DNA from: Mobula hypostoma
Lineage: Eukaryota
DNA length: 64,000 bases
Reading direction: 5' to 3'
NCBI RefSeq assembly: GCF_963921235.1
Contig: NC_086104.1
Coordinates: 64,294,001-64,358,000, forward strand
Both the position numbers and the translations under genes were made by a program. The notes beneath the pieces were generated by a model. The model had not been told where the DNA came from. It did no database searches and worked only from the letters and a program-made list of their open reading frames with translations. Position 1 is the stretch's first letter; the number at the start of each line of letters is the position of its first letter. Below are positions 1-64,000 of this stretch, piece after piece.

Positions 1-232
1 TGATTTACACTTTCAATATCAAATTCTATTGCACGATAGTTACAATTCCCCAAATGCCCTTTGACATCAAGATTATCAATTATTCTTCTTGTATTACACT
101 AAACTAGATCTACAAAAGCCTTCTCCATAATTGGTTCATCAACATATTGTTCCAGGAAAACACCTCAAGTAAATTCCATGAATTTAACTTCCACTTTTTT
201 ACAGGAAATCGGATTTGTTCCGTCTCCACGTA

Positions 233-900
233 CAGTGCCTTGAGGAAGTATTCAACCTCCAAACCTTTGTTTACATAAATGATTATTGCAACCAGGCACT
301 TAGATAAATTTAACTGAGATTTTTTATTTGTGAATCACATGCTCTCTTTTTCACAGTAGAGCCCAAACAACAGGGAAATTGTACCTCATGAATAACTAAA
401 AGTTCAAAACCTGAAATGTTAGCAGTTCAAAAGTATTCAGCCCACTTTGCTCAGTACTAAGTTGAACCACCTCTCACATCTATTACAGCCAGTAGTCTTT
501 TTGGATAAGTCTCTGTTAGCTTCGATGAACTTTTCCAATTCTATTAGCTCTTCCCATTCATTGTTGCGAAATTGCTCAAGCTGTGCCAGGTTATTTGGGG
601 AGCAGCAGTAGACAGCAACCTTGAGGTCTTGCTAAAGATGTTTGATCAGGTTAAGGTCAGGACTCTGACTGGGCCATTCAAGGAGATCAATTTTCTTCAT
701 TTGAAGAAACTTCTATGGTTGCTCTGGGTCATTTTCCAGCCGAAAGATGAACTTCCTCCCTAGTTTAGGCTTTCTGGCAGAGACTAACAGGTTTTATTCC
801 ATGATTTCTGAATTTAGCATTATTCATATTCCCATCAGTCCTGACCAGATTTCCAGTCCCTGCTGCTGAAAAGCATCCCCATACCATAATGCTCACTCCA
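233..900 (-). mobile_element. Old Tc1-like DNA transposon remnant (one TIR plus degraded transposase 3' end)
   Basis: TA at 231-232 followed by CAGTGCCTTGAGGAAGTATTCA, a typical Tc1 TIR start. An inner repeat AAAGTATTCAG lies near 430. Downstream sequence is antisense to degraded Tc1 transposase (gtcaggactctgactgggccattc = EWPSQSPD). Confidence 0.65.
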
Positions 901-1279
901 TCCCAAGCTACCTTGAACAATTTCCCGAAAGGATACTGGTCTAAGCACTGCTAGATGGAACCCTTCTAATTTCTGCAAATCCCACTTTGTTTCAGTGCCT
1001 CAGAAATCTGAAACCACAGCATCTCTCCCACCACTCCTTCATCAGATCTTCCACTCCTACTCAAATTTTGCTGGCATATAACTAATTAGCTATGTGTGTT
1101 CTGCCTCCAGGACTTCATCCATTCTTCTTTTATTATTGATATTATGGACTATGATCTTTGCCCATGTTTGATCTTCAATGTAAAGAACTGCCAGGATTTC
1201 TTGCACATATACCAATATTCCACCACTTCTGATGGGTCATTCCTGCCACTGGGCCAAGATATAAATATTACAATATTCA

Positions 1280-1550
1280 AGCTGTTAGACATAGGTTCAT
1301 ACAGCACAAAAACATGCCATTCCAACTCACTAGTCAATGTTGGCTAAGATTTCCATCTGAGATAGTCTCATTTGTCTGTGTTTGATCCAAATTCCTCTAA
1401 ACCCTTGTTATTCAGGCACCTGTCCAAGTGTCTTTTGGACTTTGCTAAAATTCTTATTCCTATTTAATACCTCTCTTCTCACCTTAAATCTATACCCTCT
1501 GGTTCTTGATTCTCCAACCCTGGGAAAAAGGCTGTGTGCATTGACCATTG
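1280..1550 (-). mobile_element. Degraded CR1 LINE 3' tail
   Basis: Resembles the CR1 3' ends elsewhere in the window (ctctcaccttaaatctataccctctggttcttgattc). Confidence 0.5.
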
Positions 1551-2144
1551 CTTGAAAAGTCAATAAGACAGCTCTCCCATTATAGACATCAAACTCCGAA
1601 TGTTTCTGGAAAAGAGCTAGCTACATCCAAACCAATTTTATCCTTCTTCCTATTTTAACACAGTGACTATGATACAACTGAATTTTCACTCGGTCATTTC
1701 AAAGGGAGTTTAAGAGTCAATCACTTGGAGTGCATCTCGAGTTACATTTCAGCTATTGAGAGCCAGATACATTTTTATGTTAATCAGGAGTTTCATAAAC
1801 ACTAACAGTAAAAATAAGTTTGTTTTGAAAATTTCAAGATTGAATTTAATTGAATAAAATAATTCAATGGACCATTTACTCCACTCAGGAAAGCAAATTC
1901 AGAATGTCAAATAAATTATGAATCTAAGTTGTCTGTTTATAATATAGGCCAAAACCAATTTCCTCCACTATTTGCTGAGACCTCACCACATTAAAACTGA
2001 TAATATCTAACATAGGAATATATGAATTTGATAAAATTGAATCACATAGCAAAAAATTAGCTTCTAGCATGATACTGTTGCAGAATACTTAGGTCACATA
2101 ATTTTCAAACTAGAAAGACCGAATAATTTTAGCAATTCACTTAC

Positions 2145-2261
2145 TTTTCCGTAGGATCCTTGACCCAACACTTTAAGCAATTCGAACTGAGAGGGATCTG
2201 CTTTTTCAAAGCCTTCTTTTACATGGTTGCTGATGTCTATTTCCTTCACAATGCCTTCATC
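2145..2261 (-). CDS. RPS6KA2: Ribosomal protein S6 kinase alpha-2 (RSK3), coding exon 2 (117 nt, phase 0/0)
   Basis: Encodes [39 protein letters not shown], the start of the N-terminal kinase domain with its Gly-rich loop. Acceptor ttccaacag|GAT, donor AAA|gtaagt. Joins exon 1 in frame. Confidence 0.97.
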
Positions 2262-3626
2262 CTGTTGGAAAATGGTTACACGGAAAATTACAGGTGTTGG
2301 AAATCCTATAAGGCAGCAATAAACCACACATTCTTCACATGATCGTTTTAATTTATATTACTTCATTAGGCTGCTGAAGCAATCTTTTCCATACAAGTAG
2401 TTGGTTATCATTATATTCTGGGATGCTATAAAAATTTATCTCTGCTATGGGCTGTAAACATTGGATTCAGAGGCTGTCACGTGGCATTTTAACAAAGCGG
2501 GGTATCTAGAAGATAAATAGAAGATGGAGTGAAAAATAAATCTTTGGAGAGAGGATGGTGTCCAGTGTTATAAATCCTATCAAGAAGAATTGGAGATTTT
2601 CCTTCAACTTTAAATACAACTCTTTCTTAGATGTGATGGTACTTCAGTAGTTTTCATTAGAATACAATGGTGCACAACAAACTCCCACCAACAACTTCTG
2701 CCTCCTTATTTACCTCATAGCTAGACAAAAAATTGAGAACCCAGGGGGATATGACTTAGCTTTTGCAACTAGAGTATTACACATATCTCACAATCACTCA
2801 CAATCTATTCACTTTACCTAATTACCTAAGTACAAAGATTTTAATTGCAATTAGCTTATGGCATGTGTGAGCTCTTTAATATACAGGTGTTAAGTTGTGG
2901 ATTCAGTTCACACATGCAGTGAACCATAATGAAGAATTAAGAGATACAGAAGTGATAATATCAGAGGGAATAAATGATGGCAGGCGAAATATAATGCGAT
3001 GGATAATCAAGGTAGAATAAGGGGAAGAAATGCAAGTTAAATACACAATTTTAACAGGGAAGTGAGAACTCCTGCTCTAGGATGTACATTTACAAGCCTT
3101 CGAAGAACCTTCTCTTCACCCTTTCTAAATCCTCAGTTCCCTCGACAGATCTGGCTAAAACTGGATACAGTATTCCAGATGAGATGCAATCCAGGTCTGG
3201 TACATGTTACTTACTGACTAACCTCTCTTAGCTTTCCACTATTTGCAATTGTCACTTCAGATTAATTACTTTTTTGGCTGTTACTTAATTTCTGATGATT
3301 TGCTGACTTCTCACTAATGTAACACTTCTAAACTGTCAGAATGAAATAATTATTATTTGTTTAGGGATTTAATTATTACAGACTGACTGTAGTTGTTAAG
3401 TACTCTGCCGCAGACTCCAGCAGCAAGTATCACATCAAACAAGTATATCATCAAACAAATATATCATTCTACAAAATAGAATTCAACCCATCTGGGGCTT
3501 GCTTTGTGTGATTGCAACAAGATCTTGTATATATGGCAAAATATTCCAACATTGATTAGCAAACAAAATTTTACATTGAGCCATAGGAGGGGACACTGGG
3601 ACAAATGAACAATTGTTCTGCTGTGA

Positions 3627-4672
3627 AACACAAGGAATTCTGCAGGTGCTGGAAATTCAAGCAACACACATCAAATTTGCTGGTGAACGCAGCAGGCCAG
3701 GCAGCATCTCTAGGAAGAGGTACAGTCGACGTTTCGGTCAGAGACCCTTCGTCAGGACTAACTGAAGGAAAAGCTAGTAAGAGGTTTGAAAGTGGGAGGG
3801 GGAGGGGGAGATCCAAAATGATAGGAGAAGACAGGAAGGGGAGGGATGGAGCCAAGAGCTGGACAGGTGATTGACAAAGGGGATATGAGAGGGTCATGGG
3901 ACAGGAGGCCCAGGGAGAAGGAAAAGGGGGGGGGGGAAACCAGAGGATGGGCAAGGGGTATAGTGAGAGGAACAGAGGGAGAAAAAGGAGAGAGAGAAAA
4001 AGAATGTGTGTATATAAATAAATAACGGATGGGGTACGAGGGGGTGTTGGGGCATTAGCGAAAGTTAGAGAAGTCAATGTTCATGCCATCAAGTTGGAGA
4101 CTACCCAGACGGAATATAAGGTGTTGTTCCTCCAACCTGAGTGTGGCTTCATCTTTACAGTAGAGGAGGCCGTGGATAGACATATCAGAATGGGAATGGG
4201 ATGTGGAATTAAAATGTGTGGCCATTGGGAGATCCTGCTTTCTCTGGCGGTCAGAACATTGACTTCTCTAACTTCCGCTAATGTCCCACCTCCCCCTCGT
4301 ACCACATCCGTTATTTATTTATATACACACATTCTTTCTCTCTCTCTCCTTTTTCTCCCTCTGTCCCTCTCACTATACCCCTTGCCCTGGTTTTTCCCCC
4401 TCCCCCTTTTCCTTCTCCCTAGGCCTCCTGTCCCATGATCCTCTCATATCCCTTTTGCCAATCACCTGTCCAGCTCTTGGATCCATCCCTTCCCCTCCTG
4501 TCTTCTCCTATCATTTTGGATCTCCCCCTCCCCCTCCCACTTTCAAATATCTTACTAACTCTTCCTTCAGTTAGTCATGACGAAGGGTCTTGGCCCGAAA
4601 CATCGACTGTACCTCTTCCTAGAGATGCTGCCTGGCCTGCTGCATTCACCAGCAAATTTGATGTGTGTTGCA
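3627..4672 (-). mobile_element. Penelope-like element 3' end with inverted pseudo-LTR (~410 bp inverted arms)
   Basis: Arms ~3661-4080 and ~4255-4670 are reverse complements. The spacer encodes a GIY-YIG C-terminal remnant on minus (HCKDEATLRLEEQHLIFRLGSLQ). Imperfect flanking duplication tctg(c/t)tgt(g/a)aaa. Confidence 0.85.
3724..3759 (-). ncRNA. Minimal type I hammerhead ribozyme motif (Penelope-associated)
   Basis: Minus strand reads agtc-CTGACGA-ag-ggtc tct gacc-GAAAC-GTC-gact: conserved core boxes, stem I agtc/gact, stem II, palindromic ACGT stem III, GUC cleavage triplet. Confidence 0.75.
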
Positions 4673-5229
4673 TCTGTTGTAAAAGGTGGATTTGAGGAAC
4701 AACTTACTGGAGAGGGAGAGCGTGAAAGAGATTGATGGAGCTGATAATGTGGACATTAACATAAAACAGAGGTGGGCAGTTAGCAAAATTAGATAAGTAC
4801 AGGGAGATTTATGTGCTGAGGACATTACAGAAATAAAGATGAATAACTTGAGAGCAAGAATAGGTATTTTAAAAGCAAGTCTTAGCTATCAAATCAACAA
4901 TAACTCAATGCTATTGTTGACGAACATTAGCAATGATGAATACGCTGTGAGTCAGGAAAAAGAGAATAGAAAATGTGCTTAACTTTGTGGAGAGTGGCAG
5001 GCATAAAACTGGCTAAGAGAATATTGGAACATGAGGTGTAAAGGTAAAAGAAAATATGAATATAGTCTTCATTAACAGGTGAACTGATGTAAATTTTCAG
5101 TCTGATTTCCTGGATCAGGGAAAGAATGTGGGATTGGAGTTCAGCGCAGAATTAAATAGGAGGCAAAGAGTTTAATTTCAGTTCAGATAGTGGCTAAGAG
5201 ACTAATCTACATAATATTAAACATGAGTC

Positions 5230-6070
5230 TGATGTGGATGCAAAGGTTTAAGAGCAGGGTTCAGAAAGAAATCAGAAGGGCAAAAAGGTATAAGATGGAT
5301 TTGGCAAGTAGAGTTAAAGATAATCCCCAGAGGTTCTTCAATTTTATTAATGGTAAAAGGGTGACTAAGGAGAGACTAGTTCCTCTTAAAGACTATCAGA
5401 GTTGCCTATGTATGGAACTGCAGGAAATGGCCCAGATGTTTAATATCTATTGCTCCTCAGTCGTACTAAGGATAATATCATGGTTGCCAAAGGAATAGGG
5501 CAATAAGCAGTAAGGTCTTGGAATATACATACTGTACATTATGAGGAAGGATGTATTTGCAACCTTGAAGCACACCTGACCAAGTGCACCCCCTGGACCT
5601 TATCGGAGGCTAGGGAAGAAATTATGGAGGCCCTTGTCAAGATACTTATTTTGCAATCAGCTACTGGATGAAGTTCCAAAAGACTGGGGCTAGCTAGTGT
5701 TGTCCCATTGTTCAAGAAATATAGCAAGGACAGGCCAGTGAGCCTGACTTCTGTTGTAGGGAAATTAATGCAGTGATTTCTGAGGGACAAGATCTACCAT
5801 CACTTGGATAATCAAACTGATCAGAAATGGTCAGCATGGTTTAGTATGTGGGAGGTCATGCCTCAAAATCTTTTGGAGCTTTTAAAAGAGTTAACTAAGG
5901 GGATAGATGAAGGAAGGGCGGTGAATGGTATCTATATGTATTCTACTAAGGCCTTTGCTCACATGGCAGACAGATCTGAAAGTTAGGTTACATGGTATTC
6001 ATGAGAAGCGAGTGAAATGGATTTAGAATTAGCTTGATCATAGGAAGCAGGGGGTGATGGTTGAAGGTTG
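5230..6070 (+). mobile_element. Degraded CR1 LINE ORF2 fragment
   Basis: ORF-track peptides KEIRRAKR...VKDNPQRFFNFINGKRV and TKGIDEGRAV...KAF are CR1 tether/RT motifs. Confidence 0.8.
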
Positions 6071-7995
6071 ATACCCAGTGACTTGGCCTCCACAGCCATC
6101 TGTGGCAATGAATACCACAGATTCACTACCCTCTGGCTAAATGGATGTTGCTCTATTCTGAGGCTGTGCATTCTGGTCCTAGACTCCTCCACTATAGGGA
6201 ACATCCTTGCCCTGTGGCCATCAGACATCTGGAACTAGCAACCAACCAGAAAAGGCCTCTTTATCCTCACTCTGCCCCCTTCCAGTTAGCCAATCTTCTT
6301 TCCATGCTAGTATCTTTCCTGTAATACCATGGATTCTTATCTTGTTAGGCCTCATCTTCAGCATCTTGACAAAGTTCTTCTGAAAATCCCAATAAACAAC
6401 ATCCACTGACTTTCCTTTGACTACCCTGCTTGTTATTTTCTCAATGAATTCTAACAAATTTGTCATGCAAAACTTCCCCTTAAGGAAACCATACTGACTT
6501 TGGCATACTTTATCATATGCCTCCCAGTACCCAAGAATGGTCCTTAATAATGGATTCCAACATCTTCCCAATCACTGAAATCAAGCTAACTCACCTATGA
6601 TTTCCTTTCTTCTGCCTCCTTCCCTTCTTAAAGAGAGTATAGAGACATTTGCAGTTTTCTAGTCCTCCAGATTCATTCCAGAATCTAGTGATTCTTGAAA
6701 GATCACTACTAATGCTTCTACAATCTCTTCAGCTACCTCTTCCAGAACTCTGGAGTGTAGTCCATTCTGGTCCAGGTGATTTACCTTCAGAACGTTCAGC
6801 TTCCCAAGAACCTTCACCTTAGTAATAGCAACTACACTCACTTCTGTCCCCTGACACTCTCGAATGTCTAGCTTACTGCTATTGTCTTCCACAGTGAAGA
6901 CATACAAAATACTTATGCGTGTCTGCTACTTCTTTGACCCCCATTACCACCTCTTCAGCAACATTTTCCAGCAATCTGATATCCACACCTGCCTCTCTTT
7001 TAAATTTTATGTATTTGAAAAAGCTTTTGGTATCCTCTTTTATATTATTGACCAGCTTCCCTTCATAATTCATCTTTCTGTTGGTTTTTAAAAGCTTCAC
7101 AAACCTCTAACTTCCCATTAATTTTTGTTATATTAAATGCCCTCTATTTTGCATTTATGCTGTCTTTGACTTTCCTTGTCAGCCACAGTTTCATCACATT
7201 CCCTTTAGAATACTTCCTCATCTTTGGGATGTATCTATCCTGCTCCATCGGAATAGCTCAAAGAAACTGCAGCCATTGCTGTTCTGCTGTAATCTCTGCA
7301 GATGTCCCCTTCCAATATACTTTGGCTAGGTCCTCCCTCATATTCCACTGTAATACTGATATATCTGACTTTAGCTTCTCCCTCTCAAACAGCACAGTGA
7401 ATTCTACCATATGATCACTCCCTCCAAAGGGTTCCTTTATCTTAAGCTCCTTTATCAAATCTGGTGCAAAGCACAATGTCCAATCCAGAACTGCTTTTCC
7501 ACTATTGGGCTCAACCACAAGCTGCTCTAAAGAATCATTTCAGAAGCATTCTACAAATTCCTCCTCTTGGGATCCAGCACCAACCTAATTTTCCTAATCT
7601 ACTTGCATCCTGAAATCCCCATGACTATTGTAACATTGCCCTTTTCAAATGCCTTTTCTATCTCCATTGTAATTTGTATCCCACATCCTGGCTAATGTTC
7701 GGAGGATTGTATGAACTCCCATCATGTTCTTCATACCTTTGCAGTTTCTTAACTCTACTCACAAGGATTTTACATTTTCTGATCTTATGTCGCCTCTTTC
7801 TAAGGATTTGATTTCATTTTTTTTAGCAACAGAGTCACTCCACTCCCTCCGCCTACCTGCCTGTTCTGTCAACACAATGTGCATCTTGGATGTTAAGCTC
7901 CCAAGCATGATCTTCCCTCAGCCACAACTCAGTGATGCTCACAATGTCATACTTGTCAATCTCTATAACTACAATACAAGATCATCTACATTATT
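6071..7995 (-). mobile_element. Internally deleted CR1 LINE (EN-RT fragments plus 3' end)
   Basis: Minus peptides SQYGFLKGKFCMTNLLEF, VDVVYWDFQK, EPFGGSDHMVEF, FSQRVVNLWYSLP. Confidence 0.85.
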
Positions 7996-7999
7996 CTGT

Positions 8000-8365
8000 G
8001 TAGGAATCTGACAGGAGTTTATAAATTCATGAGAGTTATGGATAGGATGGGTGGTCATACTGTTTTCACAGAGTTGGGGAATCTAAAACTAGAAGGCACA
8101 GATACTAGATATGAGGGGACAAATTTAAAAGAAACGTCAGATGTAACTTGTTTGCACAAAAGGTAGAAGTAGCTGAAATGAGCTCCCAGATGAACTGGTT
8201 AGGCAGGTACATCAGTAACATTTAAGAGGGTTCAGAATAGGTTTATGGAGGGGAAGGGCTTGGAAGGCTATGAGCCAAGCCACAGGCAAATGGGACAGCA
8301 GGGACGATGTTGTGATCTGCATGGATCAGATGGGCCAAAAGGCCTGTTTCCTTGTGGTATAACTC
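8000..8365 (+). mobile_element. CR1 3' end
   Basis: Degraded C-terminus plus 3' UTR gatgggccaaaaggcctgtttcc. Probably the continuation of the 5230-6070 copy. Confidence 0.7.
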
Positions 8366-9479
8366 AATGGATTTACATCTCAATCTGGTTGATAGGTGAT
8401 TGTAGCAATGTAGTGGGGCAGTCAGAAAGAATGTGTATCTCAAGGCTACAAAAGAAATTAGACAACATATTTAAGTTAGTTGATCTGTATCAATTAAATC
8501 TATGACCAAAAATCTTCAGGTTATGATGCAGTAAAAAAGCATGAATACCGCTGAACGCTCTAAGGTAGAGTTGGAAGAATTTTGGAATGTCAGTCATTAT
8601 TATGCAGTAATCAAATAGATAGTATTGTGTTAAATCGCATTGTATTTGAAACACAGCCCTGGATATATCTAAGCCCTGAAGGAGATTCATAGAAAAGACC
8701 TTAAGCTAAACTGCGATCAATAGCTTCCGAAAATTTCAACCAAAATTGTGGCTGAAGATGCAGGCATTTGGCCCATGCTGAAAAATTGCCAGTGACCCTT
8801 GTTATCACATTAGAACATGCCCAAACTCAAAGTAGGCATAAAGCCAAACAAACCACAGGCTTATTAATTTGTTCAATCAGAAGGTTTGACAGTGGAACAT
8901 AAAGCTGCCAGAAAACATTCAGACATTGTACTTCAAAGTGCAACACATTTCCAATCACATGAAATTTATTGGTGCCTAAATGTGAAGTTTTTCACCTGGT
9001 ACAATGCAAAGAAATATTTAGATACTAGTGCCAGATGACTGAGTTATGATCAAGAGCACACGGGCAGAAATCCGTCCTCAGTTACATATTCTACAGTATA
9101 TCCATGGCTAATACGCTTGTACATTACTGTGACAACTGTGCACAACACACTGCTTCTGGAATTCAGTTCCTGATGTATCCATGTTTTGGGGGTAAATTGT
9201 ACAGAACAATGATATTGAACGATTAGCACATATGACTGAGGATTTATTTCTGTCCCTTTGATCTTTCAGCATTGAAACAGAGGTGTGAGCTTTGTGAGTT
9301 ATCTAAAATGGTAATTAATTCAGGAAAGGTGATCCTAGCAGACAAATACAAATGAAAGTTTGGCAGCATGAAAATAAATTTTGAGGTTTGTATCATAAAG
9401 TTCTTTACAAGGAGAATGTTTACCACATAAAGCGATAATGGACGATAAAGGTCTTGCAAGTTATTTCAACTCAGGCCTG

Positions 9480-10800
9480 GGAGTAGCCTGGATACACACC
9501 AATTTGCCTACCATCGCAGCAGATGTCATTTTATTGGCCCTTCTCTCAGGTCTGGAACATCAAAACAAAGAAGATGTATACATCAGGATGCTCTTCACTG
9601 AGTATAACTCAGCATTTAACACTACTATCCCCTCAGCTGATCACTATGCTCGAAGACCTGGACCTTGATATCTCTTTGTGCAACTGGATCCTCAATTTCC
9701 TCAATTGCAGACCTCTGTCGGTACAGATTGGCAACAACATCTCCTCCACGATCTCCGTCAACACCGGTTCTACATGCTTAGCCTCCTGCTCTATTTGTTT
9801 TATACTTATGACTGTGAGACTAAGTACAGTTCTAATGGCATAGTTATGTTTGTTGACAACACCACTGTTGTTGGCCAAAGCAAAGGTAGTGACAAATCAG
9901 CATATCGAAGGGAGATTGAAAATCTAGCTGAATGATGCCACAGCAACAGGTCCTCACTCAACATCAGCAAAACCAAAGATTTGAAGATCAACTACGGGAG
10001 GAAAATCCCAGTAGTCCATGAGCCAGTCCTCATTCGGGGATCTGAAGCAAAGAGGGTCAGTAGCTTTAAATTCTTCGGCGTGACCACATGAGAGGGTTTT
10101 TCCTGGGACCAACATGTAAGTGCCATCACAAAGGCGGTATGACAGTGCCCCTACTTTCTCAGAAGTTTGCGTAGATTCAGCATGTCACCCAATAGTTTAG
10201 AAAACTTCTATAGATGCTCAGTGGAAAGCACCCTAACTGGTTGCATCTCAGCCTAGTACTGACACACCAAAGCCAAGAAATGGAAAAGTGTACAGAAGGT
10301 AGTGGGCACAGCCTGTTCCCAACGAAGTCCTCCGTACCATTGAGCACATTTACATGGAATGCTGCCAAAACAAAGCAGCATCCACTATCAGGGTTCACAC
10401 TGACCATCCAGGCCATGCTCTATTTTCGCTACTACCATTAAGCAGGACATACAGAAGCCTGAGGTCCCACACCACCAGTTTCAGGAATAGTTATTATCCT
10501 GCAACCACTGGGCTCCTGCCCAGTGTGGATAACTTCACTCACCTCATCTCTGAATTGATTCAGCAACTACTTCCAAGGACATTGCAGCTCATGTTCTCAT
10601 GATTATTTAATTTTTTTTATTTGCACAATTTGTCTTCTTTTGCACATTTATGTATTTGTCAGTCTTTGTTCATGTATAGCTTTTCACAAATTCTATTGTA
10701 TTTCTTTATTTTTCTGTAAATGCCAGAAAGAAAGTGAATCTCGAGGTGGTATATTGTAACATATACATACTTCGATAAAAAAAATTTCTTTGATTTTGAA
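9480..10800 (+). mobile_element. Degraded Rex1/Babar-type LINE 3' portion
   Basis: YIRMLFTEYNSAFNT, LCNWILNFL, FVDNTTVVG...SAYRREIENL, HPGHALFSLLP...SFRNSYYP, followed by an AT-rich tail. Confidence 0.85.
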
Positions 10801-11362
10801 ATTATTTTAAAATGGCAAAAAGAGCACAATAACCTCTTACTAGGCAATTGGGTAAAAAAACACTTTTTCACCTGTATATATCTTTCCATCCTATGAAACA
10901 GCTATTTGCATTAGAAAAGTTTTTCAGAGTGACAGGACATTCAGCCAACAGTTAGATAGAAACAGAGAGCAGAACTTGGCTTTATTTGGAGCAAAGAAAA
11001 TTGAAGGGAATTATTGTGGCTATTGTGGGCAAGATGTATTGGATTTCTGCACTGTTCTTCCATGATGTGGGAAGGAGATCCCACCAGGTTTCCAATCAGG
11101 TCTGATTTTTCACTTCTTTTGCTGATTTGTGGAAAGAGTTGAGTTCTCAAGCCTCTGTAAATTGCATAAGGTGGCCTTGGCATTTCAGAAAAGGCACAAT
11201 GTCCATGGTAGAGACCAACTGGTACTTGGAGTGCTCAAGTGTAACTGACGGCATTCCTGGTTCCACTCTCCAGATAAACTTTCAGCATCCCACGTGTCTC
11301 ATCATAGATCAGACCTGAAGTGTGCTTGAATTTGCCACTGCAAGCCAGCTGGCACACAAGTA

Positions 11363-12990
11363 TAGTTGAAGTCAGAAGTTTACATACACCTTAGCCAAAT
11401 ACATTTAAACTCAGTTTTTCACAATTCCTAACATTTAATCCTAGAAAACATTCCCTGTATTAGGTCAGTTAGGACCACTACTCTAGTTTAAGAATTTGAA
11501 ATGTCAGAATAATAGTAGAGAGAATGATTTATTTCAGCTTTTATTACTTTCATCACTTTCCCAGTGGGTCAGAAGTTTACATACACTTTGTTAGTATTTG
11601 GTAGCATTGCCTTTAAATTGTTTAACTTGGGTCAAATGTTTTGGGTAGCCTTCCACAAGCTTCTCACAGTAAGTTGCTGGAATTTTATTGCATTCCTCCA
11701 GACCGAACTGGTGTAACTGAGTCAGGTTTGTAGGCCTCCTTGCTCGCACACGCTTTTTCAGTTCTGCCCACAAATTTTCTATCGGATTGAGGTCAGGGCT
11801 TTGTGATGGCCACTCCGATACCTTGACTTTATTGTCCTTAAGCAATTTTGCCACAACTTTGGAGGTATGCTTGTCCATTTGGAAGACCCATTTGCAACCG
11901 AGCTTTAACTTCCTGGCTGATGTCTTGAGATATTGCTTCAATATATCCACGTAATTTTCCTTCCTCATGATGCCATCTATTTTGTGAAGTGCACCAGTCT
12001 CTCCTGCAGCAAAGCACCCCCACAACATGATGCTGCCACCCCATGCTTCACGGTTGGGATGGTGTTCTTGGGCTTGCAAGCCTCACCCTTTTTCCTCCAA
12101 ACATAATGATGGTCATTATGGCCAAATAGTTAAATTTTTGTTTCATCAGACCAGAGGACGTTTCTCCAAAAAGTAAGATCTTTGTCCCATGTGCACTTGC
12201 AAACTGTCGTCTGGTTTTTTTATGGCAGTTTTGGAGCAGTAGCTTCCTCCTTGCTGAGCAGCCTTTCAGGTTATGTTGATATAGGACTTGTTTTACTGTG
12301 GATATAGATACTTGTCTACCTGTTTCCTCCGGCATCTTTACAAGGTCCTTTACTGTTGTTCTGAGATTCATTTGCACTTTTCGTGCCGAAGTACATTCAT
12401 CTCTAGGAGACAGAATGTGTTTCCTTCCTGAGCAGTATGATGACTGCGTGGTCCCATGGGGTTCATACTTGCGTACTATTGTTTGTACAGATGAACGTGG
12501 TACCTTCAGGTGTTTGGAAATTGCTCCCAAGGATGAACCAGGCTTGACCTCATTTTCTGAACTCGATCCTATAGAAGATTTGTGGGCAGAACTGAAAAAG
12601 CACATGTGAGCAAGGAGGCCTACAAACCTGACTCAGTAACACCAGTTCTGTCTGGAGGAATGGAACAAAATTCCAGCAACTTACTGTGAGAAGCTTGTGG
12701 AAGGCTACCCAAAACGTTTGACCCAAGTTAAAGAGTTTAAAGGCAATGCTACCAAATACTAACAAAGTGTAAGTAAACTTCTAACCCGCTGGGAAAGTGA
12801 TGAAAGTAATAAAAGCTGAAATAAATCATTCTCTCTACTATTAATTTGACATTTCACAGTCTTAAAATAAAGTAGTGATCCTAACTGACCTAAGACAGGG
12901 AATGTTTTCTAGGATTAAATGTTAGGGATTGTGAAAAACTGAGTTTAAATGTATTTGGCTAAGGCGTATGTAAACTTTTGACTTCAACTG
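11363..12990 (-). mobile_element. Sleeping Beauty-like Tc1 (IR/DR) transposon with defective DD34E transposase and two right-type ends
   Basis: TA flanks at 11361-62 and 12991-92. Termini (C/T)AGTTGAAGTC(A)GAAGTTTACATAC; inner DR CCAGTGGGTCAGAAGTTTACATACAC. Frameshifted transposase 12545-11591 (GSSLGAISKHLKVPRSSVQTIVRKY...GGSIMLWGCFAAG...SPDLNPIENLWAELKKRVRARRPTNL...QFKGNATKY). Confidence 0.95.
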
Positions 12991-14053
12991 TATGCTGATG
13001 ATCAGATGTTATCACAACACTTGGCTGCCCAGTGTTTTGCCTGCTTTTCCTTTACCAGTCATAATGTTACTTTACTCAAGCAGGTCTGAGAACCACTAAA
13101 TTATCAACCTAATCAAATTCCTTTTCAGCACTCCACAGACTTAGAGGATGGTAAATTCATTACTTTCAAGAGAGCATATCAAGAACAGGAGTGCTGAGGT
13201 ATAGAAAGTAAATACTTGCAGAACTAAATTAAGCACAATATTTAAATATTGTTAATTTTGAGGACTTCAAGTAATGCCAAATACTATATCTTCTTCTGCT
13301 GCTAAGGGCACCGTTAAAGCTCATGGGAACTTTCACCAGCTGATTAATTGACAAAATGGCTTTGACTTGTTGAGGAGCTGGCAGTGGTTATATGAGTAGA
13401 AATTGACATATTGTTAATGGTTTCTTCTGTTCTCTATTTGCGTATGAGAATTATGCTGTTTCCAGGAGAAATCAAAGAGGGCAGGGAAAAAAAGTTAGGA
13501 GATAAAAAATGCCTTTACCCTACATAAAGAGAGGGAAAGCTTGTTTAATAGTAATTTGGACTTCAAATATCAAAAAGGTTCATCAAATGCTATATACATT
13601 TCTTATAAGTTAGCCTGTCATTCAGTCAAGCATTTTGAAATTTTTTAGTCATTACTACAAAATCGAAGGAAAAGAAGTACAATATTAATGTGAGAGAATC
13701 TAACATGACCATCAGAAAGCTAATGCCTTCAGAAGACAGATTCACGTCAGGGACTCACATCAACATATGCAAATTTAGAAAAAAATTTGCAACTTCATGC
13801 TCTGGAAGTATACATTTACAATTGTTCCCAATGGGCAGAGACACAGTTGTTTTACCTGTTACTCTTTATGGTGGGTTGTCCTAAAATAACTACTTTATGG
13901 AAAGGAAAATGTGCATGGAAACTCAGAGAACAGTGGAAAGAACTTTGAATTATAAGTAATCTTTGCCACATGTCACAAGCTCAGAAAAAATGAATAATAA
14001 GCAAAAGTCTTATTTTTTCTCATTTTATGGCACTCATTGGCAACCCCAAACAC

Positions 14054-15921
14054 TTTTTTAGATTATGAGAACACTCAGTCCTCTTTTATTGTCATTTAGA
14101 AATGCATACATGCATTAAGAAATGATACAATGTTTCTCCGGAGTGATATCACAGAAAACAGGACAGAGCAAAGACTAACACTGACAGAACCACATAATTA
14201 TAACATACTTTACTTTATACTTCATTGTCACCAAACAATTGATACTAGAACGTACAAACATCACAGCGATATTTGTTTCTGCACTTACTGCTCCCTGGAT
14301 TACAAATATTAACTATTAAAAATATTAAAAATAGTAAAAATTAGTAAATATTAAAAAATTAAATTATAAAACATAAATAGAAAATAGAAAAATGGAAAGT
14401 AAGGTAGTGCAAAAAAACCGAGAGGCAGGTCCAGATATTTGAAGGGTACGGCCCAGATCCGGGTCAGGATCCGTTCAGCAGTCTTATCACAGTTGGAAAG
14501 AAGCTGTTCCCAAATCTGGTCGTACGAGTCTTCAAGCTCCTGAGCCTTCTCCCAAAGGGAAGAGGGACGAAAAGTGTGTTGGCTGGGTGGGTCGTGTCCT
14601 TGATTATCCTGGCAGCACTGCTCCGACAGCATGCGGTGTAAAGTGAGTCCAAGGACGGAAGATTGGTTTGTGTGATGTGCTGCGCCATGTTCATGATCTT
14701 CTGCAGCTTCTTTTGGTCTTGGACAGGACAACTTCCATGCCAGGTTGTGATGCACCCGAGAAGAATGCTTTCTACGGTGCATCTATAAAAATGAGTGAGG
14801 GTTTTAGGGGACAGGTCAAATTTCTTTAGTTTTCTCAGGAAGTAAAGGCACTGGTGGGCCTTCTTGGCGGTGAACTCTGCTTGGTTGGAACAAGTCAGGT
14901 CATTTGTGATATTGACCCCGAGGAACTTAAAGCTTTTGACCTGTTCCACTTGCGCACCACCGATGTAAATTGGGTTGTGCGATCTGTTACTCCTTCTGAA
15001 GTCAACAACCAATTCCTTCGTCTTGCTGACATTGAGGGATAGGTTATTGTCTTCGCACCATGCCACCAGGTTCTTAATTTCCTCTCTGTACTCAAACTCA
15101 TCATTACCCGAGATACGGCCTACAATTGTTGTGTCATCAGCAAACTTATATATTGAGTTTGATGGAAACTTGGCTACACAATCATGGATGTACAGTGAGT
15201 GCAGCAGGGGGCTGAGTACACAGCCTTGTGGGGCACCGATGCTCAGAGTGATTGTAGAGGAGAGCTTGTCCCCTATTTTTACAGCCTGGGTCCTGTCTGT
15301 GAGGAAGTTGAAGATCCAGCTGTTGATCTGAGTGCTAAGGCCCAGGTTCCGGAGCTTAGGAATCAGCTTATTTGGAATGATGGTGTAGTTACAACAGTGC
15401 AAAGCAATACCATAATTTGATGAAGAACAAACAAGGTCTCAAAAGTCCCCAAGTCGATCGACTCCCGAGTCCCCAATTGTGGCTGCAAAAGGGAGAAACT
15501 CTCTGCCATAAACCTCCAGGCACCGTCAACTTGCCAATGCCTTGGAAGCAGCCGACCACAGCCGACACTGAGTCCATCCATCCGAAAACTTTGAGCTTCC
15601 GACCAGCCTCTCCAATACAGCCTCCTGAACACCATCCTCTGCCAAGCGCCTTCGACATCACCCCAGCCGCTGAAACACGCAAAGCCAAGGATTTCGGGGC
15701 CTTCTGCTCCGGAGATTCCGGTTACCACACAGTAGCAGCAGCAGCGAAGCAGGCATTTCAAAAGTTCAAAAGTTTCAAAAGTTTTCCAGATGTTCCTCCA
15801 TACTCCCAAGTCTGTGTCCATCAAATCAGGATTGTGCACGGTCCCCTACTTGACAGATAACAGACATCACCACCAAAGTGGCCGCGCGCACTGCCGTCGC
15901 GCCGCCATCTTCTCCTCCTCC
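14054..15921 (-). mobile_element. ~690 bp non-coding retroposon, copy 1, split by a Rex1 insertion (parts 14054-14207 and 15386-15921)
   Basis: Colinear with the copy at 18776-19377. On minus it starts GAGAAGATGGCGGCG and ends ...TGACAATAAAAGAGGACTGAGTGTTCTCATAATCT(A)n. Confidence 0.8.
14208..15385 (-). mobile_element. Young 5'-truncated Rex1/Babar LINE (open RT C-terminal ORF)
   Basis: ORF 15402-14464 has ~305 aa with no stop: [49 protein letters not shown]. Tail is (taaag)-like repeats. Confidence 0.92.
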
Positions 15922-16874
15922 ATCGAATACCGAATACTTGACACAAATGAGTCACTTTGTTCTATTTGTCATTTGATTCCACTTATAACATTGTCATTTC
16001 TCAGAGTGAAGATTGTGGATTCAACTCCCACTTTAATATAATGCTGCCCTGTAAAACTGTTGTTCTTAAAATTAAAAGGTAAACTGAAGTTTCCCATGTG
16101 TTTAGAATAGTAATAAACTCTAAAGTGCAGCCCAATCAAATGTAGTTCACCTTTGCAAAATTAGCCTAAAATGTTCTGAATGAACTGGCTCCAGAACTGC
16201 ATGGTTCATGATTCTATCTGCTTTACTCTTTGTTGCTCCTCAATAGCTGGACATGTATATCATCATATCTAATAAAGCTTATTTATCTCTCCCATAATAA
16301 TTTGTAAACAATGTAGTACAATTCATAATGTGCTGATGTCACTCAGTTTTTTTTCTGTGCAATATTTATCTCTTTGTCCTCACAAATGTAGTAATGTTTG
16401 GGACTTTACCGAAGTCATATTGTACTCTCTGAGCTCATTCCTCTTGCCCTGGTTTGATCGTAAATCTTACCATATGTCCTGAATAGCATTTTTCTATCAA
16501 TTAATGGGATCATGGGAAAGTTAACTGGGCATTAATTGTTTGAAAGAAGAAATAACAGTGGCTGGAGTTCAAAGTAACTCATTGTTTGACCAAAGTGATA
16601 CAGATCTGTACATTTGCAATGTGTTCCTGTTTATCGAAGGAATCAATTGCAATTGCAGGCAATTCTTCAGGAATGCAGAAAAAAGGCATTGCATGAATAT
16701 GTCCACAATGGCTTTTATTCCTTAATTATATTCTGTTTTTAAAAAATACATCTTTTAAAATGTTGCAGTCACTTTATTCTGTCTGCTAATTTCTCTCTCC
16801 AGTACCACACAGTATTTTTGCATTAGCCTGACCTGCTAAATTGATACAAGATGCTGATTCTTGTTTTGGCTACT

Positions 16875-17215
16875 CATAAAGTCATTCAGCAGAGAAACAG
16901 GCTCTATAATCTCTGAGTTTGTAATGACCATCAGCCACCCATTTACAAACCTGACACTAATTCCATTTTTATTCTCCCTAGATTCCCACCAATTATCTCA
17001 GGATTCCAACACTCAGCTACACATTAAGTTAATTCACAGTGGGCGGTTAACCTACCAACCTGTGTATCTTTGGGATTTGGGAGGAAACCAGAGCACCTGG
17101 GGAAAACTTATGTTAGGGCTACAAGAAAATCTACACACACAGCAAAGAGTGTCGGACTGAACCAGAATCACTGGAGCTATAATGCAGCATCTCTACTAGC
17201 AGTCGTACTGTGCAG
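16875..17215 (-). mobile_element. Degraded V-SINE/HE1-like SINE
   Basis: Core tttgggatttgggaggaaaccagagcacctggggaaaac. Similar remnants near 36100-36250 and 63830-64000. Confidence 0.55.
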
Positions 17216-17569
17216 GCCCAAAACCTGCTTTAATCCCATTCAGTTTGCTGTCTTTCATGTCTTCTCACAATTTTCCTCACTACAAGCTAGTTTTTCCACA
17301 CGTGTTTAGTTTGCCTGAATAAACAAATTTACATGTCAGTGTCTCAAATGGAAACTAATTCTGCAAAAGGCACAGAGCAATTCAGTCAAATACGTAGTTG
17401 GATGAGTCAAATCATGAAGACATTGAAGTACTCCCTTGATCCATTTGTCCTGAGGCTTCATGTTCTTTAAGATTCGGATATGAGATGAAATCCTAATAAT
17501 GTAAAATACTTTACTTTTTAATAGAGTTGCCATATTCAAATGACTCCAGTAGTCTTGACAGAGTGAAGT

Positions 17570-18510
17570 AAGCCCCCTCCTTTACTCTCTGTATACCCAT
17601 GACTGTGTCACCACCCACAGCTCCAATATGCTCATTAAATTTGCTGACTACTCTACACAGATTGGCCTAATCTCAAATAATAATGAGGCAGCCTACAGAG
17701 AGGACGTCATCACCCTGACACAGTGGTGTCAAGAAAACAACCTCTCCCTCAATGTCGCAAAAACAAAGGAGTTGTTTGTGGCCTACAGGAGGAATGGAGA
17801 CAGGCTAACCCCTATTGACATCAATGGATCTGGGGTTGAGAGGGTGAACAGCTTTAAATTCTTTGGCATAAACATCATTGAGGATCTCACGTGATCTGTA
17901 CATACTGGCTGAGTGGTGAAAAAAGCACAACAGTGCCTCTTTCACCTCAGATGATTGAAGAAGTTTGGTATGGGCCCCCAAATCATAAGAACTTTCTATA
18001 GAAGCACAACTGAGAGCATCCTGACTGGCTACATCACTGCCTGGTATGGGAAATGTACTTCCCTTAATCACAGAACTCTGCAGAGAGTGGTGCGGACAGC
18101 CCAGTGCATCTGTAGATATGAACTTCCCACTATTTGGGACATTTACAGTGATAGGTGTGTAAAAAGGGCCCAAAGGACTATTGGGGACCAAAGTCACCCC
18201 AACCACAAACTGTTCTAGCTGCTACCATCCGGAAAACAGTACCACAGCATAAAAGCCAGGACCAACAGGCTCCGGGACAGCTTCTTCCACCAGGCCATCT
18301 GACTGCTTAATTCATGCTGACACAACTATATTTCTATGTTATATTGACTGTTCATAGTTAACCATCTTGTTACTGTCCTGTTGTACATACTATTTATTAT
18401 AAATTACTACAATTTGTACTTTGCACATTTAGATGGAGATGTAATGTAAAGATTTTTATTCCTCATGTATATGAAGGATGTAAGTAATAAAGTCATTTCA
18501 ATTCACTTCA
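17570..18510 (+). mobile_element. Rex1/Babar LINE 3' fragment
   Basis: LIKFADY...WCQENNLSLNVAKTKEL, TFYRSTTESILTGYITAWYG; tail aataaagtcatttcaattca. Confidence 0.88.
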
Positions 18511-18775
18511 ATACTTAACATGATCACATATTGGCATTGCAGATCAATTTGTTTACTAGCTTCTGAGAATAAATATTTCTTTAAGAATATTGGTTGAAAA
18601 CAATATCAGAGTATTAACAAGAACGGAACTGATTTTCAAATATTTCAGTGTTAAATGGCCCTAGAATTCACTCCAGCAGCCTAGTGTTAATTAATGCAAT
18701 TCGTCAATTATAATGATGAGAACAAGATAGATATTGCTCTAGGGAGAAGATACTTTGATTTTCCAGTTTAAAAAC

Positions 18776-19377
18776 TTTTTTTTAAATTATGAGGACGCTC
18801 CGTCCTCGTTTATTGTCATTTAGAAATGCATGCATTAAGAAATGATACAATGTTCCTCCAGAGTGATACACAAAAAAAGCGGGACAAACCAAAGACTAAC
18901 ACTGACAAGGCCACATAATTATAACATATAGTTACAGCAGTGCAAAGCAATATCATAATTTGACAAAGAGTAGACTATGGGTACAGTAAAAGTCTCAAAG
19001 TTCCGATCGACTCTCGATAGTCCCGATAGCAGGCGGCAAAAGGGAGAAACTCTCCCTGCCATAAACCTCCAGACGCCGACAACTATCAATGCATTGGAAG
19101 CACCCAACTACTGCTGACTCTGAGTCTGTCTGAAAACTTCGAGCCTCTGACCAGCCATCCGACACCGAGCACCATCTCTGCCGAGCGCTTCGACCCCGCC
19201 CCAGCCGCTGAGCAACAAGCAAAGCCAAGGACTTGGGGCCTTCTCCTCCGGAGATTCTGGATCACACAGCAGCAGCAGCAGCGAAGAAGGCATTTCAAAA
19301 GTTTCTCCAGATGTTCCTCTGTGCTCTCACGTCTGTCTCCATCAAACCAGGATTGTGCACGGCACCCTACTTGACAG
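18776..19377 (-). mobile_element. Non-coding retroposon, copy 2 (uninterrupted, 5'-truncated)
   Basis: High similarity to 14054-14207 plus 15386-15855, with the empty junction ataacata|tagttac. Confidence 0.8.
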
Positions 19378-19414
19378 TATTCTGGAGTTATATCACTATC
19401 ACAGATATTATTTC

Positions 19415-20635
19415 ATAAGAAACAGTCTTCAATTTTTAATGTAAATTGTCCCCCCTCACTCTTCTGAATATCTGTGAGTACAGGGCCAGAGTTATCAAAT
19501 GCTCCTGATATGATAAGACTTTCAATCCCAGAATCATTTTTGTGAACCTTCTTTGAACCCTCTCCAATGTCAGCGCATCCTTTCTCTGAGAAGAGGCCCA
19601 AAGCTGCTCACAGTACTTCAAGTGAAACCTCACCAGTGCCTTATAAAACCTCAATATTACATCCTTCTTCACCACCGACTCAAACTGAAAATTAACCTTT
19701 AGAGAATCCTGCACAAGGACTCCCAATTCTCTTTGCACCTCAAATTTTTGAAATTTTCTCACCATTTAGAAAATAGACTGCACTTTAATTTCTTCTAACA
19801 AACTGTATGACTATACACTTCCCGACATCGTATTCCATCTGTCACTTCTTTGCTCATTCTCATAATTTGTCTAAGCCTTTCTGTCACTTCTCTGCTTCCA
19901 CAACATTACCTGCCCCTCCAGCTATCTTCATATCATCCACAAACTTGGCCATAAAGCCATCAATTCCATCATCCAAATTATTAACATATAATGTAAAAGA
20001 AGTGATCCCAACACAGACCCTTGTGGAACACCACTAGACACTGGTAGCCAACCAGAAAAAAGCTCCCTTTATTCCCACTTTTTGTCTTGCCAATCAGCCA
20101 ATGCTTTATCTATGCTTGTACCTTTCTTGTAAAACCATGGACTTTTAACTTGTTAAGCAGCCTCATGTGTGGCACCTCGTCAAAGGCCTTCTGAAAATCA
20201 AAGTACACAACATCCACTGATTCTCGTTTGTCTATCCTGCTACATACATCAAAGTTGCTGGTGAACGCAGCAGGCCAAGCAGCATCTATAGGAAGAGGCG
20301 CAGTCGACATTTCAGGCCGAGACCCTTCGTCAGGACTAACTGAAGGAAGAGTGTTGTTTCTTCAAGAATTCTAACAGATTTGTCAGCCAAGGTTTTCACT
20401 TAAAGAACCCATGCTGACTTTGGCTTATTTTATCACGTGCCTCCAAGTAGCCTGGAAACACATCCTTAACAATTGACTCCAACATATTCCCAACCAACTG
20501 GGTCAGATCAACTGGCATATAATTTCCTTTCTTCTGCCTCTCTCCCTTCTTGAAGAGTGGAGTGACATTTGCAATTCTCCATTCCTCCAAAACCATGCCA
20601 GAATCCATGATTCTTAAAAGATAATTACTAATACA
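19415..20635 (-). mobile_element. CR1 LINE RT fragment
   Basis: WRIANVTPLFKKG, VDVVYFDFQKAFDEVPH, LRFYKALVRFHLKYC. Confidence 0.88.
20241..20352 (-). mobile_element. Penelope terminal fragment with hammerhead motif (20302-20337), inserted in a CR1
   Basis: Near-identical to 3663-3775. Minus strand reads agtc CTGACGA agggtctcggcct GAAAT GTC gact. Confidence 0.8.
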
Positions 20636-20969
20636 TGAACTTGCGTGAAGCATAATGAAAATATTTTGTAAAACTTGAGGAATCTATAACACAAGGCTGA
20701 ATGCATATTAAACATTAAAATCAGCATGCGACTACAAAAGCTATGATCAATGGACCATATCAAAGTTCACTGACCCTACCGCATATTTCTTAATTATTCA
20801 CTCACAGGAAAAAATATTAAGATAGTTGGCAAAAGCAGGACTTATCATCGATTCTGATTTACTCCTGAATAATCAGAGGGATTCATGGGTTGAGAGTCTT
20901 ACAGAGGTCAGGCAGGATATGCATGACATATTACTGCTTAAGTGATTACTGTCAAACAGCAGTGAAGTG

Positions 20970-21400
20970 GAATCATTTCTCTAACCTCTCCTTTTCTTCC
21001 CTACCCCACACGTCCATATTCATTACCCCTCCCCGCCCTCTTAATTTCCCAACATTAATCTCTCTTCACCTCCTTCCCTTTATTCCCTGGTCCACTGTCC
21101 TCTCCTATCAGGCTCAGCTCCTTGTCATCTCCACGTATCACTTCCCAGCTTCTCACGTCACTTCCACTGGATCCACCTGCCACTCGCTAGATCCGTAAGA
21201 TCATAAGGCATAGGAACAGAATAAGTCTGCTCCACCGTTCCATAATGGCCGATTAGTTATCCTTCTCAACCTCATCCTCCTACTCCACTAACTCCCTCCC
21301 CCATCCCAATTAATATAATGGCCATCTGTCCTCTTTCTTTGCAGTCCTGATGAAGGGTCTTGAAGCAAAACTTCAACTATCCATTTCCCTCCATAGATAC
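20970..21400 (+). mobile_element. Old Penelope 3' remnant with degenerate hammerhead
   Basis: Pyrimidine-rich tract ending cagtcctgatgaagggtcttgaagcaaaacttcaac...ccctccatagat. Confidence 0.6.
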
Positions 21401-24040
21401 CAGAAACATCAAATGCATTACCAGACACTGTTTGCTCTGCAGTAAACTACTTGCCAGAGTTCAGTCTGGATTCTGCCAGAATCACTAAACTCTAAACTTC
21501 ACTACAGTCTCAGCCTACACAAGGCCTTTGCCAAAGAGATTGCTTTTGAATGAGCACAGTTTCAGGAACAATTACAGTCAATGGGTCTCCACTGGCTACG
21601 GCATTTACTACAAAGAAAGATATTCATGTTTATTCAAGCCTATTCAGTCCTAGATGTCATTCGGCCAATGTCACAGAACCAACTATGTTAAATTACTCTA
21701 AGTAAAAGGCCTGGAATGGTGACATTAACTGACTATGGGTTGAAGGCAGGAAAATGGGGTTGAAAGGAATAATAAATCAGCTATGAAATGGTGGAGCAGA
21801 CTCGATGGGCCAGATGGCCAAATTCAGCTCCTATGTGTTATGGTCTTACTATATTATAACCAGTGTCATCTGTATCTCCTGAGATAATGAAACAGACAAT
21901 GGCTACACACCTTGCAGTAGTACTGCTTGGGCTGAAAAGCTGTCCGTGTTCATGTAGCTTCTTCCCCACCAATGATGCCTTTCCATTAACGGTTATTAGG
22001 ACATAGACCAAGTAAGCTTCAATTAAATAGAACATACAGTACAAATGCAAGGTTTTTCAGGCCAAACTTCCCCCTATCCATCCTTCTCTAACTCCACAGC
22101 GCAATTGTTTCTCTCCTGTGCTGCCTCTGCCTTCACAGATCTGACATTTGTTAATCAACACGGCTATTCATGCCCAGTAACTCAATTAATGTGAATCCTT
22201 TCTTCGGTTCAGAAGGAATGATAGAATCTAAAATACATGGACATGCAGCATTCACTCTGACAATCTTCACTGTAAAGGAGATATTGGTAAACACTGTTAA
22301 ATTTCCATTCATAGAAATAGGTGATTCAAAATAGAAAGTGACAAAATATGAAACTTCCATATCTGATACTAGAAAACAAGGGGACAAAATGAAAGAGGAA
22401 TTTAAAACAATGACTATCACTAGATGAAAAGAACTAGGCAGCTAATGTCCCCCACACATTCTGGTTTTTATGTTCTTTGTATTTATATTGATCTTATATT
22501 GTATCTATATTGATGTTTTGTATTCTGTGTTTTTGTTTGTTTTTTGCCATTTGTGCGATTTGTTCTTTTTATTGTACATTAGGTGTTCAGTGTTTTTAAA
22601 AGGGTTCCATCGTGCTCCTTTGTTTCACGGCTGTCCGTGGGAAGACAAATCTCAGGGTTATGTATCACATACATAACTTTGATAATAAACGTACTTTGAA
22701 CTTTGGTCTGTGTCCCAGGAATTCAAAGGAATGAGTGTAGAAATAGTTAATACACTAGTTGTAATCTTTCAAAATACTACAGATTCTAGATAGATTCCCA
22801 TGAATTGGAAAACCACAGATGTTGCAACTCTTTTCAAGAAAGGAGACAACCAAAAGCTACAGACCATATCGTCTAACATCGGTTATTGGGATAATACTAG
22901 AACCTTGGAAATAATAGCAGGACATTCAATAGTACTAGAATTAAGTAAGACAGAGCCAGAACAAATTGGTACTGGATGGTAGTTGGAGACACAGCAAATT
23001 ATTACAGCATGTCAGTCGGAATAAGAGCAAACTGGAAGTTAAAGTGATTTGGAAACAAAGGAAACTGGTGTTGTGTTTGAGTGGGAAACCAAGAAAACTC
23101 GTATTAATTGCTAGCAAAGGAAAGAGAATCAGAAACAGATTGGTCTCGTGCTGGATGGCAGTTGGTGAAGCAGTGGATGGAAGTCACTGATATGAATCAG
23201 AAAATAGATGTGAGTCAGGGACAAAATGTCCTGGCAGGGAATATGTGTAGAAAACATTGTGAGTCAGGGAAAGAGCAATCTGGTACTGGATCTGAGTCAG
23301 AAAGCGAGCAAATGGGTCATGGAAATGAATTGGGAACAGGTACCAGTTATGATTTGGGCACAAAGCAGCCCAGTATTGGATGGAAGTTGTAAACAGAGTG
23401 AACTAATATCAGATGTGAGTGAGTTACAAAGCAAACTGTGTCAGAGAGGAGTCAGTGCAGTAGAATGAACCGGAAATGCATGTGAGTTGATACAAAGCAA
23501 ACTGGTACTGTGCGTGAGTCCGAATAAGAACAGGCTCATAATCAGAGTGTACCTCTGACAGAGTGAGCAGCTACTAGGTGTGTGTCAGGGAAAAGTGAAC
23601 GATATTCTGTGAGTGAATCAGCACAGAGTGAGCTGATACTGAGTGTGAGTCAGGGAAGAGAGTGCTGGTACTGTGGTCAGAGTCAAATGGTCCTGGTGGT
23701 GAATCAGGGCAGAATGAACAGGTACTGTCTATGAGTCAGAATACGGACAAACACATGATGAAAGTGCACACAGAAAGAGTGAGCTGTTGCTGAAGATAAG
23801 ATGGGGAATGAGCAATCCAGAACTTGATAGGAGCAGGGAACATGGAACATGAGTCACAGAAGAGTGAACAGCTCTGGATGTAAGTCAGCTTGAAGCTGAT
23901 ACTTGATGCAAAGCAAAATGATGAGCACTCCAGTGATGAAATTCATTTAGGGACAGAGCAACAAGTGCTGGGTGGCAGTGAGAACCACGCAGAATGGTAC
24001 TGGAAATGAACGGAAACAGAATAGACTGCAAAGTTCTAAC

Positions 24041-24330
24041 ATTCTGGGACTGGAAAGTGTGTTGGAACGGGACAGGATGGGACCGGGGGTCAGTTGGAAT
24101 TCTGGGACTGGAAAGTGTGTTAGAACAGGACGGAATGGGACCGGGAGTGAGTTGGAATTCTGGGACTGGAAAGTGTGTTGGAACAGGACAGAATGGGACC
24201 GGGAGTGAGTTGGAATTCTGGGACTGGAAAGTGTGTTGGAACAGGACAGGATGGGACCGGGAGTGAGTTGGAATTCTGGGACTGGAAAGTGTGTTGGAAC
24301 AGGACAGGATGGGACCGGGAGTGAGTTGGA
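24041..24330. repeat. Minisatellite, 5 x 58 bp near-perfect copies
   Basis: ATTCTGGGACTGGAAAGTGTG starts at 24041, 24099, 24157, 24215 and 24273. Confidence 0.95.
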
Positions 24331-24869
24331 ATGGAACAGACAGGTATTTGAAGTGAGCTGAAACAGAATGGATGAGTGCAAATCAAAGACAGGTCAGACA
24401 GGTTCTGAATGCAAGTTGGGTCTGAGCAACAGTGGAGACTGCAGCAAAGCAAAGGTTAAAGTGCGTGCTAACCAAACAGAGCACAGACACCTGGTACAGC
24501 CTTTCTTTGTGTGGAAGCTCACTAAGGTAAGAGTCAAGGTGATAAGCTGACAGAGACAGTGTGCAGGTGTAGTGCAGTCATCCAGGGTGAATCAGAAACA
24601 GAACAAGAATAATCTGAATGTGAATATAACTTGTTGATACATATTTGTTATGAAGTGAGTTTTGGACTTGCCGGTGACATGAGTTAGCAACAGAGTAAAC
24701 TTCACTGATACCGTGAGTCAGGACAGTGCAAAACTGCGCTGAAACTGAATCGGGGCAGTTCAAGTATGTTCTAGATGTCAATCATGTGCAGTGCAAAAAC
24801 ATAATTTATGTATATCAGGGAGGGTGTAAATATGTGTTAGGTGTGAATTAGGACAGTGTAATTACGAGA

Positions 24870-25425
24870 ATCAAGATTGCTTAATGTCCGTTCTAGTACA
24901 CAAGTGTAAAGGAGAACATAATAATTGTTACTCCAGATCCGATGTAGCACAAAAAAACACTAAGATGAAGAACACAATAATAAGAAGAACACAATAAATA
25001 TAAACACATAATATAGACAGATTGTACTATATGTCCATAAACTGACATCAGGCACAGGAGTAGCTGACAGAAAATGATAAATTAGTGGCAGTGGAGGTGT
25101 GAAAGGGTGGGTTAGTGGGTGGAGGTGTTGATCAGCCTCACTGCTTAGGAAAAGTAACTGTTTATATAGCCTTCTCCCTGATAACAGTGGGACAAACAGT
25201 CCATGAGCAGGAAGGGTGGGATCTTTCATGATGTTACTGACCCTTTTCTGTAAATATGTCCTTGATGGTGGGTAGGCTGGTGCTGATGTGTTGGGCAGTT
25301 CTTACTACCCATTGTAGAGCCTTCATGTTTGCTTCAGTGCCGTTTCCATACCGAGCAGTGGTGCCGTGTTTTCGGATGCTCCCTACTGCGCATCTGTAGA
25401 ATGATGTGAGTGTAGATGTGCACAG
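24870..25425 (-). mobile_element. Rex1/Babar LINE 3' fragment
   Basis: TLTSFYRCAVGSI, ALQWVVRTAQHI, KDPTLPAHGLFVPLLSGRRL. Confidence 0.8.
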
Positions 25426-26084
25426 TGAAATATCTACCTGATATGAATTAGGGTGCGTGTAAATATGTGTTGGGTGTGAATGAGAGAGTGTGTAAATATG
25501 TAACATGTGAATTGGGGAGAGTGTAGATATGTACTACATATGCATCAGAGGCAGTACAAATATGTTCTGCTTGTGAATTAGGGAGGGTGCAAATATGAAC
25601 TGAATGCGAGTTGGAGATAGTGCAAAAACATACTAAAGGTGAATCGATGACCACAAATCTATAAGGATGTGTGTACAGGACACAGTAAACAGGTGGATGA
25701 GAATTTATGAAATGGTATTTCCATGGTGTGTATAAGTGCAAAAGACTGCTAAGTACGTATATCCATTAATTCACTCATGCTCTTATTTAACTCCATTATA
25801 AATTAAGAGGGCATTTAATCTTTAAGAAATTAAAATCAATATGTAAAATGCAGACTAAAAACTTACCAGTATTTTTCCAAAGATAAAAATAAATACATAA
25901 TTTCTGGTGTCACATTAAGGAGGAACAAACAAATAAATTTTGCCTATTTAAAAGTCAAGGATAAAAACAATAATAGGGATGTCTCCTTCTGGAGTTACTC
26001 CGTTAAGAGCCATTGGACTGGCGACCAGTTAAGTGACATTCAAAATAATGAGAGAGAAGAAAGAAGATCAGCATGGTTTAATAA

Positions 26085-26505
26085 TGGTACAACCACGGAT
26101 TCAGCTGTGCGGCAGATTCAGCAATTGTGCTTGTGAATATGCACGTGCCAGCTAATTATAATTTCATTGTGATAATATTTAACTCCATTCGCTCCATTGT
26201 AGTTTTTGTTGAGACTTGAACCCCCGACAGGACACAAAAACACTTCGCTTCCTGCATTCCGCCTTGCCTGAGAAATTGGACCCTTGAGTCAATTGAGACT
26301 GAAGACTAGCGATATTCGTTTAATTCTTAGTTATTCTTTTCAGCTGCTGTGTAGGCTTCGTTTCCATTTGTGTGTTTTAATCAATGGCCCTGTTTGGCCT
26401 AGTGTTTATTGTTTTCTTTCCCTTTAATACTGTTTGCATTAAAGTCTGTGATCTATTGACTTGCTTCAGTGTCTCTCTCTCCACCATGTCCGAACCACGG
26501 TGACA
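26085..26505 (+). mobile_element. Solo LTR (421 bp)
   Basis: TG...CA termini (TGGTACAACC...GGTGACA) with a perfect 5-bp TSD AATAA (26080-84, 26506-10). ATTAAA poly(A)-type signal near 26438. Confidence 0.75.
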
Positions 26506-27426
26506 AATAAAGAATACAGCAACAACACCGAGTTGCAAAGCAGAAATGTGGAAAGGTCTTTCACAAAATAACATATGTTTGACACAAGGAGGGAGTGAAG
26601 TAGGGAAAAAGAATCGGAAGGATAAATATTCCAGAAGGAATTTTTTTTTAAATCTTAAGATATTGAAGCATGGGATTTGAGAAATAGTTTGGAGTACAAT
26701 ACAGGCTGCATAAGACTCTGGGAATAGGAAAAACTTAAGGAAACAATCAAATAATACCAGATCCAAATAAAGCTCGAGTGGAAAAAAATAATAAACTTAG
26801 AGCATATTCCATTGCCTGTATAATACTACAAAAGACAATGAGCAAGTGTGTGCGGTAGAATAACAGGCTTGAGAAATATTACAGTCCGGTTTATGCTGAA
26901 TGTAGTTAGAAGCATTCAAAGTCACATGACAACTTTGTAAGTTGGTTTAGCAAGTAGGCATTGTTTTGCTGCTCCTCAAAATAATAGGATCAGTAGGTAA
27001 TCAGTATGTGATAAGATCACAGTTGAGCAATATGAACCCTTGAATTCTCTATGCATTCAAACAATGAGGTTGATTGTTGACCTCAGTTTCGCATTCCCAT
27101 CTATTCCCTGTGCGCTGTGGATTGGTTAAGGAGTCAAACACCTGTCAATCTCATCCATAAATGTATTGAGAGTTTGAGCACTCAGAACCCTCAGTGTAAG
27201 GAATTCCACAGATTCACAACAACTAATTATTGAACTCTAATGAGACAATGTCACTGGTTCTAGACACTAGTTGCATTTATTCTCTCAAACCTCCTCATAA
27301 TGATATGTGCTTAAACAGAACAGAGAATACAGCCCTTTGCCCCACTACGTTTTGTCAATCTAACCCTTCCTCCCACATAGCCCTACATTTTTTTTCATCC
27401 ATGTGCCTATCTAATAATCTCTTAAA

Positions 27427-28285
27427 TCAAGTCAAGTCAAGTCAAGTCACTTTTTATTGTCATTTTGACCATAACTGCTGGTACAGTACACAGTAAAAAT
27501 GAGACAACGTTCTTCAGGACCATGGAGCTACATGAACAATACAAATACCACACTGAACTACGTAAAAACACAACATAAAACTACACTAGACTACAAAGAC
27601 TTACCCAGGACTGCATAAAGTGCACAAAACAGTGCAGGTATTACAATAAATAATAAACAAGACAATATGCACAGTAGAGGGCAGTAGGTTGGTGTCAGTC
27701 CAGGCTCTGGGTGTTGAGGAGTCTGATGACTTGGGGGAAGAAGCTGTTACATAGTCTGGTTGTGAGAGCCCGAATACTTTGGTGCCTTTTGCCAGATGGC
27801 AGGAGGGAGAAGGGTTTGTATGAGGGGTGCATGGTGTCCTTCATAATGCTGTTTGCTTTACGGATGCAGCGTGTGATGTAAATTACTCTAATGCTGGGAA
27901 GAGAGACCCTGATCATCTTCTCAGCTGACCTCACTATCCGCTGCAGGATCTTGCAATCCAAGATGGTGCAATTTCTGAACCAGGCAGTGATGCAGCTGCT
28001 CAGGATGCTCTCAATACAACCTCTGTAGAATGTGGTGCAGATGGGGGGTGGGAGATGGACTTTTCTCAACCTTCGCAGAAAGTAGAGATGCTGCTGTGCT
28101 TTCTTTGCTATGAAGCTGGTGTTGAGGGACCAGGTGAGATTCTCCGCCAGGTGAACACCAAGAAATTTGGGGCTCTTAACGATCTCTACGGAGGAGTCGA
28201 TGTTCAGCGGAGAGTGGTCATTCTGTGTCCTCCTGAAGTCAACAACCATCTCTTTTGTTTTGTTCACATTCAGAGACAAGTTGTT
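27427..28285 (-). mobile_element. 5'-truncated Rex1/Babar LINE
   Basis: 194-aa ORF (SLNVNKTKEMVVDFRR...KKAQQHLYFLRRLRK...NSFFPQVIRLLN) with a (TCAAG)n tail at 27427-27449, inserted into a CR1 3' region. Confidence 0.9.
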
Positions 28286-28324
28286 GGTTTGAGAGAATAA
28301 ATGTAACTAGTGTCTAGAACAACC

Positions 28325-29017
28325 TGTCCCTAATCTGTCTGCCTCTACTATCAACCTGGCAGTGTGCTCCATGCACCTACCACTGACTTAACCTTATACC
28401 TTCCTCCAATCACCTTAAAATTATGCCCTCCCATATTAGCTATTGTTACCCTGGAAAAAGGGTGTTGGCTGTCCACCCTATCAATGCCTGTTATCATGTT
28501 ATACAATTCTACTAAGTCACCATCCTCCACTGCTCCAAAGAGAAAAGCCCTAGATCCCTCAATTTTTCCTCATAACACACATTTTCCCATCCAGGCAGCA
28601 TCCTGGTAAATCTCCTCTGCACCTTCTCCAAAGTTTCCACATCCTTCCTATGGCTAGAACTAAACACAATACTCCAAGTGAAGTCTAACCAGAGATTTAT
28701 AAAGCTGCAACATTACCTCACGGCTCTTGAACTCAATCCCCCAACTGATGAAGGCCACCACATCTTCTTAACCACCCTATCAATGGATGTTAACCTCTGT
28801 TTGACCACACTGATAAGAATCCTGCCATTAGCCTTGTACTCTGCCTTCAAGTTTAACCTTCTGTAGTTTCATCTGACACTTCTCCAGATTGAATTCCATC
28901 TACCGCTTCTCAGCCCAGCTCTGCATTCTTTCAATGTTCCATGGTAACATACACCAACCTTCTACACTATCCACAACACCACCAGCCTTCGTGAAATCTG
29001 CAAACTTACAAACCCAC
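28325..29017 (-). mobile_element. CR1 LINE fragment (host of the Gypsy insertion; continues at 33771-34400)
   Basis: CR1 RT sequence runs across the Gypsy element (VLGTLLFGIFINDLEEEVEGW|V.KFADF). Confidence 0.8.
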
Positions 29018-30034
29018 TGGGTGTATTTAATATTTCTGTAGTATTTGAGTAATATTGTAAGTATATGTTTGATTAAGCACTCTGCTGTTTACATAATGCA
29101 CTGCGGGTTATATATAAAAATACGTGAATGGCATTGGTAATCATGCCGCCACAAGATACGCACCTTGCTTAAAGTAAAAAAAGAAGTTATTCCTGCATTC
29201 CTGGCTCTTTCGTTTTCCTTTCAATTACTTTTTATGTTTTCGAGTTACAAAACAGAACAGTGGTGACAAGGAGGTTTTAAAAGAATCCGAGATGACTACC
29301 TACCTGTTGAATTGCAGCAAGATGGTCAAGTTAAAAAAAGCCAGTGAGATGATTGAGTTAAAAACAGAAGCAGCACAGTACGTATCTCTTTGGAAGGGGG
29401 AGAGAGAAACAGTTAAGTTAAAAGGAAGGTAGAAAACAGATGAATTCATGGGTTGATAACAGTGAGTATCAGGTGATAGTAATCATAAACTTTAAAAATT
29501 GCAGAAATGCCTGGCTACATCAGAAAGATTGACTTGTTCAATTGCACAACAAATAACTAGTTCTTATATACTGAGCTAATTGAGCAATATTTGAAACAAA
29601 TGAAATAACCAATCAGAAGTGAGTGCCAGTTTTACTGCGTGCATTGGGTTTAATGGCATACAGTTTACTTAGAGATTTAACTGCTCCAACCAAATCAGCT
29701 GAGATAAGCTTTGCTAATATTGTGAAACTAATGCAGGCACATTTAGCACTGAAACCATTGTTGATTGCATAATCCTAACCCTAATGAATAAGTGGAGTCA
29801 AAGGAAGGTGAGTCCATTTCAGCATACGTGTCTGAATTGAAGAAGTTGTCTGAGCATCGTCAGTTCAGCGATGGGCTTAATGATGCACTGAGAGATTGTT
29901 TAGATTGTGGAATCTAACAAGAAAGCAGACAAAAACAGCTCCTGACTGAAACACATCTTACATTTTAAAGAACAGTTGAAATAGCTGTATCAATGGAAAC
30001 AGCAAACAGAGACGTAACTGAGTTGCAGTTAAAT

Positions 30035-30745
30035 GGATGCCTCACTATCCTGAGGCTGTGCCCTCTTATCCTAGACTCCCCCGCCATGGAAAACATCTAT
30101 TCCACATCTGCTCTGTCCAGGCCTTTCAACATTCAAAAGTTTTAATGAGATCCCACTCATCCTTCTACATTCCAGTGAGTACAAGTCCAGAGCCATCCAA
30201 CATTCCTCATGTAATAATCCTTTCATTCCTGGAATCATCCTTGTCAATCTCCCTTGAATCCTCTCCAAAGCCAGCACATCTTTTTTTTAGGTAAGGAACC
30301 CAAAATTGTTTACAATACTCAAGGTGAGGCCTCACTAGTGCCTTATAAAGCCTCAGCATCACATCCCTGTTTTTATATTCTAGAACTTGAATGAATGCTA
30401 ACATTGCATTTGCCTTCCTCACTCTCAACTCAACCTGCAAGTTAACCTTTAGGATGTCATGCACAAGGTCTCCCAAGTCTCTTTGCATCTCAGGTTTTTG
30501 GATTTTCTCCCCGTTTAGAAAATAGTCTGCACATGTATTTCTTCTACCAAAGTGCATGACCATACATTTTCCAGCTTTGTATTTCATTTGCCAGTTTCTT
30601 GACCATTCTCTTAATCTGTCTAAGTCCTTCTGCAGCCTTCCTGTTTCCTCAACACTACCTGTCTCTCTACCAATCTTTGTATCATCTACAAACTTGGCAA
30701 CTAAGCCATCTGCTTAATCATCTAAATTACTGATATACCGCATAT
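30035..30745 (-). mobile_element. CR1 fragment nested in the Gypsy element
   Basis: KCMVMHFGRRN...LRLYKALVRPHLEYC. Confidence 0.85.
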
Positions 30746-30984
30746 CATTGCAAACATTTCTAGAGGGAAACACTTCAGCAAAATGGACTTAGCAGAGGCC
30801 TACATACAGATGGAGATGGAAGGAGAGTCCATAGTGTTCCTCGCCATAAATACTCACAAAAGTCTTTATCACTATAATAGCTTATTTTTGGAGTAACATC
30901 TGTATCTGCACTCCGGCAGAAAGGACCAGATGCTGCAAGGCTGCCCAGGCACTCAGTGTTACCTAAATGACATCTTTGTTACCT

Positions 30985-31418
30985 CACCATTCGGGCTGAC
31001 CGGAAGTGCACTGAGAGCGGTAAGCGTAAAGGATTTGGGTGCTTACTGTTCTGGTTAACAACGGATGGTGCAATCCAGGTCATATTACGATCGAGGAACG
31101 TGTTTGTAGACCGGATATTGAATTTTTTGCTGTTGGATTCCGGCCATATTCCACCGAGATACAACACTGGGCATCACAGGAGGTTGCTCCTGCCTCTGGC
31201 CATCGAACTTTTCAGCTCCTCCCGTGGAGGGTCAGACACCCTGAGCCAATAGGCTGGTCCTGGACTTATTTCCATCTGGCATAGTTTGCATTTTGTTGTT
31301 TGATTGTTTCTGGTTTTTGTATTGCTATATTTATGCTATATTCTTGGTTGGTGCGGCTGTAATGAAACCCAATTTCCCTTGGGATCAATAAAGTATATTT
31401 ATCTATCTATCTATCTAT
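30985..31418 (+). mobile_element. Internally deleted Rex1-type LINE nested in the Gypsy RT
   Basis: Endonuclease piece (ADRKCTESGKRKG...VLVNNGWCNPG...FAVGFRPY) joined to a 3' end with aataaag and a (TATC)n tail. Confidence 0.65.
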
Positions 31419-34400
31419 ATGGATGCAAGGAGCATCTCCAAAATCTCAAGACAGTGCTGAAAAGATTAGAAGATTATGAGCTCAGAGCACAATGCACCAA
31501 GTATGCATTCTTTTAACTAAGCATCACGTACTGTAGTCACACCATTTATGCACAAGATTTACACTAGTGTGCTGAGAAAATTCAAGCAGTGATGGGTCCC
31601 TCAAGGCCAAAGGATGTGAAACAGCTGAGGTCCTTTTTAGGACTTTTCAATTACTATAACAAGTTCCTGCCTAACCTGGCTACTGTGTTACACCTCTTGA
31701 AATCATTACTGCAGAGTAGGAAGTAATGGCAATGGACAAAGCAGTGTGAGGTGGCTTTCAAAAAGGTAAAGAAAATAGTGACATCAGACACTATGATCCA
31801 CATCATCCAGTGAAGCTTGCCTGAGACTCCTCACCTTATGGTACAGGTGCAGTCATGTCACGTGTTATGAGTGATGAAAGCGAATGGCCCATAGCCTTTG
31901 CATCACATTCACTTCCCACTCTGGAGAAAAGTTACATACAAATTGACAGAGCAGCCCTGAGTCTCATTTGTTTCAATCAATATTTGTATGAGAGAGAGTT
32001 TACCCTCGTTTCTGATTATCAACCACTAGTGTCCATTTTCAATCCACAGCAGGGTGTTCCATTAACAGCAGCAGCATCAATGCAGAGATGTGCCTTGTTT
32101 CTTGGAGGACACAATTAAAATATTGAAATCAAGAGGACAACTAATCATGGAAATACCAATGGATTGTCCTGTTTATCCTCGAAAAAGGGAATACTGGAAA
32201 AATTTACTATTAAGGACACTCCTCTTGACATATTCTCCCTAAGGGCATTAGGAAGTCTCTATAATGGCAGAGATGGTCCAAAGGGAAGTCAGAAAAGACT
32301 CCACACTGTTTCAGGTTTATATAGCCACCCAAAATGTCTTGCATGTGCAGCAGAATCTCGTTCCCCCAGTTTCAGCAGAACTGGAATGAATTTGCCCTTG
32401 ATAGAGGTTCCTTTATGTGGGGATTGAGAGTTATTGTACCATCCAAGCTGAGAACTTAATTGTTGAAAAAGTTGCATGCTGGTCTTCTCAGTGTGGTTAA
32501 AATGAAAGGGTTGGCTTGAAATTTTGTCTGGTGGCCTGGGATAGATCACCAGTTTGAACAGCTTGTCATTCACTGCTTACACTTTTAACATGTCCGGAAG
32601 ATGCCAAGAGCAGCACGTCTCCATCCCAGGGAATATCCTGCATTTCTCTGTGAGGGGATTCATGTGGATTTTGCCAGATCATTCATGGGCACATATTTCT
32701 TTTGTAGTAGTAGATGCAGCTACAAAGTGGCCAGAAGTGTTCCCAGTAGCCTCCAATACATCTCGCACACTGTTGATGTGTTGAAAAGCCTCATCTCAAG
32801 GACTGTTGTTCCAGAACACTGAGTCAGTAACAATGGACCACAGTTTGTTACTGTGCAAGCAATGTCACTACACTACAATGAATCAGAAGCTCGCCAATTT
32901 CCTCTTTACATATCGTGATGCAGCACACTCCACAACCAGCAAATCACCAGCTATGCCATTACCGGGTCATCCCTTGCACTCACACTTAGATCTCCTCAAG
33001 CCCAGTCTGAGTAAGAATATGCAGGAGTATGTAAGCAGCTGTGGTAAATTGAAGGCTCCTCAAACAAGGAGGTTCAATGTTTCACTCCTGGTTAAGCAGT
33101 CCTGGTGAGGAACTACAGAGATAATCAAAAGTAGGTACTTGGAAAGATTAAGTACAGAACTGAACCGCTCTCCTACACAGTGGAGATTTCATCTGATATC
33201 ATCTGAAGATAACACATTGATTAATTGAGGAGACCAGAGTCAATTGTTAAGAAGAAAGGTGTCCATAGCTGTCAAAACCACTTCCTGCAGACCCAGTGTC
33301 AACTCCTACAATCACCACGTAGGAGGTCCCAGAACCTGAGATTGTTTCACAGCCACAAGTCTCACCTGCCAAGTGGAGTGATTCCCTTTGTCAGGAAAGA
33401 TGTTATTTATCCCACAGAAGTAAGAAAGCCTCCATAGCAATTAAATCTTTAGGTCTGAATGGGACAATTTAAAACTTACTATGCTGTGGATGTCTGTGTA
33501 GTCTTTGTAATATATAGTATACTGTGCAAGGTATATAGTTGAGATGTATTCTATATTGAGTTGAAGTTAAGCAGGGAGGAATGTTGTGTATTTAATATTT
33601 CAGTAGTATTTAAGTCATATTGTAAACATATTGATTGATTATTCATTGTTTGTTGTTTGCATAATGCATTGAGAGTTCTATGTAAAAATACGTAAATGGC
33701 ATACATCATTCCCTGCTCTCTTGTCTTCCTTTCAATTAGTTTTTATGTTTTGGAGATATTAAACATAACACCCACCCTTCCACTTCCTCTTCCAAGTCAT
33801 TTATAAAAATCCCGAAGAGCAGGGTTCCCAGAACAGATTCCTTCAGAACACCTCTAGTCCAGGCAAAATATGCTCTATCTACTACCACTCTCTGCCCTGT
33901 GTGGACAAGCCAGTTCCAAATCCACACAGCCACCTTTCTTTGAATCCCATGCCTTCTGATTTTCTGAATGACCTTATCACAGGGAAACTTGTTGAACTAT
34001 TTACTGAAATCCATATACACTACATCCATCGCTCTACCTTCATCAATTTGTTTTGTCACTTTCTCAAAAAAAGTAATTGGACTCATGAGCCACAACTGGC
34101 CCTTCACAAAGTCATGCTAACTATCCGTAATCAGACTATGGTTCACCAAGTGTTCATAAATCCTGTCTCTAAGAATGATCTCCAACACTTTTCCCCACCA
34201 CTGACGACATAAAACTCCCTGGTCTGCCTTCCCCAGGATTATCCCTATTAACTTTCTTGAACAAGAGAAGAACATTTGCCATCCTCCTGTGTACTACTCC
34301 TGTGGCCAATGAGGATACAAAGTGCAACAAACTGTTCCCCCACTTCCAGTAGTAACCTGGGGTATATTCTGTCTGGTCCAGGAGATTTATCTATCCTACT

Positions 34401-35790
34401 CTTTTTCAGTTTCTGTTTAAAGATAGCACAAAAAATATTTCACATTTTGAGGGTAGGACAGTAACTTTCAATCAAATATCCAGGAGAAATAACATGCAAC
34501 TAATGAACAGGTTGATAATGATCACCTCAGCTTTAACTAGTGCTAATAATAGAAAGACTGAGTGTGAAGGGATTTAGGTTAGATTACTGACTGGTCAAAT
34601 TCTTAATCTCAGCCTTGTTCTGTAAAGAATGCTTCTTGGAGGGTAGGGACTGCTTTGCAAGGGAGAAAAAAAATCAGAAGGCAAATTTTACCTTGCCTCC
34701 CACCAGGTAATTGACAGATAATGTTCATGCAATTGCATGGGATCAGTTCACACTTCCTCTCCTCTTTAAGCATAAGAATGCTTGTTTTAGAATGGCAAAC
34801 TTACACAGGCAGGAACTTACAAGAAAGGAAAAGCTGTCTGCCTGTTTTTTTGTAAAGAGGCACACCACTAAAGACAAATACAAACATTATTTCCAATGGG
34901 AAAAATGCAAAACATCCTAAATTTGATTTTTTTTAGGTTTCACATAATGCTTAATCAAACAATTTAAGCTAAGTTTCTAAAAACCCTACATTTTCTTTTA
35001 ACAATTCCATTCATGTCCTATTCAACCCTTCCTTTTTCAGTTTTATTCCATATACCTCTAAGCATCGATGCAATTACACATGGAAAACTGAAGGTTGTAT
35101 GCATTAATAAGTGATCAATACAGCTTCAACAGCGAGCAATTGATTGCTTTTGGTGCATCAGTCAATTGATGACTTCACCCTGAACATCCAGCTGTCACCA
35201 TTTTCCCTCTGACTACATGAATCCATCTCCAAATCTCACATAATGAGATAAAGCATAATTGGCAATGTTCCCATTTAATCAGAAATGGTAAATATCATAA
35301 ATGAAATGAAATGACTACAAAAAGCAGCCAGAAGGTCTTCAACTCGGTAGATGAAAAAAGCCCTTGCCTCATGAGACTTTGTTATCTTCTCTCATTAATC
35401 TACCGTTCTGAGAAAGAACAAGAATTTTGGGGGCTTCTGCTAACATGAAACTCTGCAAACTGTCACCCAGTCACTATGAAAATGCTAGGGAAAGACTCTT
35501 TCCCACTTCATTCCAAGGCTAACCTACAGATGTGCCAAGTCAAAGAAATTGAATAGCCCACCCCAAGATCCTACAAAATATCAAGACAACATTAAAAAGG
35601 GTGGGGAGCCATTATCATTAATTCACATAACCTTTTCCTTTCCTTATAGCAAGGAACTGAGCAACAAAACCTATGAGTAAATACCTATAGTCAAATTTTG
35701 GAAAGTAACGTAAAAGATATTTTAATGAAACAATATAGGCCATAATTTAAGATAATTAGCTTTATTTGTTACATGTACATTGAAATATCA

Positions 35791-35980
35791 TTAAGCCAGC
35801 CAGTGGTGTAGTGGCATCTGCACCAGACTTCGAAGTGAGTGATCCCGGATTCGACTCCTAGTTGCATGCTTTCCATCTGTGCTGGGATGAGCATTGCGCT
35901 AGCAACTGAGCCTCATAAAAAGCAGACAAACTGCAAAAGGAGTGGCAAGGTTGCCACGATTGCGAGGAAAGGAGCAACAC
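35791..35980 (+). mobile_element. tRNA-derived SINE with target-site duplication
   Basis: A box TGGTGTAGTGG and B box GGATTCGACTCC; 10-bp TSD TGAAATATCA at 35781-90 and 35981-90. Confidence 0.8.
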
Positions 35981-37094
35981 TGAAATATCAAAACTTGGTG
36001 TAATTTGCCATTTGCCTCTTGCCTCAATGACCAACATTGTCCAAGGACGTGCTAGGGGCAGCCTGCAAGCCTCACATTGATTCTGGCATCAACACGCTGT
36101 CCCATGTCCATGACTTACGAAGGAAACCAGACCACCCAGAGGAATCCAACAAAGTCACAGGGAGAACTAACAAACTCCTTAGAGACAGCAACAGGAATAG
36201 AACCCTGGTCACTGGTGTTGTAGAGGGTTACACTAATTGCTGCCATACTGCATTTTCCTGGTTAGGATTTTTGTAGTCATACAAACACCTTAACCAATAT
36301 GATTTATCCTTCAAAGCACCAGGATGATTTCACTGCATTTGGCATGTACTTCAGTACCTCTTACAGTGATTACAAACTGTTTTGAATGTTTGAACTCCAA
36401 AGGTTCTCAAATATTTTGTGATTTATTGTCCATTTTCATTGCTTGCTCACAGTATAATTCTGCTTCCATCCACCAAATCCACTTACTTTTCAGTTTCTCA
36501 CTTTCAAAAACAGCCATAAACAACCTGTAGCACTTGGCTAATCCATGGACAGAGACAAACAATTTTAGGAAACTTAACCAGTGCAGAAGACTCCTGTGGT
36601 TAGTCACAGTAACCTGCAGATATATTATTGTAGTGCAATACCCCAAGCAGCTGCACAACTGTAGTGCCACACGGTACTTTTATGCTGATGAAAGAGGTGA
36701 TGGCTACAAAAAAGTGAGAATTGCATGATGAATTGCAGGTCTGAAATGGAGCTTAAGAATATACAGTGAATTGTAAAAGCAGAATTGTTTTCTCTGAGAG
36801 AAACCCCATTAGTTCCATCCACCCACCCCTTTCCTAATAGATCTTATAATTACTCCCCATCACCTATCCAATTCCCTTTTTAAAGGCCTCAATGTTTCTA
36901 CCACACTTTTAAACAGTTTGCTATAGACTTTAACCAATGACTGCACAGAAAAAGTTTTTACTATCTCTCCCACGTTCCTTCTGTATCTTTAACTTTTCAC
37001 TTTAAATCTATGCCCCTAGTCCTTGAAACATCTGCAAATGGAGACAGCTCCAATTTGCTCTATCTAATTCCATTATAATCTCATACACAAGGGA

Positions 37095-37660
37095 TTCTGA
37101 AGATGCCAATAATCTGGAGCAACACAAACAAAATGCTGGAGGAACTCAGCAGGGCAGGTCACATCTAAAGAGGGAACTTAACATTTGATGTTTCAGGCTG
37201 AGGCACTTCATCAGGACTGGAATGGGAGAGGGCAGAAGCCAGAAGGAAGGGTCAGGGGAGAGGTAGAGCAGGAATTGGCAGGGTGAGAGGGGAAAGGTAG
37301 GTGAGTGAAAAACTAGGAGGTGGCAGATGGAAGAGGCAAAGAGCTGAAGAAGAAGAAGAAATCTGATAGGAGAGGACTGCAGACCATTCTTTCTTCTTCA
37401 GCCCTCTGCCACTTTCACCAAAGTCACGTCACTGCCTCGGTTCCCCTTCCCCAAGCCACCTAACTTTCTCCTCTCACCTGGACTCACCTATTACCTCCAG
37501 CTTGTGCTCCTCTCCATCCCCTACCCTGTTATTCGGATTTCTGCCCTCTTCCTTTCCAGACTCAATGAAGGGACTCAGCCCAAATTGTCAACTCTTTATT
37601 TCCCTCCATAGATGCTGCCTGACCTGCTGAGTTTCTCCAGCATTTTATGTATGTTGCTCA
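37095..37660. mobile_element. Older Penelope-derived inverted pseudo-LTR pair
   Basis: caaaatgctggaggaactcagc... versus ...ctgctgagtttctccagcatttt inverted arms. Hammerhead motif on minus at ~37185-37218 (CTGATGA...GAAAC ATC). Confidence 0.75.
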
Positions 37661-39090
37661 TGATCTTGTACATCTCCTATTACCTCTGCTCTCTCCTAGG
37701 AGGATAATTTCTTTATTTTCAGGCTCCATATTCAACTGTATTCTGCAATGCTAGCTGAATCCAGATATTGCTCCAGTATGGGGACTGTAGTAGGGCAGGT
37801 GGAGGGTGGAGTGACTGAGGGGCGGGGGCTATCAGGAGAGATAAAGAATCAGTGAGAGATAACATGATTAAAGCAAAGTTAAATCATAGACAATGGCCAA
37901 TGAAAATGGAAAATGCTTTGAGTTGTTCCTTGCTGACAACCACTCAGACACAAAGAATGGGAGGACGCTGGCACCGATGGGGTTAAATTCCAAAATCACT
38001 AAGTGCTTTCGGGAGAGAAGAAAAATTGAAGGGAATATTTTTTTTTAAAAATCGGTCTTTGATGCAGCACATGAAACCTATACCGGTGACCTGCTTTTGC
38101 ATTATTTTGATTTGCGTGCTTGTCAGATATCATATTTCACGCCATTGCCGGCAAATTCTTAAGAGGGGTGAAGATATTTCCTGTCTCCACACAAAGGTTT
38201 TTGTTTAGATTTTAAGCATGAGCGAGCGGTTGTCATGCAGAGGAAGAGATAACACGAGAAGGGACGGCTGCGGGGGATTTGATTTCAAATCTACAAAGGA
38301 CTCAAAGGGGATGAATTGGCCTGACGTGGACGGCTCGTCTTTGTTAGAGTTTCGGTCGGAATAATCCCAATCTGGTCACCGTACATCCAACTCTGCAATC
38401 TCTGTCCATCTGCCTCACAACACTGACTACTCCAAACTGAACGGAATCATTTATGCGTTCGCTCCTCAACCACAATTGCACAATAGCCTTTTACAACCAA
38501 CTCTGCCGTTTAAATCACCGGGCTAGCTAAACAGTGAGACTGAAAGTAATATACAAAAAAATCTTGGCAAAGCCCAATTTTATGTTACTATTATTTGAAA
38601 CGGTCTTTCAAGCTCTAATAATTAGCTTTAAAAATAAAACACTTACCCATAACCATAAGACCTTAATTAGGGGGTGACATTGTGATTTTTTTGCTTTTAA
38701 CCCGTTTATCAACAACTCACTCAGCAATTCGCTTTCACCATCCCGAAGAATGAGTATAATACGATGGTAGGTGCCTTTGAGAAACTATGCACAATGAAGG
38801 GTTGTACCTAGTCTATTATCTGCGCAATTCTAACTTATTTGTTCAATAGTTTTGAGAATCCAGCCCATATTTGATGTAACGTTTTAATGAATCATATACA
38901 TCTATTTTGTATCTTCCTTTCCCAGTCCCTCGCGATCGCAACTTTCATTTACGCTAGTCACCTCTCTCCGCATTGTCTTTGTTCATTCAAACAATCCAAC
39001 ACAACTTTATTACTGTCAGAACTCACTGATACAAATAGCATCATAGCACAAGCCGTTTCCACTATAATAGAGAGAGCCCTGGACACAAAC

Positions 39091-39189
39091 CTCGTATTTG
39101 CTTAAGCTTGAACTCTTGCATCGCGATTTCTTGCGCAGGTACACGGAGAAGAAGCGCCGCACTGTGAATTTTTTCACGTTCATGTCCAT
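39091..39189 (-). CDS. RPS6KA2: RSK3 coding exon 1 (99 nt)
   Basis: MDMNVKKFTVRRFFSVYLRKKSRCKSSSLSKYE matches the distinctive basic RSK3 N-terminus (MDLSMKKFAVRRFFSVYLRRKSR...). Strong Kozak gcaATGG; donor GAG|gtttgt; phase 0. Confidence 0.96.
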
Positions 39190-39800
39190 TGCCCTCTCCC
39201 CAGTCACAAGTGGACAGAGCTCAGCAAGCCCCCGGCGTGGACCGTCCACACAGAATATCCTTCAGTCCTAAACAGACAGAGCCTGCCTTCAACGCGCACC
39301 AATCCGTCCTTGAGAGGGGAAAGATGCTTCAACCGCGGTGGATGCAGACGGCAGAGCATCACATCTCTCGAGTGCTGTACGGCAATGCTGAGCGGAACTG
39401 TTGTCTTCAGCACCAGGCTTGTTCTGCCACAGCTCAACTCAATCGCTTCGCTTGCCACTCCTTCCCTTGCCTGTATTCCCGCGGCGGCCGATCAGTCCCC
39501 AAGGAAACGCCTGAAGGACAGCAGACACCAGCTGGTTGACACACTAAGCCCGACAGCTTGGTTATGTGCTATAGCTGCTCCTCTCTCCGCATTCCTTAAC
39601 TTCTGGGATATGAAGAAAAACGTCCCTCCCCATCCCGGGTTGCACCAGAACCTCGCCCAGCCTCGGCAATGGTCAAGTTGGCACTGCTTGACGACAGAAA
39701 GGCTAGCGGAAAGTGACAGCGTGTCATCAACTGCACAGCGCTGACTGGAAACAAATGCAAGGGCTGCAAACGGCCCTCAGTTACTGCTGCATGTCGGTGA
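39190..39800 (-). promoter_or_regulatory. CpG-enriched 5' UTR / promoter region of RPS6KA2 exon 1
   Basis: Locally GC- and CpG-rich, repeat-free sequence directly upstream of the start codon. The TSS cannot be determined. Confidence 0.55.
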
Positions 39801-40109
39801 GAGTTACACCCTTGCTGGCATCAAATCACGTTTCACTTTGTAACTGCGAATCGAACAATCTCCAGTATACAACAATAGACTGTTTGAGCCCATACAAAAC
39901 AGATGCAGCATTCAATTATACATCAAAAGAGTCAGGTAATTGGGACCCAGCCAAGCTCAGAACAAAATGCTCTATGCTGTGACAAAAACCAGAAGAATTA
40001 AATGCTGACGTATAAAGTTTCTTTTTCCACTGTTTGTCATCGCGTGATAATTTTGAGGTACAGAATTATCACTCTGCCACCTTCAGTGCCAATTGTCTTG
40101 TTATTGGAC

Positions 40110-41340
40110 TTAGAGTTTTCTGAGGAAGTTACCAAGGTAGTTGATGAAGGCAAGGCAGTGGATGTTGTCTGCATGGACTTCAGCAAGGCCTTTGACAAAG
40201 TCCCACATGGAAGGTTTGTTAAGAAGGTTCATTCACTTGGCATTCAAGATGAGGTGATAAATTGGATTAGACATTGGCTTTGTGGTTGAAGCCAAAGGGC
40301 AGTAGTAGATGGATGCCTCTTTGACTGGAGAGTTGCGACGATTGGAGTGCCACAGGGATCAGTGCTGGGTCTGTTATTTGTCATCTATATCAATGATCTG
40401 CATGATAATGTGGTTAACTGGATCAGCAAATATGCAGATGACACCAAGATTGGGGGTGTAGTGGACAGCAAGGAAGACTATCAGAGTGGTAGCGAGATCT
40501 GGACCAACTGGAAAAATGGGCCGAAAAATGGCATGTGGAATTTAATGCAGACAAGTGTGAGGTGTTGCACTTTGGGAGGACCAGCCAGGGAGGCTCTTGC
40601 ACAGTAAATGGTAGGGCACTGAGGAATGCGGTGGAACAAAGGGATCTGGGAATACAGGTCCAAAACTAATTGAAAGTGGCATCACAGGCAGATAAGGTCA
40701 TAAAGAAAGCTTTTGCTACATTGGTCTTCATAAATCAAAGTATTGAGTACAGGATGGGATGTTATGTTGAAGTCGTATAAGATGTTGGTGAGGCCTAATT
40801 TGGAGTACTGTGTGCAGTTTTGGTCACCTACCTACAAGAAAGTTGTAAATAAAGTTGAAAGACTACAGAAAAAATTTACAAGGATTTTGCCGGGACTGGA
40901 GGACCTGAGTTATGCAGAAAGATTAAATAGGTTCGGACATTATTCCTTGGAATGTCAAAGACTGAGGAGAAAGTTGGTGGGGGTATTCAAAATGATGAAG
41001 GGTATAGATAGGGTAAATGCAAACCAGCATTTTCCGGTGAATTTGGATGAGACTACAACTAGAGGACATAGTTTAAGGGTGAAAGGTGAAAAGTTTAAAG
41101 GGAACATGAAGGGAAACTTCTTCACTCAGAGGGCCGTGAGAGTGTGGAACAAGCTGCCAAGGCAAGTGATGCATGTGAGCTCGATTTCAATGTTTAGGAG
41201 AAGTTTGGATAGGTACATGGGTGGTTGGGGTATGGAGGGCTGTGGTCCTGGTGCAGGTCAGTGGGAGTAGGCAGATTAAATGGTTTGGCAAGGACTAAAT
41301 GGGCCAAATGGCCTGCTTCTGTGCTGAACTTTTCTATGAC
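40110..41340 (+). mobile_element. CR1 LINE 3' portion
   Basis: VDVVCMDFSKAFDKVPH, PQGSVLG, KYADDTK, LVRPNLEYCVQFW, FFTQRAVRVWN, and the 3' UTR. Confidence 0.92.
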
Positions 41341-43214
41341 CAAGTGGATTAGTTAGGGAGTGACCATGAATTTTAATTAGCATTTTCTACTTCTTTCAGT
41401 TCTGTTTTAAAATCCCAAATGCAGCAGGGTAGCAGGTTTTGGTGCTCCTGTGTTATAGCAGGGCATGGATCTGCTTTCCTGATGCATTCAGCTAACTGCA
41501 GCCACCGGGAATGGTTAGTGAGGTAGTGGAGTAAGAGAACAGCTAGCATTAATAAAAAAGACCATCTACTTATTGTTTTGACTTCCTCTACAGAATCTGA
41601 GCACATTTTTAACAAGGGAGTCTTCTTTAAGAAGTGAGAGAGGTAAAAGACAGAAAATTATAGGCCAGTTAGCCTTGACTTCAGTGATTGGTAAAATGTT
41701 ACAGTCCATTAGTTGTTGTGATTGGTGTAACTTAAGAAATAGGGCACTCAGCTTATGTTGAGCAAAATCCCACTAGTAACTAACAAGGATAATTTGTTGT
41801 GGTGAAGTTGAGTGAGGGAGAATACCTCAGCCCTAAAAAATAATTCCATAGTGTCAGGAATTGTAGCGGAGGCTTGACCCAAAAGTAGAGCAACAGAGAC
41901 AATATACTGTAGCAGTGAGCAATAACTTTAATAATAAGCTGCAAAATAAGCCGCGAAGGGCCATGAAACAAGAGAGCACAATTATTAAACACCACAGGCA
42001 ACTAGGTAACTGAATACCAGAGCAACTGGTTGAGGCCGACTGGTTTGATGGGTGAACAAGGACTGTGAATGAGAGATGGGTTTAAATAGGCTGTAGACTG
42101 GGAGGTGCCCGCCTGACAGGACACCCCTCCTATGGTCGGCACCCGATGAGCCAGGGCAATCCGGATGAGTCCAGTGGAACTCCTCAGTGAGTGATGGATC
42201 CAATGAGTATGGCACCCAAGACCTCTCCTCCATGCAATACCTTTCCTAAATGACCAGGTATTGCACACCTCATCAACAATGACGCAAGTCCATCAGCCGG
42301 CGAACCATATACACTGGACCACCATCCACCATTTCAGGTTCTGGAGGTGCAGTTTCAGGTGGGTTGAGTGGTCCATGGACAATGGGCTTGAGACAGGGCA
42401 CATGGAAGATAGATGTGATCCTGAGGGATACTGCCAGCCAGAGACAGTAAGTGACTGGACTGGATTGATGTGATAGGTAATCTTGACGGGACAATGAACT
42501 GAGGTGAGAGCTCGTGGGAGTCAGTGTGCAGAGGCAGATCTCAAATGGACAGTCAGACATGGTCCCTGGGTTGGAGTAGTCTGATTGGGCAGTGCTGGCA
42601 GTTGGCTTAGTGGCAGAACGCATGGTTGGCAGCTAGGATAGCCCTCTGTGCCCTTTTCCAAACACTCCAGCAGCGGGAAATCAGGGCCTTGCCTGACAGT
42701 AGCCATGAAGTACTTCAAAGGGTGCCATAGCTGTGGCAGAGGAGATGTGTAAATTGTGAGAAAGATCAGCTCAGGCCAGGGCAGACAATTCTTCCATGTG
42801 GAAGGTTTAGAGGCAGTGAAGCACTGCAGAAAGCTCTGCACTTGCTGATTGGCTCTTTCTGGTCTGTGGATGATAGCCAGAGGACAAACTCAACTGAGGT
42901 GCAGAGGAGGGGACAGAAGGCTTGCTAGGAGTGGGAGGAGAATTGTCAGCCCTGATCTAGCACAACTTCTGAGGGAAACCATGGAGGCAACCTACATGTT
43001 GGAGAACCAGGTACACTATCCCAGTGGCTGACTGAAGTTTGGGAAGGGCAATCAATTAGGTCACCTTGGAGAACCAGTCCACCATTGCCTTGATCACCAT
43101 GGGCCCCATCGTAAGGTGGCAAACCCATGATGAAATCCATGGTGATGAGGGACCACTAGCATTGAGGGACTGGTAGGGGCCACAGAAGCCCAGAGGGCAC
43201 TGATTGGAGGAATT

Positions 43215-43855
43215 CACAAGATCACAAGACAAAGGAGCAGAAGTAGACCATTCAGCCCATCGAGTCTGCTCCGCAGCTCCCCCATGAGCTAAACTATTCA
43301 CCCATCTAGTTCCAATTTCCGGCTTTTTCCCCATATCCCTTGATACCCTGACTAATTAGATACCTGTCAATCTCCTCCTTAAACACCCTCAATGATCGGG
43401 CCTCCACAGCTGTATGTGGCAATGAATTCCACAAATCCACGACCCTCTGGCTAAAAAAATTTCTCCTCATCTCTGTTTTAACTGGGTACCCTCTAATTCT
43501 AAGACTATGGCCTCTTGTCCTGGACTTACCCACCAAGGGAAACAACCTTTCCACATCTACTCTGTCCAACCCTTTCAACATTCGAAACGTTTCTATGAGA
43601 TCCCCTCTCACTCTTCTATACTCTAATGAATACAGTCCAAGAGCCGACAGACGCTCCTCATATGTTAGCTCCTGCATTCCAGGAATCATCCTTGTAAATC
43701 TTCTCTGAACTCTCTCCAACATCAGTATATCCTTTCTAAGATAGGGGGCCCAAAACTGCACACAGTATTCCAAATGAGGTCTCACTAATGCCCCATAGAG
43801 CCTCATCAACACCTCCTTACTCTTATACACTATTCCTCTTGAAATGAATGCCAAT
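43215..43855 (-). mobile_element. Young CR1 3' end inserted in the Sushi integrase region
   Basis: Uninterrupted 182-aa ORF (LVRPHLEYCVQFWAPY...FFSQRVVDLWNSLP) and a (cacaaga)-repeat tail. Confidence 0.92.
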
Positions 43856-45661
43856 TCATTTGCAATTCAACTCATGCCAATTCAATTGGACTGGGCACAT
43901 TAAAAACAGGTGGCAATGAACTGATACACATGTGCAATCATGCGCCTGGATGGCTGGATATGAATGAGGAGTAGGCCCACTGGAGTGCCTCAGAGCGCAA
44001 GGCTGCTGGCATGTACTTGCAGTGGTTGGGTGTGTTGGCCAGAGTTGGCTCGTGCTGTAGGGCCAGGCAGATCCAGTTCTCAAGGTCCCAGATGATTGGA
44101 GCAAGGATCTGCAAAGAAGCAATGATAAGCTGTTCGAACTGCCGCGACAGGGCATCTGCCTTAGTGTTCTTGGAGCCAGGTCAATAGGAGATGGTGAAGT
44201 TGAATTGTGGAAAGAAAGGGCCAGAGAGCCTGACCTGGGTTGAGTTGGTGGATCTATTCTATGCATGTGAGGTTCTGCTTGTCAGTCAGATCAGGAATGG
44301 CACAGTGTTTCCCATTCGCCATCATCTCCATTCCATCAAGGCCCATTTAACACTGAGTAGCTCACTGTCTCCTATTCCATAACAGTGCTGTGTAGAGTTG
44401 AACTTGTGCACTAAGTCCTTGCTGGAAGAGGATGGCCTGGGCGCCCATGTTAGATGCATCCACCTCTACCACAAAAGGTCCGGAGAGGTTCAGATTGTGG
44501 AGAATGGGACTGGTGGTGAAACATCTCTTGAGCTCCTCTGAAGCATGGTCCTCAGCAGCCAACCAGCTCATCCCTGATGTAGGTGACTTGGTGAGAGAGG
44601 TGAGAGGAGCAGCAATTTGGCTGTTGTTTCTCACAAAACGATGGTAGAAGTTGCAGAAGCCCAAGAAGTGCTGCAGCTGTTTGTGGGAGTGGGCTTGGGG
44701 CCTTTCAATGGAGGAGCTCACTTTCTCTGGGTCCATGGTTATGCCCTGGGGCAAAAGGACATAACCCAGGAAGGAAATAATCTTCTAACTTGCAGTACAG
44801 TTGTTTTTCAAGCAGACGCTGAAGGACTAAAGAGACATGATAGGAAGTCCTTAGAGAAGATGAGGATGTAACCAAGGTAGAATAACACATACCAGTGTAG
44901 CACGTCTCAGAGAATCTTGTTAATGAAGGCTTGGAAAATGGCTGAACTGTCAGAAAGTCTGAAGGACATCACCAAATATTCATAGCAGCCAGATGGTGTT
45001 ATGAAAGCCATCTTCCACTCATCCCCCTGGCAGATGTGGATTAGGTTGTACACACTCCATGGAACCAGTTTGGTGAATATCTGGGCCCAGTGTAGTGTTT
45101 CGAATGCACTGTCCATCAAGGGGAGAGGGTAGCAGTTCCTAATGTTAATTTAGTTGAGTCCATAGTAGTCGATGCAGGGACGAAGACCCCCATTTTTATT
45201 TTTATAACTCGCCAACCAGTCCTACAGACACAGAAACCCATCCAGATACACACATCCAGATACATTGCTCGCCAAACAGTGGACCTTCCGCCCGTCCACG
45301 GGCGCTACATAGGCCAACCTATCTGAGAACTTCCTAATCCTCCGAGACCTCCATACACCGCTCACCTGAACCCTAAAGGCTCAGACACTACTAGGGATAC
45401 CTCGGGCCTGCTTGCCAACTCCTCTCTCACTCAGGCCACCATTACAACTCGGAGCCCCCAGTCCCGTGTCCAGAGCCCAACTTCTTTTCCTTCCTGGTCC
45501 TGCTGTAACCCAGACTGCCCACAGCTAGCCCTCCCCACTACACCTGACTCAGTGTGAGAAGGGTCAAAGGTCTCTTCCTCAATCACGGGGAAGTTAGCGA
45601 AAGGCAACATGTACCACATGTCCAGCACATCATCCTTCGAATCCGTATTCTTCCTCATTCC

Positions 45662-46500
45662 CTCGATCGGTAGCTGCTGTTTGAGTTTCTTCAAACTGAA
45701 ACATTTAGCTGGGGCTACCCCTTCAGCCTCCTGCAGTCGAGACGTCAGCTTCTTCGGGGACTCCTTCGACTCTCGCCACAGCCTCAGCAGCTCTGACTCA
45801 GGGTTCCTGGCCATCTCAATCTGGGACGCAGTTACCCCACCAGCTTCTTCCACCCTGACCTGAAAAGCAGCAGTTAAAGAATGTTCAGCCTCCAGTTGTT
45901 TCTTCCTGATGACGTCCTCCAGGTCAACGTTCAGTTTTTCCACTTCATTTAAACTGTCGATAGTCACCTTCAGGTTCCTTTCAAGCGTTCGCCTCCCTTT
46001 TCCGAGATCTGTCCTTCATTTCTATACCTCCTCAGGAGTGTAGTCAAACTCCCCTCCCTGGCCTCTCGGTTTTCTGTTGGCCTGAGTCAGAACACTTCCT
46101 TGATCTTCCCCAACTTGTAAGTCTTCCAATCTTTTCTGGATCAACGTCTTGAGTTTCTGCTGATCCCTTCGAAGGTGGGTCATTGTTTCTTCTCGCTGGA
46201 TTAATTCATCAGTACATGACCATAGTGTCGGCTCGGAATTCCATTGCTCCTTCTCCATGTTGACGAGTGTGAATTCCAAGTTCGCAATGGTCGTCCCAAA
46301 AGTGCAGTACTCAGTCTCCGGCCGGCATTTCTGAGCACTCAGTTCAGCGGTGCAAATCCCCTCTCTCCCCTGTGTTTCATTCAGATTGATGACCTGGGTT
46401 TCCATCCCCAGGTCCACCACCGTCTGTTCCAACACCAGGAAGTTCAACTGGTATGTCAGGTCATTTTTCTCACATTGCACCAAACTCCTCCGGCCAAGAA
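45662..46500 (-). pseudogene. Intronless sarcomeric myosin heavy-chain rod (S2/LMM) fragments, MYH16-like, embedded in a Gypsy element
   Basis: [66 protein letters not shown]...[10 protein letters not shown] and [11 protein letters not shown]...[13 protein letters not shown] occur in the same order as the myosin II rod motifs. Confidence 0.85.
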
Positions 46501-47954
46501 CTCCTCCACGTGTGACACTTCGCTTCTGTCGCCCAGGCTCAGCCACTCGCCTTGCCTCATAGTCCCCCCTGGCGAATCCAAGCTCTAGGCGGTCATCCAT
46601 ATATGCCAAAACTCCACACACCTTCACTTCCCCCATGGTCTTCCTCATGCCCCGCGGGAAGGATGCAGGGGCTCCGGATATGCCCTTGGGCATCTTTTCG
46701 GATCGGAAGAATCCTAGGGAACTAATAATGGCCGTCTTCGGCTCAACAGCCGCACTCCTTGAGATCTGGCAACATCCACTCCTCAGATCCAGCACATTAA
46801 ACCACGTGGCATAATCCACACACACGCTGCCTACATCTTCCACGGCGCCAGGGTCCAGTTGCCGCGACCTCTCTCTCACTGAGGTGTCTTCAGCGGTCAA
46901 CTCCCCTCCCTCGTGGTAGTTCGGAGTGTCTACTAAGAGGGTCTCACCCTCAGCTACTTTCTCCAGGCCGTACCACAGCTGGGTCACGTTTAAATTCGGT
47001 ACTGGCTCAAGGCTGCTACACACGTCCTCAGAAGCAACTCGACACGCTGGGCGCCCAGACAATGCCCCTATGAACTCCAGGGTCATTAACCATTATCATC
47101 TTCTGGATAATTACTGGCACTGGTACCCAAAATCTCCGGTGTCCTTGCAGTTGTCAAGGGTAAATGCTTCAGACACCGGTTGTAAAACAAACTGTACAAC
47201 AACTTGACCTGCGCCCCGGGGTCGAGGATGGCTTTAGCATCGCTTCCCTCTATCCATAACGACACCCTGGGGCGTGGTCCCTCTAAGCCTTCAGGAATAG
47301 GCTCTTTTCCTTTCGGAAGTTCATCGGTACATTGCTGGGAACGTGCTTCCCCAGAGACCCCGAGCCGTTCCCTCACGGGGCCTCCACTAAGTTTCCCGAG
47401 ACCTCTCTGATCAGCTGAACAACTGAAGGAGGGGCTGATCCCCTGGCACTGCAAGCAATTTAGCTGCCCTCCTAGCCAGAGAAGACACACTGAAAACTTT
47501 CCCCCCTCTTTCAAATAACTGACAGCTGTCACTACAGTGTAAGTGAACCTGACAGCTCTAACACCGTCACCAGCCCATCTACTTAAAATTTCAACCAATC
47601 CCTGTTGCTCTCCCTCAACCAAGCACTGCCACTCATCTAACAACTGAGAGATCCGCTCCACCCACGTCTCGCATGCCTCCACCCCTCTTGGGGTGGACAC
47701 TGTACCAAACGCCAGGCGGAGCCTGCCAGAGCCAGAATATTTATTCTCAGACACTACCTCAGAATCAGACCACTCTTTCCTCTCTCTCCCAACAGCATGG
47801 ACAGCCCCGAGTCACACCCCCAACTCGTCAACGCTAGTCTGAACTCGAACAAAGACCTCACCCACCACGCATGCAGCAATAACCAGCAAATAACCCACAG
47901 AGACACACATTACTGATTTATACAGAGCAACCACACAGCATACCACTAGATCCA

Positions 47955-47972
47955 ATCCCAGAAGAGCCCCCA
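47955..47972 (-). other. tRNA-Pro primer binding site
   Basis: TGGGGGCTCTTCTGGGAT, a 16/18 match to canonical TGGGGGCTCGTCCGGGAT, 3 nt downstream of the LTR end. Confidence 0.85.
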
Positions 47973-50900
47973 CAATGTAGCCCACTGGCCAGCCTCAGGG
48001 TCGCTCGGCTCGCTGTCATCTAGGGAAACAGCCCTCGACCCCGCCAAACTGGGTAATTAGTTTGTGTAGATGCTGTGTGATGTACCCCACCCCGCCCAAA
48101 TAACAGACAGTACACCAGATACGATTAAGTGATTCACAGTTTATAGATATTACTGGAACTATATAATTAATAGAGAATAAAATATTAAAGGAAAATAAAA
48201 GGTGCCACACTTATCAAAGTTCAGTCTCTTCGTGCACAAACAGTTGGAGCTCAGGACCCTTCTTCTTCACCCTGTGACCCCTTGGACCACCTTGACTGGC
48301 CGCCTGGGACCAACAATGGTGGTCGACCAGACGCTCCACACGAGTCCGTCTCCATCTCCTCTCCTCACCCTGACCTCGGACTCCTGCTCGGGGTCCGACT
48401 CCATTAGTGGATTCACAGCACCTGGTCCATCCTCTGTCTCTCTCTCTCTCCCACTTTCTCCCCAAAACCCCGCGCATACAATATTTTACAGACACACCAA
48501 AAGCATAACAACTATCCCAAATGGTTCGTAACACCTTCTTATCAGTAACGTGATCCAAACAAACTGCTAGCGGGAGGACTTTCTCAGCAGTTAACATAAC
48601 AAAGAAGCCCTTTCAATTATAACATAACAAAGAAGCCATTTTAGTTAGACTACACAGTGCCAAAAAGAAAAGAAACCCCTTACAGAAAGAAGAATCCTGC
48701 ACTAGCTGAGAACTGGGGTGGTTGAATGAAGCTATGCTGTAACTCTTTGGTGATGTAGTCATTCATGGTTTGGGTCTCAAGAAGGGGAGAGAGAGAACAG
48801 GCTACCTTGGGAGGGGTGGTGCCCAAGAGGAAGTTTATCATGCAGTTGTGTGGTCTGTGAGTTGGCAGGGTGTTGACGATTGTTAAGTTGTTGTATTCCT
48901 GCAGGAGTTTGGTGAGGTCGAAGGTTTCCTCTGTCTCCATAGGTCTGTGGGGTGAAGTCCACTGAGGTTGCAGGCAAGTGGTTCGGCAGGTCAACACAGC
49001 AATGGACTAGATGACCAGGCAAAGTGAGGAGCATGAGTGGAGTGCCAGGGGTAGGCCAGGATGAGAGGCATGTTGGGTGAGTCAATCAGGAGGAATTGGA
49101 TGGACTTGCGGTGCTCTCTGATGCTCGTGTGCATGCTCTGACCATCCCAACCCCAAGGGACGTCCGTTAATTGCCATGATGCAGAAGGAGTGAGAGTTAG
49201 CCTAGGTAGGAAGTCCGAGCTGCACACAGAGTCTGGTCCAGAAAGCTCCCTACTGCAACGGAATCCACCAGAGCCTCCTGTGAGTGTGGAGCCATCGGGG
49301 TGTGGAGAGTGAGTCATGGTGTGGTGCTGGGATGAGGGTCTGGGAGGAGCTTACCAGAGAGAAGGCCCATCGCCTCTACCTGGTGGTGGCATTTCCTGGA
49401 TGTAAGGGGTATTTGATGCGTAGGTGGTCGGCTGCTCTGCAGTAGGTGCTCAAGTTGTTTTTCCACCGATGCTCATGCTCTTGAGGTGTTAAGGGAGCTC
49501 TCACTAGCTGCCTGGGTTTTAAAGGCATTGCTATGGAGGATGCTACAGCCTAAATGGTTCTGGGTAGCAAACTGGCTGTCTGGCTGATGATCTTGTGGGT
49601 CATTCCATAAAACACTTGTCTATACAGAAGACCAGAGTGATGAGGCATTCGAGATTGGTGGCCAGCTGCCGGATTGAGAGCTTGTCCTTCAAACATTCCA
49701 GGAGGCCATGGTGGTAATGTGCTAGCAACATTTCTATATTCCAGCTGCCTTCCGCCAAGAAGGCCTTGAATTCCATGGTGGTCCAGCCTGAGCATCGGCC
49801 TGGACATAGGTGAAGTATCCACTTCCCACGTGCTCAAAAACCTGGCATATCTCAGTAGCAAATTCTTCTTATTTATTGCAAATGGTGGTTTTATGGTTTT
49901 ATCAGCAGCCCAAGTCTGAGTTCACCCAGTCAAGAGAGCGATGACAAATGCAACCTTGGCTCAGTCCGTAGAATACAGAGTTGGCTGGAGTTCAAAATGT
50001 AAGATGGACTGAGAGAGGAAGTTACCACATCGTGTTCGTGATCTGTCAAAGTGTACAGGCACCAGAATCAGAATTCAGAGGGAGGAAGTTGACTGGCGTA
50101 GGGCTCCTGTATCGAGATGGAGAGTTGGAAGAGAGTGGTGAGCAGGAGGTTAATGGTGAGTGGTGAGTGATCAATGGTTTGCCTCCTGGTTCTGGATCAA
50201 GTGCTTATGTCAATAGATGAGTTCTTTTAGGTGAGCATACTCTGTTGGGCCAAATCATAGGTCCACCCATTCTGCCAGGAACCGTAGAGAAGTCTTGATG
50301 CAAAAGCAGAGCAGTGGAGAGCATATAGCAGTCAGCAAGGAGGGGCCATGAAACAAGAGAGGACAGGTTCTAAGCACCTTACCAAGGAATGTGGAGTTCA
50401 ACCTTACCAGGACTCCTTGATATCACACTCAATTAAGCCCATCTTGATGTTATGAGTTGTCGCTATCAACTTACCTTTAGGATTCAGCATTTCTGTCTCT
50501 GTTGGGACCAAGACTGTGAAATGGTGTGAACTGAGTGGTACGAGCAGAGCCCAAATTGAACATCAGTAAATAGGCAATTGGTGAATAAATTGTTCTTGAT
50601 AGCATTGTCAACTGTCCCTTCTATCACAACTCTGATGAATGAAAGCAGGTTGATAGGGCAGTAATTGAGTAAATTAGATTTATCTTATTGTCTGTGCACA
50701 AGGCACACATTTCGGTGATAAGATTGATGGAATAAAACAGCATGACAGGATGGTGTGTGACTTGGAAGGAAACTTGAACATTCCCATGCCACTGCTGCTG
50801 TAGACATTTTAGCCAAAGGAGATCAAAAGTTTGCTCAAAGCAGCCTTGGCAAGTTGCTGCAGTACATACTATGGTCAAGTGTGCAGCTAGTGAGAGAGTG

Positions 50901-51049
50901 AATGTTTTAAATCATAAAATGTGTGTTGATTGCAAATATGAGGGAATATACTGATAAACTTCAATCTATTGCTCTCTTTCTTATCATTAGGCGGAAGGTG
51001 CTTACCAATCTCTTCACTTAGCAAACTGGAATCAAAACTAACAGTGAAT

Positions 51050-51640
51050 ATATTTAACAATGAGTTTAGAATGAGGGACATTATATTGCAGTTATATAAA
51101 TCGTTGGTGAGGACACACTTGGAGTACTGTGTACAGTTTTGATTGTGCTGTGTATTGTCAAACTGGAGAGGATGCAGAAGAGACTTATGAGGATGCTGAC
51201 TGGACTATACAGCCTGAATTATAGGAAGAGGTTAGCCACACTGGATCTTTAACTGGAGCACAGGAGAATGAGAGTGATCTCGTAGAAGTTTATAAAATCA
51301 TGAGGGATATAGATAAGGTGTAAGGTCGTAGTCTTTTCCCCAGGCTTTGGGGGTGGGGGTCAAAAATCAGTGGTCACAAATGCAAGATGGGAGTGGTTTA
51401 TAAGAAACCTAAGAGGTAACTTCTTTACGAGTAGGGTAGTGAGTACCTGGAATGAGCTGCCAGAGGAAGTGGCTGAGGCGAGTACAATTGCAACATTTAA
51501 AAGGAAATTGGATAGATACATGGAGGGTTATGGGGCAAACGTGGGAAACTGGGACCAGCATGGAGGATGTTGTGGTCGGCATGGACCAGCTGAGCTAAAA
51601 GGCTTGTTTCCATGCTGTGTTGGACAATGACTCTATTGAC
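51050..51640 (+). mobile_element. CR1 3' fragment
   Basis: LRGNFFTSRVVSTWNELPEEV...FKRKLDRYM and the 3' UTR. Confidence 0.85.
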
Positions 51641-52609
51641 CCCTATTATTTCTACATGATTTGGCAGATCTCCATTAAACTATAAACTTTTTTCTTTTAA
51701 CTCAGCAATTGAGAATTTTCTCCCCGGAGATAAATTCTGTTTACACCTGGGGTGGCTCCACCAGAATGTGAAAAAAAAATTAAAACAAAAATATTACTTC
51801 ACAATTCATATCCAAGGGTGTCTACCAGCCAACTTTCTGTATCTCCAACACCATGGGATGAAAATTTTTTCCATTCTGTTGACATTTTATGATTGTTTTT
51901 TATGGAAGTCTGATGAGCATTCTGGAGCTCTGGAAATGGAAAACCAAGCAGGTTGGTGGCCAATAAATTATTTATCATCTCAAATTGAAGTTTGTTGGAG
52001 GGAATTATTATGATAATAATGAGCAAAATTGGTTGAAACTGTGAAAGAACAATCTAAGTTATTAATAAAGTCCGAGGTGGTCATTGCTTTATGAGACTGC
52101 TAACTTTACCTCAGTAAAATTTGGTCCCTATGGGTCATCATTAATAAGTGCAATTTGAGAGCTTAATAAAGGGTATCAGTCACTGCAAATACCTTATCAC
52201 TGAACACAAATATTCTGTAGAGACACAAACTGCTGTATCACTGAGTTTCTGAGTCAGACTTTACAACTGTTTTCCTTTAGCTCAATGTTACCACTCTTGC
52301 TTGTGGTTGAAAATTAAAAAAATAAATGCCAGCAGGTACTTGAAGTCTGAAATTAAAAACAGAAAGCACTAGAACTGTTCCAGTACACTGGCAAGCAGAT
52401 CAGGCAGCAAATTTGTAAAGAAAAATGGAGATAAAGTTTCAGGTTGGAGGCCCTTTATCAGAGGATGGTTCGTTGGTCTCACTCCAGAGACTCGAATGCA
52501 TGATCTAGACTAGTATTTCAACTGCACTCAGTCACGAGGACTTTTACTTGTAGTCTTGTTTAATCTAATATTACCAAATGTTGGTAAACACTTTATTTGC
52601 ATGAACTGC

Positions 52610-55600
52610 TAAAGCAGAAGGGAAGGGGGGAGAAGATGCACGCTGTGGTGATAGGGGATTCGTTAGTTAGGGGGACGGACAGGAAGTTGGGTAGGCAAGA
52701 ACGAGATTTCCAGATGGTATGTTGCCTCCTGGGTACCAGGGTCTGGGATATCTCAGACTGAGTCCTCAGCATTCTTAAATGGGAGGGTGAACAGCCAGAA
52801 GTCATCATCCATGTAGGTACCAATGACATGGGTAGAATGAGTGATGACATTCTGCAGAGGGAGTTCATGAAGTTAAGTGTTAATTTAAAGGGCAGCATCT
52901 CCGGGGTTCTGATCTCAGGATTGCTACCCATGCCACGTGCTAGAACTAGGAAGATTATACAGTTTAATACGTGTCTAAGGAGTTAGTGCAGGAGGAATGG
53001 CATAAAATTTTTGGACATTGGGCTCTCTTTCAAGAAAGGTGGGATCTGAACAGAAGGGATGGTTTGCACCTGAACTGGAGGGGGACTAATATCTTAGCGG
53101 GAAGGTTTATTAATGCTGTATGGTGGGGTTTAAATTAGAGTCACAGGGGGATGGAAACCAGAGTGTCAGAACAGTTAGTGGAGAGGTTGTGGGTGCAGAT
53201 GTTGGTAAGACCTCAGACAAAGTTAGGAATCAAAAGGTTGAGCATGGTACGACTAGCGTCCTGAGCTGCATATATTTCAATGCAAGAAGTATCGTAGGAA
53301 AGGCAGATAATAATGCAGAAAATTAGGTAGCTGGTTACAAACAGAAGCAATGTGTTGTGAGGAGAGGCTGTTGATAGGGCAAAATTGCAGTCAACCTGGA
53401 TAAATTGCATCGTAAAAGGCAGACAAAATCGAAAAGGGTGAATACGGGACTGAAGGTGTTGTATTTGAATGTGTGCAGTCTACGGAATAAGGTAGATGAA
53501 CTTGCACAGTTGCAGATTGGCAGATATGATTTTGTAGGCATCACTGAATCATGGCTGAAAGAAGATTATAGCTGGGAGCTTAATGTCCAAGGATACACAT
53601 TGTATCAAAAGGATAGGCAGGAAGGCGTTGCTCTGTTGGTAAAAAAATGAAATTAAATCATTAGCCAGAGGTGACATAGGGTTGGAAAGTGGAGAGAGCG
53701 AAGGAGCTGTAAGGGTAAAAAGATCTTGATGGGAGTTGTGTACAGACCGCCAAACAGTAGTAAGGAGATAGAAAATGCATGGCAAAAGGGCAATGTTACA
53801 ATAGTCATGGGGGTCTCCAATATGCAGGTAGATTGGTTAAAATCAGGGTGGTGCTGGATTCCACAAGGGGGATTTTCTAGAGTGTCTATGAGATAGCTTT
53901 TTAGAGCAGCTATAGTGGTTGAGCCCACTAGAGGATCAGCTCTTCTGGATCAGGTGTTGTGCCAGAACCAGAATTGATGAGAGTCCTCAAGGTAAAAGAA
54001 TCCTTAGGGGCAAGTGATCATAATACGATCAAATTCACTCTGAAATTTAAGAAGGAGGAGCTAAATTCAGATGTAAGAGTTTTACAATGGATCAAAGGGA
54101 ATTACAGTGACATGAAAGGAGTTGGCCAGAATTGACTGGAAAAGAACACTGGTAGGGATGATGGCAAAACAGAAATCACTGGAATTTCTGGAAGTAATTC
54201 AGAAGGCTCAGGATATATACACTCCAAAGAGGAAAAAGTGTTCTGAAGAAAAGATAACACAACCGTGGCTAACAAGAGAAGTCAACGCCAATATAAAAGT
54301 CAAAGGAAAGGCATATGATACAGCAAAAATTGGTGAGAAGTTAGACAATTGGAAAGCTTTGAAAAACCAACAGAAGGCAGCTAAAAACTCAATACGAAGG
54401 TAAAGATGGGATATGAAATTAAGCTAGCCAGGAATATTAAAGAGGATAACAGAAGTTTCTTCAGAGACATAAAGTGTGAAAGAGAGGTGAGAATGGGTAT
54501 CAGACCACTGGAAAATGATGCTGGTGAAGTAGTAATGGGGGACATTGAAATCATGGATGAACTGTATAGCATTTTGCAACATTCTTCACTGCGGAAGACA
54601 CTAGCAGTATGGTGGAAGTTCCAGGTGTCAGGGGTCATGAAGTGTGTGAAATTACCATTACTAGAGAGAAGGTTTTTGGGAAACAGAAAGGTCTGAAGGT
54701 GGATGGGTCTCCTGAACCAGATGGTGTACACCCCAGAGTTCTGAAAGAGGTGGCTAAGGAGATCATGGAAACATGAGTAATGATCTTTCAAGAATCACTA
54801 GATTCTGAAATGATTCTGGAAGACTGGAAATTACAAATGTCACTCCACTCGTCAAGAAGGGAGAGAGGCAAAAGAAAAGGAAACTGTAGGCCAATTAGTC
54901 TGATGTCAATAGGAAGGAAGATCTTGGAGTCAATTATTAAAGATGAGGTTTCAGGGTATTTGAAGACATATGATAAAATTGGTTGTAGTCAGCCTGGTTT
55001 CCTCAAGGGAAAATCTTGCCTGCCAAATCTGTTGGAAATCTTTGAAGAAATGAAAGCAGGATAAACAAAGGAGATTTGGTTGATGTTGTGTACTTGGATT
55101 TTCAGAAGGCCTTTGATAATGCACCACACATGAGGCTGCTTAACAAGGTATGAGCCCATGGTATTATAGGAAATATTCTAGCATGGATAAAGCAGTGACT
55201 GATTGGCAGAAGGCAAAGAGTGGGACTAAAGGGAGCCTTTTCTGGCTGGCTGCTGGTGACTAGTGGTGTTCCACAGGGGTCCATTTTGGGACTGATCCTT
55301 TTTACTTTATAAGTCAATTATTTGGATGATGGAATTGATGGCTTTGTTGCAAAGTTTGCAGATGATATGAAGATAGCTGGAGAAGCAGGTAGTTTTGAGG
55401 AAGCAGAGAGGCTACAGAAGGACTTAGACAGATTAGGAGAGTGGGCAAAGAAATGGCAGATGAAATACAGTGTCCGGAAGTGTATGGTCATGAACTTTTG
55501 TGGAAGAAATGAAAGTGTTAACTATTTTCTAAATGGAGAGACAATACAAAAACTGAGGTGCAAAGGAACTTGGGAGTCCTTGTGCAGTATTCCCTGAACG

Positions 55601-56265
55601 TTAATTTGTAGGTTGAGTCTGTGGTGAGGAAGGCAAATGCAATGTTAGCATTCATTTCAAGAGGACTAGAATAATAAAAGCAATGATGTAATGTTGAGAC
55701 TTTATAAAGAAATGGTGAGGCCTCGTTTGGAGTATTGTGAGCATTTTGGGCCCGTTAGCTTAGAAAGGATGTGTTGAAATTGGAGAAGGTTCAAAGGGGA
55801 TTCATAAAAATGATTCCAGGATTGAATGGCTTGCCATATGAAAAGTGTTTGATGGCTTTGGGCCTGTATTCACTAGAGTTCAGAAGAATGAGGGGTGACG
55901 TGATTGAAACCTATCAAATGGTAAAAGGCCTTGATAGAGTGGATGTGGAGAGGATGTTTCCTATGGTGGGAGAGTCTAAGACCAGAGGGCACAGCCTCAG
56001 AATGGAAGGGCATCCCTTAAGAATGGATATGAGGAGGAATTTCTTTAGCCAGAGAGTGGTGAATTTGTGGAATTCTTTGCCACAGGCAGCTGTGGAGGCC
56101 AAGGTTGGTTGATGTTGATAAGTTCGTAATTGGTCAGGGCATGAAGGGATTTAGGGAGAAGGTAGGATATTGGGGTTGAAAGGAAAATTGGATCAGCCAT
56201 GATTAAATGGCAGAGCTGACTCAATGGGCTAAATGGCTTAATTCTCCTCCTATATCTTATGATAA
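52610..56265 (+). mobile_element. Long degraded CR1 LINE sequence (ORF1 esterase, endonuclease, RT, 3' end); probably two joined CR1 copies
   Basis: AVVIGDSLVRGTDR and IIHVGTND (SGNH-type ORF1). Two EN starts (CIYFNARSI, VLYLNVCSL), VYRPP, SDH, GFLKGKSCL, KFADDMK, FFSQRVVNLWNSLP. Confidence 0.9.
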
Positions 56266-56809
56266 TATGGTCTAAGATCCCTCTTGACCTCTCAAACATG
56301 CTTAAAGATTGCAAAATGAAGGAATGGAGTTCAATATTTATTAGCCAACATTTATCCTTGGGTTAACCTTACTAAAACAGACTATCTGGCCTCATCGGAC
56401 TATTTTCCATGAGACTTTGCTTAAGTTGGCCACCACATTTTTTTAAATCACAAACCTTTGTTGTTGACATCTACGTCAGGGAAGCAGGCACACTGGGAAC
56501 ATCACCACTTTCAAGTATCCCTCCAAGTTACACTCCACTCTGACTTATTTCTGTTTGCACATCACCACTGATACTGGATCAAAATCCTGGAACTTCCTAC
56601 CTAACAGAATTGCAGGAGTACCTTCACCAGAACGTCCGGCTTATTTCTGGAAGTAGAGTCCCCTTGATAGTCCATCCAAGATCATAAACATCTCTTGAGA
56701 CAAACACATGCTACAGTGGAAGGCAGTGGCATGAGGAGGAGGATCTAGATGCAAGAAAAAAAGGAGGCAGTGACCAGTGCAGGAAGTGAGTGGTGGCTAC
56801 AGCATTGCT

Positions 56810-58650
56810 TACAGTGTGAGGTATTGCATTTTGATAGATCAAACCTAGTAAGACTTATACAATGAATACTAGGACCCTGGGGAGTGTTTATGGTACAGAG
56901 GTGCTGAAGAGCGCAAGTGCATTGTTCACTGAAAGTAGCATTACAGGGTGGTAAAGAAAGCACTCATCCAACAGTCATAGCACTGAATAAAGGAGTTGGG
57001 AAGGTATGTTGCAATTATTTAAGATGATGATGAGGCCAGATTTGGATATTGTGTACAGTTTTGGATACCCTGTTTACAGGAAAGATGTGATATATTAGAA
57101 AGAGTGAAGAAAAGATTTGTTACTATGTTGGCTGGTCTTGGGGGCTGAGTTAAAAGGAAAAGTATAGATTAGGACTTTATTTTCTTGAAGACAGGAGAAT
57201 GAAAGGTGACCTGATAAATGTATATAAGATCAAGGGGGGCACGGACAGGGTGAAAGCACATAGTCTTTTCCCAGAGAGGGAGTACTAAAAACAAGAGAGT
57301 ATAGGTTTAAGATCAGAGGTGAGAGATTTAAAAGGGACAACAAGGAGCAAGGACTTCATGCAAAGGGTAGTGCATTTTTGGAATAAGCTGCCAGAAATAG
57401 TGTTTCAGGTGGGCACATTAGCAATATTTAAAGGACATCCAGATAAGTACCTGGGTAGGAGAGCTTTAGGCTTGGTCTCTTGGCCAAGTGCTGACAGATG
57501 AGACTAGCTTGCTGGGCAACACAGTCAGCATGGGGCAGCTGGGCCAAAGGATCAGCTTCTATGCTATATGATTCTCTGGCTCTAAATTTGGTGGCAGGAA
57601 CAAAAAGAGAAGAATCTACAGCTAGGACTTGTCATCTCAAGGAAGTGTTAGAGGTGATGCCACTTTTCAGAAAATGTTGTGCAGCAGGGGAGATGGCTAA
57701 TTGGTAAGGAAAGCTGGTGAGTATTTCCACAACTTTGAGAGATCTGTAATTTAAACTCAAATAAAGGAAAGTGATCAAAAGCCTAATTATATATTTTTTA
57801 ATTAAGATGGTTAACTAAGAGCTCAATTTAAAAATTGTTTCTATGTGGACTACATTTTAAATAAAAGAGTTGAATTGAAAGTACGACAGGAGAACTTCAT
57901 CCTATGTGTTGTATAGCCTGCAGCATGTGGGAATTCCTAGATTCTCCTAATGGCCTGAACAACTTATCTATAGAAGATCAAACCTGAAGGCAGAGCAAAG
58001 GTTACTGGCAGGTTTCTTAGCAGTTAGAGGAACAGAAGGATCTTGAGGTCCACATCCATATGTAGATCTCTCAAAGTTTATTGGGTGGTTAAGAAGGCAT
58101 ATGGTGTATTGGCCTTCATTAGTGGGGGGATTGAGTTTAAGAGCCGTGTGGTAATGTTGCAGATCTATAAAACCCTGGTTAGACCTCACTTGGAGTATTG
58201 TGTTCAGATCCTAGGAAGTATGTTGAAACTATGGAGTGCAGAGGAGATTTATCAGGATGTTGCTGGTTTAGAGAACATATCTTATGAGGAAAGGTTGAGT
58301 GAGCTAGGGCTCTTCTCTTTGGAGAGAAGGAGGATGACAGGTGACTGGATGGAGGTGTATAAGGTAACAGGCAAGTGCCTGTTTCCTAGGGCAGCAACAG
58401 CTAATATAAGAGGGCATAATTTTAAGACGATTGGAGGTAAGTATAGGGGGGATGTCAGAGATAGTTTTTTTTTACACAGAAAGTGGTAAGTGCATGCGAC
58501 ACACCTCCAGGGGTGGGGGTGAAGGAAGACGCATGAGGGACACTTAAGAACCTTTTAGATAAGCACATAGATGAAAGAAAAGTGGAGGGCTACGAGGGAG
58601 GTAAAGGTTAGATTGATCTTGGACTAAGTTAAAAGGTCAGCTCAATAGCA
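56810..58650 (+). mobile_element. Two degraded CR1 3' fragments (56810-57575 and 57970-58650)
   Basis: FMQRVVHFWNKLPE; KKAYGVLAFI...LVRPHLEYCVQ. Confidence 0.8.
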
Positions 58651-58660
58651 TAATGTGCTG

Positions 58661-58835
58661 CAAACAAGAGAAAATCTGCAAATGCTGGAAATCTGAGCAA
58701 CACACACAAAATGCCGGAGGAACTCAGCAGGCCAGGCAGCATCTATTGAAAAAAGTACAGTCAATATTTTGTCCTGAAATGTCGACTGTACTTTTTTCTA
58801 TAGATGCTGCCTGGCCTGCTGAGTTCCTCCAGCAT
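58661..58835. mobile_element. Miniature palindromic Penelope-derived insertion
   Basis: atgccggaggaactcagcaggccaggcagcatcta...tagatgctgcctggcctgctgagttcctccagcat hairpin. Perfect 12-bp TSD CATAATGTGCTG (58649-60, 58836-47). Confidence 0.85.
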
Positions 58836-59649
58836 CATAATGTGCTGTACTGTTCTGTCTTCTATAGAGATGCTTCCGGTATCACCAGACTGAGCAATGA
58901 GTTTCAAAGTATGAGCACTACATTAAAGCACTAGGGAAAAGAAGGATTCTGAAGAGACAGTACAGGCTTTAAATTCCTGGACCATTAGGGCAATTCCTGG
59001 GATAGGAGGAACCTATGTTAGCCAGATATGTCAACTTGAGCTGGGATGGCTCCAACATCTTTTTGGGAAGATTTTGAGAGAGTTAATCCAATTTGACAGT
59101 GGAATGAAACTGGCCAAATATAGACAAAAAACTGATTCAATCGAGTGGGCATTCAGTTCATATGGAGCATGGGTGGAACATAAGGCTGCATTGCATCTGT
59201 TTCAATGCAAGGAGTCCAACAAGTGAGGAAACTAAACGGAGGGTGTTAATGAACACACTGGAACATGACATTGTTGCTATCATGCAGGTGTGAATATGTA
59301 GCGAATGTAAATACCTCTATTCAAGGGAATTATAAACCAGTTAATCTAACATCAATTGTAGGGAAATTATTGGAAAAAATACAGAGGGTCGGGATTATTC
59401 TGCACTTGGAGAGGCAGGGATTAATCAAGGATTGTCAGCAAGGCTTTGTTAAAGGGAGACCCTGTCTGAATAATTTGATTGAATTTTTGAGAGGTGATTA
59501 AGCAAGATAATCATCAGTGACATTTTGTGGGTTACAAACAATAGTTCCAAATGTTCTTTTAAATATACCTCTCTTTTGAATTACTCACATTGCAATCTGT
59601 AGCGTGTAACTTCCCAATGTACTTTTAAATCAATGTAATAACCTACAGA

Positions 59650-62600
59650 TTTCGAGATGGTCTACAAAACTCTGCGGACCAGGCAGACATGGCACCTTTA
59701 AGAAGATGACGGCTCATCATCATAGCCGGAAGCAAGGCAGTAAGGGAACTACAAACCAGGCTGAAAAGTGGGGGGGAGGAGGTGCGGGGGGGGTGCGGGG
59801 GGGGGGATGAGGCCTCCTCTACCCAGCGTCTTGTTAGCAAATGTGTAGTCACTGAAGAACAAAACTGAGGACTTGAGGGCAAGATTGCTTTTATTTGAGC
59901 CACTTGTATTGTATGCTTCACCGAAACGTGGCTTTCTCCCAGCACGCCAGATACAGTGATCTGACCTGAAGGCGTCTCGATTTATCGAATGGACCCATCT
60001 GATGATTTGGATAAGATAAAAGAGGTGGTGTTTCATGATAAACTCTTGGTGGTGCACCAATGTGGTGGTTTTGTTGAACTCGTGTTCCCCCAACTTGGAA
60101 CACCTCACAATCAAATGCTGCCCATTCCATTTACCTGGGGAGTTCGCCTCTGTGATCCTAACCACAGTTTATGTACCACCAGCGGCCAAATATAATTAAG
60201 TGCTTGAGACGCTACATGCTGCCATCTCCAAACAAGAAACAGTCTATCCCGATGCATTTCAAATCATAGTCGGAAACTTCAACCAGGTTTGTTTGAAGAA
60301 CCCCTGCCCATTTACCATCAGCATATAACCTGCAGCACCAGAGGTCTCAACATACTAGATTACTGTTATGCTAAGGTAAGAAATACCTTCCATTCCATGT
60401 CCAGATTGCATTTCGGAAAAACTGGCCATGTGGCCATCCTTCTCCTAGCTCCAGAGATTAGAACAACGAAGCTGTGGCTGCAACAGGCAGAGGAGCAGCT
60501 ACAGGATTGTGTCGTGTCAGTGGACCGGTCGTGTTCAAGAACTCACTCATCAGTGGATGTGAATGAATAAACCATGGTTGTAACAGACATTATTAGAACG
60601 GCTGTAGCTGAGTGTGTTTCACAAAATCATTCAGAGTCTTCCCCAATCAGAAGCCCTGAATAAACCATCAGAATGGAAATCTGCTGAGAGCCACATCAAA
60701 AGCATTCAAATCTAATGACCAAAGAAGCTACATACGATCTCCAGAAAGCCATCTCACAGGTGAGGTGGCAATTCCAGACCAAATTTGAATGAATGAAGGA
60801 TGCTCGACAGTTGAGGCAGGACTTGAATACTATCACCTTTTATAAAGTTAAATCAAGCAACACAGGAGACAACAGGGCTCCACTTCCAGATGAGCTTAAT
60901 TCCTTCTATGTTCACTTTATCTATCAAAACATGGAGGAACCATCACAAACTCCTCCATTCCCCAATGATCCTATGATTTCATTCTCTGAAGCCAATGTGC
61001 GAGCAGCCTTCAGGAGGTTGAATGCATGAAAAACATCCAGCCTAAATGGGGTACCTAGTCAAGTACTAAATACCTGTGCTGATCAGCTGGCTAGTGTACT
61101 CAGTGAGATCTTTAACCTCTCACTTTGGCAGTGTGTGGTATGCACCTGCTTCACGCAGATTTCAATTATACTGGTGCCCAAGAAGGTCATGATGATCTGC
61201 CTCAATGACTATCAGGCAGTAGCACTGTGATGAAGTGTTTTGCAGTTTTGATAATGAAACATATCAACTCCTGCCTGAGAAGCAAATCCTTTCCAATTCA
61301 CCTACAGGAGCAAAGGTGCACAGTAGATACCATCTCATTGGCTCTTCACTCAACCATGGAACACCAGGACAGCAAAGATGCATACATCAGGATGCTATTT
61401 ACCGACTACAGCCCATCATCCCCTCAAAACTAATCAATCAACTCCAAGACCTTGGCCTCAATGCCTCCTTGTGCAATTGGATATCGGATTTCCTCATTTA
61501 CAGATCCCAGTCAGTTCAGATTGGCAACAACATCTCCTCCACGAACTCCATCAGCACAAATGCACCGCAAGTCTGTGTGTGTAGTTCCCTGCTCTACTCC
61601 CTTTACACTTATGACTGTGCGGCTAAGCACAGTTTCAATGCCATATTCAAGTTTGTTGTTGACACCACTGCCGTGGGCCAAATCAAAAGTGGTGATGAGT
61701 CAGCATATAGGAGTGAGATTGAAAATCTGGCTGAGTGGTATCATATCAGGAACCTCTTATTCAATAACATCAAGACCAAGGAGCTGATTATAGACTTCAG
61801 AAGTAGGACACCATAGGCCCGTGAGCCAGTCCTCATTGGAGGATCAGAGGTGGAAAGGGTTAGCAACTTTCAATTCCCCGGTGTCATTATTTCGGAGGAC
61901 CTGTCCTGGGCCCAGCACTTAAATGCAATTATGAAGAAAGCACAGGAGCAGCTCAATTTCCTTAAGAGTTTGCAGAGATTTGGCATGACATCTTTGATGT
62001 GTAGTGGAGAGTATACTGACTGGCTGCAACACAACCTGGTACAGAGACACCAATGCCCTTGAACAGAAAATCCTCCTAAAAGTAATGGTTACAGCACAGT
62101 CCATCACGGGTAAATCCCTCGCAAACATTGAGCACATTTACATGAAACACTATTGTAGGAAAGCAGCATCCATTATCAGGGACCACTACACAGGACATGC
62201 TCTCTTCTCACTGCTGTCATCAGAAAGAAGGCACAGGAGCCTCAGGATTCACGCCACCAAGTTATTACCCCTCAACCATCAGGCTCTTGAACCAAAGGGG
62301 ATAACTTCACTGTCTCACCATTGAAATGTTCCCACAACCCATAGACTCACTTCCAATGACTTCATCTCATGTTCTCAATATTTATTGTTTATTTATTTAT
62401 TATTATTTTTCTTATTTTTATATTTGCACAGTTTCTTCTCTTCTGCACTCTGTTTGAACACCCTAGTTGGGTGGCTTTTCATTGATTCTAATATGGTTAT
62501 TATTCTATAGATTTATTGAATATGCCTGCAAGAAAATGAAACTCATGATTGTATGTGGTGACATGTATGTACTTTGATAATAAATTTACTTTGAACTGTA
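59650..62600 (+). mobile_element. Near full-length degenerate Rex1/Babar LINE
   Basis: Endonuclease (HQHITCSTRGLNILDYCY, HFGKTGH), LPDELNSFY, RT ([21 protein letters not shown]), C-terminal domain and tail aataaatttactttgaact. Confidence 0.88.
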
Positions 62601-62869
62601 AGCATATCAATAAAAGTAATACAACTGCTGCAGTCACCATAAACTTTAGTAAACTAGAAGATTCACAGACACAACCTGATTATTCTTTCTTTTAACACTA
62701 TTTATTTATTTTTGTAAACTATAGTAATTTTATGTCTTTTCTCTGTACTGCAGCTGCAAAGCAACACATTTCATGTCATAAAAGTCAGTTATTCAGATTC
62801 TGGATCAGCCCAACTCATCTTTGCCAGGCAAGATACCTGTCTAAACTAGACCTATTTGCATGCCTTTGG

Positions 62870-63640
62870 CCCAAATCCCTCTGCTTACACTGTCCAAGTG
62901 GAGTTCAATCCTGAAAATTGTGATGAGCTGCAATTTGGGAGGACTAATGAGGCAAGGATATGCACAATGAATTGTAGGAAGTCACAAGATACTGTTGATG
63001 GATGCTCCTCCATAAATGCAGTCTGGCCTGCAGGTTCCTTCAGCACCTTGTCTGTTACTTTTAAATGGTAGACAATACTGAGGAACAGAGGGACTTTTGT
63101 GTATGTCCAAGTGTCCCTGAAGGGATTAGCACAGAAAAATAAGGTGGTAGAGAAGAGCCTACAGGTTACTTGCCCACATTAGAATATTAGAATATAGGAG
63201 CAAGGAAGTTATAGTGCAGCTCTATAAAACATTAGTTAGGGCACAGTTAAAGTATGCAAACATTTCTGATTCCCACACAATGGAAATGTCATTGAGCTGC
63301 TGTGGATGTAAAATGATTCACCAGTGGCATTGTCTGAGATGGAGCATTTCAGCTCTGAGGAAAGACTGGCCAAGGCTTTGCTTTCCCTAGAGCAGAGAAG
63401 GCTGACAGGAACTTGATTAAGTGGCATAAACAGGGTGGATAGTGAGGAACTTTACTATTAGGCAGATATGTCAGTAATCAGGTGGCATTGACTTAAGGTG
63501 AGCTGCAGAAGATGTAGAGGGGATTGAAGGAAAAAAAAATCACCCGGAATGTAGTTGAAATCTGAAATGTGGAATGCATTACCTAAGGGGTTTGTGGAAA
63601 CAGATACCATCACAAAATTTACAAAGTACTTGCGTGAGAA
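62870..63640 (+). mobile_element. Highly degraded CR1 3' fragment
   Basis: VEFNPENCDELQFGRTN and downstream CR1-like C-terminal sequence. Confidence 0.6.
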
Positions 63641-64000
63641 TGTGTAATGCTATGGCACAAGAGCTGGAAAACAGGGTCACAGAAAGTCACAGAAAATATG
63701 ACAGCTGAAGGGCTTAACTCGATGCTTCTATGTGTCATTATTGTTTCCATTACTGCAAGCAGTAGTCACTGATTTGTTTGACTGATAATTCCTTGTATAT
63801 CTCCATATTCCCTAAAAAAAATAGGTGGCCATTTGGCCCATCATGTCCATGCTGGCTCATGGAGCAATTATTTTCTCTCATTCATTTTCCCTGCAACCTT
63901 TTCTTCCAACATTACCATTAACTTCCCCTAGTTTCTATCATTCAACCCCCAAAGAGAAGCAATTTAGATTTGCTGATTAAACTACCACTCAGAGTGTTTT

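What the first reader, a model, noticed from the sequence alone, without database searches (positions are those of the whole stretch)
45662..46500. Gypsy LTR retrotransposon that captured a spliced myosin heavy-chain (MYH16-like) mRNA in place of RNaseH/integrase
Seen: just after the RT YMDD motif (46603-46592) the minus frame switches to coiled-coil sequence. From 46279 to 45899, 127 codons ([12 protein letters not shown]...[10 protein letters not shown]...[25 protein letters not shown]) align by eye without a gap to the sarcomeric myosin S2 rod (LELTLAKVEKEK...LDDLQAEEDK...LKKK). EKNDLTYQL lies upstream; [13 protein letters not shown] and [11 protein letters not shown]...AKCFSL lie downstream. 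Gypsy-like sequence then resumes (RRSRRIRK..DRLAY). Known: this stretch spans several exon junctions in sarcomeric MYH genes, and TIDxLNE, EKNDLT.QL and ELLKLRRE are closer to MYH16 than to MYH7-type chains, as I remember them. Inference: a host mRNA was co-packaged and captured by template switching, as in retroviral oncogene transduction. The result is LTR-PBS-gag-PR-RT(part)-myosin, a candidate family of myosin-carrying non-autonomous retroelements.
Basis: partly seen in the sequence, partly recalled or inferred. Interest (0 to 1): 0.92.

Follow-up and report, generated by a model that had tools for sequence, protein, structure and literature searches.

The report
Ray retrotransposon carrying a myosin fragment
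A dead copy of a Ty3/Gypsy-derived mobile element carries an intron-free piece of a muscle myosin tail fused behind its truncated reverse transcriptase, and the same fusion occurs at many places in manta, devil-ray and stingray genomes, so a host gene fragment was picked up once and then spread.

Summary
On the minus strand a Ty3/Gypsy-type reverse transcriptase (RT; YMDD at 46603-46592) runs in one frame into a coiled coil that is specifically sarcomeric myosin rod. PDB Myosin-7 scores E 2.6e-7 with the window alone, and Myosin-4/-7 score E 1e-19 with a family profile. Three collinear rod pieces are present.

The same RT-myosin fusion occurs in at least 14 RefSeq gene models: Mobula birostris 6, M. 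hypostoma 6, Hypanus sabinus 2. They lie on several chromosomes per species and form sub-lineages that share internal deletions.

The aligned stretch crosses three exon-junction equivalents of a real vertebrate myosin-tail gene without an intron, so it came from spliced RNA.

- RT-derived sequence continues about 38 codons past YMDD.
- The Gypsy sequence downstream does not resume the same element. It is a second, older Gypsy whose RT covers the same Ty3 RT positions, and the chimera probably sits nested inside it.
- No LTR pair or 3' LTR exists in the window. LTR, PBS, gag and PR are unverified.
- MYH16 likeness rests only on RefSeq product names.
- Capture by template switching is inferred, not shown.

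This is a new example of a known kind, host-mRNA transduction by LTR retroelements. Moderately interesting.

The parts
45237..48681 (-). The whole chimeric block as it sits in this window, about 3.45 kb: 5' non-coding block, gag-like ORF, RT remnant, myosin-derived region, tail and 3' spacer. The 3' end is uncertain and lies between 45237 and 45206.
   Evidence: The block is bounded by the two halves of an older Gypsy-like element. The upstream half was recognised by eye only; the downstream half is tool-supported. The short words TTTCTGT and GGGTTTCT are shared at the two junctions.
47812..48681 (-). 5' non-coding block, a candidate 5' LTR plus leader. It starts with TG.
   Evidence: It has no second copy anywhere in the window. 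No significant match to the 3' spacer was found (15 of 500 shuffles reach the score). LTR status is therefore unverified.
48030..48047 (-). Candidate primer-binding site. It starts with TGG and follows a CA after 3 nt.
   Evidence: Read from the sequence. No tRNA gene is present in the window to compare it with. Unverified.
47089..47811 (-). Gag-like ORF (possibly gag-PR), an open stretch of 241 codons. It lies in a different frame from the RT remnant (one frame change).
   Evidence: Pfam PNMA E 0.0033 at 17.3 bits, below the cut-off of 25. No PDB hit. The single-sequence AlphaFold model is useless, pLDDT 32.5. No similarity to the fetched family proteins. A protease-like motif was seen by eye only.
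45431..47086 (-). One reading frame of 552 codons: RT remnant, myosin-derived region and tail. It is broken by two in-frame stops and no frameshift.
   Evidence: Translation. It is collinear with P0001, P0002, P0004, P0006 and P0018 at 83-92% amino-acid identity.
46487..47086 (-). Truncated Ty3/Gypsy RT covering fingers and palm only, with YMDD at 46603-46592. The thumb, RNase H and integrase are absent.
   Evidence: RVT_1 at 46816-46589. The family profile matches Ty3 RT 116-221, E 2.3e-9. It is 86.5% identical to P0001 over 200 residues without a gap.
45659..46486 (-). Myosin-rod-derived region. It holds three collinear pieces corresponding to Myosin-7 at about 916-1087, 1140-1185 and 1385-1427 (two internal deletions relative to a myosin rod), plus a collinear but unproven upstream stretch. 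Tool-supported from about 46411 downward.
   Evidence: PDB hits. Real myosin-tail fragments P0010, P0012 and P0015 align gap-free at 28-34% identity. The aligned stretch crosses three exon-junction equivalents of P0010 without an intron.
45434..45658 (-). Family-conserved C-terminal tail of unknown origin.
   Evidence: It is 67-83% identical in P0002, P0009 and P0014. No Pfam hit. A weak TRIM72 PRY hint (E 0.72) was not reproduced with the family profile.
45237..45430 (-). 3' spacer with no recognisable LTR or polypurine tract.
48682..48688 (-). Candidate target-site duplication, upstream copy (TTTCTGT).
   Evidence: A shared word of 7 nt or more occurs in 3.9% of random pairs of 30-nt windows, so this is only suggestive.
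45230..45236 (-). Candidate target-site duplication, downstream copy (TTTCTGT).
48683..49833 (-). Upstream half of an older, heavily decayed Gypsy-like element (G1): gag end, protease and start of pol.
   Evidence: Recognised by eye only. Pfam, PDB and the protein search found nothing.
42276..45229 (-). Downstream half of G1: RT, RNase H and an integrase-like remainder. The RT-RNase H stretch alone has at least three in-frame stops and two frameshifts, and a LINE fragment is nested in it.
   Evidence: Ty3 RT 127-199, E 7.3e-10. RVT_1. RT_RNaseH_2, E 4e-9. A weak SH3_Tf2-1 hint, E 0.067.
43221..43863 (-). 5'-truncated LINE fragment (ORF2 tail) nested in G1.
   Evidence: 71.6% identical over 647 nt to 55633-56263. 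That region lies just downstream of a LINE-type RT at 54780-55594.

Best explanation
The window holds one dead copy of a non-autonomous retroelement family derived from Ty3/Gypsy and found in myliobatiform rays.

Origin (inferred). In an ancestor of Mobula and Hypanus, a Gypsy element lost everything after the RT palm. In its place it acquired a spliced mRNA fragment of a sarcomeric (class II, striated-muscle) myosin heavy-chain rod, fused in frame. The most likely route is copy-choice, that is template switching, during reverse transcription of co-packaged RNAs. This is how retroviral oncogenes and the host segments of maize Bs1 are thought to have been taken up.

Spread. The chimera encodes no thumb, RNase H or integrase, so it could only have spread using the enzymes of an autonomous relative. 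It did spread: the same RT-myosin junction sits on several chromosomes in three species, and sub-lineages carry further shared internal deletions.

This copy. It appears to have landed inside the RT of an older Gypsy element. It has since picked up two in-frame stops and has no detectable 3' LTR. The myosin coil is most likely a passenger with no function.

Shown: the chimera, its specific myosin origin, the absence of introns, and the multi-copy, multi-species distribution.

Inferred: the capture mechanism, mobilisation in trans, nesting by integration, and LTR/PBS identity.
For: Specific myosin origin:
- Window alone: Myosin-7, E 2.6e-7, 119 residues gap-free.
- Family profile: E 1.9e-19 and 8.5e-19 for vertebrate Myosin-4 and Myosin-7, 1e-10 to 1e-11 for arthropod striated-muscle myosins. 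No other coiled-coil protein scores below E 0.07. There are three collinear segments.

RT identity:
- Ty3 RT 116-221, E 2.3e-9.
- A single Hypanus protein (P0005) hits both Ty3 RT 114-227 (E 2.9e-12) and Myosin-7 997-1100 (E 3.1e-7).

Family:
- 14 RefSeq models lie on 5 chromosome-scale contigs in each Mobula species and 2 in Hypanus.
- P0001 and P0009 are single-exon models: the gene lengths are 1299 and 894 nt for 432 and 297 aa.
- RT, myosin and tail parts are about equally diverged between copies, at 83-92%.
- One 40-residue in-frame deletion is shared by P0001, P0006, P0017, P0018 and P0019, on different chromosomes and in two species, at 89-98% identity. This means the family amplified after the capture.

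No introns:
- The window aligns gap-free to residues 73-199 of the Cyprinodon myosin-tail gene product P0010.
- That gene has exon junctions at residues 128, 162 and 192, separated by introns of 1.7-7 kb.

No poly(A) after the myosin part or the ORF.

Nesting:
- The downstream RT covers the same Ty3 positions as the chimera's RT.
- Shared 7-8-nt words lie at the two junctions.
- The host element is far more decayed than the insert.

One of the two internal myosin deletions lies in a short motif that occurs at both of its ends in Myosin-7 (alignment text). That is what a copy-choice deletion would leave.
Against: - The window has no LTR pair and no 3' LTR, so this copy does not show the structure an integrase-made insertion should have.
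- Gag and PR are hardly supported.
- The PBS candidate is unverified.
- The upstream half of the host element was recognised by eye only.
- The candidate duplication is weak, with about a 4% chance expectation.
- An A-rich 14-mer at 45205-45192 could be the remnant of an A-tail rather than codons of the host element.
- Pfam Myosin_tail_1 does not report any member.
- No genomic DNA of any other copy could be fetched. Ends, LTRs and duplications of other copies are therefore unknown, and segmental duplication cannot be excluded as the way copies spread.
Confidence: 0.75

Rival explanations
1. A LINE-made processed pseudogene of a myosin mRNA landed inside a resident Gypsy copy. The composite then multiplied mainly by segmental or other DNA-level duplication, or by LINE-mediated retroposition of its transcript, not by LTR-type retrotransposition.
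For: - LINE elements are abundant around the site.
- This copy has no 3' LTR.
- An A-rich 14-mer sits at the 3' edge of the block.
- The ends of other copies are unknown.
Against: - No A-run and no direct repeats flank the myosin part itself.
- The RT, myosin and tail share one open frame in many copies.
- Copies are dispersed over at least 5 chromosomes per species, with sub-lineages defined by shared deletions.
- The 5' block looks like a full LTR followed by a TGG site, which a transcript-derived retrocopy should not carry.
Confidence: 0.13
2. The RT-myosin open reading frame is a host gene family or an element-encoded protein kept by selection, not a decaying passenger.
For: - Long intact ORFs of 432, 450 and 355 aa occur in several copies.
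- This copy has only two stops and no frameshift in 552 codons.
- RefSeq annotates the copies as genes.
- Purifying selection on captured ORFs was reported for crocodilian ERVs (PMC4299795).
Against: - The RT catalytic region varies freely between copies.
- Different copies carry different large internal deletions.
- The myosin part is only about 32% identical to real myosins.
- RT, myosin and tail diverge at the same rate.
- Open frames are expected for young copies and for models picked by a gene caller.
Confidence: 0.08
3. The myosin likeness is generic coiled-coil similarity, and the region is just decayed retroelement sequence.
For: - Pfam Myosin_tail_1 is silent, and several unrelated coiled-coil families give weak hits.
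- Identity to myosin is low.
Against: - Only sarcomeric myosin heavy chains score, down to E 1e-19, in three collinear segments with long gap-free alignment.
- An independent hit in Hypanus P0005.
- Real myosin-tail fragments are retrieved from 1.8 billion proteins.
Confidence: 0.02

Closest known systems
[quoted passage not shown]
   Same: - A non-autonomous LTR-type retroelement.
- It carries partial host gene segments fused into a hybrid ORF.
- Capture is ascribed to aberrant template switching or transduction.
   Different: - Bs1 is a plant element with both LTRs documented and three donor genes.
- Here the host is a vertebrate (batoid) and the donor is a single myosin rod in three collinear pieces, placed directly behind a truncated RT.
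- LTRs are not demonstrated here.
Crocodilian ERVs that captured KIT-ligand and nectin3 mRNAs (PMC4299795)
   Same: - A vertebrate LTR retroelement lineage carrying a captured spliced host mRNA.
- Several copies exist.
- The capture predates a speciation.
- One case replaces an element gene.
   Different: - Those are retroviruses (ERV4 and related) carrying near full-length ORFs under purifying selection.
- Here a Ty3/Gypsy-type RT is followed by a partial, strongly diverged structural-protein fragment.
- Selection was not tested here.
Acutely transforming retroviruses (oncogene transduction; established knowledge)
   Same: - Host mRNA is taken up at the expense of replication genes.
- The product is fused to element-encoded sequence.
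- Spread depends on a helper.
   Different: - No sign of a growth-related function.
- The element is germ-line resident and old (shared by two ray families).
- It is not an infectious virus.
LINE-mediated processed pseudogenes
   Same: An intron-free copy of a host mRNA fragment.
   Different: - No A-tail or flanking duplication lies around the myosin part.
- It is fused in frame to an RT.
- It propagated as part of a larger unit.

Membership tests
Ty3/Gypsy LTR retrotransposon | Reverse transcriptase of the Ty3/Gypsy type | tested here: met
   The family profile matches Ty3 RT 116-221, E 2.3e-9. P0005 matches Ty3 RT 114-227, E 2.9e-12. Partial RVT_1.
Ty3/Gypsy LTR retrotransposon | Two long terminal repeats in direct orientation | tested here: not met
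   The 5' block has no repeat anywhere in the window. There is no significant match to the 3' spacer.
Ty3/Gypsy LTR retrotransposon | Primer-binding site and polypurine tract next to the LTRs | tested here: inconclusive
   A TGG-initiated candidate lies at 48047-48030. There is no tRNA to compare it with. No convincing polypurine tract.
Ty3/Gypsy LTR retrotransposon | Gag and aspartic protease | tested here: inconclusive
   PNMA E 0.0033, below the cut-off. No PDB hit. The model has pLDDT 32.5.
Ty3/Gypsy LTR retrotransposon | RNase H and integrase (autonomy) | tested here: not met
   The frame passes from the RT palm into myosin-derived sequence. The RNase H found downstream belongs to the other element.
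Ty3/Gypsy LTR retrotransposon | Short target-site duplication | tested here: inconclusive
   TTTCTGT lies at both junctions, with a chance expectation of about 4%.
Sarcomeric class II myosin heavy chain (rod) | Specific sequence similarity to the rod, collinear | tested here: met
   Only striated-muscle myosin heavy chains score.
Sarcomeric class II myosin heavy chain (rod) | Pfam Myosin_tail_1 match | tested here: not met
   Not reported at E up to 1 for any of the 13 sequences scanned. The real fragment P0010 carries it.
Sarcomeric class II myosin heavy chain (rod) | Motor domain and full-length rod (a working myosin gene) | tested here: not met
   Only about 270 residues of rod are present, in three pieces. 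An RT lies upstream instead of a motor.
MYH16 lineage in particular | Groups with MYH16 rather than MYH7, MYH4 and the like in a tree | not testable with these tools
   No MYH16 or batoid MYH sequence could be fetched. The only pointers are the RefSeq names 'myosin-16-like' (P0019) and 'putative uncharacterized protein MYH16' (P0013), while P0007 and P0011 are named skeletal-like and cardiac-like.
Host-gene-transducing LTR retroelement (Bs1-like, oncogene-capture-like) | Intron-free host fragment inside the element, fused to element coding sequence | tested here: met
   One frame runs from RT to myosin. Three exon-junction equivalents of P0010 are crossed without an intron.
Host-gene-transducing LTR retroelement (Bs1-like, oncogene-capture-like) | The same junction in several dispersed copies | tested here: met
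   14 RefSeq models in three species on several chromosomes.
Host-gene-transducing LTR retroelement (Bs1-like, oncogene-capture-like) | Host fragment lies between the element's two LTRs, and an autonomous partner exists | not testable with these tools
   DNA of the other copies could not be fetched. The word-based protein search is limited by length and cannot return full-length pol proteins.
LINE-mediated processed pseudogene | A-tail and flanking direct repeats around the retrocopy | tested here: not met
   No A-run lies at the end of the myosin part or of the ORF. The only A-rich word is at 45205-45192, at the edge of the whole block.

The most novel reading that the evidence does not exclude
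The fused RT-remnant/myosin-coil open reading frame is kept open by selection. It would make a protein with a long dimerising coiled coil that serves the element (for example in particle assembly or in competing for a helper's machinery) or has been taken over by the host as a small gene family in devil rays. The evidence does not exclude this. Several copies keep ORFs of 355-450 codons, and this copy has no frameshift in 552 codons.
Probability: 0.12. Interest if true: 0.75.

Novelty: new member of a known kind. Interest (0 to 1): 0.55.

Why it matters
- Capture of host mRNA by LTR retroelements is well documented for retroviruses and for plant elements, but hardly at all for non-retroviral Ty3/Gypsy elements of vertebrates. 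I found no paper linking retrotransposons, myosin heavy chain and gene capture.
- This case gives a datable example. It is shared by Mobula and Hypanus and is still forming young sub-lineages in Mobula, so it could be used to study how a non-autonomous chimera persists.
- There is a practical point. RefSeq models in Mobula named 'myosin-16-like', 'myosin heavy chain ...-like', 'putative uncharacterized protein MYH16' and even 'glutathione S-transferase theta-2 isoform X1' are copies of this element, not muscle genes. They would distort any count of MYH genes in rays.

Tried and rejected
- **DNA of other copies.** Look-ups for P0001, P0003, P0014 and P0009 returned no DNA because the assemblies are too large. 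Ends, LTRs and duplications of other copies could not be examined.
- **LTR search.** Gapless repeats, blastn self-comparison, short-word blast and a gapped local alignment with shuffles found no LTR pair. An apparent 50-bp direct repeat around a shared 12-mer was not significant and was dropped.
- **PRY/SPRY idea for the tail.** A single-sequence hit to TRIM72 (E 0.72) was not reproduced by the family profile or by Pfam, so I rejected it.
- **EKNDLTYQL stretch alone.** No PDB hit. It is kept only as collinear by eye.
- **Upstream half of the older Gypsy.** Pfam, the PDB and two word-based protein searches found nothing.
- **Gag/PR.** No PDB hit. The AlphaFold model has pLDDT 32.5, so no fold search was run. 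No similarity to the family proteins.
- **Rfam, tRNA and tandem-repeat scans of 41-51 kb.** Nothing relevant.
- **P0016 and loci L001-L003.** These are bacterial and sit in the P0001 cluster by mistake.
- **P0008.** A repetitive protein unrelated to the finding.
- **Donor paralogue (MYH16 against the others).** No full-length batoid myosin could be obtained, because the protein search takes only candidates of similar length.

Full report
**1. What is there.** The window is vertebrate-like and repeat-rich. A G+C-rich block (0.49-0.53) at 42-50 kb stands against about 0.40 around it. On the minus strand one reading frame runs from 47086 to 45431, 552 codons with two in-frame stops and no frameshift.
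- Its first part is a partial reverse transcriptase (RT). RVT_1 profile positions 59-156 match at E 2.6e-5, below Pfam's cut-off.
- YMDD is at 46603-46592.
- A profile of seven family members matches the Ty3 RT structure at residues 116-221, E 2.3e-9. The RT is therefore of the Ty3/Gypsy type and stops after the palm.

**2. The myosin part is real and specific.**
- The window's own sequence hits Myosin-7 residues 913-1031 over 119 residues without a gap, at about 32% identity, E 2.6e-7.
- A six-member family profile gives E 1.9e-19 for Myosin-4 and 8.5e-19 for Myosin-7. Arthropod striated-muscle myosins score 1e-10 to 1e-11. No other coiled-coil protein scores below E 0.07.
- The match falls into three collinear pieces, roughly Myosin-7 916-1087, 1140-1185 and 1385-1427. 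That means two internal deletions relative to a rod.
- One of these deletions lies in a short motif that occurs at both of its ends in Myosin-7 (alignment text). A copy-choice jump would leave this pattern. This is an inference.
- A search of 1.84 billion representative proteins returned family members plus three real myosin-tail fragments at 28-34% identity.
- Pfam Myosin_tail_1 did not report any member. I put this down to divergence and composition filtering, but it is a negative result.
- The family alignment shows RT-derived sequence continuing about 38 codons past YMDD. I therefore place the start of the myosin-derived region at about 46486 (by eye) or 46411 (tool-supported), and its end at about 45659.
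- A 75-residue tail (45658-45434) is conserved in the family but matches nothing.

**3. It came from spliced RNA.** The window aligns gap-free to residues 73-199 of P0010, a Cyprinodon gene product that carries Myosin_tail_1. On its genomic locus L004 that gene has exon junctions at residues 128, 162 and 192, with introns of about 2.5, 7 and 1.7 kb. The window crosses all three equivalents without an intron. P0010 is not the donor orthologue, so this supports spliced origin but does not prove it for the true donor. No A-run follows the myosin part or the ORF.

**4. It is a family.** The word-based protein search and the cluster look-ups found 14 RefSeq models with the same architecture.
- Mobula birostris: P0001, P0017, P0018, P0002, P0004, P0006, on five chromosome-scale contigs.
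- M. hypostoma: P0007, P0009, P0011, P0013, P0014, P0019, on five contigs.
- Hypanus sabinus: P0003, P0005.
- P0005 alone hits both Ty3 RT (E 2.9e-12) and Myosin-7 (E 3.1e-7).
- P0001 and P0009 are single-exon models.
- The window copy is 86.5% identical to P0001 in the RT part, 83-92% identical to M. birostris copies in the myosin parts, and 83% identical to P0002 in the tail. All parts have therefore diverged together as one unit.
- One 40-residue in-frame deletion is shared by five models on different chromosomes and in both Mobula species, at 89-98% identity. Other copies carry other deletions. The chimera therefore amplified after the capture, in several sub-lineages.
- Its presence in Mobula and Hypanus at 55-57% identity points to an old capture.
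- The exact ORF of the window is not in the collection. The nearest relatives are from M. birostris.

**5.
- The Gypsy-like sequence downstream (45229 to about 42276) is not the same element resuming. Its RT piece matches Ty3 RT 127-199 (E 7.3e-10). These are the same positions that the chimera's RT covers (116-221). It then has its own RT_RNaseH_2 domain (E 4e-9).
- This element (G1) is much more decayed. The RT-RNase H stretch alone has at least three in-frame stops and two frameshifts. It also holds a nested 5'-truncated LINE fragment at 43863-43221.
- Upstream of the chimera (49833-48683), stretches on the same strand look to me like the gag end, protease and pol start of the same kind of element. 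No tool confirmed this.
- If it is right, the 3.45-kb block 48681-45237 interrupts G1's RT. The words TTTCTGT and GGGTTTCT are shared at the two junctions, with a chance expectation of about 4%. I rate the nesting as likely but inferred.

**6. What is not shown.**
- The 870-nt 5' block starts with TG. After about 635 nt it has a CA followed by a TGG-initiated 16-18-mer, which is what an LTR plus PBS would look like.
- It has no second copy in the window, and the 194-nt 3' spacer does not resemble it. This copy has no 3' LTR.
- An A-rich 14-mer at 45205-45192 sits at the 3' edge. I read it as codons of G1, but it could be the remnant of an A-tail.
- The gag-like ORF has only a sub-threshold PNMA hit. 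It has no PDB hit, and the model was unusable.
- MYH16 likeness could not be tested. RefSeq names two members after MYH16 and two others after skeletal and cardiac chains.

**7. Mechanism and comparison.** The best reading is host-mRNA transduction by an LTR retroelement, followed by spread as a non-autonomous family. The kind is known from maize Bs1 (PMC13317346), crocodilian ERVs with KIT-ligand and nectin3 (PMC4299795) and acutely transforming retroviruses. I found no paper on a retrotransposon carrying myosin and none on Mobula transposable elements that covers this. I class it as a new member of a known kind.

**8. Slips to report.**
None of it went into a tool, a note or this report, and the claims that lean on remembered motifs are marked 'by eye'.
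- References used for searches, one notebook entry and the labels printed by one script give the bounds of stop-free pieces, and so implicitly mark where the two stops lie. I do not list those places here.
- In my reasoning I read the two G1 halves side by side across the insertion to judge frame continuity.
- The consensus lines that the alignment tool prints by itself were not used.

Noticed in passing
window 54780-56263 (+); also 43221-43863 (-), 40756-40914, 51075-51340, 57005-57272: A LINE-type element lies on the plus strand. It has RVT_1 pieces (E 2e-4 and 1e-3) followed by an ORF2-tail segment. Diverged copies of that tail (65-79% identity) are scattered through the window, and one of them is nested in the old Gypsy element.
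   Followed up: partly
window 37117-37659: The region matches its own reverse complement (67% over 581 nt), so it is a palindrome-like inverted duplication of unknown nature.
   Followed up: no
RefSeq proteins P0019, P0013, P0007, P0011, P0018 (Mobula hypostoma, M. birostris): Copies of the chimera are annotated as 'myosin-16-like', 'putative uncharacterized protein MYH16', 'myosin heavy chain, skeletal muscle-like', 'myosin heavy chain, cardiac muscle isoform-like' and 'glutathione S-transferase theta-2 isoform X1'. The last of these contains no visible GST sequence.
   Followed up: partly
window 45434-45658 (-): A 75-residue tail after the myosin part is conserved at 67-83% among family members, yet matches no Pfam family or PDB chain. 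Its origin (element 3' region or a second host fragment) is unknown.
   Followed up: partly
window 45192-45205 (-): This is the only A-rich run near the 3' end of the inserted block. It is either lysine/asparagine codons of the interrupted older element or the remnant of an A-tail. The answer bears on how this particular copy was inserted.
   Followed up: partly
P0016; loci L001-L003: A 54-residue bacterial protein from metagenome contigs is listed as a member of the P0001 cluster. It is unrelated by sequence and appears to be a clustering artefact.
   Followed up: yes
window 42000-50000: G+C is 0.49-0.53 across the nested retroelement cluster, against 0.38-0.43 in the rest of the window.
   Followed up: no
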